Source: Candidatus Stammera capleta
GTDB lineage: Bacteria > Pseudomonadota > Gammaproteobacteria > Enterobacterales > Enterobacteriaceae
Direction: 5' to 3'
Assembly: GCA_036884335.1 (NCBI GenBank)
Contig: CP145599.1
Coordinates: 40,900 to 104,899, forward strand
Length of the DNA stretch: 64,000 nucleotides
In this document: positions 1 to 64,000 of the stretch, piece after piece
Position numbering within the stretch: the stretch's first letter is position 1
How the letters are laid out: each line of letters starts with the position of its first letter
Notes under the pieces: generated by a model
The model's input: the letters and a program-made list of their open reading frames with translations, nothing else
What the model was told of the DNA's origin: nothing
The model's database searches: none
Translations under genes and position numbers: made by a program

Positions 1-2039
1 GAATATTATTTTATACTGGTGTAAATTATAAAATTGGTGAAGTTCATGATGGTACTGCAACTATGGATTGAATGATACAAGAACAAGAAAGAGGTATAAC
101 AATTACATCTGCAACTATTACAGCTTTTTGATCTGGAACTTTTAATCAATATGATTCTCATAGAATTAATATAATAGATACACCTGGTCATGTTGATTTT
201 ACTATTGAAGTAGAAAGATCAATGAGAGTATTAGATGGTGCAATAATGATATATTGTTCAGTGGGTGGTATTCAACCTCAATCTGAGACTGTATGAAAAC
301 AAGTTAATAAGTATAAAGTACCTAGAATAGCTTTTATAAATAAAATGGATAGAATAGGATCTAATTTTTTTAAAGTTTTGAAAGATCTTGAAAATAAATT
401 TAAAATTAAAGTTATACCTATTCAAATACCTATAGGTAATGAAAATTCTTTTGAAGGTTTAGTAGATTTAATTAATATGGAATCAATTATATGGGATAAT
501 AATAATAGTGGATTAAATTTTAAAAAAATTAAATTAAATAATGATTTATTGTTTATTAGTAATAAATGAAGAAATAAGATAATAGAGTTTGTTGCAGATT
601 CTTCTGATGATTTAATGTTTAAATATTTAAATGGTATAGAATTTACTATACATGAAATTAAAAATTCTTTAAGAAAAAAGGTTTTAAATAATGAAGTTTT
701 ATTAGTAACTTGTGGTTCTGCATTTAAAAATAAAGGTATACAATTATTATTAGATTCTGTAATTGATTATTTACCATCACCTAAAGATTTATTTAAAGTA
801 GTAGGTTTATCAATTAAAGATAATAATATAAATGTTTTTAGAAATATAAAAGATAGTGAAAATTTTTGTGCTTTAGCATTTAAAGTTGCTAATGATCCAT
901 TTGTAGGTAATTTAACTTTTTTAAGAATATATTCAGGTTATATAAAATCTGGTGATATAGTTTTAAATTCAAATAAAAATAGTAAAGAAAGAATAGGTCG
1001 TTTAGTTCAAATGCATGCAAATAAAAAAGTAGAAATTAAAAAAGTTTTTGCTGGTGATATAGCTGCTGCAATAGGTTTAAAAAATGTATTTACTGGAGAT
1101 ACTTTATGTGATATTAATAATCCTATAATATTAGAAAAAATAGAATTTCCTAATCCAGTGATATCTATATCTTTAGAACCTAAAACTAAATTAGATCAGG
1201 AAAAAATGGGATTAGCATTATCTAAATTAATTAAAGAAGATCCTTCTTTTAAAAGTTATTATGATAGTGAATTAAATCAAATTATAATTTCAGGTATGGG
1301 TGAATTACATTTAGAAATTATAGTTGATAGATTAAAAAGAGAATTTAATATTAATTGTAATATTGGTAAACCTGAAGTTTCTTATAGAGAAACTATTTTA
1401 AATAGTATTAAAAATATAGAAGGTAAATATATTAGACAGACTGGTGGAAGAGGTCAATATGGTCATGTTGTAATAGATTTATATCCTTTAAAAAAAGATG
1501 AATTTAATTTATCTGAAAATGGTTATTTATTTATTAATGATATAAAAGGTGGTGTTATACCTAATGAATATATTTCTTCTATAAATAAAAGTATAAAAGA
1601 ACAATTAAAATCTGGTCCTTTAGCAGGATATCCAGTAGTAAATATAAAAGTAAGATTATTTTTTGGTTCTTATCATGATGTTGATTCTTCTGAAATAGCA
1701 TTTAAAATAGCAGCTTCTATAGCTTTTAAAGAAGCTTTTTTAAAAGCTAATCCTATATTATTAGAACCAATTATGAAAGTTAAAATAGAAACTCCTGAAA
1801 AATATGTAGGTGATGTAGTAGGTGATATTAATAGAAGAAGAGGTTTAATAGATAAAATAAGTGATATTAATTTAGGTAAATTAATAAAATCATATGTTCC
1901 TTTATCTGAAATGTTTGGTTATTCTACTGATTTAAGATCTCAAACACAAGGAAGAGCTTTATATTCTATGGAGTTTTATAAATATAAAAAATCTCCAAAT
2001 ATAATATGTAATAAAATAGTTAATAAAAGAAAGAAATAA
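1..2039 (+). CDS. fusA: elongation factor G (5' end outside the window; codon frame starts at nt 3)
   Basis: The translation [37 protein letters not shown] and [25 protein letters not shown] matches the EF-G G-domain. Track pieces 345..569 and 615..2039 are in one frame, joined by in-frame TGA (69..71, 567..569). Stop is TAA at 2037..2039. Confidence 0.97.
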
Positions 2040-2058
2040 AATTAAAAAGGTAATAATT

Positions 2059-3243
2059 ATGTCTAAAAAAAAATTTGAACGTACAAAAATACATTTAAAT
2101 GTAGGTACTATTGGTCATGTAGATCATGGTAAAACAACATTAACTTCTGCAATTACAACTGTATTATCAAATAAATATGGTGGTGAAGCTAGAGCGTTTG
2201 ATCAAATAGATAATGCACCTGAAGAAAAAGAAAGAGGTATTACTATTAATACTTCACATGTAGAATATGATACTAAAAATAGACATTATGCACATGTTGA
2301 TTGTCCTGGTCATGCTGATTATATTAAAAATATGATTACAGGTGCTGCTCAAATGGATGGTGCTATATTAGTTGTTGCAGCTACAGATGGTCCTATGCCA
2401 CAAACTAGAGAACATATTTTATTAGCACGTCAAGTAGGTGTTCCTTATATTGTAGTTTTTTTAAATAAATGTGATATGGTAGATGATAATGAATTATTAG
2501 AATTAGTTGAAATGGAAGTTAGAGATATATTAACTGAATATGAATTTCCTGGAGATAAAACACCTATTATAAGAGGATCAGCACTTAAAGCTTTAGAAGG
2601 TGTAAAAGAATGAGAAAATAAAATATTAGATTTAGCTAGTTGTTTAGATAAATATATACCTTCTCCTAAAAGAGTTATAGATAAACCATTTTTATTACCT
2701 ATAGAGGATATTTTTTCTATACCTGGAAGAGGAACTGTGGTTACAGGTAGAATAGAAAGAGGTATTATAAAAGTAGGTGAAGAAGTAGAAATAGTAGGTA
2801 TAAAAAATACTAAAAAATCTATATGTACTGGTGTTGAAATGTTTAGAAAAATATTAGATGAAGGTAGAGCAGGTGAAAATGTAGGTATATTATTAAGAGG
2901 GATAAAAAGAGAAGATATAGAAAGAGGTCAAGTTTTATCTAAACCAGGATCTATAACACCTCATACAAAATTTGAATGTGAAGTATATGTTTTATCTAAA
3001 AATGAAGGTGGTAGACATACTGCTTTTTTAAATGGTTATAGACCTCAATTTTATCTTAGAACTACTGATGTAACAGGTACAATTAAATTACCTAAAGGTA
3101 TAGAAATGGTTATGCCTGGTGATAATGTAAAAATGTTAGTTAATTTATTTTTTCCTGTTGCAATGGATGAAGGTTTACGTTTTGCTATTAGAGAAGGTGG
3201 TAAAACTGTTGGGGCTGGTGTAGTTAGTAAAATAATTAAATAA
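2059..3243 (+). CDS. tuf: elongation factor Tu
   Basis: Contains [18 protein letters not shown] and NKCD motifs. Pieces 2059..2613 and 2737..3243 share a frame across TGA 2611..2613. Total is 394 codons. AAGGT at 2047..2051 is a likely SD. Confidence 0.98.
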
Positions 3244-3257
3244 TTATTTTTTATAAT

Positions 3258-3569
3258 ATGCAAAATCAAAGAATTAGAATAAAACTTAAATCTTTTGATC
3301 ATAGATTAATTGATATTTCTACTATAGAAATAATAGAAACTGCTAAGAAAACAGGAGCAAAAGTTTGTGGTCCTGTTCCATTACCAACTTCTATTAAAAA
3401 ATATATTGTTTTAAGTTCACCTCATGTTGATAAAGATGCTAGAGATCAATATGAAATTAGAACACATAAAAGGTTAATAGATATTGTAAAACCTACAGAA
3501 AAAACTGTTGATGCTTTAATGAAATTAGATTTAGCTTCAGGTGTAGATGTTAAAATTATTTTGGATTAA
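3258..3569 (+). CDS. rpsJ: 30S ribosomal protein S10
   Basis: Intact 103-aa ORF beginning [19 protein letters not shown], typical of S10. It is the first gene of the S10 operon after tuf. Confidence 0.95.
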
Positions 3570-3580
3570 ATATAAATATA

Positions 3581-4228
3581 ATGATTACTTTAGTAGGTAT
3601 AAAAATAGGAATGACTAGAATATTTGATTGTAAAAATATTTCTTTTCCAGTTACTATTATTAAAATTTATGATAATATTATTGTTAATATAAATAATAAA
3701 AATAATATTAAAAATATTCAAGTAACTATTGATAAAAAATATAAAAAAAATATAAATAAATCTTTATTAGGTATATATAAAAAAAGTAGAGTAAAACCTG
3801 GTATAGGTGGTATATGAAGTATTCCTTATATAGAAAAAATTCATAAAAATATAGGTCAATTTATTAATTTAAATATATTTAATAATGTTAAATATGTTGA
3901 TGTTACTGGAATAAGTAAAGGTAAAGGTTTTTCAGGTACTATTAAAAGATGAAATTTTAAATCTCAAGATAAATCTCATGGTAATTCTTTATCTCATAGA
4001 GTTCCAGGTTCAATAGGTCAAAATCAAACTCCTGGAAGAGTTTTTAAAGGTAAAAAAATGTCTGGTCATTTAGGTAATGTAAAAGTTACTATTCAAAATC
4101 TTAAAATAATTAATATTTATTTAAAAAAGAAAATTTTATTAGTGAAAGGATGTATACCTGGTTATAATAAAAATTTTGTTTTTGTAAAATCTTCTATTAA
4201 AAAAAAATTAGGTTTTTATGAAAGTTAA
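3581..4228 (+). CDS. rplC: 50S ribosomal protein L3
   Basis: ORF 3581..3817 reads on through TGA 3815..3817 and 3950..3952 to TAA 4226..4228. [47 protein letters not shown] is the L3 signature. Confidence 0.93.
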
Positions 4229-4823
4229 ATTATTTGACACAAATGAGATTATATTATTATCAAATAATATATTTAATATTAATTTTAATAATTATTTAGT
4301 TCATGAAGTAGTTACTTGTTATAAAAATAATAAAAGGAAGGGTAATTCATGTCAAAAATCTAGATCTGATGTTTCAGGTTCAAATAAAAAACCATGAAGA
4401 CAAAAAGGTACTGGTAGAGCTAGATCAGGATCAACTAAAAGTCCTATATGAAGATCAGGTGGTGTTACTTTTGCTTCTAAACCTAAAAAATATTATTTTA
4501 AAGTTAATAAAAAGGTTTATAGATTAGTTTTAAAAATGATTTTATCTAAATTATTAATTAAAAATAATATATATATTTTTAAAAATATATATATTAATAA
4601 ACCAAAAACTAAATCTTTTTTAAAATATTTTAGTTTTGTAAATAATTTTAGATGTTTAATAATTTTAAATAAATTAGATGATAATATTATTTTATCTTCT
4701 AGAAATTTATATAAATTTAAAGTTTGTGATGTTTATCATATTAATGTTATAGATTTATTATCTTTTAGAAGTATTATATTTGATATTAATTCTATTAGAT
4801 ATATAGAAAATAAATTATTATAA
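4218..4823 (+). CDS. rplD: 50S ribosomal protein L4
   Basis: ATG at 4218 overlaps the rplC end by 11 nt. [26 protein letters not shown] is the classic L4 motif, with TGA at 4395..4397. Same frame as track ORF 4536..4823. Confidence 0.93.
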
Positions 4824-4824
4824 A

Positions 4825-5121
4825 ATGAATATTAATAATAGTATTTTAAAAAGTTTTTATTTAACTGAAAAATTTTTTTATCTTTCAAAAAAAAATAATG
4901 TAGTTATATTTAAGGTTGATAAATGTTATAATAAATTTCAAATATTAAATGTTTTTGTTAAATATTTTAATTTAAAAGTTCTTAAAATAAGAACTGTTTT
5001 AGTTAAAAAAAATATTTTAAATAAAAAAAAAAATAATTTTAGAATATCTAAATGAAAAAAAGCTTATATATTCTTAAAAAAAGGTGAGAATTTAAAAATA
5101 GATAATATTAAAAATAAATAA
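4825..5121 (+). CDS. rplW: 50S ribosomal protein L23
   Basis: ORF 4825..5055 continues through TGA 5053..5055 (..[18 protein letters not shown], matching the DWKKAYVTLKEGQ region of L23) to TAA 5119..5121. Confidence 0.9.
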
Positions 5122-5126
5122 TTAAA

Positions 5127-5951
5127 ATGATTTTAATAAAATATAAACCAACATCTCCTGGTAGAAGACATAAAGTTAAAATATTTTTACCTTTTTTATA
5201 TAAAGGTAAACCTTATAAAAAATTATTATTTAATAAAAAAAGAAGTGGTGGTAGAAATAATAATGGTAGAATTACTACTAGACATATAGGAGGAGGTCAT
5301 AAAAAAAAATATAGGTTAATTGATTTTAAAAGAAATAAATATAATATTAAAGGTTTAGTAGAAAGAATAGAATATGATCCAAATAGATCTTGTTTAATTG
5401 CTTTAATATTATATATTGATGGAGAAAGAAGATATATATTATATCCTAAAGGTTTAAATATAGGTGATGAAGTAATTTCTGGTGATAATATTAACATTAA
5501 AGTAGGTAATTGTTTACCTTTATATAAAATACCTACAGGTTCTTTAATACATAATATAGAGTTAAAGATTAATAAAGGTGGTCAATTAATAAGATCTGCA
5601 GGTTCTTATGCACAATTGATTTCTAAAAATAATAAATATGTTAATATAAGGTTAAAATCTGGTGAAATAAGAAGTATTAATAGTTATTGTAAAGCTACTT
5701 TAGGTGAATTAGGTAATTCTGAGCATATGTTAAAAGTATTAGGTAAAGCAGGTTGTTCACGTTGATTAGGTATTAGACCTACTGTAAGAGGTACAGCTAT
5801 GAATCCAGTAGATCATCCTCATGGTGGTGGTGAAGGTCGTAATTTTGGTAAACATCCTGTTAGTCCTTTTGGTTTAAAATGTAAAGGTAAAAGAACAAGA
5901 AAAAATAAATTTACTTCTAGATTTATTATAAAACCAAGATATGTTAAATAA
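5127..5951 (+). CDS. rplB: 50S ribosomal protein L2
   Basis: Contains [18 protein letters not shown]. It continues through TGA 5763..5765 into [17 protein letters not shown]. Stop is TAA at 5949..5951. Confidence 0.95.
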
Positions 5952-5965
5952 TTTATTTTTATAAT

Positions 5966-5970
5966 GAGGA
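5966..5970 (+). promoter_or_regulatory. Shine-Dalgarno-like GAGGA upstream of rpsS
   Basis: GAGGA lies 7 nt upstream of ATG 5978. The G residues stand out in a G-poor spacer. Confidence 0.5.
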
Positions 5971-5977
5971 AATTGTT

Positions 5978-6259
5978 ATGTCTAGATCTTTTAAAAAAGG
6001 ACCTTTTATTGATGTTCATTTATTTAATAAAATTAAAAAAAAAAATGAAAATAATGATAATAAACCTTTAAAAACTTGATCAAGACGTTCTACTATTTTA
6101 CCTAATATGATTGGTTTAACTATTTATGTACATAATGGTAGAAGTCATATTCCTGTTTATATTACAGAAGAAATGGTAGGTCATAAATTAGGAGAATTTT
6201 CTCCTACAAGAACTTATAAAGGTCATTCTTTGTCAAGTAAAAAAGTTAAAAAAGATTAA
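5978..6259 (+). CDS. rpsS: 30S ribosomal protein S19
   Basis: Begins [12 protein letters not shown]. Contains ..[24 protein letters not shown] with TGA at 6077..6079. GAGGA SD at 5966..5970. Absent from the ORF track because TGA splits it. Confidence 0.95.
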
Positions 6260-6287
6260 TTTTTTTTTTTTTAAAAGAGTAAATTTT

Positions 6288-6617
6288 ATGGAAGTATTTT
6301 CAAAATTAAAAAATGTTAGATCTTCTCCTAATAAGATAAGATTATTATGTAGTTTAATTAAAGGTAAAAATGTTATTAATGCTTTAAATATTTTATCTTT
6401 TATTAACAAGAAATCATCTTTTATATTAAAAAAAGTTTTAAATTCAGCTGTTTATAATGCTATAAATAATTATAATTTAAATATAAATTTATTAAAAATA
6501 TCTAAAATTTTTATTGATAAAGGTTCTTATATGAAAAGAGTTTTTCCTAGAGCTAAAGGTAGAGTTAATTATATATTAAAAAAAACTAGTAATATAGTTA
6601 TTTATGTTTCTTATTAA
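6288..6617 (+). CDS. rplV: 50S ribosomal protein L22
   Basis: Intact 109-aa ORF. Operon position and ..RVFPRAKGRVNYILKKTSNI fit L22. Confidence 0.9.
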   Translation: MEVFSKLKNVRSSPNKIRLLCSLIKGKNVINALNILSFINKKSSFILKKVLNSAVYNAINNYNLNINLLKISKIFIDKGSYMKRVFPRAKGRVNYILKKTSNIVIYVSY

Positions 6618-6645
6618 TTATTTTTTTATTTTTTTGAGTGTTTAT

Positions 6646-7344
6646 ATGGGTCAAAAAGTTAATCCTAATATTTTTAGATTAGGTATAATAAATTCTTGAA
6701 GTTCTGCTTGAATTTCTAATAATAAAGATTTTTCTAAAATATTAAATAATGATTATTTAGTAAGATGTTATTTATATAAAAAATTATTTAGAGCTTTAGT
6801 ATCTAAAATAATTATTGAAAGACCAGCTAAAAGTATTAAAATTACTATATATACAGCTCGTCCTGGTATAGTAATAGGAAAAAAAGGAGAAGATGTAGAG
6901 AAATTAAGAAGTGAAATTAAATTAATTACAGGTGTACCTTCTCAAATTAATATATTTGAAATTAGAAGACCTGAATTAGATGCATATTTAGTATCTCATA
7001 ATATAGCTATTCAATTAGAAAAAAGAATGATGTTTAGAAGGGTTATTAAAAGAGTTGTTTCTAATTCTATTCGTTTAGGTGCTAAAGGTATAAAAGTTAA
7101 GGTAAGTGGAAGATTAGGTGGGGTTGAAATAGCTAGAAAAGAGTGATATAAAGAAGGTAGAATACCTCTTCATACTTTAAGGGCTAATATTGATTATGGT
7201 TTTTCAGAAGCTTTTACAAGTTATGGTGTTATAGGTATAAAAGTTTGGATATTTAAAGGTGAAATATTAGATAAATATTATTTAGTTAAAAATTTAAATA
7301 GATCAAATTTTAATTATATAAAAAAAGTTATTAAAAAAAATTAA
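6646..7344 (+). CDS. rpsC: 30S ribosomal protein S3
   Basis: Begins [22 protein letters not shown]. Also has [15 protein letters not shown] (KH domain) and [31 protein letters not shown]. Three in-frame TGA and one TGG (7246..7248). Confidence 0.93.
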
Positions 7345-7356
7345 TTATAATTTAAT

Positions 7357-7782
7357 ATGATTTTACAACCAAGAAGAACTAAATATAAAAAATTACATAA
7401 AGGTCGTAATAGAGGTTTCTCTAATGATAGTAAAGTAGTTTTTGGAGAGTTTGGTTTAAAAGCTATTACTAGAGGTAGTATAAGTTCAAGACAAATAGAA
7501 TCTGCTCGTAAAGTAATTACTAGATTTGTAAAAAATAATGGTAAAATGTGAATAAGAATATTTCCTGATAAACCTATTACTAGAAAACCTTTAGAGGTAA
7601 GAATGGGTAAGGGTAAAGGTAATGTTGAATATTGAGTTGCAGTTATAAAACCTGGTAAAATATTATATGAAGTTTCAGGATTAAATATAATTAAAGCTAA
7701 AAGAGTTTTTAAATTAGCCTCAGCTAAATTATCTGTAAAAACTATATTTGTAAGTAAGGAAGAATTTTTATGAAAATATTAG
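7357..7782 (+). CDS. rplP: 50S ribosomal protein L16
   Basis: Begins [20 protein letters not shown]; contains ..[19 protein letters not shown]. Under table 4 it reads through TGA 7771..7773 for three more codons to TAG 7780..7782. Confidence 0.93.
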
Positions 7783-7952
7783 AAATTTATAAATATAAAA
7801 ATTTAAAAGATTTAAAGGAAGAATTATTTAATTTATATAAAGAATTATTTATTTTAAAATCTAAATTATATTCTAATAAATTAAAACAAACACATTTAAT
7901 AAAATTATGTAAAAAAAAAATTTGTTGAATTAAAAAAGAGTTGTGTATATAA
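7770..7952 (+). CDS. rpmC: 50S ribosomal protein L29
   Basis: ATG at 7770 sits inside an ATGA overlap with rplP. 60 aa, beginning [30 protein letters not shown], like the L29 helical hairpin. Operon position between L16 and S17. Confidence 0.8.
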
Positions 7953-7953
7953 A

Positions 7954-8190
7954 ATGATAAATATATTAAAAGGTATTGTTAGTAAAAAAAGTTCTGATAA
8001 AACTTTAATTATAATTATAAAAAAATTAATAAAACATAAGATTTATGGTAAATATATAAAAAGAAATTATAAAATAAAAGTTCATGATAATTATAATTTA
8101 TGTAAAGTAAATGATTATATAGAAATTAAAAAAAGTAGACCTATTTCTAAAACCAAGTTTTGAGTTTTAAATAGAATTTTAAAAAATTAG
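7954..8190 (+). CDS. rpsQ: 30S ribosomal protein S17
   Basis: ORF 7954..8163 continues through TGA 8161..8163 (..SKTKF-W-VLNRIL, matching SKTKSWTLV of S17) to TAG 8188..8190. Confidence 0.88.
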
Positions 8191-8200
8191 GATTAATTAT

Positions 8201-8572
8201 ATGATACAGGAAAGATCTTTATTATTAGTAGCTGATAATTCAGGTGCTAAATTAGTAATGTGTATAAAAGTATTAGGAGGTTCTAGAAAAAGATATGCTA
8301 ATATAGGAGATTTAATTAAAATAGCAGTTAAACAAGTAGTTTCTAGAAGTAAAGTTAAAAAAGGTGATGTTTTAACTGCTTTGGTAGTAAGAACTAAATA
8401 TGGTATTAGTAGATCAGATGGTTCTTATATTAGGTTTGATAATAATTGTTGTGTAATAATTAATAATGTTAATTATTTACCTTTAGGGACTAGAATATTT
8501 GGTCCTGTTACTAGGGAATTACGTACAGAAAGATTTATGAAAATTATATCTTTAGCACCTGAAGTATTATAA
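8201..8572 (+). CDS. rplN: 50S ribosomal protein L14
   Basis: Intact 123-aa ORF beginning [17 protein letters not shown]; contains ..GPVTRELR. Confidence 0.95.
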
Positions 8573-8590
8573 ATTTTGTTTTAAAATTAT

Positions 8591-8905
8591 ATGTTTAAAA
8601 AATTTAGATTAAATGATGAAGTTTTAGTAATATCTGGTAAAGATAAGGGTAAGATAGGTTTTATAAAAAAAATATTAAAAAAAAAAAATAAAGTTATAAT
8701 AAATGGTATAAATATGGTTTATAAACATAAAAAATCTATTCCATCTAATAATATTATAGGTGGTATAATAAAAAAAGAATCTAATATAGATATTTCTAAT
8801 ATTAGTCATTTTTGTAGTAAAAATAATAAAAGATCTAAAGTAGGTTTTTGTATGGTAAAAAATAAAAAATTTCGTTATTTAAAAATAAATAATATATTAA
8901 TATAA
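8591..8905 (+). CDS. rplX: 50S ribosomal protein L24
   Basis: Intact 104-aa ORF with a KOW-like start (LNDEVLVISGKDKGKIG). Operon position fits L24. Confidence 0.85.
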   Translation: MFKKFRLNDEVLVISGKDKGKIGFIKKILKKKNKVIINGINMVYKHKKSIPSNNIIGGIIKKESNIDISNISHFCSKNNKRSKVGFCMVKNKKFRYLKINNILI

Positions 8906-8911
8906 AATTAT

Positions 8912-9451
8912 ATGAGTAAATTATTTGTTTTATATAAAAATGTTATAATTAATAAATTTATAAATAAATTTAATTGTAGTTCTTTAATGGAAGTTCCTAA
9001 ATTAATTAAAATAGTTATAAATGTAGGTTTAAATAGTAGATTATTAGAAAATAAATTTTTAAAAATAGTTTTAAATGATTTAAGTTTAATATCATGTCAA
9101 AAAGCTATATTAACTAGATCTAAAAAATCTATATCTAATTTTAAAATTAGATCAGGTTTACCTATAGGTTGTAAAGTTACATTAAGAAAGAAAAATATGT
9201 GAAATTTTTTTGATAAACTTATATTTATAGTTATTCCTAGAATAAGAGATTTTAGAGGATTTTCTAAAAAATCTATAGATAAAAATGGAAATTTAAATAT
9301 TGGAGTAAAAGAGCATACTATTTTTCCTGAAATTAATTATGAAAATATTAAATTTATATATGGTATGAATATATCTATAGTTTTAAATAATTGTAATTAT
9401 AATGAATCATTTTATTTATTTAATAAATTTTTGTTTCCATTTTGTAAATAA
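8912..9451 (+). CDS. rplE: 50S ribosomal protein L5
   Basis: ORF 8912..9202 continues through TGA 9200..9202 (..KKNM-W-NFFDKLIFIVIPRIRDFRG) to TAA 9449..9451. 179 codons. Confidence 0.9.
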
Positions 9452-9459
9452 TATAATTT

Positions 9460-9765
9460 ATGGCTAAAAAATCTATTATAGTTCGTGAAAAAAAAAGAAA
9501 ATTATTAATTAATAAATTTTTTAATAAAAGAATTTATTTAAAAAAATTAATTTCTAATTCAAATACTTCTAGTTTAGATAGATGAAAAAATATTGTTAAA
9601 TTACAATCTTTACCTAGAGATTCAAGTTATATACGTAGTAGAAATAGATGTAATATAACTGGTAGATCTTATTCTTATATGAGAAAATTTGGTTTAAGTA
9701 GAATAAAATTTAGAGAATTTGCTAGTAAAGGATATATACCTGGTTTAAAAAAATCTAGTTGATAA
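9460..9765 (+). CDS. rpsN: 30S ribosomal protein S14
   Basis: Begins [16 protein letters not shown] and ends ..[11 protein letters not shown]. The last sense codon is TGA 9760..9762, at the conserved C-terminal Trp of S14, followed directly by TAA. Confidence 0.9.
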
Positions 9766-9785
9766 TTTTTATAAAAATAATAAAT

Positions 9786-10169
9786 ATGAATATTCAAGAT
9801 CCTATAAGTAATATGTTGACTAATATAAGAAATGGTCAATTATCTAAAAAAAAAAGTATTTTAATTTTTTATTCTAAAATAAAAGAGTCTATATTAAAAA
9901 TATTATTAAATGAAGGTTTTATAAAAAATTATAAATTAATTAATAATAAGATAATAATAATATTAAAATATTTTTTAAATAATCCTGTTATTACTAAAAT
10001 TAAAAAAATTAGTAAACCTAGTTTAAGAATATATAAAAGTTATAAAGATATACCTATTATTATGTCTGGTTTAGGTATTTGTATAGTTTCTACATCTTTA
10101 GGTATTTTAACAGGTAAAGAAGCTATAAAATTAAAAGTAGGTGGTGAAATAATTTGTTATGTTTTTTAA
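9786..10169 (+). CDS. rpsH: 30S ribosomal protein S8
   Basis: The internal ATG at 9786 gives MNIQDPISNMLTNIRNGQ, the canonical S8 N-terminus. The track ORF starting at 9759 would overlap rpsN. Confidence 0.9.
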   Translation: MNIQDPISNMLTNIRNGQLSKKKSILIFYSKIKESILKILLNEGFIKNYKLINNKIIIILKYFLNNPVITKIKKISKPSLRIYKSYKDIPIIMSGLGICIVSTSLGILTGKEAIKLKVGGEIICYVF

Positions 10170-10177
10170 AGGTTAAA

Positions 10178-10723
10178 ATGTTTCGTATTGCTAAAAAACC
10201 TATATTTATTTATGATAATATAGATGTAAAAATTAAAAAAAAATTTATTTATTTTATTAAAAATAATTTAAAAATTAAATATTTTATACCAAATTATATT
10301 GATATAATTATTTATAATAATAAAACTATTAATTTAAAATTAAAAAAATATAATAAAAAAAATATATCTTTTATTGGAACTTTTAGATCTATATTAAATA
10401 ATACTATTATAGGATTATATAAAGGTTTTAAAAAAGAATTAATTTTAATAGGTATAGGTTATAAAGTAAGTTTAAATAATAATAAATTATTATTAAATGT
10501 TGGATATTCACATATAATAGAATATATTATACCTAAAAATATTATTATATTATGTAAATCTAATACTAGTATATTAATTAAAGGTTACGATAAACAATTA
10601 GTAGGTGAAGTTGCTTCTAGAATAAGATCTTTTAAACCTCCTGAAAGTTATAGAAAAGGTAAGGGTATACGTTATTTAAATGAAATTGTTCGTATAAAAG
10701 AATATAAAAAACAAAGTAAATAA
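10178..10723 (+). CDS. rplF: 50S ribosomal protein L6
   Basis: ATG at 10178 gives MFRIAKKPIFIYDNIDVKI (compare MSRVAKAPV.. of L6). The C-terminal part contains PPESYRKGKGIRY. Confidence 0.88.
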   Translation: MFRIAKKPIFIYDNIDVKIKKKFIYFIKNNLKIKYFIPNYIDIIIYNNKTINLKLKKYNKKNISFIGTFRSILNNTIIGLYKGFKKELILIGIGYKVSLNNNKLLLNVGYSHIIEYIIPKNIIILCKSNTSILIKGYDKQLVGEVASRIRSFKPPESYRKGKGIRYLNEIVRIKEYKKQSK

Positions 10724-10729
10724 TTTATT

Positions 10730-11083
10730 ATGAATAAAAAAAATAATCGTTTACGTAGATGTAAAAAATTTCGTTTAATATTAAAAAATAAAAATAAATA
10801 TCGTTTAGTGGTATACAAATCATGTAATAATATTTATGCTCAAATAATTTATTTTAAAAATAATAAATCTTATGTTTTTTTATCAGCATCTACATTAGAA
10901 AAAAGATTTAAAAATATAAAAGGAGGTAATATAAATTCTTCTAAATTAATAGGTAAATTAATAGCTAAAAGATGTTTAAAAAGAAATTTATTTAAAGTTG
11001 TTTTTGATAGGTCAGGTTTTAAATATCATGGAAGAATAAAAATGTTAGCTGATTATGCTCGTAAATATGGTTTGTTATTTTAA
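10730..11083 (+). CDS. rplR: 50S ribosomal protein L18
   Basis: Intact 117-aa ORF ending ..FDRSGFKYHGRIKMLADYARKYGLLF, the L18 C-terminal signature. Confidence 0.88.
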   Translation: MNKKNNRLRRCKKFRLILKNKNKYRLVVYKSCNNIYAQIIYFKNNKSYVFLSASTLEKRFKNIKGGNINSSKLIGKLIAKRCLKRNLFKVVFDRSGFKYHGRIKMLADYARKYGLLF

Positions 11084-11107
11084 ATTTAATATAATTATAT
11101 AAAATAT

Positions 11108-11605
11108 ATGAAAAATAATTTAAATAATAATTTTTTTGAAAAATTAATATTTGTTAATAGAATTTCTAAAACAGTTAAAGGAGGTAGAATATTTTCATTT
11201 TCTGCTTTAACAGTAGTAGGTGATAAAAAAGGTAGAGTAGGTTATGGGTATGGAAAATCTAAAGAAGTTCCTATAGCTATACAAAAATCTATAAATAAAT
11301 CTAAAAAAAATATGGTGGATATATTTTTAAATAAAAAAAAAACGATTAGATATTCTATTAAAGGTAAATATTTACGTTCTTTTGTTTTTATGAAACCTGC
11401 ATGTGATGGTACTGGAATAATAGCTAGTAAATCAATGAGGGCAATATTTGAAGTAGCAGGAATAAAAAATATTTTATCTAAATGTTATGGATCTACTAAT
11501 CCTATAAATATTGTAAAAGCTACTATATTAACATTATCAAATATGGAAACTCCTTTATATATTTCTTTAAAAAGAGGTAAATCTTTAATTGATATTTTAA
11601 ATTAA
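11108..11605 (+). CDS. rpsE: 30S ribosomal protein S5
   Basis: Intact 165-aa ORF containing [40 protein letters not shown]. Confidence 0.92.
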
Positions 11606-11689
11606 TTATATTTTAAATTTATAATAATTATTGTAATTTTTTAAATAAAATATATTATATAATTAATATTAATTTTTTTTTTTTAAAAA

Positions 11690-12127
11690 ATGTTATTAAT
11701 AAATAAATTAAAATATAATAAAAAGTCTAAATTTAAATTTAAAAGAGTAGGTAGAGGTATGGGAACAGGTTTAGGTAAAACTTGTGGTAGAGGACATAAA
11801 GGTCAAAAATCTAGATCTGGATATAAAAAAAGAAGGGGTTTTGAAGGTGGTCAAACTCCTTTTTATCGTCGTATACCTAAATTTGGTTTTAAAAATATTA
11901 ATTATAATAAAAGTGCTGAGGTTCGTTTATGTGATTTAAATAAATTTAAGGATAATAGTTTAATTAATTTAAATTTATTAAAAAAAAAAAAAATTATTTC
12001 TTTAAATGTAAAATATGTAAAAATTATATTAAAAGGTGATTTATATAAAAAAAATATTAAAATAATTGATAAAAATATAAAAATTTCAAATGGGGTTAAA
12101 AAGATAATTAATTTTGGAATTAATTAA
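11690..12127 (+). CDS. rplO: 50S ribosomal protein L15
   Basis: Intact 145-aa ORF containing ..[26 protein letters not shown]. Confidence 0.9.
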
Positions 12128-12144
12128 TATATAAAAAAATTAAC

Positions 12145-13464
12145 ATGAATAAAATGTTTAATAATATAATTTATAATTTAAATGAATTTAAAAAAAAGTT
12201 ATTTTTTTTATTTTATAGTATAATAGTATTACGTTTAGGTAATTTTATTACTATACCTGGTTTAATTAATTATAATATTAAAAATAATTTAAATTATTAT
12301 AATTTAAGTTTTATAGATTTTTTAAGATTATTTTCAAATAATTCTTTGTTACATTCTTCTATATTTATGTTAGGTATAATGCCTTATATATCTTCTTCTA
12401 TTATAATGCAATTATTAATTTTTGTTTTACCTTTTTTTAAAAAATTAAGTAAAGAAGATATAGATTATAAATTTAAAATTAATAGATATATAAAGTATTT
12501 AACATTTTTTTTATCTGTTTTTCAATCTATTTTATTATCAATAGTAATTTTAAAAATTAATAATATATATAATAATATTTTAATTAATAAATATTTATTT
12601 TTTTTTATATGTATATTTAGTTTAGTTACTAGTACTATGTTTCTAATGTGATTAGGAGAACAAATAACAGATATAGTTGGTTTAAGTAATGGTATATCAG
12701 TTATTATTTTTATAGGTATAATTTCTAATTTACATAATTTTTTTTTTGATATATTTAAATTATATGATATAAATTATGTTTTTTTATTTAAATTATTTTT
12801 TTTATTTTTTATTTTATTTTTATTTATTTTTTTTATAATAATGATAGAAATTGCACAAAGAAAAATATTAATACAATATGCTTTTAAAGGTTATCAAAAA
12901 AATAAATATTCTTCTTTTATAAATTATAATAATACATATTTACCTTTAAAAATTAATATTGCTGGTGTTATACCTACTATATTTGCTTCAAGTATAATGT
13001 TTTTTCCTTATATAATATTTATTTGGTTAAAAAATAATTTTAAATTTTTATTTTTAAATTATTTTATAAATTTTTTATATTTTAAAAAATTTATATATTT
13101 ATTTTTTTATTTATTATTAATAATATTTTTTTGTTTTTTTTATACTTTATTAATTTTTGATCCTATTAATATTTCTGAAAATTTAAAAAAAACTAGTGCT
13201 TATATACCTAATATTAGACCAGGTTGGTTTACTACTAATTTTATTAAAAAAATTGTATTACGTTTAACTTTATTTAATTCTATATATATGTGTATAGTAT
13301 GTATTTTACCAGATTTTATATATGAAATTATTAATATTAAATTTAATTTAAGTGGTACATCTATATTAATAATGGTAGTAGTAATAATAGATATAATAAA
13401 TAAAATACAAAGTATATTTATATCAAATAAATATTTATCTATTTTAAATAAGAAATATAATTAA
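12145..13464 (+). CDS. secY: protein translocase subunit SecY
   Basis: Pieces 12145..12651 and 12841..13464 share a frame. The junction reads M-W-LGEQITD (TGA 12649..12651), the conserved SecY motif. I checked that there is no TAA/TAG between the pieces. 439 codons. Confidence 0.93.
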
Positions 13465-13474
13465 TTTAAATTTT

Positions 13475-13591
13475 ATGAAAGTGAGAGCATCTGTTAAAAA
13501 AATTTGTCGTCATTGTAAAATTGTTAAAAGAAAAAAAGTTGTTAGAGTAATTTGTAAAAATGATTTTAAACATAAACAACGTCAAGGTTAA
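13475..13591 (+). CDS. rpmJ: 50S ribosomal protein L36
   Basis: [38 protein letters not shown]. 38 aa, with the zinc-ribbon Cys/His pattern retained. Too short for the ORF track. Confidence 0.9.
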
Positions 13592-13618
13592 TAATTAAAA
13601 TAATTGGGAATATGTAAA

Positions 13619-13972
13619 ATGGTAAGAATTGCGGGTGTTAATATACCAGATAATAAATATATAATAATTTCATTAACTTATATATATGGAATAGGTAATT
13701 CATTATCTAAAAAAATATGTAATGATTTAAAATTAAATTTTTTTGTTTTAACAAAAAATATTAATAATAAAGATTTAGATTTATTAAGAAAAAAAATTTT
13801 TGATTATTTAATAGAAGGTGATCTTAAAAGATATATAATGTTAAATATTAAAAGATTAATAGATATTAATTGTTATAGAGGTTTACGTCATAAAAAAGGT
13901 TTACCTGTAAGAGGTCAAAGAACTAAAACTAATTCAAAAACTTGTAAAAAAAATAGAAAGTATATTAAGTAA
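13619..13972 (+). CDS. rpsM: 30S ribosomal protein S13
   Basis: ATG at 13619 gives [26 protein letters not shown], the canonical S13 start. The track ORF begins 5 codons earlier. Confidence 0.92.
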
Positions 13973-13992
13973 TTTTTTTTAAAATAAATAAT

Positions 13993-14382
13993 ATGATTAA
14001 AAAAAATAAAAATATATCTAAAAAAGTTAAAAAAAAAATTATTAATGGTATAGTTTATATTAATGCTTCTTTTAATAATACTATTATTACATTAACAGAT
14101 TTATCTGGAAATGTTTTAGGTTGAACTACTTCTGGTAGTTCTGGTTTTAAAGGTTCTAGAAAATCAACACCTTTTGCTGCTCAAATTGCAGCTGAAAAAT
14201 GTTCATATATTATTAAAAGTTATGGTATTAAGAATTTAGATGTTAAAATAAGTGGTCCTGGACCAGGTAGAGATTCTAGTATTAGAGCATTAAATAATTC
14301 AGGATTTAATATTATTAATATAAGTGATATTACACCTATACCACATAATGGTTGTCGTCCTTCTAAAAAAAGAAGAGTTTAA
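13993..14382 (+). CDS. rpsK: 30S ribosomal protein S11
   Basis: Contains ..[47 protein letters not shown] and ..[16 protein letters not shown]. Split by one in-frame TGA, so absent from the track. Confidence 0.93.
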
Positions 14383-14403
14383 AATATTTTATATAAAATT
14401 TAT

Positions 14404-15024
14404 ATGTCTAAATATATAGGTCCTAAATTAAAATTAAGTAGAAGAGAATGTAGTGATTTGTTTTTAAAGTCTAATTTACGTAATATAAAAGATAAATGTA
14501 ATATTGATCGTTTACCAGGTCAACATTATTATAAAAAATCTAGAGTATCTGATTATAGTATACAATTAAGGGAAAAACAAAAGTTAAAAAGAATTTATGG
14601 AGTATTAGAAAAACAATTTATAAATTATTATTATAAATCTTTAAAATGTAAAGGTAATACAGGTGATATATTATTAAAATTTTTAGAGAGAAGATTAGAT
14701 AATGTAGTATATAGAATGGGTTTTTCTTTAACTAGATCTGAAGCTAGACAGTTAGTTAGTCATAAATCTATTCTTGTTAATAATAAAATAGTTAATATAT
14801 CATCTTATTTAGTTAATTGTAATGATATTATTAAAGTTAATGATATTTCTAAAAATCAATTAAGAATTAAACATTCTTTAGAAATGTTTAAAGATAGAGA
14901 AAAACCGGATTGAATAGATGTAAATATAGAAAAAATGGAAGGTATATTTAAATTTATACCTAAACGTTCTATGATTTTATTTGATATAAAAGAACATTTA
15001 ATATTAGAATTTTATTCTAAATAA
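14404..15024 (+). CDS. rpsD: 30S ribosomal protein S4
   Basis: Begins [16 protein letters not shown]. It continues through TGA 14911..14913 (..[15 protein letters not shown]) to TAA 15022..15024. Confidence 0.92.
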
Positions 15025-15032
15025 ATATAAAT

Positions 15033-16025
15033 ATGTTTAATTTTCCTTATAAATTTTTAAAACCTAAAATTATTAAAATAAAAAAATTAACAGATAATAA
15101 TTCTTATATTATATTAGAACCTTTAGAAAAAGGATTTGGTCATACTATAGGAAATTCTTTAAGACGTATATTATTATCTTCTATACCAGGTTATAGTATA
15201 ACAGAAGTAGAAATTGATGGTATATTAAATGAATATAGTTTTAAAAAAGGTATATTAGAAGATGTAAATGAAATTATTTTAAATTTAAAAAATATAAAAT
15301 TAAGAATAAATAGTGATAAAAAATTTATTATACTTTATTTATATAAAAAAGGTTTAGGTCCAGTTTTAGCTTCAGATATTAATAAAAATGAAGATGTTTT
15401 TATATTTAATAAAAAAAATATAATATGTAATATTACAGATAATAATGTTTTTATAAATATGAAAATTAAAGTAGAATTAGGTGTAGGTTATTTTTCTTCT
15501 TTTAGTAAAAAAATTAAATTAATTAAGAAAGATAATTTTCAAATTGGTAAATTATTTATAGATTCTTTTTTTTCTCCTATAGAACGTGTTTCTTATAAAG
15601 TTGAATCATCTAGGGTTAAAAGTAGAATTGATTTAGATAAATTAATTTTAAATATTGAAACTAATGGAACTATAGAACCAGAATTAGCTGTTCGTAAAGC
15701 TTCTACTATATTATATAATCAATTAAAAAGTTTTATAGAATTAAAAGATAATAATTTAGATAAAGAAGTAGTTAAAAAAGTTAGTTATAATCCTATTTTA
15801 TTATCGTTAATTGATGATTTAGAACTTACAGTAAGGTCAGCTAATTGTTTAAAATCTAAAGAAATATATTATATAGGTGATTTAATTCAGAAAACAGAAT
15901 CTAATTTATTAAAAATACCTAATTTAGGAAAGAAATCTTTAAATGAAATTAAAAATATATTATTAAGTAAAAATTTAAAATTAGGAACTAAATTGAAAAA
16001 TTGACCTCCTGATGAAATAAAATAA
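15033..16025 (+). CDS. rpoA: DNA-directed RNA polymerase subunit alpha
   Basis: Contains [20 protein letters not shown] and [12 protein letters not shown]. The end reads ..KN-W-PPDEIK through TGA 16002..16004, matching the ENWPP tail of RpoA. Confidence 0.93.
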
Positions 16026-16058
16026 GTTTTTTTTTTAATTTTTTATAGGTTATTTATT

Positions 16059-16424
16059 ATGCGTCATAAAAAAATTGGTCGTAAATTAAATAGAAATAGT
16101 AGTCATAGAAATTCAATGTTTAAAAATATGATTATTTCTTTAATACGTTATGAAATTATTAAAACAACACTTTATAAAGCAAAAGAATTAAGAAGAAAAT
16201 TTGAACCTTTATTGAATTTAGCAAAAAATAATAATTTATATAATAGAAGATTATTAATTTCTAAAATAGGTAATAATAAAATTATTGATAAATTATTTTT
16301 TGTTTTAGCTGTAAAATTTAAAGATTATAGAGGTGGTTATTTAAGAATATTAAAATGTGGTTATAGAAAAGGTGATTGTTCACCTATGGCTTATGTAGAA
16401 ATAGTTAATAGAGATTTTATTTAA
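16059..16424 (+). CDS. rplQ: 50S ribosomal protein L17
   Basis: Intact 121-aa ORF beginning [24 protein letters not shown]. Confidence 0.9.
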
Positions 16425-16439
16425 TTAAATATTATTATT

Positions 16440-17312
16440 ATGGTTACTTTTGAAAATTTAATTTTAATGTTGTCTAAATATTGATCTAGTTTGGGTAGTT
16501 GTAATATTCAATCTATTGATATAGAAGTAGGTGCAGCAACTTTTCATCCTATAACGTTTTTTAGTTCTATAGGTTGTAAAAAAGTTTTTTATAATTATGT
16601 ACAATTATGTAAAAGACCAGTTGATTCTAAATTTAATAATAATAAATATTCATTAAAATTACAACAATATTATCAATATCAGGTTATTATAAAACCTTCA
16701 ATTTGTAATATACAAGATATTTATATAGATTCTTTAAAATATTTAGGTTTAGATATTAAAAAAAATGAAATTAGATTTATTGAAGATAATTGAGAAAATC
16801 CTACATTAGGAGCATATGGATATGGTTGAGAAGTTTGATTAAATGGTTTAGAAATAACTCAATTTACATATTTTCAAAAAATGGCAGGTATAAATTGTTT
16901 ACCAGTTATAGTAGAAATAACTTATGGTTTAGAACGTTTATGTTTATTTTTACAAAATATTTTTAGTATTAGTGATTTGATATGAAAGAAAATAGATAAT
17001 AATGTTATTAAATATTGTGATATAATTAATGTTTTTGAAATAGATAAATGTAAATATAATTTATATTATTCTAATTATAATTTTTTATTAAATTGTATAA
17101 AAAATTATGAAAAAGAATCTTTAAGGTTATTAAAATTAAAAAATCCATTATTATTTGTTTCTTATGAATATGCTTTAAAATTAGTTAATTATTTTAATTT
17201 ATTAGATTGTAAAAATTATTTATCTGAAATAGAAAGAAAAAGATATATTTTAAAAATAAGAAAATTATTTTGTAAAATAGCTAAATATAGTTTAAAATTA
17301 AATAAATTTTAG
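16440..17312 (+). CDS. glyQ: glycine--tRNA ligase alpha subunit
   Basis: ATG at 16440. Contains ..[13 protein letters not shown] and [34 protein letters not shown], almost identical to the E. coli GlyQ core. Several in-frame TGA. Stop is TAG at 17310..17312. Confidence 0.93.
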
Positions 17313-17316
17313 AAAT

Positions 17317-19413
17317 ATGAATTATAATAAAAAAGGTTTATTATTAATAGAAATAGGTACAGAAGAATTACCTATATATAATTTAAAATTAATAGGTAAA
17401 GATTTTATTAAATATTTTTCAGAATTTTTAAATATTAATTTTTTTAAATTTAATAAAATAAAATATTATATTACTTTAAGAAGAATATCTTGTTTAGTTT
17501 TTGATTTATATTATTATCAAAAAATTAAAAAAAGTTATATAAAAATTTATGGTCCAAAATTTCATTTAAATAATATTTTATGTGTTTATTCAAAAAATAC
17601 TATAAATATTTGATGTGAAAAAAATAATATTATTAAAAAGGATATTTTATTTAAAGATAAAAATAATTTTAGATATTTTTATTATAAAAAATATTTTATA
17701 AATAAAAGTATATCTTTTTATTTAAAAAAATATTTATTATATATTTTATTAAAATTAAAATTAAATCGTATTTTTATTAAATGAGGTAAAGAAAATTTTA
17801 ATTTTATTAGACCTGTAAATAATATTTGTGTATTATTTAATAAAAAAATTATAAATTTAAATTTATTTGGAATTAAATCTAGTAATAAAATTAGACCTAA
17901 TAGACTTTTATTTAATAGTAATAAAAATTATATAAATTTAAATAATTCTAGAGATTATTTATATTTATTAAAAAAAAAGGCTATGGTTTTGGTAAGTTAT
18001 GATAATAGAAAGAAGTTAATAATTAAAAATATATATAATTTATTAAATATTAAAAATCTTAAATTTAATAATGAATTATTTATTGATAAATGTGTTTCAT
18101 TAGTAGAATGACCAGTAGTTAAACTTTGTAAATTTAATAAAAATTATTTATTTTTACCTAAAAATTTAATTATATATATTTTAGAAAATCAAAATTGTTT
18201 ATGTATTTATAATAAATTTAATATTTTAACTAATAATTTTATTTTAGTTTTAGATGTTAATAAATATTATTATAAAAATATATTATTTAATTATATTAAT
18301 ATTATAGAATCTAAATTAAATGACTCTTTTTTTTTATTATTAAAAGATATTAAATATCCTTTAATTAATAATTTTATTAAATTAAAATATTTAATTTTTC
18401 ATAAAGATTTAGGTAATTATTTAAATAAAATAAAAAGATTATTTTTTATTTCTAAATATTTATTAAATATTTTAAATTTAAAAATTGATTTATATTTATT
18501 AAATAAATCTATAATTTTTTGTAAATGTGATTTATTAACTAATTTATATAGAGAATATAATGTATTAAAAGGTTTTTTAGGATATTATTTTAGTTTAAAA
18601 TATGATAATGATATATCTTTAATAATAAAAGAACATTATTATCCAAATAATTATAATGATTTAATTTCTAATAATATATATAGTAATATAATATCATTAT
18701 GTGATAAATTAGATATTTTAGTAGGTATGTCTTTATTAAATAATTTTTATTATTTAAAAAAAAGTAATGATCCTTATTGTTTAAGGAGAATATGTTTATC
18801 AATAATTAGAATCATTATTTTTAATAAATTAAATTTTAATTTTAAATTATTAATAGAATATATAATTAAATTGTTTAATTTTGATAGTAAATATAATAAT
18901 TATGATATTATTTACAATTTTATATTTAAACGTAGTTTAATATATTTTATTAGTTTAGGTTATGAAAAAAAATTAATTATTTCTTTTATAAATATAAAAT
19001 TATATAATATTTTTGAAATAAAAAATAGAATGGATTTTATTATATATTTTAGTAAAATGTATTTAAATAATTATAATTATATAATAAAAACTAATATAAG
19101 ATTATTTAATATTATTAAAAATAATTTTAAATATAAGTTTTTAAATTTAGATTTTTTATTAGATAAAAATAATATTATTTTTTTAAATTATTATAATAAA
19201 TTTAAAATAAATTCTTTTTTATTTATATCTAAGTTTAAATATAAATTATTATTTAATTTATATTTTAATTTTAGTTTAGAAATAAATAATTATTTAAATA
19301 ATAATAAAATATTTGTTTTAAATAATAATAAATTGACTAAATTTAGAATTAATTTATTAAATAATATTATGTTTATTTTTTTATATTTTGTAGATTTTAA
19401 ATATTTATTATAA
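17317..19413 (+). CDS. glyS: glycine--tRNA ligase beta subunit
   Basis: Pieces 17317..17613 and 18727..19413 share a frame. I translated 17581..18730 and found only TGA interruptions (for example ..SLVE-W-PVV at 18109..18111). 698 codons, close to GlyS length. It follows glyQ. Confidence 0.85.
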
Positions 19414-20475
19414 TTTTATTATTCCTCCTCCTAAACATGTATTTTTTTTATAAAAAACTGCAGATTGTCCTGGTGTAATAGCGAATACTTTTTTTTTTAA
19501 TTTTATTTTTATTTTTTTTTTTTTATTAATTAGTATTTTACATTTAATAGATTTTTGTTGGTATCTAGTTTTTACTTTGCATTTTAAATTATTTATATTT
19601 TTAATTTTATTTATAAGTTTTATTTTTTTTAAAAAGAAATAATTTTTATATAAATTTTTATTTTTTCTTTTACATACTATTAATTTATTTTTTTTTTTAA
19701 TTTTTTTTACTACATATAATGGATATTTATTTTTTTTTAATTTTAAATTTTTTCTTTGTCCTATAGTATATAAAAATAATCCTTTATGTTTTCCTATTTT
19801 TTTTTTATTTTCTAATTGTATTATATTTCCTTTTTTTTTTTTTATATATTTTATTATAAATTTATTAAATTTTTTTTTTCCTATAAAACATATTCCTACT
19901 GAATCTTTTTTAAAAGCATTAGGTAGTTTTAGGTTTTTAGCTATTTTTCTTATATGTTTTTTTTTATAATTTCCTAAAGGAAATATACATTTAGATAGTT
20001 GTTTTTGATTAATATTATATAAAAAATAACTTTGGTCTTTTTTTTTATCTTTACCTTTTAATAAATAAAAGTTTTTTTTTTTATATATTTTTCTTACATA
20101 ATGTCCTGTAGATATAAAGTCATATTTTAATATATTTAAGCTAAATTTTATAAATAGTTTAAATTTTATTTCTTTATTACATAATATATCTGGATTAGGT
20201 GTTTGGTTTTTTTTTAGTTTTTTAATAAAAATTATAAAAACTTTATTTCAATATTCATATGATAAATTAATTTTAATTAATTTTACTTTAAATATTTTAC
20301 ATATTATTTTACATTCTTTAATATCTTTTTTACAATTTTTTGATTCTCAACATTTAATATATACACATTTAACTTTATATCCTAATTTTTTTAATATTCA
20401 TATAGTTATAGTTGAATCTATTCCTCCTGATAAGCCTACTATTATTTTATATATTTTTATTATTTTTTTGTTCAT
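19408..20475 (-). CDS. mnmA: tRNA-specific 2-thiouridylase
   Basis: On the minus strand the N-terminus is MNKKIIKIYKIIVGLSGGIDSTITI-W-ILKK (PP-loop SGGxDS). The C-terminus is ..ITPGQSAVFYKKNTCLGGGIIKL. Length is 1068 nt, divisible by 3. Confidence 0.9.
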
Positions 20476-20579
20476 TTTTATTATTTATTTTTTATATTTA
20501 TATTTATATTTATTTAAATTATATTATAATATAACAATATTAATTTTTATAATTATTAATTTAATAATTTTAAATATTT

Positions 20580-22250
20580 ATGCTGAATATTAATCCTAAT
20601 TTAACTAAAAATTGAAATATTTTATTTAATCATTATAGAAAAATAAAAAATAGAAGTATATTTTATTATTTTAAAAAAGATAATAATAGATTTAAAGATT
20701 TTTCTATATTTTATAAAAAATTAATTTTATTTGATTTTTCTAAAAATTTAATTAATAATAATACAATAAAGATTTTTATAAATTTTTTAAATGAAATAAA
20801 TTTTAAAAAATATATTAATGGAATATTAAAAGGTTATAATTATAATATAACTGAAAATAAAATTGTTTCTAATTTTTTATTAAGAGATGTAAATAATTAT
20901 TTTTCAAAAAATAATTATTTAAATAAAAATTTATTATTAGAAAAAGAAATTATAGATAAAAATTTATTAAAGATAAAAAAAATAACTAATGATATATTAA
21001 AAAATAATTGATTGGGTTTTAGTAATAAAAAAATTTTTAATATAGTTAATATAGGAATAGGAGGTTCTGATTTAGGACCTAGAATGATAATAAAATCTTT
21101 ATCTTTATATAAAAAAAAGAATATAAATACTTTTTTTGTTTCTAATTTAGATGTTAGTGATATAAATAGTGTTTTAAATTTAATTTCTCCTGAAAATACT
21201 ATTTTTATAATTTGTTCTAAAACTTTTACTACTGAAGAAACTTTATTGAACTTTAAAATTTCTCGTGAATGAATATTAAATTTTTATAATAATAATATTT
21301 TTTCTTTAAATAAACATTTTATATTAATAACTAGTAATTTAAAAAATTCTTTAAAATATAATATATGTAGAGATAATATTTTATTAGTTAATAATTGAGT
21401 AGGAGGAAGATATTCTTTTTGTTCTGCTTTTGGTTTATCAATTTCTTTGTCTTTAGGTTTTAAAAATTTTAAAAAAATATTAAAAGGTTGTCATGATTTA
21501 GATAAACATTTTTTTTTTGAAAAATATAATAAAAATATACCTATTTTATTATCTTTAATAAGTATTTGATATAATAACTTTTTTGGTTATAATACTGAAT
21601 TAGTTATGGTTTATAATAATTTTATGTCTTTATTTCCTTATTATTTACAACAATTAGTAATGGAATCTAATGGTAAATGTATTGATAAAAATAATTGTTT
21701 AATAAAAGATTATAAAACTTCTTCAATATTATTTGGTGGTTTAGGTACTATTAGTCAACATTCTTTTTTTCAATTGTTACATCAAGGTACTTATACTGTT
21801 CCTATTGATTTTATTATAGAATGTGATTTTAAAGACAATATATATAATAGTTATTATATGTTATTTTCTAATTTTATAGCTCAATCTCAATCTTTAGCAT
21901 TTGGAGATAATATTTTTATAAATAATAATAAAAAAAAAAGTAATGTATTTAATTTTAAAAGTATTTTAGGTAATAAACCTAATAATGTTTTTTTAATTAA
22001 AAAAATTAATCCTTATATATTAGGTACTTTAATTTCTATTTATGAATATAAAGTTTTTACACAAGGTATAATATGGAATATTTGTAGTTATGATCAATGA
22101 GGTGTAAATTTAGGTAAAAATTTATCTAATTTTATATATAAATTATTTTTTAATAATAAAAGTAATATAGATAAAAATAAATATTTTTTAGATAGTTCTA
22201 CTTTAAATTTAATTAAAATTTTTAAAAATTTTAATAAATTTAAAAAATAA
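20580..22250 (+). CDS. pgi: glucose-6-phosphate isomerase
   Basis: ATG at 20580. Pieces 21012.., 21606.. and the tail are all in one frame. Contains [22 protein letters not shown] (TGA 21396..21398) and [11 protein letters not shown] checked 20580..21012 as stop-free. 556 codons. Confidence 0.9.
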
Positions 22251-22298
22251 TTATAAATAAAAAATAATAAATAATAATAATTAAAATAGTTAAATATT

Positions 22299-22565
22299 AT
22301 GGCTAATAAAAAATCTTCTAAAAAAAGAATATTAACAAATATTATAAGAAATAGAATTAATAATATTAAGAAATCTGTTATTAAGACTTATATAAAAAAA
22401 TTAAAAAAAAGTATATATACAAAAAATAAAAAAAAATCAATTTATATTTATTGTAGTTTACAGTCTATTTTAGATAAATTTAGTTGTAAAAAATTTATAA
22501 GTATAAATAAAGCATCTAGATATAAATCTAATTTTTTAAAATTAATAAATAAATTAAAAATTTAA
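22299..22565 (+). CDS. rpsT: 30S ribosomal protein S20
   Basis: Intact 88-aa ORF beginning MANKKSSKKRILTNIIRNRINN, a typical S20 N-terminus. Confidence 0.85.
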   Translation: MANKKSSKKRILTNIIRNRINNIKKSVIKTYIKKLKKSIYTKNKKKSIYIYCSLQSILDKFSCKKFISINKASRYKSNFLKLINKLKI

Positions 22566-23336
22566 TTATATTTTTTTTACTTTATTAAATAATTTTGATA
22601 TTTTTATAAAATTTTTTATATTTAATTGGTTTACTCTTTTATTTTTTATTTTAAATTTTTTTAGTTTTTTTATATTTATTATATTTTTAATATTATTATA
22701 TAATTTTTTATTTTTTTTATAAAAACAATTATTTAATATATGTTTTATTATTTTAAATTCATTTTTTTTATATTTTTTTTTAGGTATTAATTTAATTAGT
22801 GATGAATTAATTTTAGGTTTAGGAAAAAAGTTTTTATTGCTTATATTTTTAATTATTATTTTTATTTCAAAATATATTTGAAATAAAACATTAAATTTAT
22901 TATATTTTTTTTTTTTTGTTTTAGATGTTAATGAAATAGCTAATTCTTTTTGTATTAATATATGTATATCTTTTATATATTTATTATTTTTTAGTAATTT
23001 TAATAATATTTTTTTAGATATATTATATGGAATATTTCCATATATTCTTATTTTTTTTTTATTTATATTTTTAAAGTTTATTTTTAATATATTTTTTTTT
23101 TTTATTTTAATTTTTTTTTTTATTTTTATTGGTACTTTATTTATTAAATATTTATCTATTTCTACTGCTATTATATTTTTATTATATTTTAATATTTCTT
23201 TTGTTAAATTACAATATCCACTTCCTATTTCTAATAATTTTTGTTTTTTTTTTGGTTTTATTATTTTTGATATTTTTTTTAATATTTTTTTATTTATTAA
23301 AAAATTTTGTCCTAAATATTTATTATATTTTATCAT
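22566..23336 (-). CDS. rsmA: 16S rRNA (adenine1518/1519-N6)-dimethyltransferase
   Basis: Intact 256-aa ORF beginning ..YLGQNFLINKKILKKIS..LLEIGSGYCNLT (KsgA SAM-binding motif). Its stop abuts the rpsT stop. Confidence 0.85.
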   Translation of the reverse strand: MIKYNKYLGQNFLINKKILKKISKIIKPKKKQKLLEIGSGYCNLTKEILKYNKNIIAVEIDKYLINKVPIKIKKKIKIKKKNILKINFKNINKKKIRIYGNIPYNISKKILLKLLKNNKYIKDIHILIQKELAISLTSKTKKKKYNKFNVLFQIYFEIKIIIKNISNKNFFPKPKINSSLIKLIPKKKYKKNEFKIIKHILNNCFYKKNKKLYNNIKNIINIKKLKKFKIKNKRVNQLNIKNFIKISKLFNKVKKI

Positions 23337-23418
23337 TATTTTTTTTTTATAAATATTTTTTAATATAATTTTTATTTTTTTTTAATTTATTAGTTTTTTT
23401 TTATATATTATTTATTTA

Positions 23419-26184
<2,766 letters not shown>

Positions 26185-26296
26185 ATATATATATATTTTA
26201 TTAAATGTTTAAATATTTTATTTTATCATTATTATTATGATATTTTATTTTAAATTTATTTTATTTTTAATTTTTGATTGATATTTTAAAATATGA

Positions 26297-28243
<1,947 letters not shown>

Positions 28244-28267
28244 TTTTTTTTTTATTAAAAGGTATAT

Positions 28268-29392
28268 ATGGAAAAAAAAGATTATTATCAAATTTTAGGT
28301 ATATCTAAAAATGCTAATAAGTCTGATATTAAAAAATCATATAGAAAATTAGCTATAAAATATCACCCTGATAGAAATCAGGGTAATAAAAAATTTGAAG
28401 AAAAATTTAAAGAAGTTAAAGAAGCTTATGAGGTATTAATAGATGATAAAAAAAGATCAATGTATGATAAGTATGGACATAATGCTAATATAAATGATAG
28501 TGAATTTACTTCAGAATTTACTACTTCTGGTGATTTTGGTGATATTTTTGGAGATGTTTTTGGTGATATATTTGGTGTTAAAAAAAAAAATAAATCTTAT
28601 AAAAAAGGTTCAGATATAGAATATAATTTATATATTAATTTAGAAGATGTTTTAAATGGTGTTTCAAAAAAAATTAATATTAATGTTATACAAAAGTGTA
28701 GTTTATGTTATGGTAGTGGATGTAGATCAGGTTATAAAAAAAATATATGTAAAGTTTGTAGGGGTTCAGGAAATTTAAAAATTAAACAAGGTTTTTTTAC
28801 TGTTCAACAAACTTGTCCTAATTGTAATGGTTATTGTTATGTAATAAATAATCCTTGTTATATATGTAAAGGTGAAGGTATAGAAAAATGTGTTAAAGAT
28901 ATAATAATTAAAGTACCTATAGGTATTAGTGATGGTGATAAAATAAGATTAATAGGTAAAGGTAATTGTTCTAGTTTTGGTAAAAATCCTGGTGATTTAT
29001 ATATATGTATAAAAGTTAATAAACATAATATTTTTGATAGAAAAGGTAATGATTTATATTGTAATATACCTATTAGTTTTTCTATGGCTGCTTTAGGTGG
29101 TGAATTAAAAGTTCCAACATTATTAGGTAATATTATTTTAAAAATACCTTCTGAAACACAAACTGGTACTTTATTTAAAATTAAAAATAGAGGTATTAAA
29201 TATTTAAAAAAAAATATTTGAGGTGATTTATTTTGTAAAGTATATGTTGAGACTCCAGTTAATCTTAGTAAAAATCAAAAAAAAATATTATATAATTTAA
29301 GTTTAACTAATAATAATAGTGAAGTTAATAATCCTAAATCTAAAAATTTTTTTGATAAAGTTAAAATTTTTTTTAAAAATTTAACTAAATAA
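28268..29392 (+). CDS. dnaJ: co-chaperone DnaJ
   Basis: Has a J-domain (KYHPDRNQG) and four CxxCxG zinc repeats. It continues through TGA 29219..29221 to TAA 29390..29392. Confidence 0.93.
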
Positions 29393-30616
29393 TTAATTTT
29401 TATATATAGGATATTTTTTACATATTTTATTTACTTTTTTTTTTATTTTATATATATATTTTTTTTTTTTTATATTATGTAATAATTTACATATTAATTT
29501 TGCTATATATGATGATGTTTTTTCTTTTATTCCTCTTTTAGTTATTGATGGTGTACCTATTCTTATTCCAGATGTTTTTAAAGAATTTTTTTTATCATCT
29601 GGAATATAATTTCTATTAACAATTATATTTGCTTTTTCTAGTATTTTTTCTGCAGTTTTTCCAGATATTTTAATATTATTTAAATTTACTACAAATAAAT
29701 GTGTTTGTGTGTTATTAGATATTATTTTAAATTTTCTTTTTTTAAATTCTTTAAACATATATTTTGTATTTTTTAATATTTGTTTTTGATATTTTTTAAA
29801 TTTTTTATTTAAAGCTTCTTTAAAACATATAGCTTTTGCAGATATTATATGCATTAATGGACCTCCTTGTGTTTGAGGAAAAACTGAATAATTTATTTTT
29901 TTATATATTGTTTTGTTATTAGATAAAATTATTCCTCCTCTTGGTCCACAAAGTGTTTTATGTGTGGTACTAGTTACTATATGTGCATATTTTATAGGAT
30001 TAGGATATAAATTAGATACTATTAATCCTGCTATATGTGATATATCAGCTAATAAGTAGCTTTTATTTAAATTAGCTATTTTTCTAAATTTTTTTCAATT
30101 ACATATTTTAGAAAATGAGGAAAATCCAGCTATTATTAATTTAGGTTTATATTTTATTGCTAATTTTTTTATATTTTTATAATCTATATTACCTTTTTTA
30201 TTTAAATAATAATATTTACATTTATATATTTTATTTGATATACTTGATTTTGATCCATGACTTATATGTCCTCCATGTGTTGTTTTCATTGATAATATTG
30301 TATCACCTATATTTAAAATTGAATTATAAGCAGCTAAATTTGCTTGAGTTCCTGAATGTGGTTGAACATTTACATATTTTGCTTTAAATAATTTTTTAGC
30401 TCTTTTAATTGCTATATATTCTATTTTATCTATATATTTGCATCCTCCATAATATCTTTTTTTATAATATCCTTCTGCATACTTATTTGTTAATATAGAT
30501 CCTTGTGCTTTTAATATATTTTTATTTACATAATTTTCTGATGCTATTAAGTTTAAAGTTTTTTGTTGTTTTTTTTTTTCTAATTTTATTATTTTAAATA
30601 TTGTATCTTTTTTCAT
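29393..30616 (-). CDS. glyA: serine hydroxymethyltransferase
   Basis: Pieces 29393..29854 and 30095..30616 share a frame. The bridge reads W-KKFRKIAN..TSTTHKTLCGPRGGII..QGGPLMH, the SHMT PLP-lysine region. TGA at 30095..30097. Confidence 0.95.
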
Positions 30617-31227
30617 TTTTTTTTTTTAAATAATATATTTTTTATATATAAAATAATATATTTAGATTTTGGATATATTATTTTATTTTTTTTTTTTTTA
30701 ATTATATATAAAAATTTTTTTTTTGTTTGATATTTGTTAAATAAAATAGTTATTTTATTATTTAAGTTTTTTATATATTTTTTTATTTTTTTTATAGATA
30801 AAATTTTTTTTTTAATTTTTTTATTTTTTTTAAATATATAATTATATATATTTTTTTTATTATGATATATTAATATGTTTATTATATTATTTTTTTTATA
30901 TTTATTAAAATAATTGTATGATATTATTTTATATGATTTTATTTTTAATATTTTTATATTTTTATATTTTATTTTAAATATTTTTGATATTAATGAAGAA
31001 ATTCTTATACCTATTATACTTCCTGGTCCTTTATTTATAGCTATTATATTTATTTTATTTTTTTTTATATTTATTTTTTTAAATAATTTTTTAATTAATA
31101 TTAATATATATTTACTACTTTTTATTTTTGTATATTTATATTTACTAAATATTTTTTTATTATAATAAATAGATATTGAGCAAAGTTCAGTAGATATTTC
31201 AATAGATAATATATTTATATTTTTCAT
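30589..31227 (-). CDS. tsaB: tRNA t6A37 biosynthesis protein TsaB (YeaZ-like)
   Basis: Contains ILSIEISTELCSISIY..IIAINKGPGSIIGIRIS, matching the TsaB pattern (AIDTATE..GRGPGSFTGVRIG). The track end at 30613 is a TGA. Under table 4 the ORF runs 8 more codons to TAA 30589..30591. Confidence 0.75.
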
Positions 31228-31335
31228 TATTTTTTTAATTTTTTTAATAATATAATTTTTATATTTTTATATAAATATTTTATAATAATTTTATTATTAA
31301 TATTATTTTTTTTTTTATATTGTAGCTTATATTTT

Positions 31336-32640
31336 ATGAAAAATATTTATTTTAAATCTGTTAAAGGAATGAAAGATTATTTTGATAATAATATATTAAT
31401 TTATAATTATTTAGAAAATGTTTTTAAAGATTTAATTAAAAGTTATTCTTTTAATGAAGTTAAATTTCCTATTTTAGAAAAAAGTTTTTTATATAATAGA
31501 AATTTTTATAGAGTAAATAATAATTTTTTAGATAATAAAATGTATTCATTTTTAGATAAAAATAATATAAGTTTAAGTTTAAGACCTGAAGGTACTATGA
31601 GTTGTGTAAGAATGTATTTAGAACATAAAATGTTTAATTTTATTGATTTGAAAAAAATATGATATTTAGGTCCTATGTTTAGATATGAAAATACGCAAAG
31701 AGGTAGATATAGACAATTTAATCAAATAGGTTTAGAAATATTTGGTAGTAGTAGTTTAGTTTCTAGTTTAGAATTAATTTTAATAATTAATAAATTTTTT
31801 AAAATTTTAAATATAGAAAATTTATTTGTTTTAGAAATAAATTCTATAGGAGTTTTAAAAGATAGAGAAAATTATATAAATTTTTTAAATACTAAATTAG
31901 TAAAAAATAAATTATTATTTAAAAAATTAGGTATTGATAGATTTGATTTTAATTTATTTAAAAAAATTGATAATAATAATATTAATTATATAGAAATATT
32001 AAAAAATTTTCCAAATATTTTGAATTTTTTATCTGAGAAATCTATTTTAAATTTTAATAATTTATGTAAAAGTTTAGATAATTTAGGTATTAAATATATT
32101 ATAAATACTAATTTAGTTAGAGGTTTAGATTATTATAATGATTTAGTTTTTGAATGAAAATATAAGTTATGAAAAAATATAAATACTATATGTGCAGGTG
32201 GAAGATATGATTTTTTAATAAAAAGTATATCTAATATGGATATTCCAGCAGTAGGTTTATCTTTAGGTTTGGATAGATTAATTTTAATAATAAAAGATAA
32301 TTATATTAAAAATAAGTTTGAAAAAAAAATTGATATATATATTATATCATATTACAATTTAGATACTATGTTGTTAGGTTTAAATATTACTGAAAATATT
32401 TTAAATTCAGATTTGTTTTTTTTAAAAGTTTATCATAATTATTTTATATATAATAATTTAAATAAATTAATTTTAAATGTTTTAAAATTGAATTGCAGAA
32501 TTATTATTATTATTGGTAAAAGAGAATTTTTAAATAAAAAAATAACTATTAAAGATTTATATTTAAATAATCAATATAGTTTATCTTTAAAAAAAAATGT
32601 TGTAAATTTTATAAGTGGTTTATTTAAAATTAAAAATTAA
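31336..32640 (+). CDS. hisS: histidine--tRNA ligase
   Basis: Three track pieces lie in one frame. Contains LRPEGT, I-W-YLGPMFRYE (motif 2) and CAGGRYD..PAVGLSLG (motif 3). 434 codons. Confidence 0.9.
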
Positions 32641-32675
32641 TTATATATAATTTGTTTATTAAATATTTTTATAAA

Positions 32676-34124
32676 ATGTATACTATATGTTTATTAGGTA
32701 GATCTAAAGTAGGAAAAACTAGTTTTTTTAGAAAAATAATTAATAATAATATTTTTTCTTTAAAATTAAAAAATTCATTAGATTTTAGTTATTGTTTGAA
32801 ATTAATTAATAATAAATATTTTATATTTATAGATACTATAAATATATATAATAAAATTAATAATTTAAAATTTAAAAATATTTATAATGAATTATATAAA
32901 AAATTTTTATTTAATATTTATAATTCTGATTTAATATTATTTTTAATAGATTATTCAGTAGGTTTATTAGATGAAGATATAATTTTTTATAAAAAATTTA
33001 TTAAAAATTATGTTAATAAAACTATTTTAATTTTGAATAAAATTGATTTAATTTATAAATATGAATATTTAAATAAATATTTTATTGTAAATAATTATTA
33101 TAGTTTAAATATTAAAAATATTATGTTTATTTCTATATTAAATAATTTTAATTTAGATAAGTTATTTAATAAAATATATATTTTATTAAATAATAAAAAT
33201 AATAATTTAAAATTTTTTAATTATTTATTAAAATATTGTATTAATTTATATAATTTTAATATTAATGATTTAAAATTTAATAATAATAATTATAATAAAA
33301 AATTATTATATAATTATACAATAAATATTATTATTTTAGGTAAAACTAATGTTGGTAAATCAACTTTTTTAAATTCAATATGTAATGATAATCGTAGTTT
33401 TGTTTCTAGTGTAAAAAATGTTACTAAGGATTTTATTTTTTTTAATTTTATAAATAATAATATTAAATATTTAATATCTGATTCTCCAGGTATAGGTAAA
33501 TATTTTTTAAATAATAATAATTTTTCTATATTTAGTTTTTATAAAACTATTAGTTTTTTTAATATAATTTTTTTTATGATAGATATTAATTATGGTTTAA
33601 CTAAATATGATTTATATTTAATAAATTTTTTTTTAATAAAAGGTAAAATATTATTTATAATTTTTAATAAATGTGAAAATTTAAAAAATAGTGATAAATA
33701 TAAAATTAAAAATTATATCATTAATAGATATGGTTTTATAAAGAATTTATTTATATTTTTCATTTCTGCTTTATATATAGATAATATTTTTATTTTTAAT
33801 TTATTTAATTTATGTTATAATTGTTATAATAATATTTTTTATAGTAATATTAATACTTCTAAAATAAATAAAATTTTAAAATTAGCTATAAATAATTTTA
33901 ATGAAAATAATTATTTTAAGAAAGTTTTTAATTTAAAATATGCACATATTGGTAGTTATAAACCTTTTACTATAATTATACATGGTAATAATGTAAATAA
34001 TATAAATTTATCTTATAAAAAATATTTAATTAATTTTTTTATTAAAAGGTTAAATTTTTTAAGTTTTAATATTAATTTAAAATTTAAAGAATCTTTAAAT
34101 CCATATGTAAATAATAAAAAGTAA
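32676..34124 (+). CDS. der: ribosome-associated GTPase Der (EngA)
   Basis: Two tandem GTPase domains, with P-loops GRSKVGKTSF and GKTNVGKSTFLNS, plus NKID and NKCE G4 motifs. The start is ATG 32676 or an upstream TTG at 32652. Confidence 0.85.
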   Translation: MYTICLLGRSKVGKTSFFRKIINNNIFSLKLKNSLDFSYCLKLINNKYFIFIDTINIYNKINNLKFKNIYNELYKKFLFNIYNSDLILFLIDYSVGLLDEDIIFYKKFIKNYVNKTILILNKIDLIYKYEYLNKYFIVNNYYSLNIKNIMFISILNNFNLDKLFNKIYILLNNKNNNLKFFNYLLKYCINLYNFNINDLKFNNNNYNKKLLYNYTINIIILGKTNVGKSTFLNSICNDNRSFVSSVKNVTKDFIFFNFINNNIKYLISDSPGIGKYFLNNNNFSIFSFYKTISFFNIIFFMIDINYGLTKYDLYLINFFLIKGKILFIIFNKCENLKNSDKYKIKNYIINRYGFIKNLFIFFISALYIDNIFIFNLFNLCYNCYNNIFYSNINTSKINKILKLAINNFNENNYFKKVFNLKYAHIGSYKPFTIIIHGNNVNNINLSYKKYLINFFIKRLNFLSFNINLKFKESLNPYVNNKK

Positions 34125-34127
34125 ATT

Positions 34128-34520
34128 TATTAATTTCGACAATCGCTATTTTTATATAGAGGAAAGTCCGGACTCCATAGGACATAATGCCAGATAACAT
34201 CTGGAAAAATAATATTTTATTTTATGAATGTGCAACAGAAAATAACCGCCTTAATAAGGTAAGGGTGAAAAAGTATGGTAAGAGCATACTATATATTATA
34301 GTAATATAATATATGTGTAAACTCCATTAGGAGCAAGGCTAAATTTAGATATTAATATATCTATTTTATATTTAAATAGAAAAATATATTGTCCATATAT
34401 ATATATTTTATATCATGGTAAGCTGCTTGAGCTAATAAGTAATTATTAGTCTAGATTAATGATTGTCTTATTATTTTTTTTTTTTTAATAAACAGAATCC
34501 GGCTTATAATTTTTATTTTT
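34128..34520 (+). ncRNA. rnpB: RNase P RNA (M1 RNA, type A); ends approximate to about 15 nt
   Basis: Conserved core blocks are present: GAGGAAAGUCCGGACUCCAUAGGACA (about 34159..34185), GGUAAGGGUGAAAAAGUAUGGUAAGAGCAUAC, GUAAACUCCAUUAGGAGCAAGGCUAAAU, GGUAAGCUGCUUGAGCUAAUAAGUAAUUAUUAGUCUAGAUUAAUGAUUGUC and ACAGAAUCCGGCUUAU (34492..34507). These are colinear with E. coli M1 RNA. It is a local G+C island. Confidence 0.9.
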
Positions 34521-34541
34521 ATTTTTTATTATATAAAAATA

Positions 34542-34883
34542 TTAAAAAAAAATATTAAAAAAATATATAAAATTTTTAATTAAATTAAATATTTTATTAA
34601 TTTTATTTATAATTAATATTTGTAATATAATTAAATTTATAATTATTATTGATATTATTTTTTTAATTATTATTATAAATATTTTTATATTATTAATTTT
34701 ATTAATTATATATATAATAATTATATTATTAATTAATATTGATATTAATATAATTTTGGTTTGTATTATTATAATTAATAAAATTGTATTATATTTTATT
34801 TTTTTAATTATAAAATATATTTTTTTTATTAAAATATTTATAATATTTTTTTTATATAAATTTAATAAATTTTTTATTATCAT
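34542..34883 (-). CDS. hypothetical small hydrophobic protein (orphan ORF)
   Basis: 113 codons from ATG to TAA with no TAA/TAG, in a stretch that is almost pure A/T. Two long Ile/Leu-rich segments are present. I recognise no family. Confidence 0.3.
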   Translation of the reverse strand: MIIKNLLNLYKKNIINILIKKIYFIIKKIKYNTILLIIIIQTKIILISILINNIIIIYIINKINNIKIFIIIIKKIISIIIINLIILQILIINKINKIFNLIKNFIYFFNIFF

Positions 34884-34952
34884 ATATCTATTTTAAAAGA
34901 ATAATATTATTATAATTTAATATAATATAATTTTAAAATATAAATAATAGTT

Positions 34953-36338
34953 ATGTTGAAAATATTTAATACTATTAATAATAAAAAAGAAAAATTTTCG
35001 TCATTTATTAAAGATAAAGTTAATATTTATGTTTGTGGTGTAACTACTTCTAATTATTGTCATATAGGACATATTAGAACATTTTATTTTTTTGATATTT
35101 TATTAAATTATTTAAAATTTTTAGGATATGATTGTAAATATATAAGAAATATTACAGATATTGATAATAAAATTATAAATGATTCTATAAAAAAAGGGAT
35201 TTGTGTAAGAAATTTATTTATTAAAATGATTAATTGTATGTTTGATGATTTTAATAATTTTAATTTTAATTTACCTAGTTTAGAACCCAAATTAACAGAT
35301 AATATTGAATATTTAATAATAAATATAATTAATTTATTAAATAAAGGTTATGCTTATATATCTAATAATGGTGATGTTTTATTTAATTATAAAAATTTTT
35401 ATAATGTTTTTAAATTTAACTTTTTTAAAAAAAATATATCTTTAGATTGTAAAGATTTTGTTTTATGAAAAATAAATAAAAAAAATGATAATTATGGTTG
35501 AATATCACCTTGAGGTTTTGGTAGGCCAGGTTGACATATAGGTTGTTCTGTTATTAGTAATATTTATTTAAATAAAACTATAGATATACATGGTGGTGGT
35601 TCTGATTTAATATTTCCTCATCATGAAAATGAATTAATTTTATCTAAATGTTTATTTAGTTTTAAATATTATGTTAAATATTGAATTCATACTGGTTTAG
35701 TAATTTTTAATAATAATAAAATTTCTAAATCTAAAAATAATTTTTTTGTATATAAATTATTAAAAAAATATTCACCTGAAGTTATTAAATTTTATTTAAT
35801 GTCTAAACATTATAGAAAAAATTTATATTATGATTATAAAAATTTAGATATAGCTAATAAATCTTTTAATAAATTATATTTAGGTTTATATGGTTTAGAT
35901 TTAAATATAGAGTTAAATAATAAAGATTTTTTATATTTTAAAGAATTTGATGATATTTTTTTTAAATATATGAATGATGATTTTAATATTAGTGGTATAT
36001 ATAAATTATTATTTTTAATGTTATCTGAAATTAATAAATTTAGAAGTAAAAATTTTTATTTAGCTAGTAAATTAGGAATAAAAATGAAGTTTTTTGCTAA
36101 TTTTTTAGGTTTATTAAAAATAGATATAAAGAAATTTTTAACTAATAGATATTTATATAATAAAAATAATTATTTAAATTTATTAAATAAGATAAACATT
36201 TTAATAAAAAAGAGAAATTTAGAACGTAAAAGAAATAATTGAAAAAAAGCAGATTTTTATAAAAGTAAATTATTAAAATTAAATATTGGTTTAATAGATA
36301 AAGATAATTATTTAACTGAATGATATTTTATTAAGTAA
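34953..36338 (+). CDS. cysS: cysteine--tRNA ligase
   Basis: Has the HIGH-type motif (CHIGHIRT). Also has [30 protein letters not shown] and KISKS (KMSKS). Pieces 34953.. and 35799.. share a frame. 461 codons; TAA at 36336..36338. Confidence 0.93.
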
Positions 36339-36355
36339 TATATAATTATTAATTA

Positions 36356-37213
36356 TTATTTATTATTTTTATTATATAATTTTATAATATTTTTTAATAG
36401 TATTGATATAGTCATCGGACCTATACCCCCAGGTACTGGAGTAATATATTTTATTTTTTTAATTATTGATTTTATTTTTATATCGCCTGTTATTTTTTTT
36501 TTTTTATTTATATTTACACCTATATCTATTATAATTAAATTTTTTTTTATTCATTTTTTTTTTATATAATTATATTTTCCAATAGCTGTAATTAATATAT
36601 CTGTTTTTTTTATATGTTGTTTAATTTTTTTTGTTTTTGAATTTATTATAGTTACAGTACATTTTTTGTTTATTAATTCCATTAATAATGGTTTCCCTAT
36701 TAAATTAGAACAATTTATTATTACTACATTTAATCCAATTAAATTAATTTTATATATTTTAAATAATTTAATTACTCCATATGAAGTGCATGATCTAATA
36801 TTTGGAAAACCTTGAGATAATTTTCCTATATTTTTATAATTTAAACCATCTACATCTTTTTTATAATTTATTATATTTATAATTTTATTATAATTAAATT
36901 TTTTAGGTAATGGTAATTGTATTAATATACAATCTATATTATTATTTTTATTTAATTTTTTGATTAAATTAATTATATTTTTTTCATTTTCTTTTTTATT
37001 AATATTATAAATTTTATATTTTATATTTAATAATTTTAGATAGTAACATTTTTTATTTATATATATTTTAGATGATTTATAATTTCCTATATTAATTATT
37101 ATTATATTAGGTTTTCTTTTATTTTTATTTAATATTTTTTTTATTTTTTTTTTTATTTTTATGATTGTTTTTTTTAAATATTTTTTTCCTGAAAGTATTT
37201 TATTTTTGTACAT
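36356..37213 (-). CDS. folD: bifunctional methylenetetrahydrofolate dehydrogenase/cyclohydrolase
   Basis: Track ORF 36551..37213 ends in TGA. It continues ..W-IKKNLIIIDIGVN..ITPVPGGIGPMTISILLKN (FolD C-terminal signature) to TAA 36356..36358. Confidence 0.92.
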
Positions 37214-37256
37214 TTTTTTTTGACTTTTTTTTTTTTTTATTTTATTATATTATAAT

Positions 37257-37329
37257 ACGCTCTTAGCTCAGTGGATAGAGCAACAGCCTTCTAAGCTGTA
37301 GGTCACAGGTTCAAATCCTGTAGAGCGTG
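37257..37329 (+). tRNA. tRNA-Arg (anticodon UCU), CCA not encoded
   Basis: 73-nt cloverleaf. Acceptor stem ACGCUCU/AGAGCGU, D arm GCUC-AGUGGAUA-GAGC, anticodon arm ACAGC-CUUCUAA-GCUGU, variable loop AGGUC, T arm ACAGG-UUCAAAU-CCUGU, discriminator G. Confidence 0.95.
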
Positions 37330-39783
37330 TTATTTATTTTTTTTTGATATATTTTTTTTAAATAAAATTTTAATTATTTGTTTAATATTTTTTAAACTGT
37401 ATATTTTAATATTTTTTTTTATTTCTTTAGGTATTTTTTTTAAATCATTTTTATTATTTTTTGGTATTATAACTTTTTTTACTCCTCCCCTTAATGCAGC
37501 TAATAATTTTTCTTTTAATCCTCCAATAGAAATTATTTTTCCATTTAATGTTATTTCTCCTGTCATTGCTATATTAGGTTTTATAGTATTTTTAGTTAAT
37601 GTTGATATTATAGATGTACATATTGCTATTCCTGCGCTTGGACCATCTTTGGGAATTGATCCTTCAGGAATATGTACATGTATATCTTTTTTATAATAAA
37701 AATTTTTTTTTATTTTTAATTTTTTTGATAGAGATCTTACTACTGTAAGTGATATTTTTATAGATTCTTGCATTATTTTACCTAAAGATCCAGTATATAT
37801 TAATTTTCCAGAACCATGTATAGATTTTGATTCTATTGTAATTAAATCACCTCCTAATTCTGTTCATGCTAAACCTATTACTTCTCCAATTTTATTTTTT
37901 TTATTAATTTTACCATAATTGAATTTTTTATTACCTAAATATTTTTTTATATTTTTTTTATTTATATTTATTTTTTTATTTATTTTATTATTTAATAATA
38001 TTTTTTTAACAGATTTTCTACATATTTTAGATATTTCTTTATCTAATCCTCTTACACCGTATTCTTTAGTATAATATCTAATAATTTTTATTATGCATTT
38101 ACTATCTATAAATATTTCATTTTTTTTTAATGAATTATTTATTATTTGTTTAGGTATTAAATGTTTTTCACATATATATTTTTTTTCTTTTTCTGTATAT
38201 CCAGATATTTTTATAATTTCCATTCTATCTAGTAGTGTTATTGGTATATTATTAGTAGAATTTGCAGTTGATATAAACATTATATTTGATAAATCGTAAT
38301 CTATTTCTATGTAATGATCGTTAAATATATTATTTTGTTCTATATCTAATACTTCTAATAATGCAGAAGTGGGATCTCCTCTTGAGTCATATGATATTTT
38401 ATCTATTTCATCTAATAAAAATAATGGATTTTTAACTTTTGTTTTTATTATTTGTTGTATTATTTTACCTGGCATAGATCCTATATATGTTTTTCTATGT
38501 CCTCTTATTTCTGCTTCATCTTTTATACCTCCTAAAGATATTTTTATATATTTTCTACCTGTTGATTTTGCTATAGATTTACATAAAGTAGTTTTTCCTA
38601 CACCTGGTGGTCCTATTAAACATAGTATAGGTCCTTTTATTTTATTAGATCTGTTTTGTACTGCTAAATATTCTAATATTCTTTCTTTAACATTATTTAA
38701 ACCAAAATGATTTATGTCTAGTATTTCTTTAGCTTTATTTAAATCTTTTATTATTCTTGTTTTTTTGTATCAAGGTATTTGTAATATTCAATCTATATAT
38801 GTTCTTGATACTGTTGCTTCTGCGGACATAGGTTGCATCATTTTAAATTTTTGTAATTCTAATTCTATTTTTTTTTTTGCTTGTTTTGGTAATTTATATT
38901 TTATTATTTTTTTTTTAATTATTTCATATTCATTATTTATATTATCTATATTATTTAATTCTTTTTGTATTGCTTTCATTCTTTCATTTAAATAATATTC
39001 TCTTTGCCCTTTTTCCATTTGTTGTTTAATTCTTTCCCTAATTTTTTTTTCTATTTTTAAAATATTTATTTCAGATTCTATTATTATCATTATATATTCT
39101 AATCTTTTTTTAATATTTTTTATTTCTAATATTTTTTGTTTTTTAGTTAATTTTAATTGAATATTATATGCAATAGTATCTGATAATTTAGTTGGATTTT
39201 TAATATTTTTTAATGATATTAATATTTCTTGTGGTATTTTATTATTTAATTTTAAATAAGTTTCAAATTGATTTATTATACTTTTTATAAGTATTTTATT
39301 TTTTTTATTATTTTTATTTGTTTCTTTTATTTTTTTATATTTTGCTCATAGACATTTATTTTTTTCTTTTATTTTTTTTATTTTAATTCTTTTTAATCCT
39401 TCTATTAATATTTTTAATGTTCCATCTGGAAGTTTTAATATTTGTAAAATTAATGAGATAGTTCCTATATTAAATAAATCTTTTTTTTTTGGTTCATCTT
39501 GTTTAGGATTTTTTTGAGCTATTAATATTATTTTTTTATTTTTTTTTATTGATATTTCAAGGCATTTTATAGATTTTTTTCTTCCTATAAATAATGGTAC
39601 TATCATGTGTGGATATATTACTGTATCTCTTAAAGGTAAAATAGGTATAATATTATTTTTTTTTTTTTTTAAATTATTTTTATTTACATTATTTTTATTT
39701 ATATTTTTTTTATTTATATTGTTTTTATTTATATTTTTTTTATTTATATTATTTTTATTATTTTTTATTTTTTTAGGTTTCAT
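37330..39783 (-). CDS. lon: ATP-dependent Lon protease
   Basis: Four track pieces share one frame, joined by TGA (37864..37866, 38788..38790, 39346..39348). Contains IPILPLRDTVIYPHMIVPLFIGR, GPPGVGKTTLCKSIAKSTGRKY..IRGHRKTYIGSMPGKIIQ and KDGPSAGIA (catalytic Ser). 817 codons. Confidence 0.95.
39676..39750 (-). repeat. in-frame tandem repeat, 5 copies of a 15-nt unit (NINKK/NINKN) in the lon 5' region
   Basis: On the plus strand the units are ATTTTTATTTACATT, ATTTTTATTTATATT, TTTTTTATTTATATT, GTTTTTATTTATATT and TTTTTTATTTATATT. The 30-mers 39691..39720 and 39721..39750 differ at one base. Confidence 0.9.
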
Positions 39784-39822
39784 TATAAATTTTAAATTTT
39801 ATTAATTAATTAATATAATTAT

Positions 39823-40920
39823 TTAAATATTTAATTTTTTATATTTTTTTATTATTGATTTTTTATTTATTAAAATATTTTTATTTATATATTTATTATT
39901 TTTATACATATATTTAAATAGTATTTTTTCTAATATATATTTAAGTCCTCTTGCTCCTATATTTTTTTTTATTGATATTTTTGCTATTAATTTAATAGAT
40001 TCTTTTGTAAATTTTAAATTTATATTTTCTAATTTTAATAAATATTTATAATATTTAATTATAGAATTTTTTGGTTTTATTAATATTTTTATTAATTCTT
40101 TTTCAGTTAATTTTTTTAATGTAGTAATAATAGAAAATCTACTTATAAATTCAGGTATAAATCCAAATTTAATTAAATCTTTATATTCTATATTTTTTTT
40201 TTTTTTTTTTATTATACTTTTATTAAAGCCTATATTATTATTATTAATTTTTTTTTTTATTATTTTATTTATATCATTAAAAGTTCCTCCACATATAAAA
40301 AGTATATTATTAGTATTTATTAATATATTTTGTTGTAATGGATGTTTTCTTCCTCCAGTAATTGGTACTGATGATATTGTACCTTCTATAATTTTTAATA
40401 AAGATTGTTGTACACCTTCTCCTGATACATCTCTAGTAATTGATATATTATTATTTTTTTTTGAAATTTTATCTATTTCATCTATATATATTATACCTTG
40501 TTCTGCTTTTTTAATATTAAAATTACATTTTTGTATTAATCTTAATAGTATATTTTCTACATCGTCACCTACATAACCTGCTTGAGTTAATGTTGTTGCA
40601 TCTGTAATAACTATAGGTATATTTAATATTTTTGATATTGTTTTTATTATTAATGTTTTTCCACTTCCTGTAGGTCCTATAATAATTATATTTGATTTAT
40701 AATAATCAGTTATTTTATTTTTTTTTTTTGTATTAATTATTTTAAAATGATTATATATAGCAAGTGAAATTTTTTTTTTTGTATTATTTTGTCCTATTAT
40801 ATATTTATCTAATTTTTTTTTTATATATATAGGTTTGTATTTTTCTAAATTAAAATAATAATTTTTATTTATATTTTTATTTTTTTTAGTTTTATTATTA
40901 TTATTAATTTTATTTTTCAT
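39823..40920 (-). CDS. clpX: ATP-dependent Clp protease ATP-binding subunit ClpX (lacks the N-terminal zinc-binding domain)
   Basis: Intact 365-aa ORF containing [28 protein letters not shown] and [20 protein letters not shown]. The start overlaps the clpP end by 11 nt. Confidence 0.93.
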
Positions 40921-41509
40921 TTTTATGTTTTTTTTTTTTTTTTAATATTTTATCAATTATTCTATATTTTAATGCTTCTTTAGAATTAAAATATTTATCT
41001 TTTTCTATATCTTTTTTTATTATTTCTATAGGTTGTTTAGTTCTTTTATGAATTATATTTATTAATTTATTTTTTATTTTAATTATTTCATCAGTTTGTA
41101 TTTTTATATCTGTTGCTTTACCTTCTATTTTTCCTAGTGGTTGATGTATCATAATATTAGAATTAGATAAGCAAAATCTTTTTTTATTTTTTCCTGAAAT
41201 TAAAAGTATTGATGCCATAGAATATGCTTTTCCTATACATATTGTATTAATATCAGGTTTAATATAATTCATTGTGTCATATATAGACATACCTGAACTA
41301 ATTATTCCTCCTGGTGAATTTATATATATAAATATATCTTTTTTATTATTTAAATATTCTAAATATAATAATTGTGAAATTATATTATCAGACATATAAT
41401 CATCTATATATCCAGTTAAGAAAATTATTCTGTTTTTTAATAGTTTATTTAATATAATATTATTATTTTTATAATATTGGTTATAATAGCTATTTTTATT
41501 TAGTTTCAT
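40910..41509 (-). CDS. clpP: ATP-dependent Clp protease proteolytic subunit
   Basis: Intact 199-aa ORF containing ..[32 protein letters not shown] (Ser-His catalytic context). Confidence 0.95.
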
Positions 41510-41955
41510 TTTTTTTTTTTTTTATTTAAAAAATTATATTTATAGTTTTTGAAACAAATTTTGTGTAAAATTTTATTTATTAATTTATAATCATTTTGTG
41601 ATCCAAATTTTTTTATTAGTTTAATACTTTCATTAATTATTATTTTTTTGTCTAATTTTTTATTTTTTTTAAGTTCATATATAGCTATATTTAAAACAGA
41701 TATTTTAATTAATCCTATATATCTTTTTTTTTTTTTTAAATTTTTATTTATAATTTTATTTATATATTTTTTTTTTTTTTTAATTCAAGATAATATATTT
41801 TTTAAATATTTTTTATCTATTTTTTTAAATATTTTTTTGTTTATTAATTTGAATTCTTTTATTTTAGATTTAATATTATTACATTTTGATATTATAAAAG
41901 AATATATTATTTGTAGAGCTATTTCTCTAGTTTTTATATTTTTTTTGAAGTGCAA
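41500..41955 (-). CDS. nusB: transcription antitermination factor NusB
   Basis: My coordinate-by-coordinate minus-strand translation gives ..TREIALQIIYSF.. and ISVLNIAIYELKKNKKLDKKIIINESIKLIKKFGSQNDYKLINKILHKI, matching E. coli RECAVQALYSW and LAVLRIALYEL..VAINEAIELAKSFG..FVNGVLDK. There is no ATG; the likely start is TTG 41953..41955. It reads through TGA 41506..41508 to TAA 41500..41502. Confidence 0.8.
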
Positions 41956-41987
41956 AATTTAATCCTATATAATTTATTTAAATTATT

Positions 41988-42209
41988 TTATTTTTTATTT
42001 CTAAAAATTATTCTTCCTTTATTTAAATCATATGGTGTAATTTCAACTATTACTTTATCTCCTGTTAGTATTCTTATATAATTTTTTCTCATTCTACCTG
42101 ATATATGAGCTATTATTATATTTCCATTTTCTAATTTTACTTTAAACATAGTATTTGGTAATGTTTCTATAATTATACCTTTTAGTTCAAAATTATTTTT
42201 TTTAATCAT
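41988..42209 (-). CDS. infA: translation initiation factor IF-1
   Basis: Intact 73-aa ORF containing ..[46 protein letters not shown]. Confidence 0.95.
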
Positions 42210-42276
42210 ATAGTAAATTTATATATTTTAATGTTATTTTTTATTTTAATTTATTTTTTATCTTTATTAAAGATAT

Positions 42277-43218
<942 letters not shown>

Positions 43219-43300
43219 TTATAATTATTTTTTTTTTTATTTTTAATATGATATAATTTATTTTGAATATTTTTAATTTATTAAATATTATATAATTTTA

Positions 43301-44596
43301 ATGTTAAATATAAAATTTTTATTAAAAGATATAGATAATTTTGTAAATATTATTAAAAATCGTATATCTAAATTAGAAATAAAATTATTATTGGATGTTT
43401 ATAATGATTTTAAAAAAATTAAATTTGATATAGAATTTTTACAATTTAAAAAAAAAATACTATCTAAAAAATTTTTTATATTAAAAAAAAAAAAAATTAA
43501 TGTTATTTATTTAAAAAATTTTATTATAATGTTTAAAGAAAATATTAATTTTAAAAATAAAAAAAAGGATGAAATTTATTTTAAATTTAAAAATATTATA
43601 TTAAATATTCCTAATATACCATATAAAGATGTTCCTAAAGGTAATAGTGATAAAGATAATAAAATAATTAGTTTTTGAGGAGTAATTAAGAGAAATAAAA
43701 ATATATTAGATCATATTGAATTTTGTAAAAATAGTGATAGTTTAAATTTTAAAGAATCAACATTATTAAGTGGTTCTTCTTTTGTTGTTATGAAAGATAT
43801 AATTGCAATTCTATATAGAGCTATATCTCAATTTATGATTAATTATCATATTTTAAATAATAATTATAAGGAGATTTATGTACCATATATAGTTAAAGTA
43901 GATTCATTATATAATTCAGGTCAATTACCTAAGTTTGAAAATAATATTTTTTATGTTTATAAAAAATGTGATTTAATAAAAGATAAATTTGCTTTAATAC
44001 CTACTTCTGAAGTTTGTTTGATAAATTTATTTAGAAATAAAGTTTTTAAAGAAAGTGATTTACCAATAAAATTAGTATCTAATACTCCTTGTTTTAGAGC
44101 TGAATCTATTTCTTATGGTAAAAAAAGTAAAGGAATTTTTAGATTAAATCAATTTGATAAAGTTGAATTAGTTCAAATTGTTAATCCTAATAATTCTATG
44201 AAATCATTAAATGAATTAACTTTTGATGCTGAAAATATTTTAATTAAATTAAATATTCCTTATAGAAAAGTTTTATTATGTACTAATTCAATGAATTTTA
44301 GTTCTTGTAAAACATATGATATAGAATATTGGTCTCCTATTAATAATAAGTTTTTAGAGATATCTTCTTGTTCAAACACTTCTGATTTTCAGTCTAGGAG
44401 AATAAATATTAAATATTATGATAAATTGTTTAATATAAAAAGATTAGTACATATTATTAATGGTTCTGGTTTAGCAGTTGGTAGAACTTTAATAGCTATA
44501 TTAGAGAATCATCAAATTGATAAAGGTATTTTAAAAATACCTAAAGTTTTAATTAAATATATGAATGGAATAAAATACATAAATTTTAATAAATAA
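43301..44596 (+). CDS. serS: serine--tRNA ligase
   Basis: Pieces 43301.. and 43790.. share a frame across TGA 43676..43678. The N-terminal coiled-coil arm and class II motifs (FRAES.., INGSGLAVGRTLIAILEN) are present. 431 codons. Confidence 0.92.
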
Positions 44597-44600
44597 ATAT

Positions 44601-45644
44601 ATGTTAAACATTAATAAAAAAAATATATGTATTGCTCCTTTATTAAATCGTATAAATATTTATAATATTTTTTTATATAACTTATTAATGAGTAATGTAA
44701 AAATATATATAGGTATGATACATATTTCTTCTTTTTTGAAAAGATATAAATTTTATTGTAATTTTTTTGAAAAAATTATTTGTAATAATATTGCAATACA
44801 ATTTGTAGGAAATAATTATAAAGATTTATATAAATGTATTAGATTAATTAATATTTTTAAATTTTCTGAAATAAATTTTAATTTAGGATGTCCATCTTTA
44901 TGTGCTAAAAAATGTAATTTTGGTTTTTATTTAATGAAAGATTTAAAGTTAATTATTAAATGTTTAAATTCAATATATGATGCTAATACTTGTAATAGTT
45001 TAGTATCTATTAAACATAGATTATTTTTATTTAATAGAAATTATAATGATATTTATAATTATATGTTAGATTTTTTAGGAAATATATTTTTATATACTAA
45101 ATGTAAAAAATTTATAATTCATGCAAGAGGTGTTTTGAAAAATAATTATTCTACAAATTTAAATTTAAAATTATCTTGTAATTATGATATTGTATATAAT
45201 TTAAAAAATAATTTACCGTTTTTAAATATTATATTAAATGGTGATATTAAAAATATATTAGATATTGAAAGTCATTTATCTAATAATATAGATGGTGTAA
45301 TGATAGGTAGAGGAGTATATTATAATCCTTTATTTTTAGTTCATATTAATGAATATATTAAATATAAAATAATATATAAAAATAATAATGATTTATTTTT
45401 TAAAAGAAATAGAATTTCTAAATATATGCTTTTAATTTTTTATAAATTATATAATTTTATATATAATGAATATTATATTAATAAAACTAATCCTATAGTA
45501 ATTATTAAAAATATATATTATATATTTAATAATATAAATAATGGATCAATTTTTAAAAAAAGAATTATATCATCTTGTTATATTTTTAAATATTTTAATA
45601 ATTACTTAGATTTTATTAATTTTATATTTAAAGATTTTATTTAG
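44601..45644 (+). CDS. tRNA-dihydrouridine synthase (DusA-like)
   Basis: Intact 347-aa ORF containing IAPLLN, INFNLGCPS (catalytic Cys context), FIIHARG and NGDIKN..IDGVMIGRGVYYNP. Confidence 0.8.
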   Translation: MLNINKKNICIAPLLNRINIYNIFLYNLLMSNVKIYIGMIHISSFLKRYKFYCNFFEKIICNNIAIQFVGNNYKDLYKCIRLINIFKFSEINFNLGCPSLCAKKCNFGFYLMKDLKLIIKCLNSIYDANTCNSLVSIKHRLFLFNRNYNDIYNYMLDFLGNIFLYTKCKKFIIHARGVLKNNYSTNLNLKLSCNYDIVYNLKNNLPFLNIILNGDIKNILDIESHLSNNIDGVMIGRGVYYNPLFLVHINEYIKYKIIYKNNNDLFFKRNRISKYMLLIFYKLYNFIYNEYYINKTNPIVIIKNIYYIFNNINNGSIFKKRIISSCYIFKYFNNYLDFINFIFKDFI

Positions 45645-47259
45645 ATTTTGCTTTTTTAAATGCTTCAACCATTGTATTAAAACAATTTTTATTTTTAAAT
45701 TTTTTTCTTATATTATTTTTATTTTTAATTATTTTTAAATTTATTATTCTATTATTTTTATCTATTGATATTATTTTTGTTTTTAGTATATTATTTATAT
45801 TATATTTTTTTATATTTTTTTTATTTTTAATATTTATTAAACCTTCTATTTTATTATCTATTATTACTTTTATTATATTTTTTTCTATTTTTATTATTTT
45901 ACAATTTATAATTTTATTTTTATATTTTTCATATTTATTAATTGGATCTTCTTTTAATTGTTTTATTCCTAATGATATTCTTTCTTTTTCAGTATTTATT
46001 TGTAGTATAATAGTTTTTATTAATTCTCCTTTTTTATATTTGTTTTTTATATTTTCATTATTTAAATTTCAAGATATATCAGAACTATGTATTAAACCAT
46101 CAATACCACCTTCTAATTCTATAAATATACCAAAATCTGTTATAGATTTTATTTTTCCTTTTATTATATCTTTAATTTTATGTTTTTTAGAAAATATTAT
46201 TCAAGGATTTGGTTTACATTGTTTTATTCCTAATGATATTCTTCTTTTTATTATATCAATATTTAAAATTACAGATTTTATTTTATCTCCTATATTAAAT
46301 ATTTTAAAAGGATTTATATTTTTATTTATTCAATCTATTTCTGATATATGAGCTAATCCTTCTATACCTTCTTCAATTTCTATAAAACATCCATAATCTG
46401 TTAAATTAGTTATTTTTCCTTTTATTTTTTTATTTTTAGGATATTTTTTTTCTATATTTTTTCAAGGATCTTTTGTAAGTTGTTTTAATCCTAAAGATAC
46501 TCTAATTTTTTCTTTATCAAATTTAATTATTTTTGTTTTTATTTTTTGTCCTATTTTTAGTATTTCTTTAGGGTGTCTTATTCTTTTTCATGATATATCA
46601 GTTATATGTAATAATCCATCTAATCCTCCTAAATCTATAAAAGCTCCATAATCAGTTAAATTTTTTACTATACCTTTTATTTTTGAACCTTCATATATTT
46701 TTTTTAATAATTTTTTTTTTTCTAAGTTATTATCATTTATTATTGCAGCTTTTCTAGATAATACTATATTGTTATTTTTTTTATCTAATTTAATTACTTT
46801 AAAATCTAATAATTTTCCTTCTAATATAGAACTATCTTTTATAGGTTTAATATCTATTAAAGATCCTGGTAAAAATGATTTTATACCATTAATATCTACT
46901 GTAAATCCTCCTTTTACTCTACCTGTTATTATACCTTTTATTTTATTTGATTGTGTATATGATATTTCTAAATTATTTCATGTTTCTAATTTTTTAGCTT
47001 TTTCTCTAGATAATATTGTTTCTCCATATAATTCAAAATTATCTATATATAATTTTACTTTATCATTTATTTTTATTTTTATTTTACCTTTATTATTTTT
47101 AAATTCTTCAATTGGTATATATGATTCAGATTTTAATCCTGAATCTACTATTACATTATTATTTTTAATATTTATTATTTTTGCTTTTATTATTGAACCA
47201 GTTTTTATATTTATTTTTTTTATTGATTTTTTAAATAAATATTTAAATATATGTTTCAT
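45637..47259 (-). CDS. rpsA: 30S ribosomal protein S1
   Basis: N-terminal piece 46978..47259 contains ..[48 protein letters not shown], matching E. coli S1. It continues through several TGA. The C-terminus ..[11 protein letters not shown] ends at TAA 45637..45639. Length is 1623 nt, divisible by 3. Confidence 0.92.
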
Positions 47260-47302
47260 ATTTTTTTTTATTTTATTTTAAATGTTTTTTTATTTTTTTT
47301 TA

Positions 47303-47779
47303 TTAAAATGGTATATCATCAAAATCTATAGATATATCTTCTGATTTATTTTTTATTTTATTTTTATTTTTTTTTTGTTTTTTATTTTTATTTTTTTTAT
47401 TTAATATTTTTTTTTCTATTTTTTTTTTATTTTTGTATCCTAACATTTGCATTGTTCCGTTCATATTTACTATTATTTCTGTTATATATCTATCATTTCC
47501 TTTTTGATCTTGTCATTTTCTAGTTTGTAATGATCCTTCAATATATACTTGTGATCCTTTTTTAAGATATTCTGCTGCTATTTCTGCTAATTTTCCAAAT
47601 AGAATTACTCTATGTCATTCAGTTTTTTCTCTATTTTCTCCAGTGTTTTTATCTTTTCATATTTCTGAAGTAGCTATATTTAGATTTGTTATTGTATTTC
47701 CATTTGACATATATCTTATTTCAGGATTTTGTCCTAAATTTCCTATTAATATTACTTTATTTATACCTTTACTTGACAT
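47303..47779 (-). CDS. ssb: single-stranded DNA-binding protein
   Basis: Begins [65 protein letters not shown]. The acidic tail is ..DFDDIPF. The linker is Lys/Asn-rich. Confidence 0.92.
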
Positions 47780-47863
47780 ATTTTTTTTAATTTTTATTAT
47801 TTTATTTATTTTTTAATAAATTTTATTTTATCATATAAATATTAAATATATTTTCTTTTTTTT

Positions 47864-49249
47864 TTAATAATCATATTTTTTGTTTGCATAATTATCAAAT
47901 CTTGATATTTTACCATTAAAAATTAAATGTATTGTTCCAGTAGGCCCATTTCTTTGTTTTCCTATTATTATTTCAGCTATACCTTTCATATCTGAATTTT
48001 CATTATATACTTCATCTCTATATATAAATATTATTAGATCTGCGTCTTGTTCTATAGAACCTGATTCTCTTAAATCAGAATTTACAGGTCTTTTATCTGA
48101 TCTTTGTTCTGATGATCTATTTAATTGTGATAATGCTATTATTGGTATTTTTAATTCTTTTGCTAATAATTTTAATGATCTGGAAATATCTGCTATTTCT
48201 AATGTTCTATTATCTAAATATGTAGATGATTTCATTAATTGTAAATAGTCTATCATTACTATACTTAATCCTTTATTTTCTCTATATATTTTTCTTGTTC
48301 TTGATCTTATATCTGTAGGTGTTAAATTACATGAATCATCTATAAAAATATTTTTTTTTTTTTCTAATATTTTTATTGTATTTATTATTTTAATTCAATC
48401 TTCATTATTTAATTTACCTGTTTTTATTTTATTTTGATCTACTCTAGATAAAGATGAAATTATTCTAATTATAATTTGTTCTGATGGCATTTCTAAACTA
48501 AAAATTAATATTGGTTTTTTATAAGACATAGATATATTTTCACAAATATTCATTGCAAATGTAGTTTTTCCCATAGATGGTCTTGCAGCTATTATTATTA
48601 AATCTGATTTTTGAAATCCAAATGTTTTTTTATTTAAATCTATATATCCAGTATTTATACCAGTAATATTTTTTTTAGGATTTTTATATAATTTTTTTAT
48701 TTTTTTTTTAGTTTTTTTAATTATGTTTTTTATATTTTGTGGTTTATTTTCATTATTTAGTTTTTCTTCTGATATTTTAAATATTTTTGATTCTGCTAAA
48801 TCTATTATTTCTTTACTATTTCTTCCTTGTGGATTAAAACTATGTATTATTATTTCATTAGATATATTTATAATTTTTCTTAATATTGATTTTTCTTTTA
48901 TTATTTCTGCATAATAATTTATATTAGATACACTTGGTATATTTTGAGATAATTCAGCTAAATATTCAAATCCACCTATTATTTCTAATTTTTTATTTTT
49001 TTTTAATGATTCTGATAGTGTTATTAAATCTATAGGTTTATATGATTCTAATAATTTTTTCATTTCATTAAATATTATTTGATGAGATTTATTAAAAAAA
49101 TCGTTAAAGTTTATTATTTCATATATATTTTCTCATTTATCGTTATCTAACATTAATCCTCCTAATACTGATTGTTCTGATTCTATAGAATATGGAGGTG
49201 TATTAATTTTTTTATTTTTTATTTTATTATTTTTAAAAAAATTTTTCAT
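47864..49249 (-). CDS. dnaB: replicative DNA helicase DnaB
   Basis: ATG is the complement of 49247..49249. Contains TPPYSIESEQSVLGGLMLDNDK-W. The Walker A region is ARPSMGKTTFAMN. The C-terminal piece has ..IIALSQLNRSSEQR..IIGKQRNGPTG. All pieces are in one frame. 461 codons. Confidence 0.95.
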
Positions 49250-49310
49250 TTTAATATAAAATATTTTATGTTATTTTTTTAAATATTATTATAATTTATT
49301 TTTATTTAAT

Positions 49311-50441
49311 ATGTTACCTATAGCTTTATATATACATATTCCTTTTTGTTTAAGTAAATGTTTTTATTGTTCTTTTTTTAGTTTAAATTATTTTAAATAT
49401 GATTATTTTTTTTATAAAAAATATATTATTAGTTTAATTAGTGATTTAAAAAATGATTTTTTTTTATTTAATTTATACGATAGATTAATATATAGTATAT
49501 ATATTGGTGGAGGTACACCAACTTTATTAGATATAAGTTTATTTGATTTATTATTTGAAAATTTATTTTTAAATTTTAAATTTGTAGATAATTTAGAAAT
49601 TACTTTAGAAACTAATATATTAAAGTTAGATAAAAGTTATTTTTTTAGATTAAAAAATATAGGTATTAATAGAATATCAATAGGTGTTCAAAGTTTTAAT
49701 AATTATATTTTAAAATTTATAAATAGAAATTATTTTGTAAAGGATATTATTAATTTTATTAAATTTGTTAGTAGTATATTTGATAATTATAATATTGATT
49801 TAATATATGGTTTACCTAATCAAAATATTAATCATATTATTGATGATTTAAATTATATAAAAGATTTATGTATTCCTCATATATCTTGATATGAATTATA
49901 TATTGATAAAAATATTATATTAAAAAATTTAAATTTACCTAATTTTGAAATATTAGATGATATGTTTTTTTTAATTAAAGATAGTTTATTATATAATGGT
50001 TATATAAATTATTCTATATCTTGTTTTTCTTTAAGTAAAAGTTATTTTTGTAAACATAATATTAATTATTGAAAATTTGGTGATTATATTGGAATAGGTT
50101 GTTCTTCTCATGGTAAAATTACTGTTTTAAATAAATTTTTAATTTATCGTTTAATTAAAAATTATAATATATCTGAATATTTATTGAATAAATTTATTAT
50201 TAGTAAAAATATTTTAAATAAAAAAGATATTATTAAGGAATATTTTATTAATAGATTTAGATTAAATATTCCTTTTAAAATTTATCATTTTAGTTTATTT
50301 ACTGGTTTATCTATTAGTTTAATTTTTAAAAAAATTAAAATTTTAGTTAAAAAAGGTTTTTTATATAATAGAAAAAATTATTATTATATTACTAAAAAAG
50401 GTTTTATTTTTAATAATAATTTAATAGAATTTTTTTTTTAG
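49311..50441 (+). CDS. hemW: radical SAM family heme chaperone HemW (HemN-like, YggW)
   Basis: Begins LYIHIPFCLSKCFYCSF (CxxxCxxC). Also has IYIGGGTPT and SIGVQSF. Pieces 49311.. and 50184.. share a frame through TGA 49887..49889 and one more. 376 codons. Confidence 0.85.
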
Positions 50442-50986
50442 TTTATTTTTTTATATAACATCATTATAGTTGAGTGAATTATTTTTTTTTTATATAAAAT
50501 TCAATTTGATGGTATATTATATATATTATTTTGTTTTTGAGTTTCTATATATATTAGTGATTTTTTTTTTATTATATTATTTTTTTCTATTATATTAATA
50601 ATTTTGTTTATATATTTTTTTTTTTTATAAGGAGGATCTATAAATATTATATTATATTTTATGTTTTTAATTTTTTTTAATCATTTAATTGAATTTTTTA
50701 TTTTAATTTTAAATTTTTTTTTATTTATATCTTTAAAATTTTTTTTTATTATATTAGCTATTTTATAATTTTTTTCTATTATTAAAGTATATTTTGCTTT
50801 TCTTGATATTGCTTCTAAACTTAATGATCCTGTTCCAGCAAAACAATCTATACATTTTTTATTTATTATATATTTATTTATTCATTCAAATAGTATTTTT
50901 TTATTTATTGATGATGTAGGTTTTAATTTTTTATTATTTAATGTATATATTTTTTTATTTTTATATTTACCTGATATTATTTTCAT
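50438..50986 (-). CDS. rsmD: 16S rRNA (guanine966-N2)-methyltransferase RsmD-like
   Basis: On the minus strand: MKIISGKYKNKKI..LKPTSSINKKILFE-W-I..CIDCFAGTGSLSLEAISR..IIFIDPPY (DPPY motif). Length is 549 nt, divisible by 3. Absent from the track because three TGA split it. Confidence 0.8.
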
Positions 50987-51123
50987 TTTTTATTATTTTT
51001 TTTTTTATTTTAAAATTATATATTTATAATGTATTTTTTTTTTTTTTATATTATATAATATAAATATTATATATTTTATATAATTAAAGTTAATTTAAAT
51101 ATTTATTTATAAAGAGAATTAAT

Positions 51124-51990
51124 ATGTCATTTATTAATAATATTAAAACATTTAATTTAAATAGTTTAAATTCATATATATATGTAGTTAATTCTTTACC
51201 TATTTTATCTTTTAAAGAAGAATATAAGTTAATAAATAAATTTTATTCTTTTAAAAATATTAAATATGCTAAAAAATTAATTATTTTAAATTTACGTTTT
51301 GTAGTTAATATTGCTAAAACTTATTCTAATTATGGTATTTGTATATCTGATTTAATACAAGAAGGTAATATAGGTTTAATTAAGGCAGTTAAAAAATTTA
51401 ATCCTTTATTTAAGGTAAGATTAATATCTTTTGCTGTATATTGAATAAAATCAGAAATTAATGAATTTATTTTAAAAAATTGACGTATAGTGAGATTAGC
51501 TACTACTAAGTCTCATCGTAAATTATTTTTTAATTTAAGAAAGATAAAAAAAAAAATTAAATGATTAAATAATAAAGAGTTAAATAATATTTCTAAAAAA
51601 TTATCTGTATCTAAAAAAGATATAATTGAAATGGAATATAGGATGTTTTCAAAAGATATTAATATAAATATTTATAATTCTAAAAATAAATTATATAATA
51701 ATAATAATTTTTTTTTAAATGATAATTTATTAGATAAGGATTCTGATTTTACAAGTAAATTAGAATATTCTAATTGAGAAAATTTTATTTTAAAAAAATT
51801 TAAATTAGTTTTTTTAAATTTAGATAGTAGGAGTAAACATATTATTAAATCAAGATGATTAAATAGAAAGAAGATAACTTTAAAAAAATTAGCTAGTTAT
51901 TATAATATTTCAGCTGAAAGAATAAGACAATTAGAAAAAAATGCTATGAAGAAAATAAGATATTTATTAGAATCTAAAGTTATTAGTTAA
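51124..51990 (+). CDS. rpoH: RNA polymerase sigma-32 factor (heat shock)
   Basis: Contains [17 protein letters not shown] (region 2). [22 protein letters not shown] is the RpoH box. Region 4 is ..[18 protein letters not shown]. It reads through five TGA. 288 codons. Confidence 0.9.
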
Positions 51991-52044
51991 TTAGATTTTA
52001 GTATTTTATAATTTTAATTTTATTTTTATTATTAAGGATATTTT

Positions 52045-52575
52045 GTGACTACAATATTAAGTGTTAGAAGAAAAAATTATGTTGTTATGGGTGGAGATGG
52101 TCAAGCTACTTTTGGTAATACTATAATTAAAGGTAATGTTAAAAAAGTAAGAAAATTATACAATGGTAAAGTTATTTCTGGTTTTGCAGGTAGTACTGCT
52201 GATGCTTTTACATTATTTGATTATTTTGAAAAAAAATTAGAAATGTATCAAGGTCATATTATTAAATCTGCAGTAGAGTTAGCAAAAGATTGAAGAACTG
52301 ATAAAATATTAAGGAGGTTAGAAGCTTTATTAGCAATTGCTGATATTAATCATTCTTTAATAATTACTGGAAATGGTGATGTTATTCAACCTGAAAATGA
52401 TTTAATATCTATAGGTAGTGGTGGTTCATATGCTTTTTCATCAGCTAAAGTTTTAATTGAAAATACTAATTTAAGTGCTTTTGATATAGTTAAAAAATCT
52501 TTATGTATGGCAGCAGATATATGTATTTATACAAATCATATATTTACTATAGAAAAATTATGTTGTAAAAAATAA
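52045..52575 (+). CDS. hslV: ATP-dependent protease subunit HslV
   Basis: GTG start. [38 protein letters not shown] is near-identical to E. coli HslV. It continues through TGA 52291..52293. 176 codons. AAGGA SD at 52034..52038. Confidence 0.95.
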
Positions 52576-52598
52576 TATTTTATTATTAAGGTTAATTT

Positions 52599-53948
52599 AT
52601 GTATAATCAGATGACTCCTAGAGAAATTGTTAATGAATTAGATAAATTTATTATTAGTCAAAATGATGCAAAAAAGGCTGTTTCTATTGCTTTAAGAAAT
52701 AGATGAAGAAGAATGCAATTAAATGATTATTTAAAAAATGAAATTACTCCTAAGAATATTTTAATGATAGGTTCTACAGGAGTTGGTAAAACTGAAATAG
52801 CACGTCGTTTAGCTAAATTAAGTGATTCCCCTTTTATAAAAGTAGAGGCAACAAAATTTACTGAAGTAGGTTATGTAGGTAAAGAAGTTGATTCTATAAT
52901 TAGAGATTTAACAGATTATGCTGTTAAAATGATTAAAACAAAAGTTGTTAAAAGTAATGTTAAAAAAGCTAAAATTTTAGCAGAAAAAAGAATATTAGAT
53001 ATATTAATTAGTGATAATAATTTTGTTAAAAAATTTTTATCTAATTTAAATTTAAGTAATATTGATTCTGAAAAAGTTATAAAAAAATATTTATTAAGAA
53101 ATTTAAGAAATGGTAATTTAGATAATAAAGAAATAGAGGTAAATATTTCTATTCCTACTTTAGGTATTGAAATAATGTCTCCTCCAGGAATGGAAGAAAT
53201 GACTAGTCAGTTACAGTCTATTTTTCAAAATTTAAGTGGTCAAAAAAAAAAAGTTCGTAAAGTTAAAATTAAAAATGCAATTAGTTTATTAATTGAAGAA
53301 GAGTCAGCTAAATTAATAAATTTTGATAATATAAAAAAAAAAGCTATAGATCTTGTAGAACAACAAGGAATAGTTTTTATAGATGAAATTGATAAAATTT
53401 GTAAAAGAGGTCAAGTAGTTGATTCAGGTGTTTCTAGAGAAGGTGTTCAAAGAGATTTATTACCTTTAGTTGAAGGTTGTACAGTTTCTACTAAATATGG
53501 TGTAGTTAAAACTGATTATATTTTATTTATAGCCTCAGGGTCTTTTCAATTATGTAGTCCTTCTGATTTAATACCTGAATTACAAGGAAGATTTCCTATT
53601 AGAGTTAAATTAAGTTCTTTAAGTTCTAATGATTTTGAAAAGATATTAGTAGAACCTAATGTGTCTCTTACAGTTCAATATAAATATTTATTAAGTGTTG
53701 AAGGTATAAATATTAAATTTACCAAAGATGGTATAAAATGTATTGCTGATATTGCTTGAAATATAAATGAAAATACAGAAAATATAGGTGCTAGAAGATT
53801 ACATACTGTTTTAGAAAAATTAATGGAGGATATATCTTTTAATGCACCAGATTATAGAAATAAAGATATTGTTATTGATAAAAAATATGTTAAATCTAAA
53901 TTAAATGATTTAGTAATTAATGAAGATTTAAGTAAATTTATTTTATAA
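52599..53948 (+). CDS. hslU: ATP-dependent protease ATPase subunit HslU
   Basis: Begins [60 protein letters not shown]. It continues through TGA 53757..53759 to TAA 53946..53948. Confidence 0.95.
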
Positions 53949-53963
53949 TTGATTTTAATTATT

Positions 53964-54248
53964 ATGAAATATAAATATTTTTGAAATAAAGAAATTGCTA
54001 TTAATATAGCTAAAAAATATGATATAAAATTAAAAAAAATTCATTGAAAAATTATTTATTATTTTAGATCTTTTTATTTTAAAAATAAAATTTTACCTAA
54101 TATTAGATTAATTTTAATTTATTTAAATAAAAATAATAATAATAAAAAATATAATAGTATTTATTTATTTAAGTTATTTTCTATTAATTTATTAAAAACT
54201 ATTTCAGATATTTCTGGTTTGAAAAATAAATTAATAGTTTGTTTTTAA
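53964..54248 (+). CDS. tusE: sulfurtransferase TusE / DsrC-family protein
   Basis: 94 codons with two TGA. ..-W-NKEIAINIAKKYDIKLKKIH-W-KIIYYFRSFYFKN.. and the C-terminal SIYLFKLFS..ISDISGLKNKLIVCF parallel E. coli TusE (HWEVVRFVRDFYLEF.., SRYLYRLFP..KIAGLPKPVKCI), including the near-terminal Cys. Confidence 0.7.
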
Positions 54249-55849
54249 TATATTTTAATTTTATATTTTATTTTATATAAATTTATTATTTTAATAATTT
54301 TTTTAGTGAAAAGATGTAGTTTTTTATTAAATTTACTTTGTATAATTATATTTCATTTGTATTTTATATTTTTTTTTTTATTTAATTTTGGTTTATTAAT
54401 AAATATTTTTTTTTTAAATTTTTTTATTATATTTTTAGTTTTAGATCAAAAATATAAAAATTTTATATTATTTATTTTTTTTATTTTTATTGTTATTTCT
54501 TTTAAATAAGGAGGATATTTTATTATTTTTCTTTGTTTTATAATATTTAATATTATTTTTATATAGTTATTTTTTTTTATATATTTAAATATTTTATTTT
54601 TAGGATATTTTGTATAAAAAATTATTATTTTTTTATTTTTATTATTTATTTTTTCTATAAATTTAAAATATTTTTTTGTAAATATTTCTATTGATTTATA
54701 ATTTTCAGAAATAATATGTTTATCTATATTTAATATTAAAATTAATTTTATTTTTTTTTTAAATTTGAATTTTTTTGAAAATATAATTAGATTATTTATT
54801 TTTTTTTTTTTTATTTTTTTTTTATAAATTAAAAAATTTTTAATTTTATTTATATTTTTATATTTATTTTTTTTTAATATTATTAATATTTTTTTATTTT
54901 TATTTATATAATATATAATTTTATTTATTATTTTTTTTTTTTTTTTTTTATATATATATATTTTATTAAAGAAAAAATTTTTTTTTTTTTTAATTTTTAT
55001 AATTTTATATTTTTTTTTAGTTATATTATATATTGTATTTATCGATGGTGTTGTTGATTCTAATATTACATCATTTTTTTCTATTTTTGATCTTATTATA
55101 GAAAGATTTTTAGCATTATATAGTAATTTATTTTTATATAAATTATTATTTTCGTCAAATACTATTATTAATCCTAAATTTTTAAATGGAGTAAATATAG
55201 ATGATTTAGTTCCTATTATTATTTGTATTTTATTTTTTTTAGTTTTATTTCAAATATTAATTTTTTTTTTTATTTTTATTTTTGAATTTAATATTATAAT
55301 TTTTTTTTTTATTTTTTTTTTTATTTTTTTTTTTATTTTTTTTATTTTATTTTTTTTTGGTACTAAAATTAATATTTGTAATTTTTTTTTTATTTTTTTT
55401 TTTATTATTTTACATAATAATTTTATTTTATTATATTTATTATATTCTTTTATTAAATATATATTAGATTTTTTTTTTTTTATTTTTTTTTTTTTATTTT
55501 TTTTTTTTTTAATTTTTTCTATTTTATATTTTTTTTTATTTTTAGGTATTATATTAAATATAATTTTATTTATATTATAAAAATAATATTTTGAACAAAA
55601 ATTAATTAATTTAATTATTTCTTTATTTAAAATTGAATATTTATCAATAATTTTTTTTATTTTTATAATATTTTTAAATTTTAAATTTGTGTGTTTTTTT
55701 TTATAAATTTTTCATATTACTCCAATTAATTTTTTTTTATTTAAATTAATTATTATTCTTGATCCTATTTCTATTTTATTTTTATATTTTATTTTATAAA
55801 ATGAATTATTTGTTTTATTTTTTGGTAATATAGTTTTAATTATAAACAT
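54245..55849 (-). CDS. priA: primosomal protein N' (PriA), reduced and probably helicase-defective
   Basis: I translated the full minus strand with only TGA interruptions. Contains ..IEIGSRIIINLNKKKLIGVI-W-KI, QILILVPKK, IQIIIGTKSSIFTPFKNLGLIIVFDENNNLYKNK, ILESTTPSINTIYNI, ..IKYPPYL.. and ..YK-W-NIIIQSK, colinear with E. coli PriA. 534 codons. Confidence 0.8.
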
Positions 55850-55894
55850 AGTACAAATTTTTAAATTTTATTATAGATAAAAAAAATTATATAT

Positions 55895-56110
55895 ATGAAA
55901 AAAAATATACATCCTATTAAATATTTATTAAATTTAGTTTGTTCTTGTGGTGAAAATATTTGTATTTATTCAACATTAAAAAATAGTTTTTCTATTGATG
56001 TATGTTATAAATGTCATTCTTTTTATACAGGTAAACAAAAAATTTCTAGTATTAAAGGTAGAATAGAAAATTTGAAAAGACGTTTTGAAAAAATAAATTT
56101 TAAATATTAA
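55895..56110 (+). CDS. rpmE: 50S ribosomal protein L31
   Basis: Intact 71-aa ORF beginning MKKNIHPIKY. It has a Cys-containing zinc motif (CSCG...CYKCHSFYTGKQK). Confidence 0.9.
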   Translation: MKKNIHPIKYLLNLVCSCGENICIYSTLKNSFSIDVCYKCHSFYTGKQKISSIKGRIENLKRRFEKINFKY

Positions 56111-56116
56111 TAAATT

Positions 56117-56145
56117 TTAAAATCTACTTTAATAGTAGATTTTAA
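56117..56145 (+). terminator. intrinsic terminator hairpin between convergent rpmE and tpiA
   Basis: Perfect 12-bp stem TTAAAATCTACT / AGTAGATTTTAA (56117..56128 and 56134..56145) with loop TTAAT. It is followed on the plus strand by TTTTATTTTTTTATTTT. Confidence 0.6.
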
Positions 56146-56147
56146 TT

Positions 56148-56912
56148 TTATTTTTTTATTTTATTTTTATTTAAATTTTTTATTATTTTTATTATATTTT
56201 TTATATTTAATGTTAATTTTCCTATTAATAAACCGTTTATATATTTTTGTTTTATTATATTTAAATAATTATTTTCGTTTACTGAACCTCCATAAATTAT
56301 TTTGAATTTATTTTTTAAATTTTTATTTATATTAATTATATATTTATTTATGCATTTTATTATTTTATTTATATGTTTAATATTAGCAGTTTTTCCTGTA
56401 CCTATAGATCATATTGGTTCATATGCTATAATTGTATTTTCTAATATTTTAATATTACTTTTTTTAATAAAATATTTTATTTGATTTATACATACTTTTT
56501 TACTTTTTTTTAGATTGTATTCTTTTAAGTTTTCTCCTATACATATTATTGGTTTTAATTTTAATTTTTTTGTTATTAATATTTTTTTTAATAATATTTT
56601 ATTTTTTTCTTTATGATGTATTCTTCTTTCTGAGTGTCCTATAATTACATATTTTGTATTTATATCTTTTAACATTTTTCCTGATATTTCTCCTGTATAG
56701 GGTCCTTTAGTATGTATATCTATATTTTGTGATGTTATTTTAATATTATTATTTTTTGTTAATTTATATAAATAAAACATATACAAAATTGGAGGGGATA
56801 TTAAAATTTTTATATTATTATATTTATTATTTTTTATTTTTTTTATATAATTTTTAATTATTTTTTTTTTACCATTTAATTTAAAATTTAAAACTATTAT
56901 TTTTTTATTCAT
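56148..56912 (-). CDS. tpiA: triosephosphate isomerase
   Basis: Track ORF 56409..56912 contains ..IIGHSERR.. and AYEPI and ends in TGA 56409..56411. It continues W-SIGTGKTA..IIYGGSVN to TAA 56148..56150. 254 codons. Confidence 0.9.
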
Positions 56913-57007
56913 TTTTTTATATTATTTAATTTATATTAATTTTATTATTAAATTTATTAAATGTATATATAATTATAAATTAATTATTATTTTTTTATTT
57001 TATATTT

Positions 57008-57937
57008 ATGATACATAATTCAGCTTTTTTAAAAGATATTGTTAAATATTTAAATTTAAAAAAAAATGGTATATATTTAGATTGTACTTTTGGTTGTGGT
57101 GGACATTCATTAGAAATATTGAAAAATTTAAATAAAAATGGTAAATTATTGTCTTTTGATTTAGATCCTAAATGTAATAAATTTTCTGTTAATTTATTAA
57201 ATAAATATAATAATTTTTTTTATGTTAATGATAATTTTATTAATATTGATAAATATGTTAATAAATTATTTAATTCTAAAATAGATGGTATATTATTTGA
57301 TTTAGGTATATCTTCTTACCAATTAGATGATTGTTTAAGAGGTTTTTCTTTTATGAATAATGGTCCTTTAGATATGAGAATTAATCAAAATATTGGTTTT
57401 AAGGCAAGTTATTGATTAAATAGAGCTAGTAAATTTAATATATTTAAAGTAATAAAATATTTAGGTGAAGAAAGATGTGCTATGTCTATTTCTAAAAAAA
57501 TATGTATAGAAAGAAAATATAGATATATTAATACTACTGAACATTTATCTAATTTAGTAAAAAGTGTAGTTAAATTTAATAATTTTAATAAGAATAAATC
57601 AACTAGAACTTTTCAAGCAATACGTATATTTATTAATAATGAATTATTTAATTTAAAGTTAGCTTTGAAGAAAGCTTATAAATTATTATCCTCTAAAGGT
57701 AGATTAGTAGTTATTAGTTTTCATTCTTTAGAGGATAGAATAGTTAAAAATTTTATAAATAGAAAAAGTAATAATAAATTATGTTTATTAAATAAATTAC
57801 CTTTAACTTATAAACAAATAAATAAATTTTATCCTATTAAAATGTTAAATATAGGTAAAATAAAACCTAAATATAAAGATATTATAATTAATAATAGAAT
57901 AAGAAGTGCTGTTTTAAGAATTGCACAAAAAATTTAA
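57008..57937 (+). CDS. rsmH: 16S rRNA (cytosine1402-N4)-methyltransferase
   Basis: Contains GIYLDCTFGCGGHS, DLGISSYQLD and GPLDMRIN. Pieces 57008.. and 57482.. share a frame. 309 codons. Confidence 0.9.
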
Positions 57938-57944
57938 ATTTTTA

Positions 57945-58250
57945 TTATTTATTTGGATTAATTTTAATTATTAAATATTTAATATTTTTGTTTATAATTG
58001 ATATTATTTTTTTTTTTTTTTTATTTAAATATATTTTTCATATTGGATTTGATATTTCAAAAGTTAAAGTATCTTTATTGAAATTTATTATTTTACATTG
58101 TTTTTTAATATATTTAGGTATTATTTTTTTTATTTTTTTATTTAGATTTTTTATGTTTTTATATTTTTTTATTATTTTTTTAAAATTATAAATATTTAAT
58201 TTTTTTTTATTTAATATATTTATTATTAATTCTGGTTTTTTTTTATCATA
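57945..58250 (-). CDS. hypothetical protein, tentatively DUF721/DciA-like; open frame without a canonical start codon
   Basis: My codon-by-codon minus-strand translation gives 101 sense codons between TAA (complement of 58251..58253) and TAA (57945..57947): YDKKKPELIINILNKKKLNIYNFKKIIKKYKNIKNLNKKIKKIIPKYIKKQCKIINFNKDTLTFEISNPI-W-KIYLNKKKKKIISIINKNIKYLIIKINPNK. There is no ATG, GTG or TTG. The first table-4 alternative starts are TTA at 58227..58229 and ATA at 58224..58226. Confidence 0.35.
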
Positions 58251-58337
58251 TTAATGAATTTTAAATTTATTTATATTATAATTAATTATATTATATAAAT
58301 ATAATATTTTTATTAATTTAGAGTAAAATTTTTTTAT

Positions 58338-60848
58338 ATGTTTTATAAATTATTTTCATATATTTTTAATTTAAGTAATAGATTTAAATTTATAAATTTA
58401 CAAAATTTAGTAAATAAAATTAATGATTTAGAAAAATATTTTGTTAATTTAAATGATAGTAAATTAAAATATAATACATTTAAATATAAATCTATTATTA
58501 ATAAGAATAATATAGATAAATTTTTACCTGAAGTTTATGCTAACATTAAAGAAGCTATAAGAAGAGTATTTAATATTAAATTATTTGATGTTCAATTATT
58601 GGGTGCTATAGTTTTACATAAAGGTTATATAGCTGAAATGAAAACTGGTGAAGGTAAAACTATTACATGTACTTTACCTGCTTATTTAAATTGTCTTTTA
58701 GGTAAAGGTGTTCATATTGTTACTGTAAATGATTATTTAGCTAAAAGAGATTATGATAATAATTATGAATTATTTAAATTTTTAGGAATTAAAATAGGTT
58801 TAATATTATCAGATATGTCTTTGATAGATAAAAGAAAATCTTATTTATATGATATTACTTATGGTACTAATAATGAATATTGTTTCGATTATTTAAGAGA
58901 TAATATGTGTTATAATAAGAATGATATTGTTCATAGAAAATATTTAAATTATGCTATTTTAGATGAAGTTGATTCAATATTAATTGATGAGTCTAGAGTT
59001 CCTTTAATAATATCCAAATCTGAATTTTCTAATAATGATATTTTTTATAAAATTAATAAAATTATTCATTTTTTAAAGGTAAAAGATAATAAAAATAAAT
59101 TTGGTGATTTTATAATAGATGAAAAATTTAAAAATATTTATTTAACTGAAAATGGTATTAATAAGGTTGAAGAATTATTAATTAAAAATAATTTTATTAG
59201 TGATATTAAATATTTTTATAATTTTTATAATATTAAATTCATTAATTATATTATTTGTTCTTTAAAAGCTAATTATTTGTTTAATAAAAATGTTGATTAT
59301 TTAGTTAAGGATGATGATATAATTATAATAGATGAATTTACTGGAAGAATGGTACCTGGTAAAAGATGATCAGATGGTTTACATCAAGCAATTGAAGCTA
59401 AAGAAAATGTTACTATAAAAAATGATAGTAAAATATTGGCATCTATAACTTTTCAAAATTATTTTAAATTATATAATAAATTATCTGGTATGAGTGGTAC
59501 AGTTTTAAGTGAATCTTGTGAATTTAGTTCAATATATAATTTAGATACTATAGAAATTCCAACTAATAAAGTTATTAAAAGAAAAGATTTTTTTGATTTA
59601 GTTTATTTAAATGAAATTGAAAAGATTAAAGCTATAGTTAAAGATATTAAATATAGATATAAAAGGAAACAACCTGTATTAGTGGGAACAACTTCAATAA
59701 GTAAATCTGAATTAATTTCTAAAGAATTAAATAAAAATAATATTAAACATAATATTTTAAATGCTAAATTTCATAAATTTGAAGCTAAAATTATTTCTCA
59801 AGCTGGTAGTTTGGGTTCTGTAACTATTGCTACTAATATGGCTGGTAGAGGAACTGATATTATTTTAGGTGGAAATTTATCTAATTTATTAAAAAATAAA
59901 AATTATAGTATTAAAAAAATTAACAAAATAAAAAAAAAATGATTTTTAGATAATAAATTAGTTATAAAATTAGGTGGATTACATATTATAGGTAGTGAAA
60001 GACATGAATCTAGAAGAATTGATGATCAATTGAGAGGTAGATGTGGAAGACAAGGGGATCCAGGTTCTACTAGGTTTTATATATCTTTAGATGATTATTT
60101 AATAAGAATTTTTTTATCTAAAAAAATAATAAATTTTATAAAAAAAATTAATGTAAGTAGTGATAAATTTATAGAAAGTTATTTTGTTTCTAAATCTATA
60201 GAAAATGCTCAAAGAAATATTGATTTTAGAAATTTAGAGATTAGAAAAGAATTATTAAATTATGATAATATTACAAATAAACAGAGAATTATAATATATA
60301 AAATAAGAAATAAAATATTATTTTCTAATAATTTAAATATAAAATATAAAGTTATAATTAAGGATTTAGTTGATAAAATTTTATCTAAATTTAATATTGA
60401 TAATTTTTTATTATATTATAAAGATATTAAAAATATTATATATGTTAATTTTAATTATAATATTAATTTATATTTTTTTAATGAATTAAATTTTTATAAA
60501 TTTAAAAAATTAATTATTTGTAAATTAATATATTTATATAAAAGAAGAATTTATTTTTTAGGTTTTAATTTATTTTGTAATATAGAAAAAAATATAATGT
60601 TAAAAATATTAGATTGTTATTGAATAGAATATTTATCTTATATAAATTATTTTAAAGAATATGTTTATTTAAGAAGTTATGCACAAATGGATCCTAGAGA
60701 AGAATATAAAATAGAAACTTTAAAAGTTTTTTTAAAGATGTTAGATAATTATTATTTTGAAGTTATAAAAATTATATTTTCTTTACCTAATAATATAAAT
60801 AGTTTGAATAAATTTTTATTAGATTTTGAAATTAATATTGATATTTAA
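58338..60848 (+). CDS. secA: protein translocase ATPase SecA
   Basis: Three track pieces share one frame. Contains [35 protein letters not shown] and [31 protein letters not shown]. 836 codons; TAA at 60846..60848. There is no C-terminal Cys-rich tail. Confidence 0.95.
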
Positions 60849-60871
60849 TAATTTATTTTAATTTTAATTAT

Positions 60872-61969
60872 ATGGAAAATTATAAAGTTTTACCTTTAAA
60901 ATGAAGACCTAAATCTTTTGAAGATTTTGTAGGAAATGAAAATATAATTAAGGTTATATTAAATAGTTTAATAAAAAAGAAAATATATAATACATATCTT
61001 TTTTATGGACAAAGGGGTGTAGGTAAAACTAGTTTATGTAGATTATTATCTAAAAGTTTAAATTGTATTAATAATAATAATAATGATAATTATTTTTGTT
61101 CTAAGTGTATAAATTGTATTTCAATTGATAAAGGTAAATCTTTAGATGTATATGAAATAGATGGTGCTTCTAAATCTAAAATAGAAGATATAAAAGATAT
61201 ATTAGATAATATTTATTATTTACCAGTTAGTATGCGTTATAAAATATATATTATAGATGAAGTTCATATGTTATCTCGTTATAGTTTTAATTCTTTATTA
61301 AAAATATTAGAAGAACCTCCTAAATATGTTAAATTTATATTAGCTACTACTGAGTTTAAAAAAATACCAAATACTATTTTATCTAGATGTATGAGTTTTT
61401 ATTTAAAACCTTTAAGTGTTAATAATATATTATCTAGATTAGTATTAGTTTCAGATAATGAATCTTTTAGTTATGATATTGATGCTTTAAAACAAATATC
61501 TATTAATTCTAATGGTAGTTTAAGAGATGCTTTAATTTTGTTAGATCAATTATCTTTAGTAAATAATAATATTAAATTAAAATATGTTAATTATTTTTTA
61601 AATATTATAAATGATAAATATATATTTGGTTTTTTAAGTAGTTTATTTTTAAAAAATTATAATAAAATTTTTTATTATTTGTATTATTTTATAAATAAAA
61701 ATATTGATTATGAAAATGTTTTGTCTAGTATAATTGATAAATTGTATAAATTATTATTAATTAAAATAATAAAAAATATAGATTATAAAATGTTTGATAT
61801 TAATAATTTTAATAAATTAAATATTTTGAATTTAAGTAATTTAGTATCTAAAAAATGTATTAAATATTATTATGAATTATTTTTTTTTGGTTTTATTAAT
61901 TTAGTTAATAGTTATAATAAAAAAATGTTTTTTGAATATTTAATTATAAAATCTATTTTTTATAAATAA
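60872..61969 (+). CDS. dnaX: DNA polymerase III subunit gamma/tau, short form (clamp-loader core only)
   Basis: Begins MENYKVLPLK-W-RPKSFEDFVGNE. Also has YGQRGVGKTSL, a CxxCxxC zinc module, YIIDEVHMLS and ILSRC. 365 codons. Confidence 0.9.
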
Positions 61970-62047
61970 TTAATTTTTTATTATATATTTTATATATATA
62001 ATATATTTATATGTTTTAAATTAATTATATATATAAAATATAATGAA

Positions 62048-62052
62048 TAGGA
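62048..62052 (+). promoter_or_regulatory. Shine-Dalgarno-like TAGGA upstream of htpG
   Basis: TAGGA lies 6 nt upstream of ATG 62059, in an otherwise nearly G/C-free 89-nt spacer. Confidence 0.45.
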
Positions 62053-62058
62053 ATTAAT

Positions 62059-63939
62059 ATGAGTAATAAAAAAAAATTTTTATTTAAATCAGAAGTTAAA
62101 GAGTTATTAAATTTAATGATTAATTCTCTTTATTCTAATAAGGATATTTTTTTAAGAGAGTTATTATCAAATTCTTGTGATGCTATAGATAAATTAAGAT
62201 TTTTTTTTATTTCTAATAAGGATAAAAGTATTAAATTTAATGATAATTTTTATATAAGATTATTAATTAAAGATAATAAATTAATTATTAGAGATAATGG
62301 TATAGGAATGAGTTATAATGAAGTAATTAATAATTTAGGTACTATAGCAAAATCAGGTACTAAAGAGTTTTTAAAAAAAAATATAAATAAAAATAATAAT
62401 AAGTTTGGTAATAATTTAATAGGTAAATTTGGTGTAGGTTTTTATTCTTCATTTATAGTTTCAAATAAAGTTAAAGTTCATACTAGACATATATTAGAAA
62501 AAGATGAAAATAATTCTATTTTATGGTCTTCTAGTGGAAATGGTAAGTTTTTTGTAAAAAATTTATATAAAAAAAGATATGGTACTGATGTAATATTATA
62601 TTTAAAAGAATCTTGTAAAGATTATTTAAATAAAGATAATTTATTTAAAATTATAAATAAGTATTCTAATTATATTAATATTCCTATAGAATATAAATTT
62701 TTTAATAAAGATATTAAAAAATATGAATGAAAAAGAATTAATAAATATGATGCTATTTGGTTAAAAGATAAATCTATTATTAGTGATAAAGAATATAAAG
62801 ATTTTTATTATAATTTAACTAATAATTTAGGTAATCCTATAATATGATCTCATAATAAAGTAGAAGGTTTATATAATTATATAAGTTTATTATATATTCC
62901 AGATACTTCTCCTTGAAATATATGAAATAGAGATGACTATAAAAATAGTATTAAATTATATATTAAAAAAATTTTTATTATGGATGATATAAAAAATTTA
63001 GTTCCTTATTGTTTTCGTTTTGTACAAGGAATTATAGATACAGATGATTTGCCATTGAATATTTCTAGAGAAATATTACAAAATAATGATTATTTTAAAA
63101 AAATAAGTATAAGTATAACTAATAGAATTTTTAAAATGTTAAATGTTTTATCTTTAGATAAAGATAAATATTTATTATTTTGGAAACAATTTGGTTCTGT
63201 ATTAAAAGAAGGTTTAGCTGATACAAATATAGATAAAAATAAAATATCTAATTTACTTAGATTTAATTCTTCTAAATTTGATTCTAATGTTTTTGTATCT
63301 TTAGATGATTATTTAAATAGAATGAAAATAGGTCAGGATAAAATTTTTTATATTACTAGTGATAATTATATTTCAGCAAAAAATAGTCCTCATTTAGAAT
63401 TATATAATAAAAAAGAAATTGAAGTTTTATTTTTATTAGATAAAATTGATGAATGAATGATGAATTATTTAAATGATTATAAATTAATTAATTTTTGTTC
63501 AATTAATAAAGATAATATAGATTTAAATAATATTATATCTAAGGATAATAAAATAGTTAATATAGATAAAAATGATAATATTTTTTTAAATAGAATTAAG
63601 TTGTGTTTAGGTGATTTAGTTAGGGAAGTTAGAGTAACTAATTGTTTAGATAAGTTTCCTGTTGTTTTAGTTACAGATTCTAAAGATATAAGTACTCAAA
63701 TGTTAAAATTATTAAAAGCTACAGGTAAAGATATACCTAAAATAAAATATTTTTTAGATATTAATATTAATCATATTTTAATTAAATATATTAAAAGTAT
63801 AAAAGATGATATTATATTTAAGAAATGAATAATGTTTATTTATTATCAAGCACTTTTAATAGAAACTAATTCATTAGATGATTCAGTAAGTTTTATTAAT
63901 TTAGTAAATGATTTAATTAATGGTTTTATAATATTATAA
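62059..63939 (+). CDS. htpG: molecular chaperone HtpG (Hsp90)
   Basis: Contains FKSEVKELLNLMINSLYSNKDIFLRELLSNSCDAIDKLR and GKFGVGFYSSF. All track pieces (62059.., 62980.., 63457..) share one frame through TGA codons. 626 codons; TAA at 63937..63939. Confidence 0.95.
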
Positions 63940-64000
63940 TGAATATAATTATATTAGGTCCTCCTGGTTCAGGTAAAGGAACTCAATCTTTTTTTATTAT
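63939..64000 (+). CDS. adk: adenylate kinase (3' end outside the window)
   Basis: MNIIILGPPGSGKGTQSFFI carries the P-loop GxPGxGKGT. The ATG overlaps the htpG TAA by 1 nt (TAATG). Confidence 0.85.
   Translation, partial: MNIIILGPPGSGKGTQSFFI

Follow-up and report, generated by a model that had tools for sequence, protein, structure and literature searches.

A TGA codon in the rplP/rpmC overlap of Candidatus Stammera capleta is probably a former stop codon that persisted through UGA reassignment

Candidatus Stammera capleta is an extracellular pectinolytic symbiont of tortoise beetles. In the 64,000-nucleotide stretch of its genome that we analyzed (hereafter, the window), the end of rplP, the gene for ribosomal protein L16, reads TTA TGA AAA TAT TAG AAA (7768..7785; frame 7357 + 3n), and the TGA overlaps the start codon of the downstream gene, rpmC, to form the tetranucleotide ATGA. 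This junction raises the question of whether the TGA is a former stop codon of rplP that became a tryptophan codon when the genetic code changed, or merely a by-product of the way rpmC begins. The initial annotation took the codon for a frozen record of the ancestral stop; its coordinates, the ATGA overlap, the W-K-Y reading, and the stop at TAG 7780..7782 all proved correct when the sequence was re-read and the ORF was translated (Table 1). In our assessment, TGA 7771..7773 is probably a former rplP stop that was made a Trp codon by UGA reassignment in the Stammera lineage.

Table 1. Features at and around the rplP/rpmC junction (positions in the window)
Feature	Position	Strand	Description
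rplP (uL16) CDS, code 4	7357..7782	+	141 codons, then TAG stop 7780..7782
Trp65 of L16, internal TGA	7549..7551	+	Conserved Trp column; TGG in code-11 relatives
Trp93 of L16, internal TGA	7633..7635	+	Conserved Trp column
AAGGAAG, Shine-Dalgarno-like, for rpmC	7756..7762	+	Within rplP codons K-E-E, 7 nt 5' of rpmC ATG
TTA, Leu138 of L16	7768..7770	+	Final base is the A of rpmC ATG
Probable relic TGA, rplP codon 139	7771..7773	+	ATGA overlap with rpmC ATG 7770..7772; sense (Trp) in this genome
rpmC (uL29) CDS	7770..7952	+	60 codons, then TAA; Pfam PF00831
AAA TAT (Lys-Tyr) and new rplP stop TAG	7774..7782	+	Predicted read-through tail

Under table 4, rplP contains in-frame TGA at codons 65, 93, and 139, and the table 11 reading is interrupted already at codon 65. 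The predicted product matches the L16 family over the entire length of the profile (PF00252, residues 5-132, profile positions 1-132 of 132, E = 7e-43, 146.2 bits, cut-off 27.9), and the tail past residue 132 lies outside this conserved domain. The rpmC product matches L29 (PF00831, residues 10-57, E = 6e-07, 29.7 bits, cut-off 24.5). Because the rpmC frame contains an upstream TAA at 7755..7757, the ATG at 7770 is the earliest possible start of this gene, with 13 nt at its 5' end that are dual-coded, that is, read in the rplP frame as well. The AAGGAAG motif is a putative Shine-Dalgarno sequence for rpmC, and the 3' end of the 16S rRNA, ...GGATCACCTCCTT, is canonical and retained in this genome.

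The genome (G000; 253 kb, 15% GC) carries TGA in 367 of the 400 Trp columns that are conserved with a code-11 relative (92%; the other 33 are TGG) and in 10 of the 12 conserved Trp columns of the S10/spc region. In-frame TGA codons are present in 145 of the 214 orthologous genes, and the TGA/TGG ratio corresponds to the equilibrium of the other NNA/NNG codon pairs, indicating that UGA is a full sense codon. We did not find prfB in G000, where the single release factor-family match (238.6 bits) is a prfA-like copy; prfB-bearing relatives yield a second match at 278-357 bits. The only tRNA-Trp gene has the anticodon CCA, and a tRNA-Trp with the cognate UCA anticodon is absent from the genome. 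A tRNA-Trp of this kind is a known condition in Stammera (PMC10540940, PMC13695967, PMC13092985) and, hence, is no argument against code 4 in G000. The use of UGA for Trp in Stammera agrees with Salem et al. 2017, as that work is cited in PMC10540940 and PMC13695967.

Conceivably, UGA 7771 could still terminate rplP translation or strongly pause it, via context-dependent or release factor-independent termination or via stalling and rescue, so that the W-K-Y tail would be rare and the coupling to rpmC would be kept. We consider this very unlikely, given that G000 lacks prfB, that RF1 does not recognize UGA, and that TGA occupies 92% of the conserved Trp columns, two of them within rplP itself. 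Some substance is lent to this possibility by the sole tRNA-Trp(CCA), which is near-cognate for UGA (PMC10540940, PMC13092985), by the strong context dependence of sense UGA in an early recoder, G018, and by the slight enrichment of the leftover TGG codons of G000 before T. However, the TGA/TGG ratio is at neutral equilibrium in G000, and the junction UGA precedes A, a next base that in E. coli favors read-through by tRNA-Trp more than any other (Engelberg-Kulka 1981 and Kopelowitz 1992, as cited in PMC10540940).

If the TGA is a former stop, the orthologous codon is expected to terminate rplP in relatives with the standard code, and we accordingly compared the junction over 45 Stammera species plus outgroups. 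Five of these species (G002, G003, G020, G057, and G060) use code 11; each has TGA in 0 of the 12 conserved Trp columns and an intact prfB without sense TGA, and five basal Stammera genomes with code 11 and prfB have been reported (PMC13695967). In G020, where 96% of the ORFs are full-length under table 11, rplP ends in ...GTT TTA TGA, overlapping the ATG AAA of rpmC, so that this code-11 species stops rplP exactly at the TGA within TTATGA. The codon orthologous to the TGA of G000 is, thus, a working stop in a standard-code relative. In G000, the geometry of an ATGA overlap is present, with three bases shared by TGA and ATG and the frames correct, but, without RF2 and with UGA read as Trp, the TGA, unlike that of G020, is not a working stop. 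The remaining code-11 species are diverse: G003 and G057 terminate rplP at a TAA two codons upstream and keep the in-frame TTA TGA behind it, whereas G002 and G060 have other rplP/rpmC overlaps that lack TGA. Of the five code-11 species, only G020 has this TGA as its rplP stop.

Outside Stammera, 72 of the 80 gammaproteobacterial loci read ...ATG TAA TGA AA.. in the rplP frame. At these loci, rplP stops at the TAA, which shares one nucleotide with the rpmC start (TAATG), and the TGA follows in frame because rpmC begins with ATG-A. By itself, then, the in-frame TGA proves nothing: in most Gammaproteobacteria, it is present without being a working stop. As claimed in the initial annotation, L16 of free-living relatives terminates in ...FVTKTVM, and the codon spacing is equal in FVSKEEF-TTA-TGA of G000 and FVTKTVM-TAA-TGA of E. 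coli. From this equal spacing and the identical frame relation, TTA 7768..7770 appears to be the positional counterpart of the Enterobacterales TAA stop. Compared with G000, the tail lacks one codon in G020 and G003, which implies that indels occurred, so we infer the homology of the TTA and the old TAA rather than observe it. A conserved Trp at the position of rplP codon 139 is found in none of the L16 orthologs outside the recoded clade, in line with the former-stop reading. A Buchnera and Dichelobacter each underwent, independently, the loss of the TAA with takeover by the TGA inside ATGA, which indicates that the switch from TAA to the tandem TGA is easy under code 11. Together, these comparisons support the view of the rplP TGA as a second-generation stop, the successor to a TAA.

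The same comparisons bear on the alternative that the TGA is a mere by-product of the rpmC ATG-A that never served as the rplP stop in the direct ancestors of G000, the TAA having decayed after recoding. An idle in-frame TGA behind a working TAA is, as shown above, the prevailing gammaproteobacterial state, the code-11 species G003 and G057 likewise stop at an upstream TAA with TTA TGA behind, and TAA to TTA is one A-to-T change that could recur at 15% GC. We nevertheless regard this course of events as unlikely. The TGA-stop state exists without recoding in G020; G003 and G057 have their upstream TAA at a position other than that of the enterobacterial TAA; and the TTA TGA in the rplP frame is common to G003, G057, G020, G018, and the crown clade of recoded species, that is, to all junction-keeping basal and crown lineages, so that a single early change is most parsimonious. 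By this parsimony argument, with the basal branching of the genus not settled by the trees, TGA would have been a working stop in the direct ancestor of G000.

The trees were built from 3,697 amino acid columns of the S10/spc region, with the columns of the junction itself removed. They contain a crown clade of 36 code-4 species (support 100), to which G018 is the sister group (SH-aLRT 94; site-heterogeneous model, PMSF tree), and TTATGA is reconstructed as ancestral for the crown clade together with G018. This comparison with recoded relatives and the one with table-11 relatives are the checks proposed in the initial annotation, whose interpretation they support. The ATGA rplP/rpmC junction is found in 24 of the 45 species, and the state of the junction changed at least eight times on the tree. 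ATGT was derived three times; in nine species, the TGA is replaced by TGT (Cys), and rplP must continue under any code. In G021, G046, and G059, a new TAA appeared five codons upstream in rplP, and in G052 and G058, TAA or TAG occupies the old TGA codon and the rpmC start is shifted downstream. The length of L16 in the genus ranges from 132 to 151 aa, which, together with the nine TGT species, indicates that a C-terminal tail is tolerated. The trees place the code-4 species G042, G012, and G017 with the code-11 species G020, G002, and G060 (support 83-85) and not with the crown clade, which, provided that the grouping is real, would mean more than one UGA reassignment in Stammera. Losses of prfB in the genus number at least five.

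The sequence TGA AAA TAT TA(A/G) is unchanged across a 10-species clade that includes G000. This sequence also encodes M-K-I-L of rpmC, so its conservation is not attributable to the L16 tail; we considered selection on the W-K-Y tail, but it is inseparable from selection on the rpmC N-terminus (M-K-I-L), every site being dual-coded. The TGA persists, apparently, because TAA or TAG in its place would destroy the rpmC ATG, and the tail owes its shortness to rpmC codons 2-5 (AAA ATA TTA A/G..), which happen to yield TAA or TAG in the rplP frame. The image of a frozen record, therefore, needs amendment: the record of an ancestral stop is backed by G020, which ends rplP at the same TGA, but it is held by the rpmC start and not passively frozen. 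The short added tail and the longer overlap noticed initially are both predicted by the reading frame, with the overlap with rpmC growing from 4 to 13 nt, and L16 of G000 most likely carries the three extra residues W-K-Y. An artifact of sequencing or assembly, or a chance occurrence devoid of history, is scarcely credible as the source of the junction: ATGA motifs are common in such an A+T-rich genome, and G000 has six junctions of this kind, but the 11-nt string TGAAAATATTA is identical across 10 separately assembled species, the ATGA junction recurs in 24 of the 45 species, and its codon is a stop in G020.

Genes ending in TGA amount to ~6% of the orthologous genes in code-11 Stammera (13/214 in G020 and 12/210 in G003). 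Among the ~24 TGA-ending genes of these two genomes, only rplP retains the orthologous TGA in G000, and the others now end in TAA; the rplP TGA is, therefore, the sole survivor among the ancestral TGA stops and not one of many. These low counts, together with the history of the other ATGA junctions given below, do not bear out the companion claim that overlapping TGA stops were in common use. A conserved, TGA-ending 69-codon 'ORF' (GRCVQGP...SRVADFNPN; G000 C1 ~29463, minus strand) is antisense within the 16S rRNA gene, a gene-calling artifact, and was left out of the TGA-stop counts.

The six junctions of G000 in which an upstream-frame TGA lies across a downstream ATG imply that the motif is not improbable by chance and that its significance rests on the comparison with relatives, which supports rplP/rpmC as a relic and none of the other five. 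In the code-11 orthologs of those five, a spacer separates the upstream gene, which stops at TAA, from the downstream one, or the two genes do not lie next to each other. Thus, at the tsaB/glyA junction (window 30589-30616, minus strand), tsaB ends in TAA in G020 and G003, and glyA is 1.4-4 kb away; at the nusB/clpP junction (window 41500-41509, minus strand), nusB of G003 ends in TAA 148 nt before clpP. Neither junction is a relic: both overlaps arose after recoding, via loss of the intervening DNA. Three junctions outside the window, namely, def/fmt (def at 39144-39584 of G000 C1) and those at G000 C1 13116-13841 and 111019-111735, were likewise rejected as relics, being secondary when compared with the code-11 genomes.

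A true second case of ATGA formerly existed at rplD/rplW. This junction has the ATGA form, with TGA as the working stop, in free-living Enterobacterales and the code-11 species G003 and G057, and the TGA is kept, with T as the next base, in G018. In every fully recoded species, the in-frame TGA has been lost there, through a TAATG junction, a shift of frame, or a TAA with a spacer, the latter being the state of G000 (window ~4821-4827).

The history of the rplP stop can be tentatively ordered as follows. In the enterobacterial ancestor, the gene would have read ...ATG TAA TGA AA.., with TAA ending rplP in a 1-nt TAATG overlap. In early Stammera, still on code 11, TAA would have changed to TTA (Leu), so that the tandem TGA became the stop and the overlap became the 4-nt ATGA; G020 would remain in this state (TTA TGA, code 11). 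Next, the tRNA-Trp(CCA), itself unaltered, would have begun to decode UGA, and prfB would have been lost. As a result, Trp would be incorporated at codon 139, followed by Lys-Tyr, and RF1 would terminate translation at UAG 7780..7782; rpmC might start independently or by reinitiation from the rplP stop located 9 nt downstream.

An intermediate stage of reassignment may be represented by G018, which has an intact prfB and TGA in 21% of the conserved Trp columns. The TGA share in this species depends on the next base: 38% before A, 15% before G, 9% before C, and 3% before T (p = 2e-14). A mutational neighbor effect was rejected as the source of this bias because no comparable effect was detected in the Lys, Glu, Gln, Leu, and Arg NNR codons, and we found no report of such next-base dependence of the TGG to TGA change in the literature searched. 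G018 looks like a stage of ambiguous decoding that is limited to leaky UGA-A contexts. The rplP TGA of G018 is followed by T and, accordingly, may still act as a stop in this species.

Among the fully recoded species, eight (G006, G011, G019, G024, G044, G047, G050, and G055) have an open prfB in which the conserved Trp codons are themselves TGA. The six prfB genes that were translated (G006, G011, G019, G044, G047, and G055) keep the GGQ motif of RF2, and most of them keep the SPF stop-recognition motif (NPH in G044); the SPF position reads NPF in the code-11 species G003 and G057. In prfB-bearing relatives with the rplP UGA in the UGA-U context (G018 and the group with a 14-residue tail), this UGA may terminate part-time. 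In a 13-species subclade, all eight prfB-bearing species keep the rplP TGA, and both lineages without prfB replaced it; at 4-5 independent contrasts (sign test p ~0.25), this pattern is suggestive of, but does not support, the proposition that the TGA was retained because prfB was, with RF2 still ending rplP translation in the group with the 14-residue tail. The prfB-bearing G006, with TGA in 92% of the conserved Trp columns, is recoded as fully as G000 and shows no avoidance of UGA-U. A broader scheme, which we advance with slightly less than even confidence, is that Stammera presents a stepwise series from stop to sense: UGA-A would have been tolerated first, in the presence of RF2, recoding would then have been completed, and prfB lost at least five times, with TGA stops purged unless locked by a start codon as in rplP/rpmC; the rplP UGA would have passed from stop through an ambiguous codon to sense.

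The change itself is small, three added L16 residues and a 13-nt dual-coded stretch, and the rplP relic is best viewed as an expected by-product, a well-documented example of what a known code change was predicted to bring about. Its value is that rplP offers a concrete, datable case of the fate of a UGA stop on reassignment, which in 2009 was only inferred for Hodgkinia, and that the code-11, early-recoding, and fully recoded species of Stammera make the states of one codon before, during, and after reassignment directly comparable. With respect to the survival of relic stops, an overlapping start codon appears to be protective, whereas the unprotected TGA stops have all been replaced. For annotation, the rplP end in these genomes is the position that corresponds to 7782, not 7773, and it should not be presumed that an ATGA junction in a code-4 genome is an ancestral overlap.

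A separate observation on gene ends in G000 concerns several of the form ...TGA TAA with a C-terminal Trp, which are mistakable for tandem stops. In rpsN (window 9760-9765), the TGA encodes the natural C-terminal Trp of S14 (...KKSSW), and in rpsG (G000 C1 ~40328 onward), that of S7 (...AFAHYRW); both codons are TGG in code-11 relatives.

One of the closest known systems is the rplP-rpmC segment of the S10 operon in E. coli and other Enterobacterales, which shares with G000 the gene order, the relative frames, and the position of the in-frame TGA. In Enterobacterales, however, a TAA stop precedes a TGA that is never reached, and the overlap is 1 nt, whereas G000 has TTA at this place, reads TGA as Trp, and has a 13-nt overlap. 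The 4-nt ATGA architecture is also that of coupling overlaps described elsewhere (Huber et al. 2019, PMC6728339; Carsonella, as discussed in PMC2704378), which link what becomes of a UGA stop to a start codon (McCutcheon et al., PMC2704378). In those coupling systems, TGA is a working stop recognized by RF2; in G000, RF2 is absent, TGA is sense, and only the architecture is left, while rplP now terminates 9 nt later, downstream of the rpmC start.

For Hodgkinia, C-terminal extension of UGA-ending genes following the loss of RF2 has been predicted (McCutcheon, McDonald and Moran 2009, PMC2704378), and rplP of G000, in which the frame now runs past the UGA to the first UAA or UAG thereafter, matches this prediction. 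Unlike the Hodgkinia extensions, which were inferred to have been trimmed later, Stammera retains the states that precede recoding (G020), accompany its early phase (G018), and follow it within one genus, so that the event is traceable at a named codon. Finally, 'Candidatus Providencia siddallii' PSAC is a gammaproteobacterial symbiont with a transitional code, and the study that describes it asks which genes retain UGA as their stop (Manzano-Marin et al. 2023, PMC10540940). Like G000, PSAC has tRNA-Trp(CCA) and uses UGA as Trp, but in PSAC prfB is present and some nine genes seemingly still need UGA for termination, whereas G000 has lost prfB, and only the rplP TGA persists, as a sense codon.

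Follow-up and report, generated by a model that had tools for sequence, protein, structure and literature searches.

To our knowledge, work on PriA has been almost confined to Escherichia coli, and its ATPase, winged-helix (WH) domain and Cys-rich region (CRR) are held to be core to the restart switch. The CRR of the E. coli protein provides the dock for PriB, a DNA wedge, the ssDNA pore and a gate over the DnaT site, and SSB binds between helicase lobe 1, the 3' DNA-binding domain (3'BD) and the C-terminal domain (CTD). Cells carrying priA300 (K230R) are viable and support restart; ATPase-dead PriA works only via PriB, which docks on the CRR, and once PriB is lost as well the phenotype is that of a priA null. 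In vitro, DnaB loading is abolished by CRR changes that prevent PriB from binding. The PriA of Deinococcus radiodurans has been described as a "pseudohelicase" that binds ssDNA, forks and DnaB and has no ATPase or helicase activity; its motifs I and II are degenerate, its gene is retained, and a non-catalytic DnaB-loading role has been proposed for it (PMC4504706).

The priA gene analysed here comes from a Candidatus Stammera capleta-type beetle symbiont with a genome of 245 kb read in genetic code 4, the published annotation for Stammera. The window, meaning the whole stretch of DNA that was analysed, covers 64 kb of that genome, and the gene and its reassigned codons lie within it as follows.

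54245 to 55849, minus strand: priA orthologue, 534 codons plus TAA under code 4 (UGA = Trp)
55250 to 55252, minus strand: in-frame TGA codon 200, read as Trp, opposite a Trp invariant in PriA
55712 to 55714, 54446 to 54448 and 54353 to 54355, minus strand: the other in-frame TGA codons of priA

Read with table 11, the frame is interrupted at four TGA codons (46, 200, 468 and 499), two of which, TGA-200 and TGA-499, align with Trp residues conserved from E. coli through all relatives. Under code 4 a single ORF of 534 codons is obtained that is colinear with E. coli PriA, as an earlier sequence-only reading of this DNA had described it. The same reading had proposed frameshifts as a test of the gene; none was found, and the PriA of a relative aligns with the unbroken ORF along its full length without a change of frame. 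The gene order tusE-priA-rpmE matches that of other Stammera, and priA-rpmE matches E. coli; the divergent orientation of priA to rpmE, near hslVU, is the same in E. coli and in all Stammera loci examined. The ORF is a syntenic, vertically inherited priA orthologue. Among 24 genes compared it is compositionally the most extreme, with the lowest GC content of its neighbourhood (6.8%), 67% Lys, Ile and Asn in the protein and a net charge of +159. The high Lys content is partly an effect of strand and composition, common to other minus-strand genes. A promoter and terminator scan gave 34 sites against 33.5 expected, the AT content being too high for discrimination.

Homology searches place the protein within the PriA family at a considerable distance from its typical members. 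A phmmer comparison of the ORF with E. coli PriA gives an E-value of 1e-33, and Pfam recognises the 3'BD (PF17764, E 9.3e-14, 51.5 bits vs a cut-off of 22.7) and the DEAD domain (1.8e-7). The profile search gave no match of the protein to the C-terminal domain family PF18074, the best score against the curated PriA equivalog of NCBIfam is 187.8 bits, below its cut-off of 858, and TIGR00595 scores 134 vs a cut-off of 230, likewise below threshold. All positions that are invariant across a 45-sequence PriA alignment are present. AF2 runs covered window residues 201-467 and the full-length relative P0001, not the whole window protein; the former model has a pLDDT of 84 and a pTM of 0.80, and its best Foldseek matches are PriA structures (E 4e-10, TMq 0.71-0.76). 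By E-value, PriA delta-WH (PDB 6DCR) is the top Foldseek hit of the Stammera model. These comparisons predict two RecA-like SF2 lobes of the PriA-type fold, with lobe 2 shortened. The domains are arranged as follows.

55541 to 55849, minus strand: 3'BD, residues 1-103 (Pfam PF17764), fold kept
55466 to 55540, minus strand: Lys-rich linker, residues 104-128, in place of the WH domain (alignment)
54980 to 55465, minus strand: helicase lobe 1, residues 129-290 (Pfam DEAD; phmmer match to E. coli PriA 229-380)
54605 to 54979, minus strand: shrunken helicase lobe 2, residues 291-415 (compact alpha/beta with five strands in AF2)
54752 to 54859, minus strand: Cys-free 36-residue segment, residues 331-366, replacing the CRR and about 45 lobe 2 residues
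54248 to 54604, minus strand: CTD, residues 416-534 (phmmer domain 3)

Both ends of the protein had been described as recognisable, which holds for the fold of the 3'BD and for the CTD; of the four residues in contact with the 3' end, however, three are not conserved. Relative to the pocket residues of E. coli PriA (PMC5778457), F stands in place of D17 and I in place of K61, and G37 lies opposite a gap in the alignment, leaving Y18 alone retained. At the other end, residues 366-531 match E. coli PriA 550-721 (i-Evalue 2e-6) and contain the conserved CTD blocks RKIIKYPPY and KWNIIIQ. Between the 3'BD and lobe 1, the WH domain (about residues 105-199 in E. coli) is replaced by about 19-25 residues, and the corresponding linker of P0001 is disordered in its AF2 model (pLDDT <50). 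Lobe 1 holds the conserved block IGTKSSIFTPFKNLG at 55172-55216.

The four CxxC motifs and two Zn sites of the CRR are absent, and the two Cys of the whole protein both lie outside this region. Exactly 36 residues, none of them Cys, extend from ILIILKKNKY to IKLILILNIDKH, bearing out the earlier count; the zinc region is gone, as had been concluded from it, and with it about 45 residues of lobe 2. This segment is helical in the AF2 prediction, and the same junction is found in the relative locus L009. A CRR hidden by a frameshift is ruled out by the one-frame alignment of the relative's PriA over the whole ORF and by the absence of TGT or TGC downstream of nt 780 of priA in any frame.

The helicase motifs are degenerate at the following positions.

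55424 to 55447, minus strand: degenerate Walker A, EYNKYNKI opposite GVTGSGKT (alignment)
55148 to 55159, minus strand: degenerate Walker B/DExH, FDEN opposite DEEH (ungapped alignment)
54641 to 54664, minus strand: degenerate motif VI, KFIEKINN opposite QVAGRAGR, with no Arg (alignment)

Positions 55415-55447 (residues 135-145) read EYNKYNKIKLL, as had been reported: K141 stands opposite E. coli K230, while every Gly and T231 are gone. The DEEH box had been equated with DENN, and 55145-55156 (residues 232-235) does read so, but in a register one residue off; the alignment from IGTxS to YK is free of gaps and sets F231-D232-E233-N234 opposite D320-E321-E322-H323, so FDEN is the true counterpart and the Walker B Asp has become Phe. 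The Arg residues R427 and R428 of motif IV are without counterpart because the alignment has a gap there in the window PriA, and motif III is kept as ESTTPS (55043-55060). Motif VI, the motif IV Arg pair and the whole WH domain are losses beyond those listed in the earlier description. Seven other P-loop sites of the 64-kb window match GxxxxGK[ST]; because these other P-loop proteins are intact, the motif loss is specific to PriA rather than compositional, and a general loss of P-loops by base composition is ruled out. With Walker A, Walker B, motif IV and motif VI destroyed, the term "natural helicase-dead PriA" is well supported by the sequence, and the protein is predicted to lack DNA-dependent ATPase and 3'-5' helicase activity. 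The precedent of E. coli Walker A Lys mutants, to which the sequence-only reading had appealed, does not transfer, because K230 mutants need PriB and PriB needs the CRR dock that is missing here.

Sequence comparison shows that the ATPase-dead state, far from being a peculiarity of this gene, extends to all Stammera PriAs and to many PriAs of other reduced symbionts, all without the ATPase motifs. The eight CRR Cys are kept in the ATPase-motif-less PriAs of other reduced symbionts and of other Stammera. The Stammera proteins encoded at the same locus in, for example, CP024013.1 and CP043978.1 (both 591 aa) and CP144802.1 (621 aa) belong to the same genus-level lineage, are ATPase-dead and without WH, as in the window, and are 45-58% identical to the window protein; they differ from it in retaining the eight Cys and 57-98 more residues. 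Loss of the CRR within Stammera is confined to a clade of three small genomes, namely the window, CP043980.1 and CP144810.1, and the same CRR-less junction occurs in these three independent assemblies. Only the window carries an unbroken CRR-less copy, those of CP043980.1 and CP144810.1 each being frameshifted once, the former in a T14 run and the latter in one of roughly 21 A. A further Stammera priA, that of CP144843.1, is split at an A13 tract, and in CP043985.1 the corresponding locus, when examined, has no priA. The losses form an erosion series that runs from ATPase-dead symbiont PriAs, through Stammera PriAs also without WH and the three-genome clade also without CRR, to no priA at all; the window gene is the latest intact stage of this graded erosion, one step before the gene loss of a sister lineage. 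The two closest relatives are frameshifted and one Stammera is without priA at the locus, so the function appears dispensable in the genus.

These same observations raise the question of whether the window gene is a functionless relic with an open frame, heading for the deletion seen in the other Stammera lineage. Its catalytic motifs, WH domain and CRR are all gone; it combines the lowest GC (6.8%) with the highest divergence in a set of 11 neighbouring genes (53% identity to CP043978); and the broken copies of its two nearest relatives, the split copy and the priA-less locus just described point the same way. The pattern of substitution argues against this. Closer genomes, found through an RpmE bait after their split priA had escaped the protein search, enabled a dN/dS test, for which dS measured against the 260-kb Stammera genomes is too saturated to serve. 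The CRR-less priA gives dN/dS values of 0.216 (CI 0.16-0.29) and 0.389 (0.29-0.51), with bootstrap CIs, inside the range of its neighbours secA (0.25 and 0.37) and rsmH (0.34 and 0.63); NG86 is rough at 7% GC, and only this comparison with neighbouring genes is safe. The low values hold on both sides of the relatives' frameshifts and resemble those of secA, rsmH and rpoH, and the ATPase-dead, CRR-keeping Stammera priA gives 0.21. The CRR-less priA has stayed under purifying selection.

Maintenance of the frame leads in the same direction. The priA frame has 0 internal stops, whereas the two remaining sense frames have 83-92 and shuffled sequences 24-66, which rules out a chance ORF; 264 of the 534 codons, about half, are one mutation from a stop and none is a stop, and all 23 homopolymer tracts of at least 9 bases are in frame. 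The lone lesions of the relatives, lying as they do in the T14 and roughly 21-A runs, could plausibly reflect assembly error or transcriptional slippage. Together with the confident PriA-like AF2 fold and the presence of the family-wide invariant residues, these results make a mere relic rather unlikely, although PriA function could already have been lost in the window lineage too, and A runs (up to 19) may hamper faithful expression of priA.

Three further genes of the window encode possible partners of PriA.

57945 to 58250, minus strand: DciA-family ORF, 101 codons stop to stop, no ATG (Pfam PF05258)
47303 to 47779, minus strand: ssb, with its acidic C-terminal tail ...DFDDIPF intact
47864 to 49249, minus strand: dnaB, with a Walker A-type P-loop ARPSMGKTT, 87% identical to the Stammera orthologue

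The DciA-type ORF, which lies 2 kb from priA and is conserved in four other Stammera loci, scores 40.4 bits with PF05258 (E 3.5e-10) against a cut-off of 24. Both this putative DnaB operator and SSB are candidate partners of PriA, with DnaB as its presumed cargo. The 64 kb of the window carry a DciA-type operator rather than evidence of DnaC or DnaT, and dnaC and dnaT have been reported missing from several reduced symbionts. The PriB docking surface (D438, S481, T482 and H483) is gone with the CRR, and it is not conserved in the CRR-keeping Stammera relatives either. Searches of the literature gave nothing usable on priA, priB, dnaT, dnaC or dnaA in Stammera. A table for the Donacia symbiont lists PriA, DnaB, SSB and RecBCD, and entries for PriB, DnaT, DnaC and DnaA are absent from it, which is weak negative evidence.

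The best explanation as a whole, and in our judgement a probable one, is that the reduced priA is under selection and encodes a motor-less, passive scaffold for placing DnaB, useful but non-essential. The very basic window PriA, if active at all, would neither hydrolyse ATP nor unwind DNA; it might attach to forks or SSB-coated DNA by the surface that the 3'BD, lobe 1 and the CTD make up, and then help to place DnaB, probably with the DciA-type operator and without PriB, DnaT or DnaC. Absence of the CRR implies that PriB has nowhere to dock and that the strand-separation wedge, the closed ssDNA pore and the gate over the lobe 2/CTD surface are missing, so that any binding of partners would be constitutive and would not respond to the structure of the fork. 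PriA may have been kept for DnaB loading or restart, as the sequence-only reading had suggested, in a genus where the function appears dispensable. The stronger claim can be advanced only tentatively: that these 534 residues make up a functioning minimal PriA, without motor, zinc, winged helix or gating, in which 3'BD, lobe 1, mini-lobe 2 and CTD suffice for recognition of abandoned, SSB-coated forks and for handing over DnaB with a DciA-type operator and without PriB, DnaT or DnaC.

PriA might instead have been retained for a non-classical role, either as the main route of DnaA-independent DnaB loading, with initiation from D-loops or R-loops, or as a general polycation with affinity for DNA and SSB. 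The net charge of +159, the kept SSB tail and the placement of oriC in Stammera by GC skew, a placement made by the genome's authors, are in keeping with such roles, as are the changed 3'-end pocket residues, by which recognition of the fork 3' end may have been lost. That one Stammera lineage lives with no priA at the locus speaks against an initiator that cannot be spared, however, and the Lys richness, being partly a matter of strand and composition, weakens the case for a polycationic function, so that a role of this kind appears quite improbable. Hardly credible is the proposal that faulty annotation, or faulty assembly of difficult, homopolymer-rich DNA of 7% GC, accounts for the missing CRR or the unbroken ORF, or that ATP is bound at a non-canonical site akin to the second, weaker nucleotide site proposed for E. 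coli PriA, given that two further independent assemblies have the CRR-less junction and a relative's PriA is in one frame throughout, and that Walker A has lost its Gly and Thr, Walker B its Asp and motif VI its Arg, with the motif IV Arg pair in a gap.

Taken as a scaffold under selection, the window PriA shows three supposed core parts, the ATPase, WH and CRR, to have been removed naturally from a protein of which the remainder is still under selection. It thereby reveals which parts of PriA are dispensable where PriB, DnaT and DnaC probably have no part, and indicates a conserved core formed by the surface of the 3'BD, lobe 1 and the CTD, with related genomes holding the intermediate steps and the final gene loss. 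Were the minimal PriA to work, Stammera would constitute a natural deletion series, from ATPase to WH to CRR to the whole gene, that defines the irreducible PriA core and offers a first handle on restart in many DciA-bearing bacteria. The proteins are small natural constructs for probing the cooperation of PriA with SSB, DnaB and DciA. Many symbiont proteins labelled "replication restart helicase PriA" cannot be helicases.

The PriA of E. coli and Klebsiella pneumoniae (PDB 4NL4, 6DGD and 8FAK) is the orthologue of the window protein and shares its rpmE neighbourhood and the order 3'BD-lobe 1-lobe 2-CTD. At 534 aa vs 732 aa in E. coli, the window PriA is without WH, CRR/zinc, Walker A, Walker B, motif IV and motif VI, and it has retained neither the PriB docking site of E. 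coli nor the pocket residues D17, G37 and K61. The E. coli variants priA300, PriA delta-WH and the CRR mutants (priA301 C479Y; D438A/T482A/H483A) each mimic one of its natural losses; combined, such losses are expected to be null in E. coli, whereas in the window PriA of Stammera they are combined in a gene that is still constrained. Among about 264 retrieved sequences, the only other PriA without both CxxC and Walker A comes from a TARA Oceans scaffold (P0027/P0028, locus L006). It belongs to an unrelated marine lineage of 25% GC that uses the standard code, is 31% identical to the window protein and, as judged by eye from its sequence, has had the CRR alone excised from a seemingly complete lobe 2. 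With the Deinococcus PriA the window protein shares non-functional motifs I and II in a gene maintained by selection; binding to forks, ssDNA and DnaB has been shown biochemically for D. radiodurans only. The Deinococcus change is subtle (GKT to GRT, with a poor Walker B) and occurs in a large, free-living genome, whereas Stammera PriA has lost far more, independently, by reductive evolution in a gammaproteobacterial symbiont. The window PriA is most likely a non-catalytic fork/SSB adaptor of declining importance: PriA pseudohelicases are known as a type, and this variant, with loss of the CRR atop loss of the ATPase and WH, is new.

Read with table 11, the standard bacterial code, the priA frame at 54245-55849 (minus strand) is interrupted by four TGA codons; read with code 4, in which UGA is Trp, it becomes a single 534-codon ORF closed by TAA. 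TGA codons 200 (55250-55252) and 499 (54353-54355) lie opposite Trp residues conserved from E. coli to every relative. UGA therefore encodes Trp in this genome, so that a table-11 ORF list splits most genes; in-frame TGA also occurs in rpoH (five), htpG (six), and ssb (three) of the window. The hosts of Candidatus Stammera capleta, a pectinolytic symbiont, are tortoise and hispine leaf beetles, and its genomes are annotated under code 4; the one carrying the window measures 245,200 bp, and the GC content of the window is ~15%. The product of the ORF is PriA. Pfam PriA_3primeBD and DEAD match at 9.3e-14 and 1.8e-7, NCBIfam priA models reach an E-value of 3e-55 at best yet score far under their equivalog cut-offs, and E. 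coli and Klebsiella PriA chains align at 1e-33 in three collinear pieces. The gene is flanked by tusE on one side and rpmE on the other, an arrangement shared with other Stammera, and its adjacency to rpmE and hslVU is also found in E. coli. The stop codons of priA and tusE overlap by 4 nt (54245-54248).

53964-54248, convergent to priA: tusE (DsrC family)
54245-55849, minus strand: priA

The coordinates and sequence strings of the sequence-only reading were all correct on re-reading the window, and its account of a decayed Walker A motif that keeps only the Lys is borne out: K141 lies opposite E. coli K230, and EYNKYNKI stands for GVTGSGKT, with each Gly and the Thr replaced. The DExH box is likewise degenerate, but its proposed register, DENN, is off by one residue, because the gap-free alignment with E. 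coli between IGTxS and YK sets F-D-E-N opposite D320-E-E-H323, making the Walker B Asp a Phe. The Cys-rich zinc-binding region (CRR) is replaced, as proposed, by 36 Cys-free residues, compared with about 120 in E. coli that include the eight-Cys region. Further losses had gone unmentioned: motif VI reads KFIEKINN for QVAGRAGR, R427 and R428 of motif IV have no counterpart because an alignment gap falls there, and the entire winged-helix (WH) domain has given way to a linker that is rich in Lys and about 25 residues long. Of the four residues contacting the 3' end, three are lost (D17 is Phe, K61 is Ile, and G37 falls in an alignment gap), so that the nascent 3' end may be recognised less well. 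GxxxxGK[ST] is intact in EF-Tu, Der (two sites), Lon, ClpX, HslU, and DnaX of the same window, and the DnaB P-loop reads SMGKTT; loss of the P-loop motif in the window is PriA-specific. Neither TGT nor TGC occurs in any frame of the expected CRR region of the gene, and a hidden, frameshifted CRR is ruled out by one-frame alignment of a relative's PriA across the whole ORF.

The helicase-dead state is not peculiar to this gene. No retrieved Stammera PriA has Walker A, a proper DExH box, or the motif VI arginines, and in each a short linker is all that stands where the WH domain should be. The same losses are seen in PriA of Donacia and Neohaemonia (reed-beetle) symbionts, the Sodalis-like symbiont of the aphid Drepanosiphum, Ca. 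Lightella, and several further lineages, with part of the WH domain persisting in some non-Stammera proteins. All eight Cys are present in these ATPase-dead symbiont PriAs, the CRR-less Stammera clade apart; the CRR residues that contact PriB (D438, S481, T482, H483) are not conserved in Stammera. Public databases call the motif-less proteins of the named non-Stammera symbionts "replication restart helicase PriA".

Retrieved proteins P0023, P0024, P0057, P0079, P0121, P0123, P0156, P0163, and others: PriAs of Donacia, Neohaemonia, Sodalis-like, and Ca. Lightella symbionts lacking Walker A, DExH, and motif VI Arg, with CRR

Between two closely related CRR-keeping Stammera genomes, priA dN/dS is 0.21, comparable to rsmH, tpiA, and murE; in these symbionts, ATPase-dead PriA is thus a stable state maintained by selection.

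Loss of the CRR came later than loss of the ATPase motifs and is less common. The initial protein search was misleading in returning a nearest relative only 56–58% identical to the window PriA; baiting with the adjacent RpmE, whose gene contains no TGA, uncovered two closer genomes, CP043980.1 (245,897 bp) and CP144810.1 (250,393 bp), whose priA had been missed because the gene is split.

CP043980.1, about 3351-4950: CRR-less priA, one frameshift in a T14 run
CP144810.1, about 3299-4952: CRR-less priA, one frameshift in a run of ~21 A

In both, the frame is open on either side of the single shift, which could reflect assembly error, a slippage-rescued gene, or very recent inactivation. CP043980.1 shares the 36-residue junction of the window. 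CP144810.1 retains a longer Cys-free remnant (frame B: ...INKNIYKYYKNKLKYKKKNKKFYILLYKK...), perhaps with Tyr at former Cys positions; decayed zinc knuckles, with TGT changed to TAT before the segment was deleted, are only suggested, given the low complexity of the sequence. With three independent assemblies in agreement, the CRR deletion is common to a small clade. By the Nei-Gojobori method, which is crude at 7% GC and so to be trusted only in comparison with neighbours, priA dN/dS is 0.216 for the window and CP043980.1 (bootstrap 95% CI 0.16–0.29) and 0.389 for the window and CP144810.1 (0.29–0.51), inside the range of secA (0.25/0.37), rpoH (0.18/0.36), and rsmH (0.34/0.63) for the same pairs, and is equal on either side of the relatives' frameshifts. 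The CRR-less priA is under purifying selection.

Taken as a whole, the Stammera genomes form a graded series, from ATPase loss through WH loss and CRR loss to gene loss. The reference CP024013.1 encodes an intact 591-aa PriA, ATPase-dead with CRR present. In CP144843.1 (2035-3814) the CRR is kept and the gene is frameshift-split at an A13 tract in a disordered linker, giving a 116-aa ORF for the 3' DNA-binding domain (3'BD) and a 437-aa remainder. E. coli priA is functional when expressed as two pieces, of which this arrangement is reminiscent. At the CRR-less stage, the window holds the sole unbroken copy among those compared. In CP043985.1 (245,213 bp), 31 bp separate tusE from rpmE (2969-3001), and the locus retains no PriA-like sequence; tpiA is also missing beside rpmE.

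The structure prediction called for in the sequence-only reading supports the assignment. An AF2 model of residues 201–467 from a 45-sequence alignment (pLDDT 84, pTM 0.80) has PriA structures as its best PDB matches (E down to 4e-10, TMq 0.71–0.76). In this model, lobe 2 is still a compact, five-stranded alpha/beta domain, and the CRR replacement folds into helices between two of the strands. The model of P0001, the closest full-length relative (591 aa, CRR kept), has a pLDDT of 82, with disorder in the linker that replaces the WH domain; its matches to PriA reach E 1e-36 and a TMq of 0.81, the best by E-value being 6DCR, the engineered E. coli delta-WH PriA.

The window protein is a PriA scaffold devoid of nucleotide-binding motifs, wedge/zinc domain, and WH, yet constrained. 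In E. coli PriA, the CRR docks PriB, acts as the unwinding wedge, contributes to the ssDNA pore, and controls access to the DnaT site, which lies on lobe 2 and the C-terminal domain (CTD); ATPase-dead PriA supports restart only via PriB. The CRR-dependent steps are impossible here, since the region is absent. [quoted passage not shown] A candidate gene for a DnaB operator lies between rsmH and secA, with orthologues in four other Stammera loci and, lacking ATG, presumably an alternative start codon.

57945-58250, minus strand: DciA-family ORF, 101 codons (Pfam PF05258, E 3.5e-10, 40.4 bits, gathering threshold 24)

This ORF implies that the DnaB operator of the symbiont is probably of the DciA rather than the DnaC type. 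dciA has been reported in some Enterobacterales, cooperation of DciA with PriA has been proposed, and several reduced symbionts with priA reportedly lack dnaC and dnaT. The reading somewhat favoured here is that the window PriA serves as a passive, very basic adaptor, useful but dispensable: the scaffold would bind forked DNA coated with SSB and then, together with DciA, help to place DnaB without a structural switch.

The main rival, that the gene is already functionless and simply unbroken so far, is rather unlikely. It draws on the frameshift lesions in the relatives, complete priA loss in another Stammera lineage, and the extreme composition and divergence of the gene: 171 Lys codons are AAA, Lys makes up 32% of the product, whose net charge is +159, and none of the 24 genes compared is more extreme, although generally Lys-richer minus-strand genes suggest a partial strand composition effect. 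Against it stand the dN/dS values, the confident predicted fold, and an ORF intact though fragile, with no internal stops in the coding frame (the other sense frames have 83 and 92, shuffles 24–66) even though 264 of its 534 codons could become TAA or TAG by a single mutation, and 23 homopolymer A tracts of 9–19 bases, such as A19 at 54931-54949, are all in frame. A different role, be it initiation without DnaA or non-specific binding to DNA, is less probable again. There is very little chance of an artefact or of residual ATP binding, and the frameshifted pseudogene once envisaged is contradicted by the open ORF and its end-to-end, one-frame alignment with the relative's PriA.

The window PriA amounts to a natural, minimal form of the protein whose intermediate stages survive in related genomes, but it belongs to an unculturable, drift-dominated genome. 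None of the papers searched describes helicase-dead PriA in insect symbionts or a naturally occurring PriA that lacks the Cys-rich region. The roughly 264 PriA sequences retrieved include one other CRR-less case, on an unrelated marine TARA Oceans scaffold (L006), where the gene lies directly downstream of rpsF-rpsR-rplI, with no priB between rpsF and rpsR.

L006, 3793-5496: marine PriA (P0027/P0028), 567 aa, no Walker A, no CxxC; 25% GC, standard code

Helicase-dead PriA itself is already a known kind, since the PriA of Deinococcus radiodurans is a published pseudohelicase that retains fork and DnaB binding (PMC4504706).

Follow-up and report, generated by a model that had tools for sequence, protein, structure and literature searches.

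Stammera is a gammaproteobacterium that lives extracellularly as a symbiont of cassidine leaf beetles. In the 64-kb stretch of its DNA analysed here (the window), the G+C content is 16%, the N-terminal 343 amino acids of SecA are 84% identical to those of Candidatus Stammera capleta CP043980.1 and RsmH has a closest match of only 81% identity in the protein collection. On the minus strand of the 400-nt gap between rsmH and secA lies an open frame that we identify as dciA (Table 1). Rfam (E ≤ 1) and tRNA scans of this gap returned nothing. A generic sigma-70 and terminator scan gave fewer matches than shuffled sequence and is uninformative at this G+C content. The motif AATTATAATATAA, in the intergenic region from which dciA and secA diverge, reads TATAAT on either strand and may represent a shared -10 element, or divergent -10 elements, for the two genes.

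Table 1. Features at and around the dciA locus, with positions given in the window
Feature	Position	Strand	Remarks
dnaB	47864..49249	-	replicative helicase, presumed DciA client; DnaB_C 6.4e-104, DnaB N-terminal domain 6.5e-35
rsmH	57008..57937	+	first dcw-cluster gene; convergent with dciA; rest of the cluster deleted in the window strain
dciA stop TAA	57945..57947	-	second TAA at 57942..57944; 7 nt to the end of convergent rsmH
dciA open frame	57948..58250	-	101 sense codons; DUF721/KH-like domain only
dciA conserved body, from Pro6	58235..57948	-	
Internal A16 tract (KKKKK)	58007..58022	-	in frame; homologous A18 in strain L001 out of frame
TGA read as Trp (code 4)	58038..58040	-	aligned with Trp of free-living 144-aa DciA homologues
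Unshifted ATG frame	58226..58249	-	ATG ATA AAA AAA AAC CAG AAT TAA; 7 codons plus stop
A9 tract, proposed slippage site	58236..58244	-	A10 would join the ATG to the dciA frame, giving MIKKKPELI...
ATG, probable start codon	58247..58249	-	one base out of the dciA frame; conserved in 10/10 strains
AATTATAATATAA motif	58271..58283	-	22 nt upstream of the ATG; conserved in 8/10 strains
secA	58338..60848	+	divergent from dciA; open under code 4 only

A recount of the minus strand from 58250 to 57948 gave 101 sense codons bounded by TAA on both sides (58253..58251 upstream, TAA TAA at 57947..57942 downstream), in agreement with a preliminary description of this locus. That description had estimated one TAA about every eight codons and considered such a frame very unlikely to arise by chance, and both points hold. 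In the local composition the stop probability is 0.12 per codon, or one stop per 8.3 codons, which puts the probability of 101 open codons at ~2.5e-6, and the other two frames of the same strand contain 19 and 15 stops. Across 5000 dinucleotide-preserving shuffles of the rsmH-secA gap, the minus strand never reached 101 open codons (maximum 86), while 0.8% of the shuffles reached this length in any of the six frames. In this genome, open frames of at least 90 codons often arise antisense to real genes, and the length of the frame is therefore not decisive by itself. The frame contains a single TGA (58040..58038), which is sense under code 4 only. TGA also occupies conserved Trp positions in SecA (GKRWSDGLHQ) and TpiA (AYEPIWSIGTG), and secA forms a single 844-codon frame only when TGA is read as sense. 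Thus, the genome uses code 4, as already published for Stammera in a 2023 preprint that also presents transcription profiles of the symbiont (10.1101/2023.12.12.571295).

The translation matched the Pfam family PF05258 (DciA/DUF721) with 40.4 bits (E 3.5e-10) against a curated gathering cut-off of 24 bits, which supports the family resemblance first noticed by eye. DciA is the ancestral DnaB helicase loader or operator of bacteria without DnaC. The match joins residues 29-94 of the open frame to profile positions 18-84 of 89. Neither nine shuffles of the sequence nor its reversal gave a DciA match in Pfam, the best score to any family being 15.5 bits, so the match is no artefact of the Lys/Ile/Asn composition. 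Four of seven Stammera orthologues were individually significant in Pfam (best E 6.3e-11), and a scan of the open frame against NCBIfam returned only noise. With a profile built from the seven orthologues, the only significant PDB sequence was chain C of 8A3V, the DciA of Vibrio cholerae (VcDciA; E 1.1e-5), and the alignment was collinear from the N-terminus (19-93 versus 21-95). HMMER searches of 1.84 billion representative proteins, with split fragments of the window protein and the orthologue P0001 as queries, matched only proteins from Stammera-sized genomes and one 144-aa protein. A profile-based word search added relatives of the latter, all annotated as PF05258, and the nearest relatives outside Stammera are thus PF05258 proteins of 144-145 aa.

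The fold was modelled with AF2 on P0001, which is 58% identical to the window protein, from an alignment of 13 sequences (pLDDT 84.5, pTM 0.69). After a low-confidence coil of about seven residues, the model consists of a helix (8-12), a long helix (15-41), a short helix (44-47), two strands, two helices and a final strand. The KH-like fold that had been suggested as a check is what the model of this orthologue adopts: the top Foldseek match in the PDB was VcDciA (8a3v_D; TMq 0.77, rmsd 1.1 Å over 86 columns), followed by the DUF721 domain of D. radiodurans (7ykm) and then by DnaA domain I (4tps_D). The modelled fold is KH-like, resembling both the N-terminal domain (NTD) of VcDciA and DnaA domain I.

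If translation starts at the ATG, Stammera DciA has 101 aa. By the Pfam coordinates about 11 of them precede the domain and about 2 follow it, and the protein ends within 2-7 residues of the domain. VcDciA consists of an NTD, a hinge (Glu99-Ser121) and a C-terminal domain (CTD) that docks on the LH-DH module of DnaB as a hairpin of helices, and a helix of the NTD also contacts the DH helix of DnaB (PMC9912922). The Stammera protein matches the KH-like NTD in sequence and structure, with ~20% identity in the structural alignment, and its gene has the same secA neighbourhood. However, the protein ends where the hinge begins and lacks both the hinge and the CTD hairpin, whereas the deposited VcDciA chain has 163 residues. 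The stop lies 7 nt from rsmH, and in larger Stammera genomes the gene abuts ftsZ, which leaves no room for a hidden C-terminal tail. Sequence extensions have been reported as essential for the DciA of V. cholerae and M. tuberculosis, and domain-only proteins of "Group 4" have been described from Bacteroidetes, Thermotogae and Rickettsia conorii, none of which had been studied experimentally (Blaine et al., 10.1101/2022.01.24.477630). Stammera DciA has this Group 4 architecture, its DUF721 domain being flanked on each side by fewer than 14 aa. Unlike those proteins, it arose within a gammaproteobacterial lineage whose free-living relatives identified here (P0127, P0130 and P0131) keep a C-terminal tail of ~45 aa. 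We infer from these tailed relatives that the Stammera tail was lost secondarily, and that the protein is probably a secondary truncation.

In beta- and gammaproteobacteria, PF05258 genes lie between secA and lpxC, and Enterobacterales include DnaC-type as well as DciA-type lineages (Brezellec et al., PMC5109545). A DciA protein in an Enterobacterales-affiliated symbiont is therefore expected rather than anomalous. A DUF721 gene beside secA in relatives had been proposed as a check of the assignment, and dciA adjoins secA in the Stammera loci examined. The gene order is ...ftsZ-<dciA-secA> in Stammera genomes of 302-305 kb, rsmH-murG-<dciA-secA> in those of 274 kb and rsmH-<dciA-secA> in those of 245-271 kb and in the window. 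Downstream of rsmH, the large genomes carry murE-murF-mraY-murD, and lpxC is absent among the genes called at the ftsZ-<dciA-secA> locus. Thus, dciA occupies the ancestral gammaproteobacterial site, with the end of the dcw cluster on one side and secA on the other. It is a survivor of repeated deletions of the dcw genes around it. The locus had been called a scar, and this deletion series shows that the scar is real. Comparison of L043-L050 with the window (56984..58337) shows the dcw cluster eroded stepwise; between rsmH and dciA, the remnant is murG alone in the 274-kb genomes, and nothing is left in the window strain and the other small genomes. An HMM built from Stammera and free-living DciA matched none of the open frames at 35 secA loci outside Stammera, mostly from Alphaproteobacteria, candidate phyla and similar groups, so that synteny beyond Stammera rests on the literature (PMC5109545).

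The presumed client of DciA is encoded in the same window: as first reported, dnaB and a reduced priA are present, together with a gene for SSB. A resident dnaC or dnaI and dciA are expected to exclude one another. No dnaC-like gene had been seen, and tblastn with E. coli DnaC and DnaT likewise found none in the window or in the short loci of the other Stammera strains (E ≥ 4.9), a search space of about a quarter of a genome. DciA and the AAA+ loaders DnaC and DnaI share the presumed task of helping to load DnaB, but the DciA fold is unrelated to theirs and has no ATPase domain. By analogy with its family, Stammera DciA would act on this DnaB, and as a tail-less protein it would do so through surfaces of the N-terminal domain only, contacting the DH helix of DnaB as well as DNA. 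The window PriA (54245..55849, minus strand) is shortened to 534 aa with ~32% lysine; Pfam recognises only its 3'-DNA-binding domain and part of the DEAD helicase domain. In L044, one of the larger Stammera genomes, gene calling splits priA into two overlapping pieces.

The frame contains no ATG, GTG or TTG among its 101 codons, and its first TTA is at 58229..58227, both as initially described. From this it had been concluded that only TTA, ATA or ATT could initiate, but an out-of-frame ATG followed by an A9 tract is a better explanation of the missing start. The minus-strand sequence leading into the conserved body is ATG AT AAAAAAAAA CCA GAA TTA, and dciA occupies the -1 frame of the ATG at 58249..58247. 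The unshifted ATG frame contains the slippery heptamer A AAA AAC.

We compared the locus with those of nine further Stammera strains (10 loci in all). The gene is retained in all 10, and its sense frame is free of stops in nine; the off-frames contain 11-25 stops. An ATG is present in every strain, but in five of the 10 it is out of the dciA frame. These five, the window, L001 (CP043980), L039 (CP144810), L040 (CP144782) and L041 (CP024013, 271,175 bp), all read ATG-A(T/C)-A9-CC. In the others the ATG is in frame. L042, the sister of L041, has ATG-AT-A10-CC and a called gene of 103 aa, and the remaining in-frame arrangements are ATG-A9-CC (L037), ATG-AAT-A9-CC (L047), ATG-ATT-A9-TAT-CC (L049) and ATG-AAA-ATA-A8 (L048). 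A SecA tree places the frameshifted strains as (L040,(L039,(window,L001))) plus L041. This placement indicates that the frame offset persisted through several speciation events, down to 64-67% SecA identity, while the frame downstream remained constrained.

Two routes could join the ATG to the frame. RNA polymerase may add one A at the A9 tract in a fraction of the messages, which would then encode full-length DciA, or the ribosome may slip back by one base (-1) on the A run and so enter the dciA frame. Either route would yield MIKKKPELI... at a reduced level. With a ribosomal -1 shift on A AAA AAC the product would hardly differ, except that one residue of the run could be Asn instead of Lys. 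The peptide MIKKKPELIINILNK would be expected from expressed DciA. The first route has precedents in other symbionts. In Blochmannia and Buchnera, slippage of RNA polymerase corrects homopolymer frameshifts that different species share; the affected genes include the replication genes dnaX and dnaG, and full-length transcripts are reported to make up ~30% (PMC3017870). Stammera dciA is alike in that a replication gene of an AT-rich obligate symbiont has a single-base offset in a poly(A) tract of at least nine, and in that several species have this offset in common without decay of the downstream frame. It differs in the position of the tract: at codons 3-5 the offset does not truncate the protein but uncouples the start from the whole of it, so that the gene is invisible to callers that rely on ATG, GTG or TTG. 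The second route recalls programmed -1 frameshifting at A AAA AAG in E. coli dnaX and IS elements. The dciA heptamer would likewise permit a -1 shift into the gene, but its A-site codon is AAC rather than AAG, no second product is expected and no stimulatory RNA structure was found downstream of the tract (-3.5 kcal/mol, z -0.11), so that a classical programmed -1 site is not supported. Slippage on the A tract is, by analogy with the other symbionts, the likeliest route, and we think it somewhat probable that dciA is expressed through the A9 tract.

Alternatively, the same gene could start at a non-canonical in-frame codon, TTA at 58229..58227 or an ATA or ATT just downstream, which would make the protein 7-11 residues shorter. 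TTA, ATA and ATT are listed among the alternative initiators of NCBI translation table 4, loss of the first ~7 coil residues need not harm the modelled fold, and the lack of a stimulatory structure after the A9 tract also speaks for such a start. We nevertheless consider this rather improbable, on several grounds. The ATG is retained at the same tract-side position in all five frameshifted strains and holds one of only six G's in the 400-nt gap. KKKPELI, which lies upstream of the candidate codons, is conserved as amino acids. The other real genes of the window start at an ATG no more than 20 codons from the upstream stop, the one exception being a probable TTG. Near-cognate initiation in bacteria falls far short of the ~30% of full-length transcripts that have been reported for frameshifted genes with homopolymer tracts (PMC3017870). 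The exceptional gene, a 152-codon frame at 41500..41958 on the minus strand that is NusB-like by eye, contains no ATG anywhere and has TTG as its second codon; apart from dciA, no further real-looking gene of the window lacks an ATG start.

The preliminary description had taken the frame for a possible remnant. A dciA inactivated by the frameshift and still awaiting erasure would account for the missing in-frame start, the second frameshift in L001, the loss of the DnaB-binding tail and the gene calls that skip the frame in several genomes. The pattern of substitution speaks against this. Within the frameshifted clade, dN/dS (Nei-Gojobori, code 4) is 0.13 for the window and L001 (Fisher p 2e-7), 0.25 for the window and L039 (p 7e-5) and 0.29 for L001 and L039. 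Distant pairs give 0.4-1.0, probably because synonymous sites, which have almost only two states at 16% GC, are saturated. In simulations of neutral evolution, the probability that no stop arises is 0.04 after 28 substitutions, 0.002 after 60 and 0.0003 after 100, yet the frame is intact across the frameshifted clade (67-84% SecA identity) except for a homopolymer run in L001. In addition, dciA outlived several independent deletions that removed all of its dcw neighbours. The gene is under purifying selection and is not a decaying remnant, and the view that it is already dead is very unlikely. The exception in L001 is a second frame offset within its internal A18 run, which could reflect a mistake in assembling the homopolymer, another site that depends on slippage or the onset of decay. 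Gene calling in this region of L001 (9600..9911 of CP043980.1) gives only a 51-aa fragment (P0125).

Less likely still is that A9 is a sequencing or assembly error, the true tract being A10 and the gene an ordinary one. Homopolymer runs are error-prone, and L042 does have A10. However, the same A9 occurs in five sequences (the window, CP043980, CP144810, CP144782 and CP024013), and it is improbable that five separate sequences would all carry the same assembly error. Moreover, none of 170 other runs of at least nine A in the window is accompanied by a mid-gene switch of frame, which indicates that frameshifts are not rampant there. A last possibility, that coding lies in the plus-strand frame at 57988..58191 (67 aa from a TTG, 98 codons between stops) and that the minus-strand frame is merely its shadow, has next to no likelihood, in keeping with its earlier ranking as the weaker candidate: it has a TTG start and a place on the program's list of open reading frames, but no Pfam match, 25% Phe as is typical of the antisense of Lys-rich genes, and one to three stops in the equivalent frame of seven of nine relatives.

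With homology, fold, synteny, conservation, purifying selection and the geometry of the frameshift established, we hold the window frame very probably to be a functional dciA, whose product would be expected from its family to load DnaB. The whole reading, in which Stammera keeps dciA at its ancestral locus, makes a domain-only product and expresses it by slippage at A9, has in our estimate a probability of roughly 70%. It is conceivable, though doubtful, that the offset is moreover a maintained recoding device that throttles the helicase loader in one Stammera clade while the tail-less DciA still loads DnaB. If so, the C-terminal hairpin would be dispensable in vivo, and the KH-like domain would suffice, alone or with a partner.

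The kinds of element involved are already known, namely the DciA family and its canonical locus, domain-only DciA proteins and homopolymer frameshifts tolerated in symbionts. We found no mention of DciA together with Stammera in the literature searched. The gene adds a replication-initiation factor to the inventory of a symbiont with a genome of 216-340 kb, one that gene callers have apparently missed in several strains. Its persistence amid the deletion of the dcw cluster is comparative evidence that a DnaB loader is still needed in very small genomes. Being a minimal DciA that occurs in nature and descends from tailed gammaproteobacterial proteins, it lends itself to testing what the DUF721 domain alone is able to do, which has been flagged as an open question in the DciA literature (10.1101/2022.01.24.477630; PMC9912922). 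It also carries a warning for annotation, since a homopolymer offset at codons 3-5 hides a whole gene and thereby distorts pangenome and core-genome counts.

The protein collection contains RsmH from ~32 Stammera-sized genomes and a called DciA-like protein from only ~10. Many more strains may thus carry an uncalled, frameshifted or start-less dciA, unless the word-based search missed called ones. The 170 sense-oriented A runs of at least nine in the window are mostly intragenic and include A19 at 54931..54949 (in priA), A18 at 40193..40210 and A17 at 42630..42646. If RNA polymerase slips on A runs in Stammera as it does in other bacteria, much of the transcriptome would be heterogeneous.
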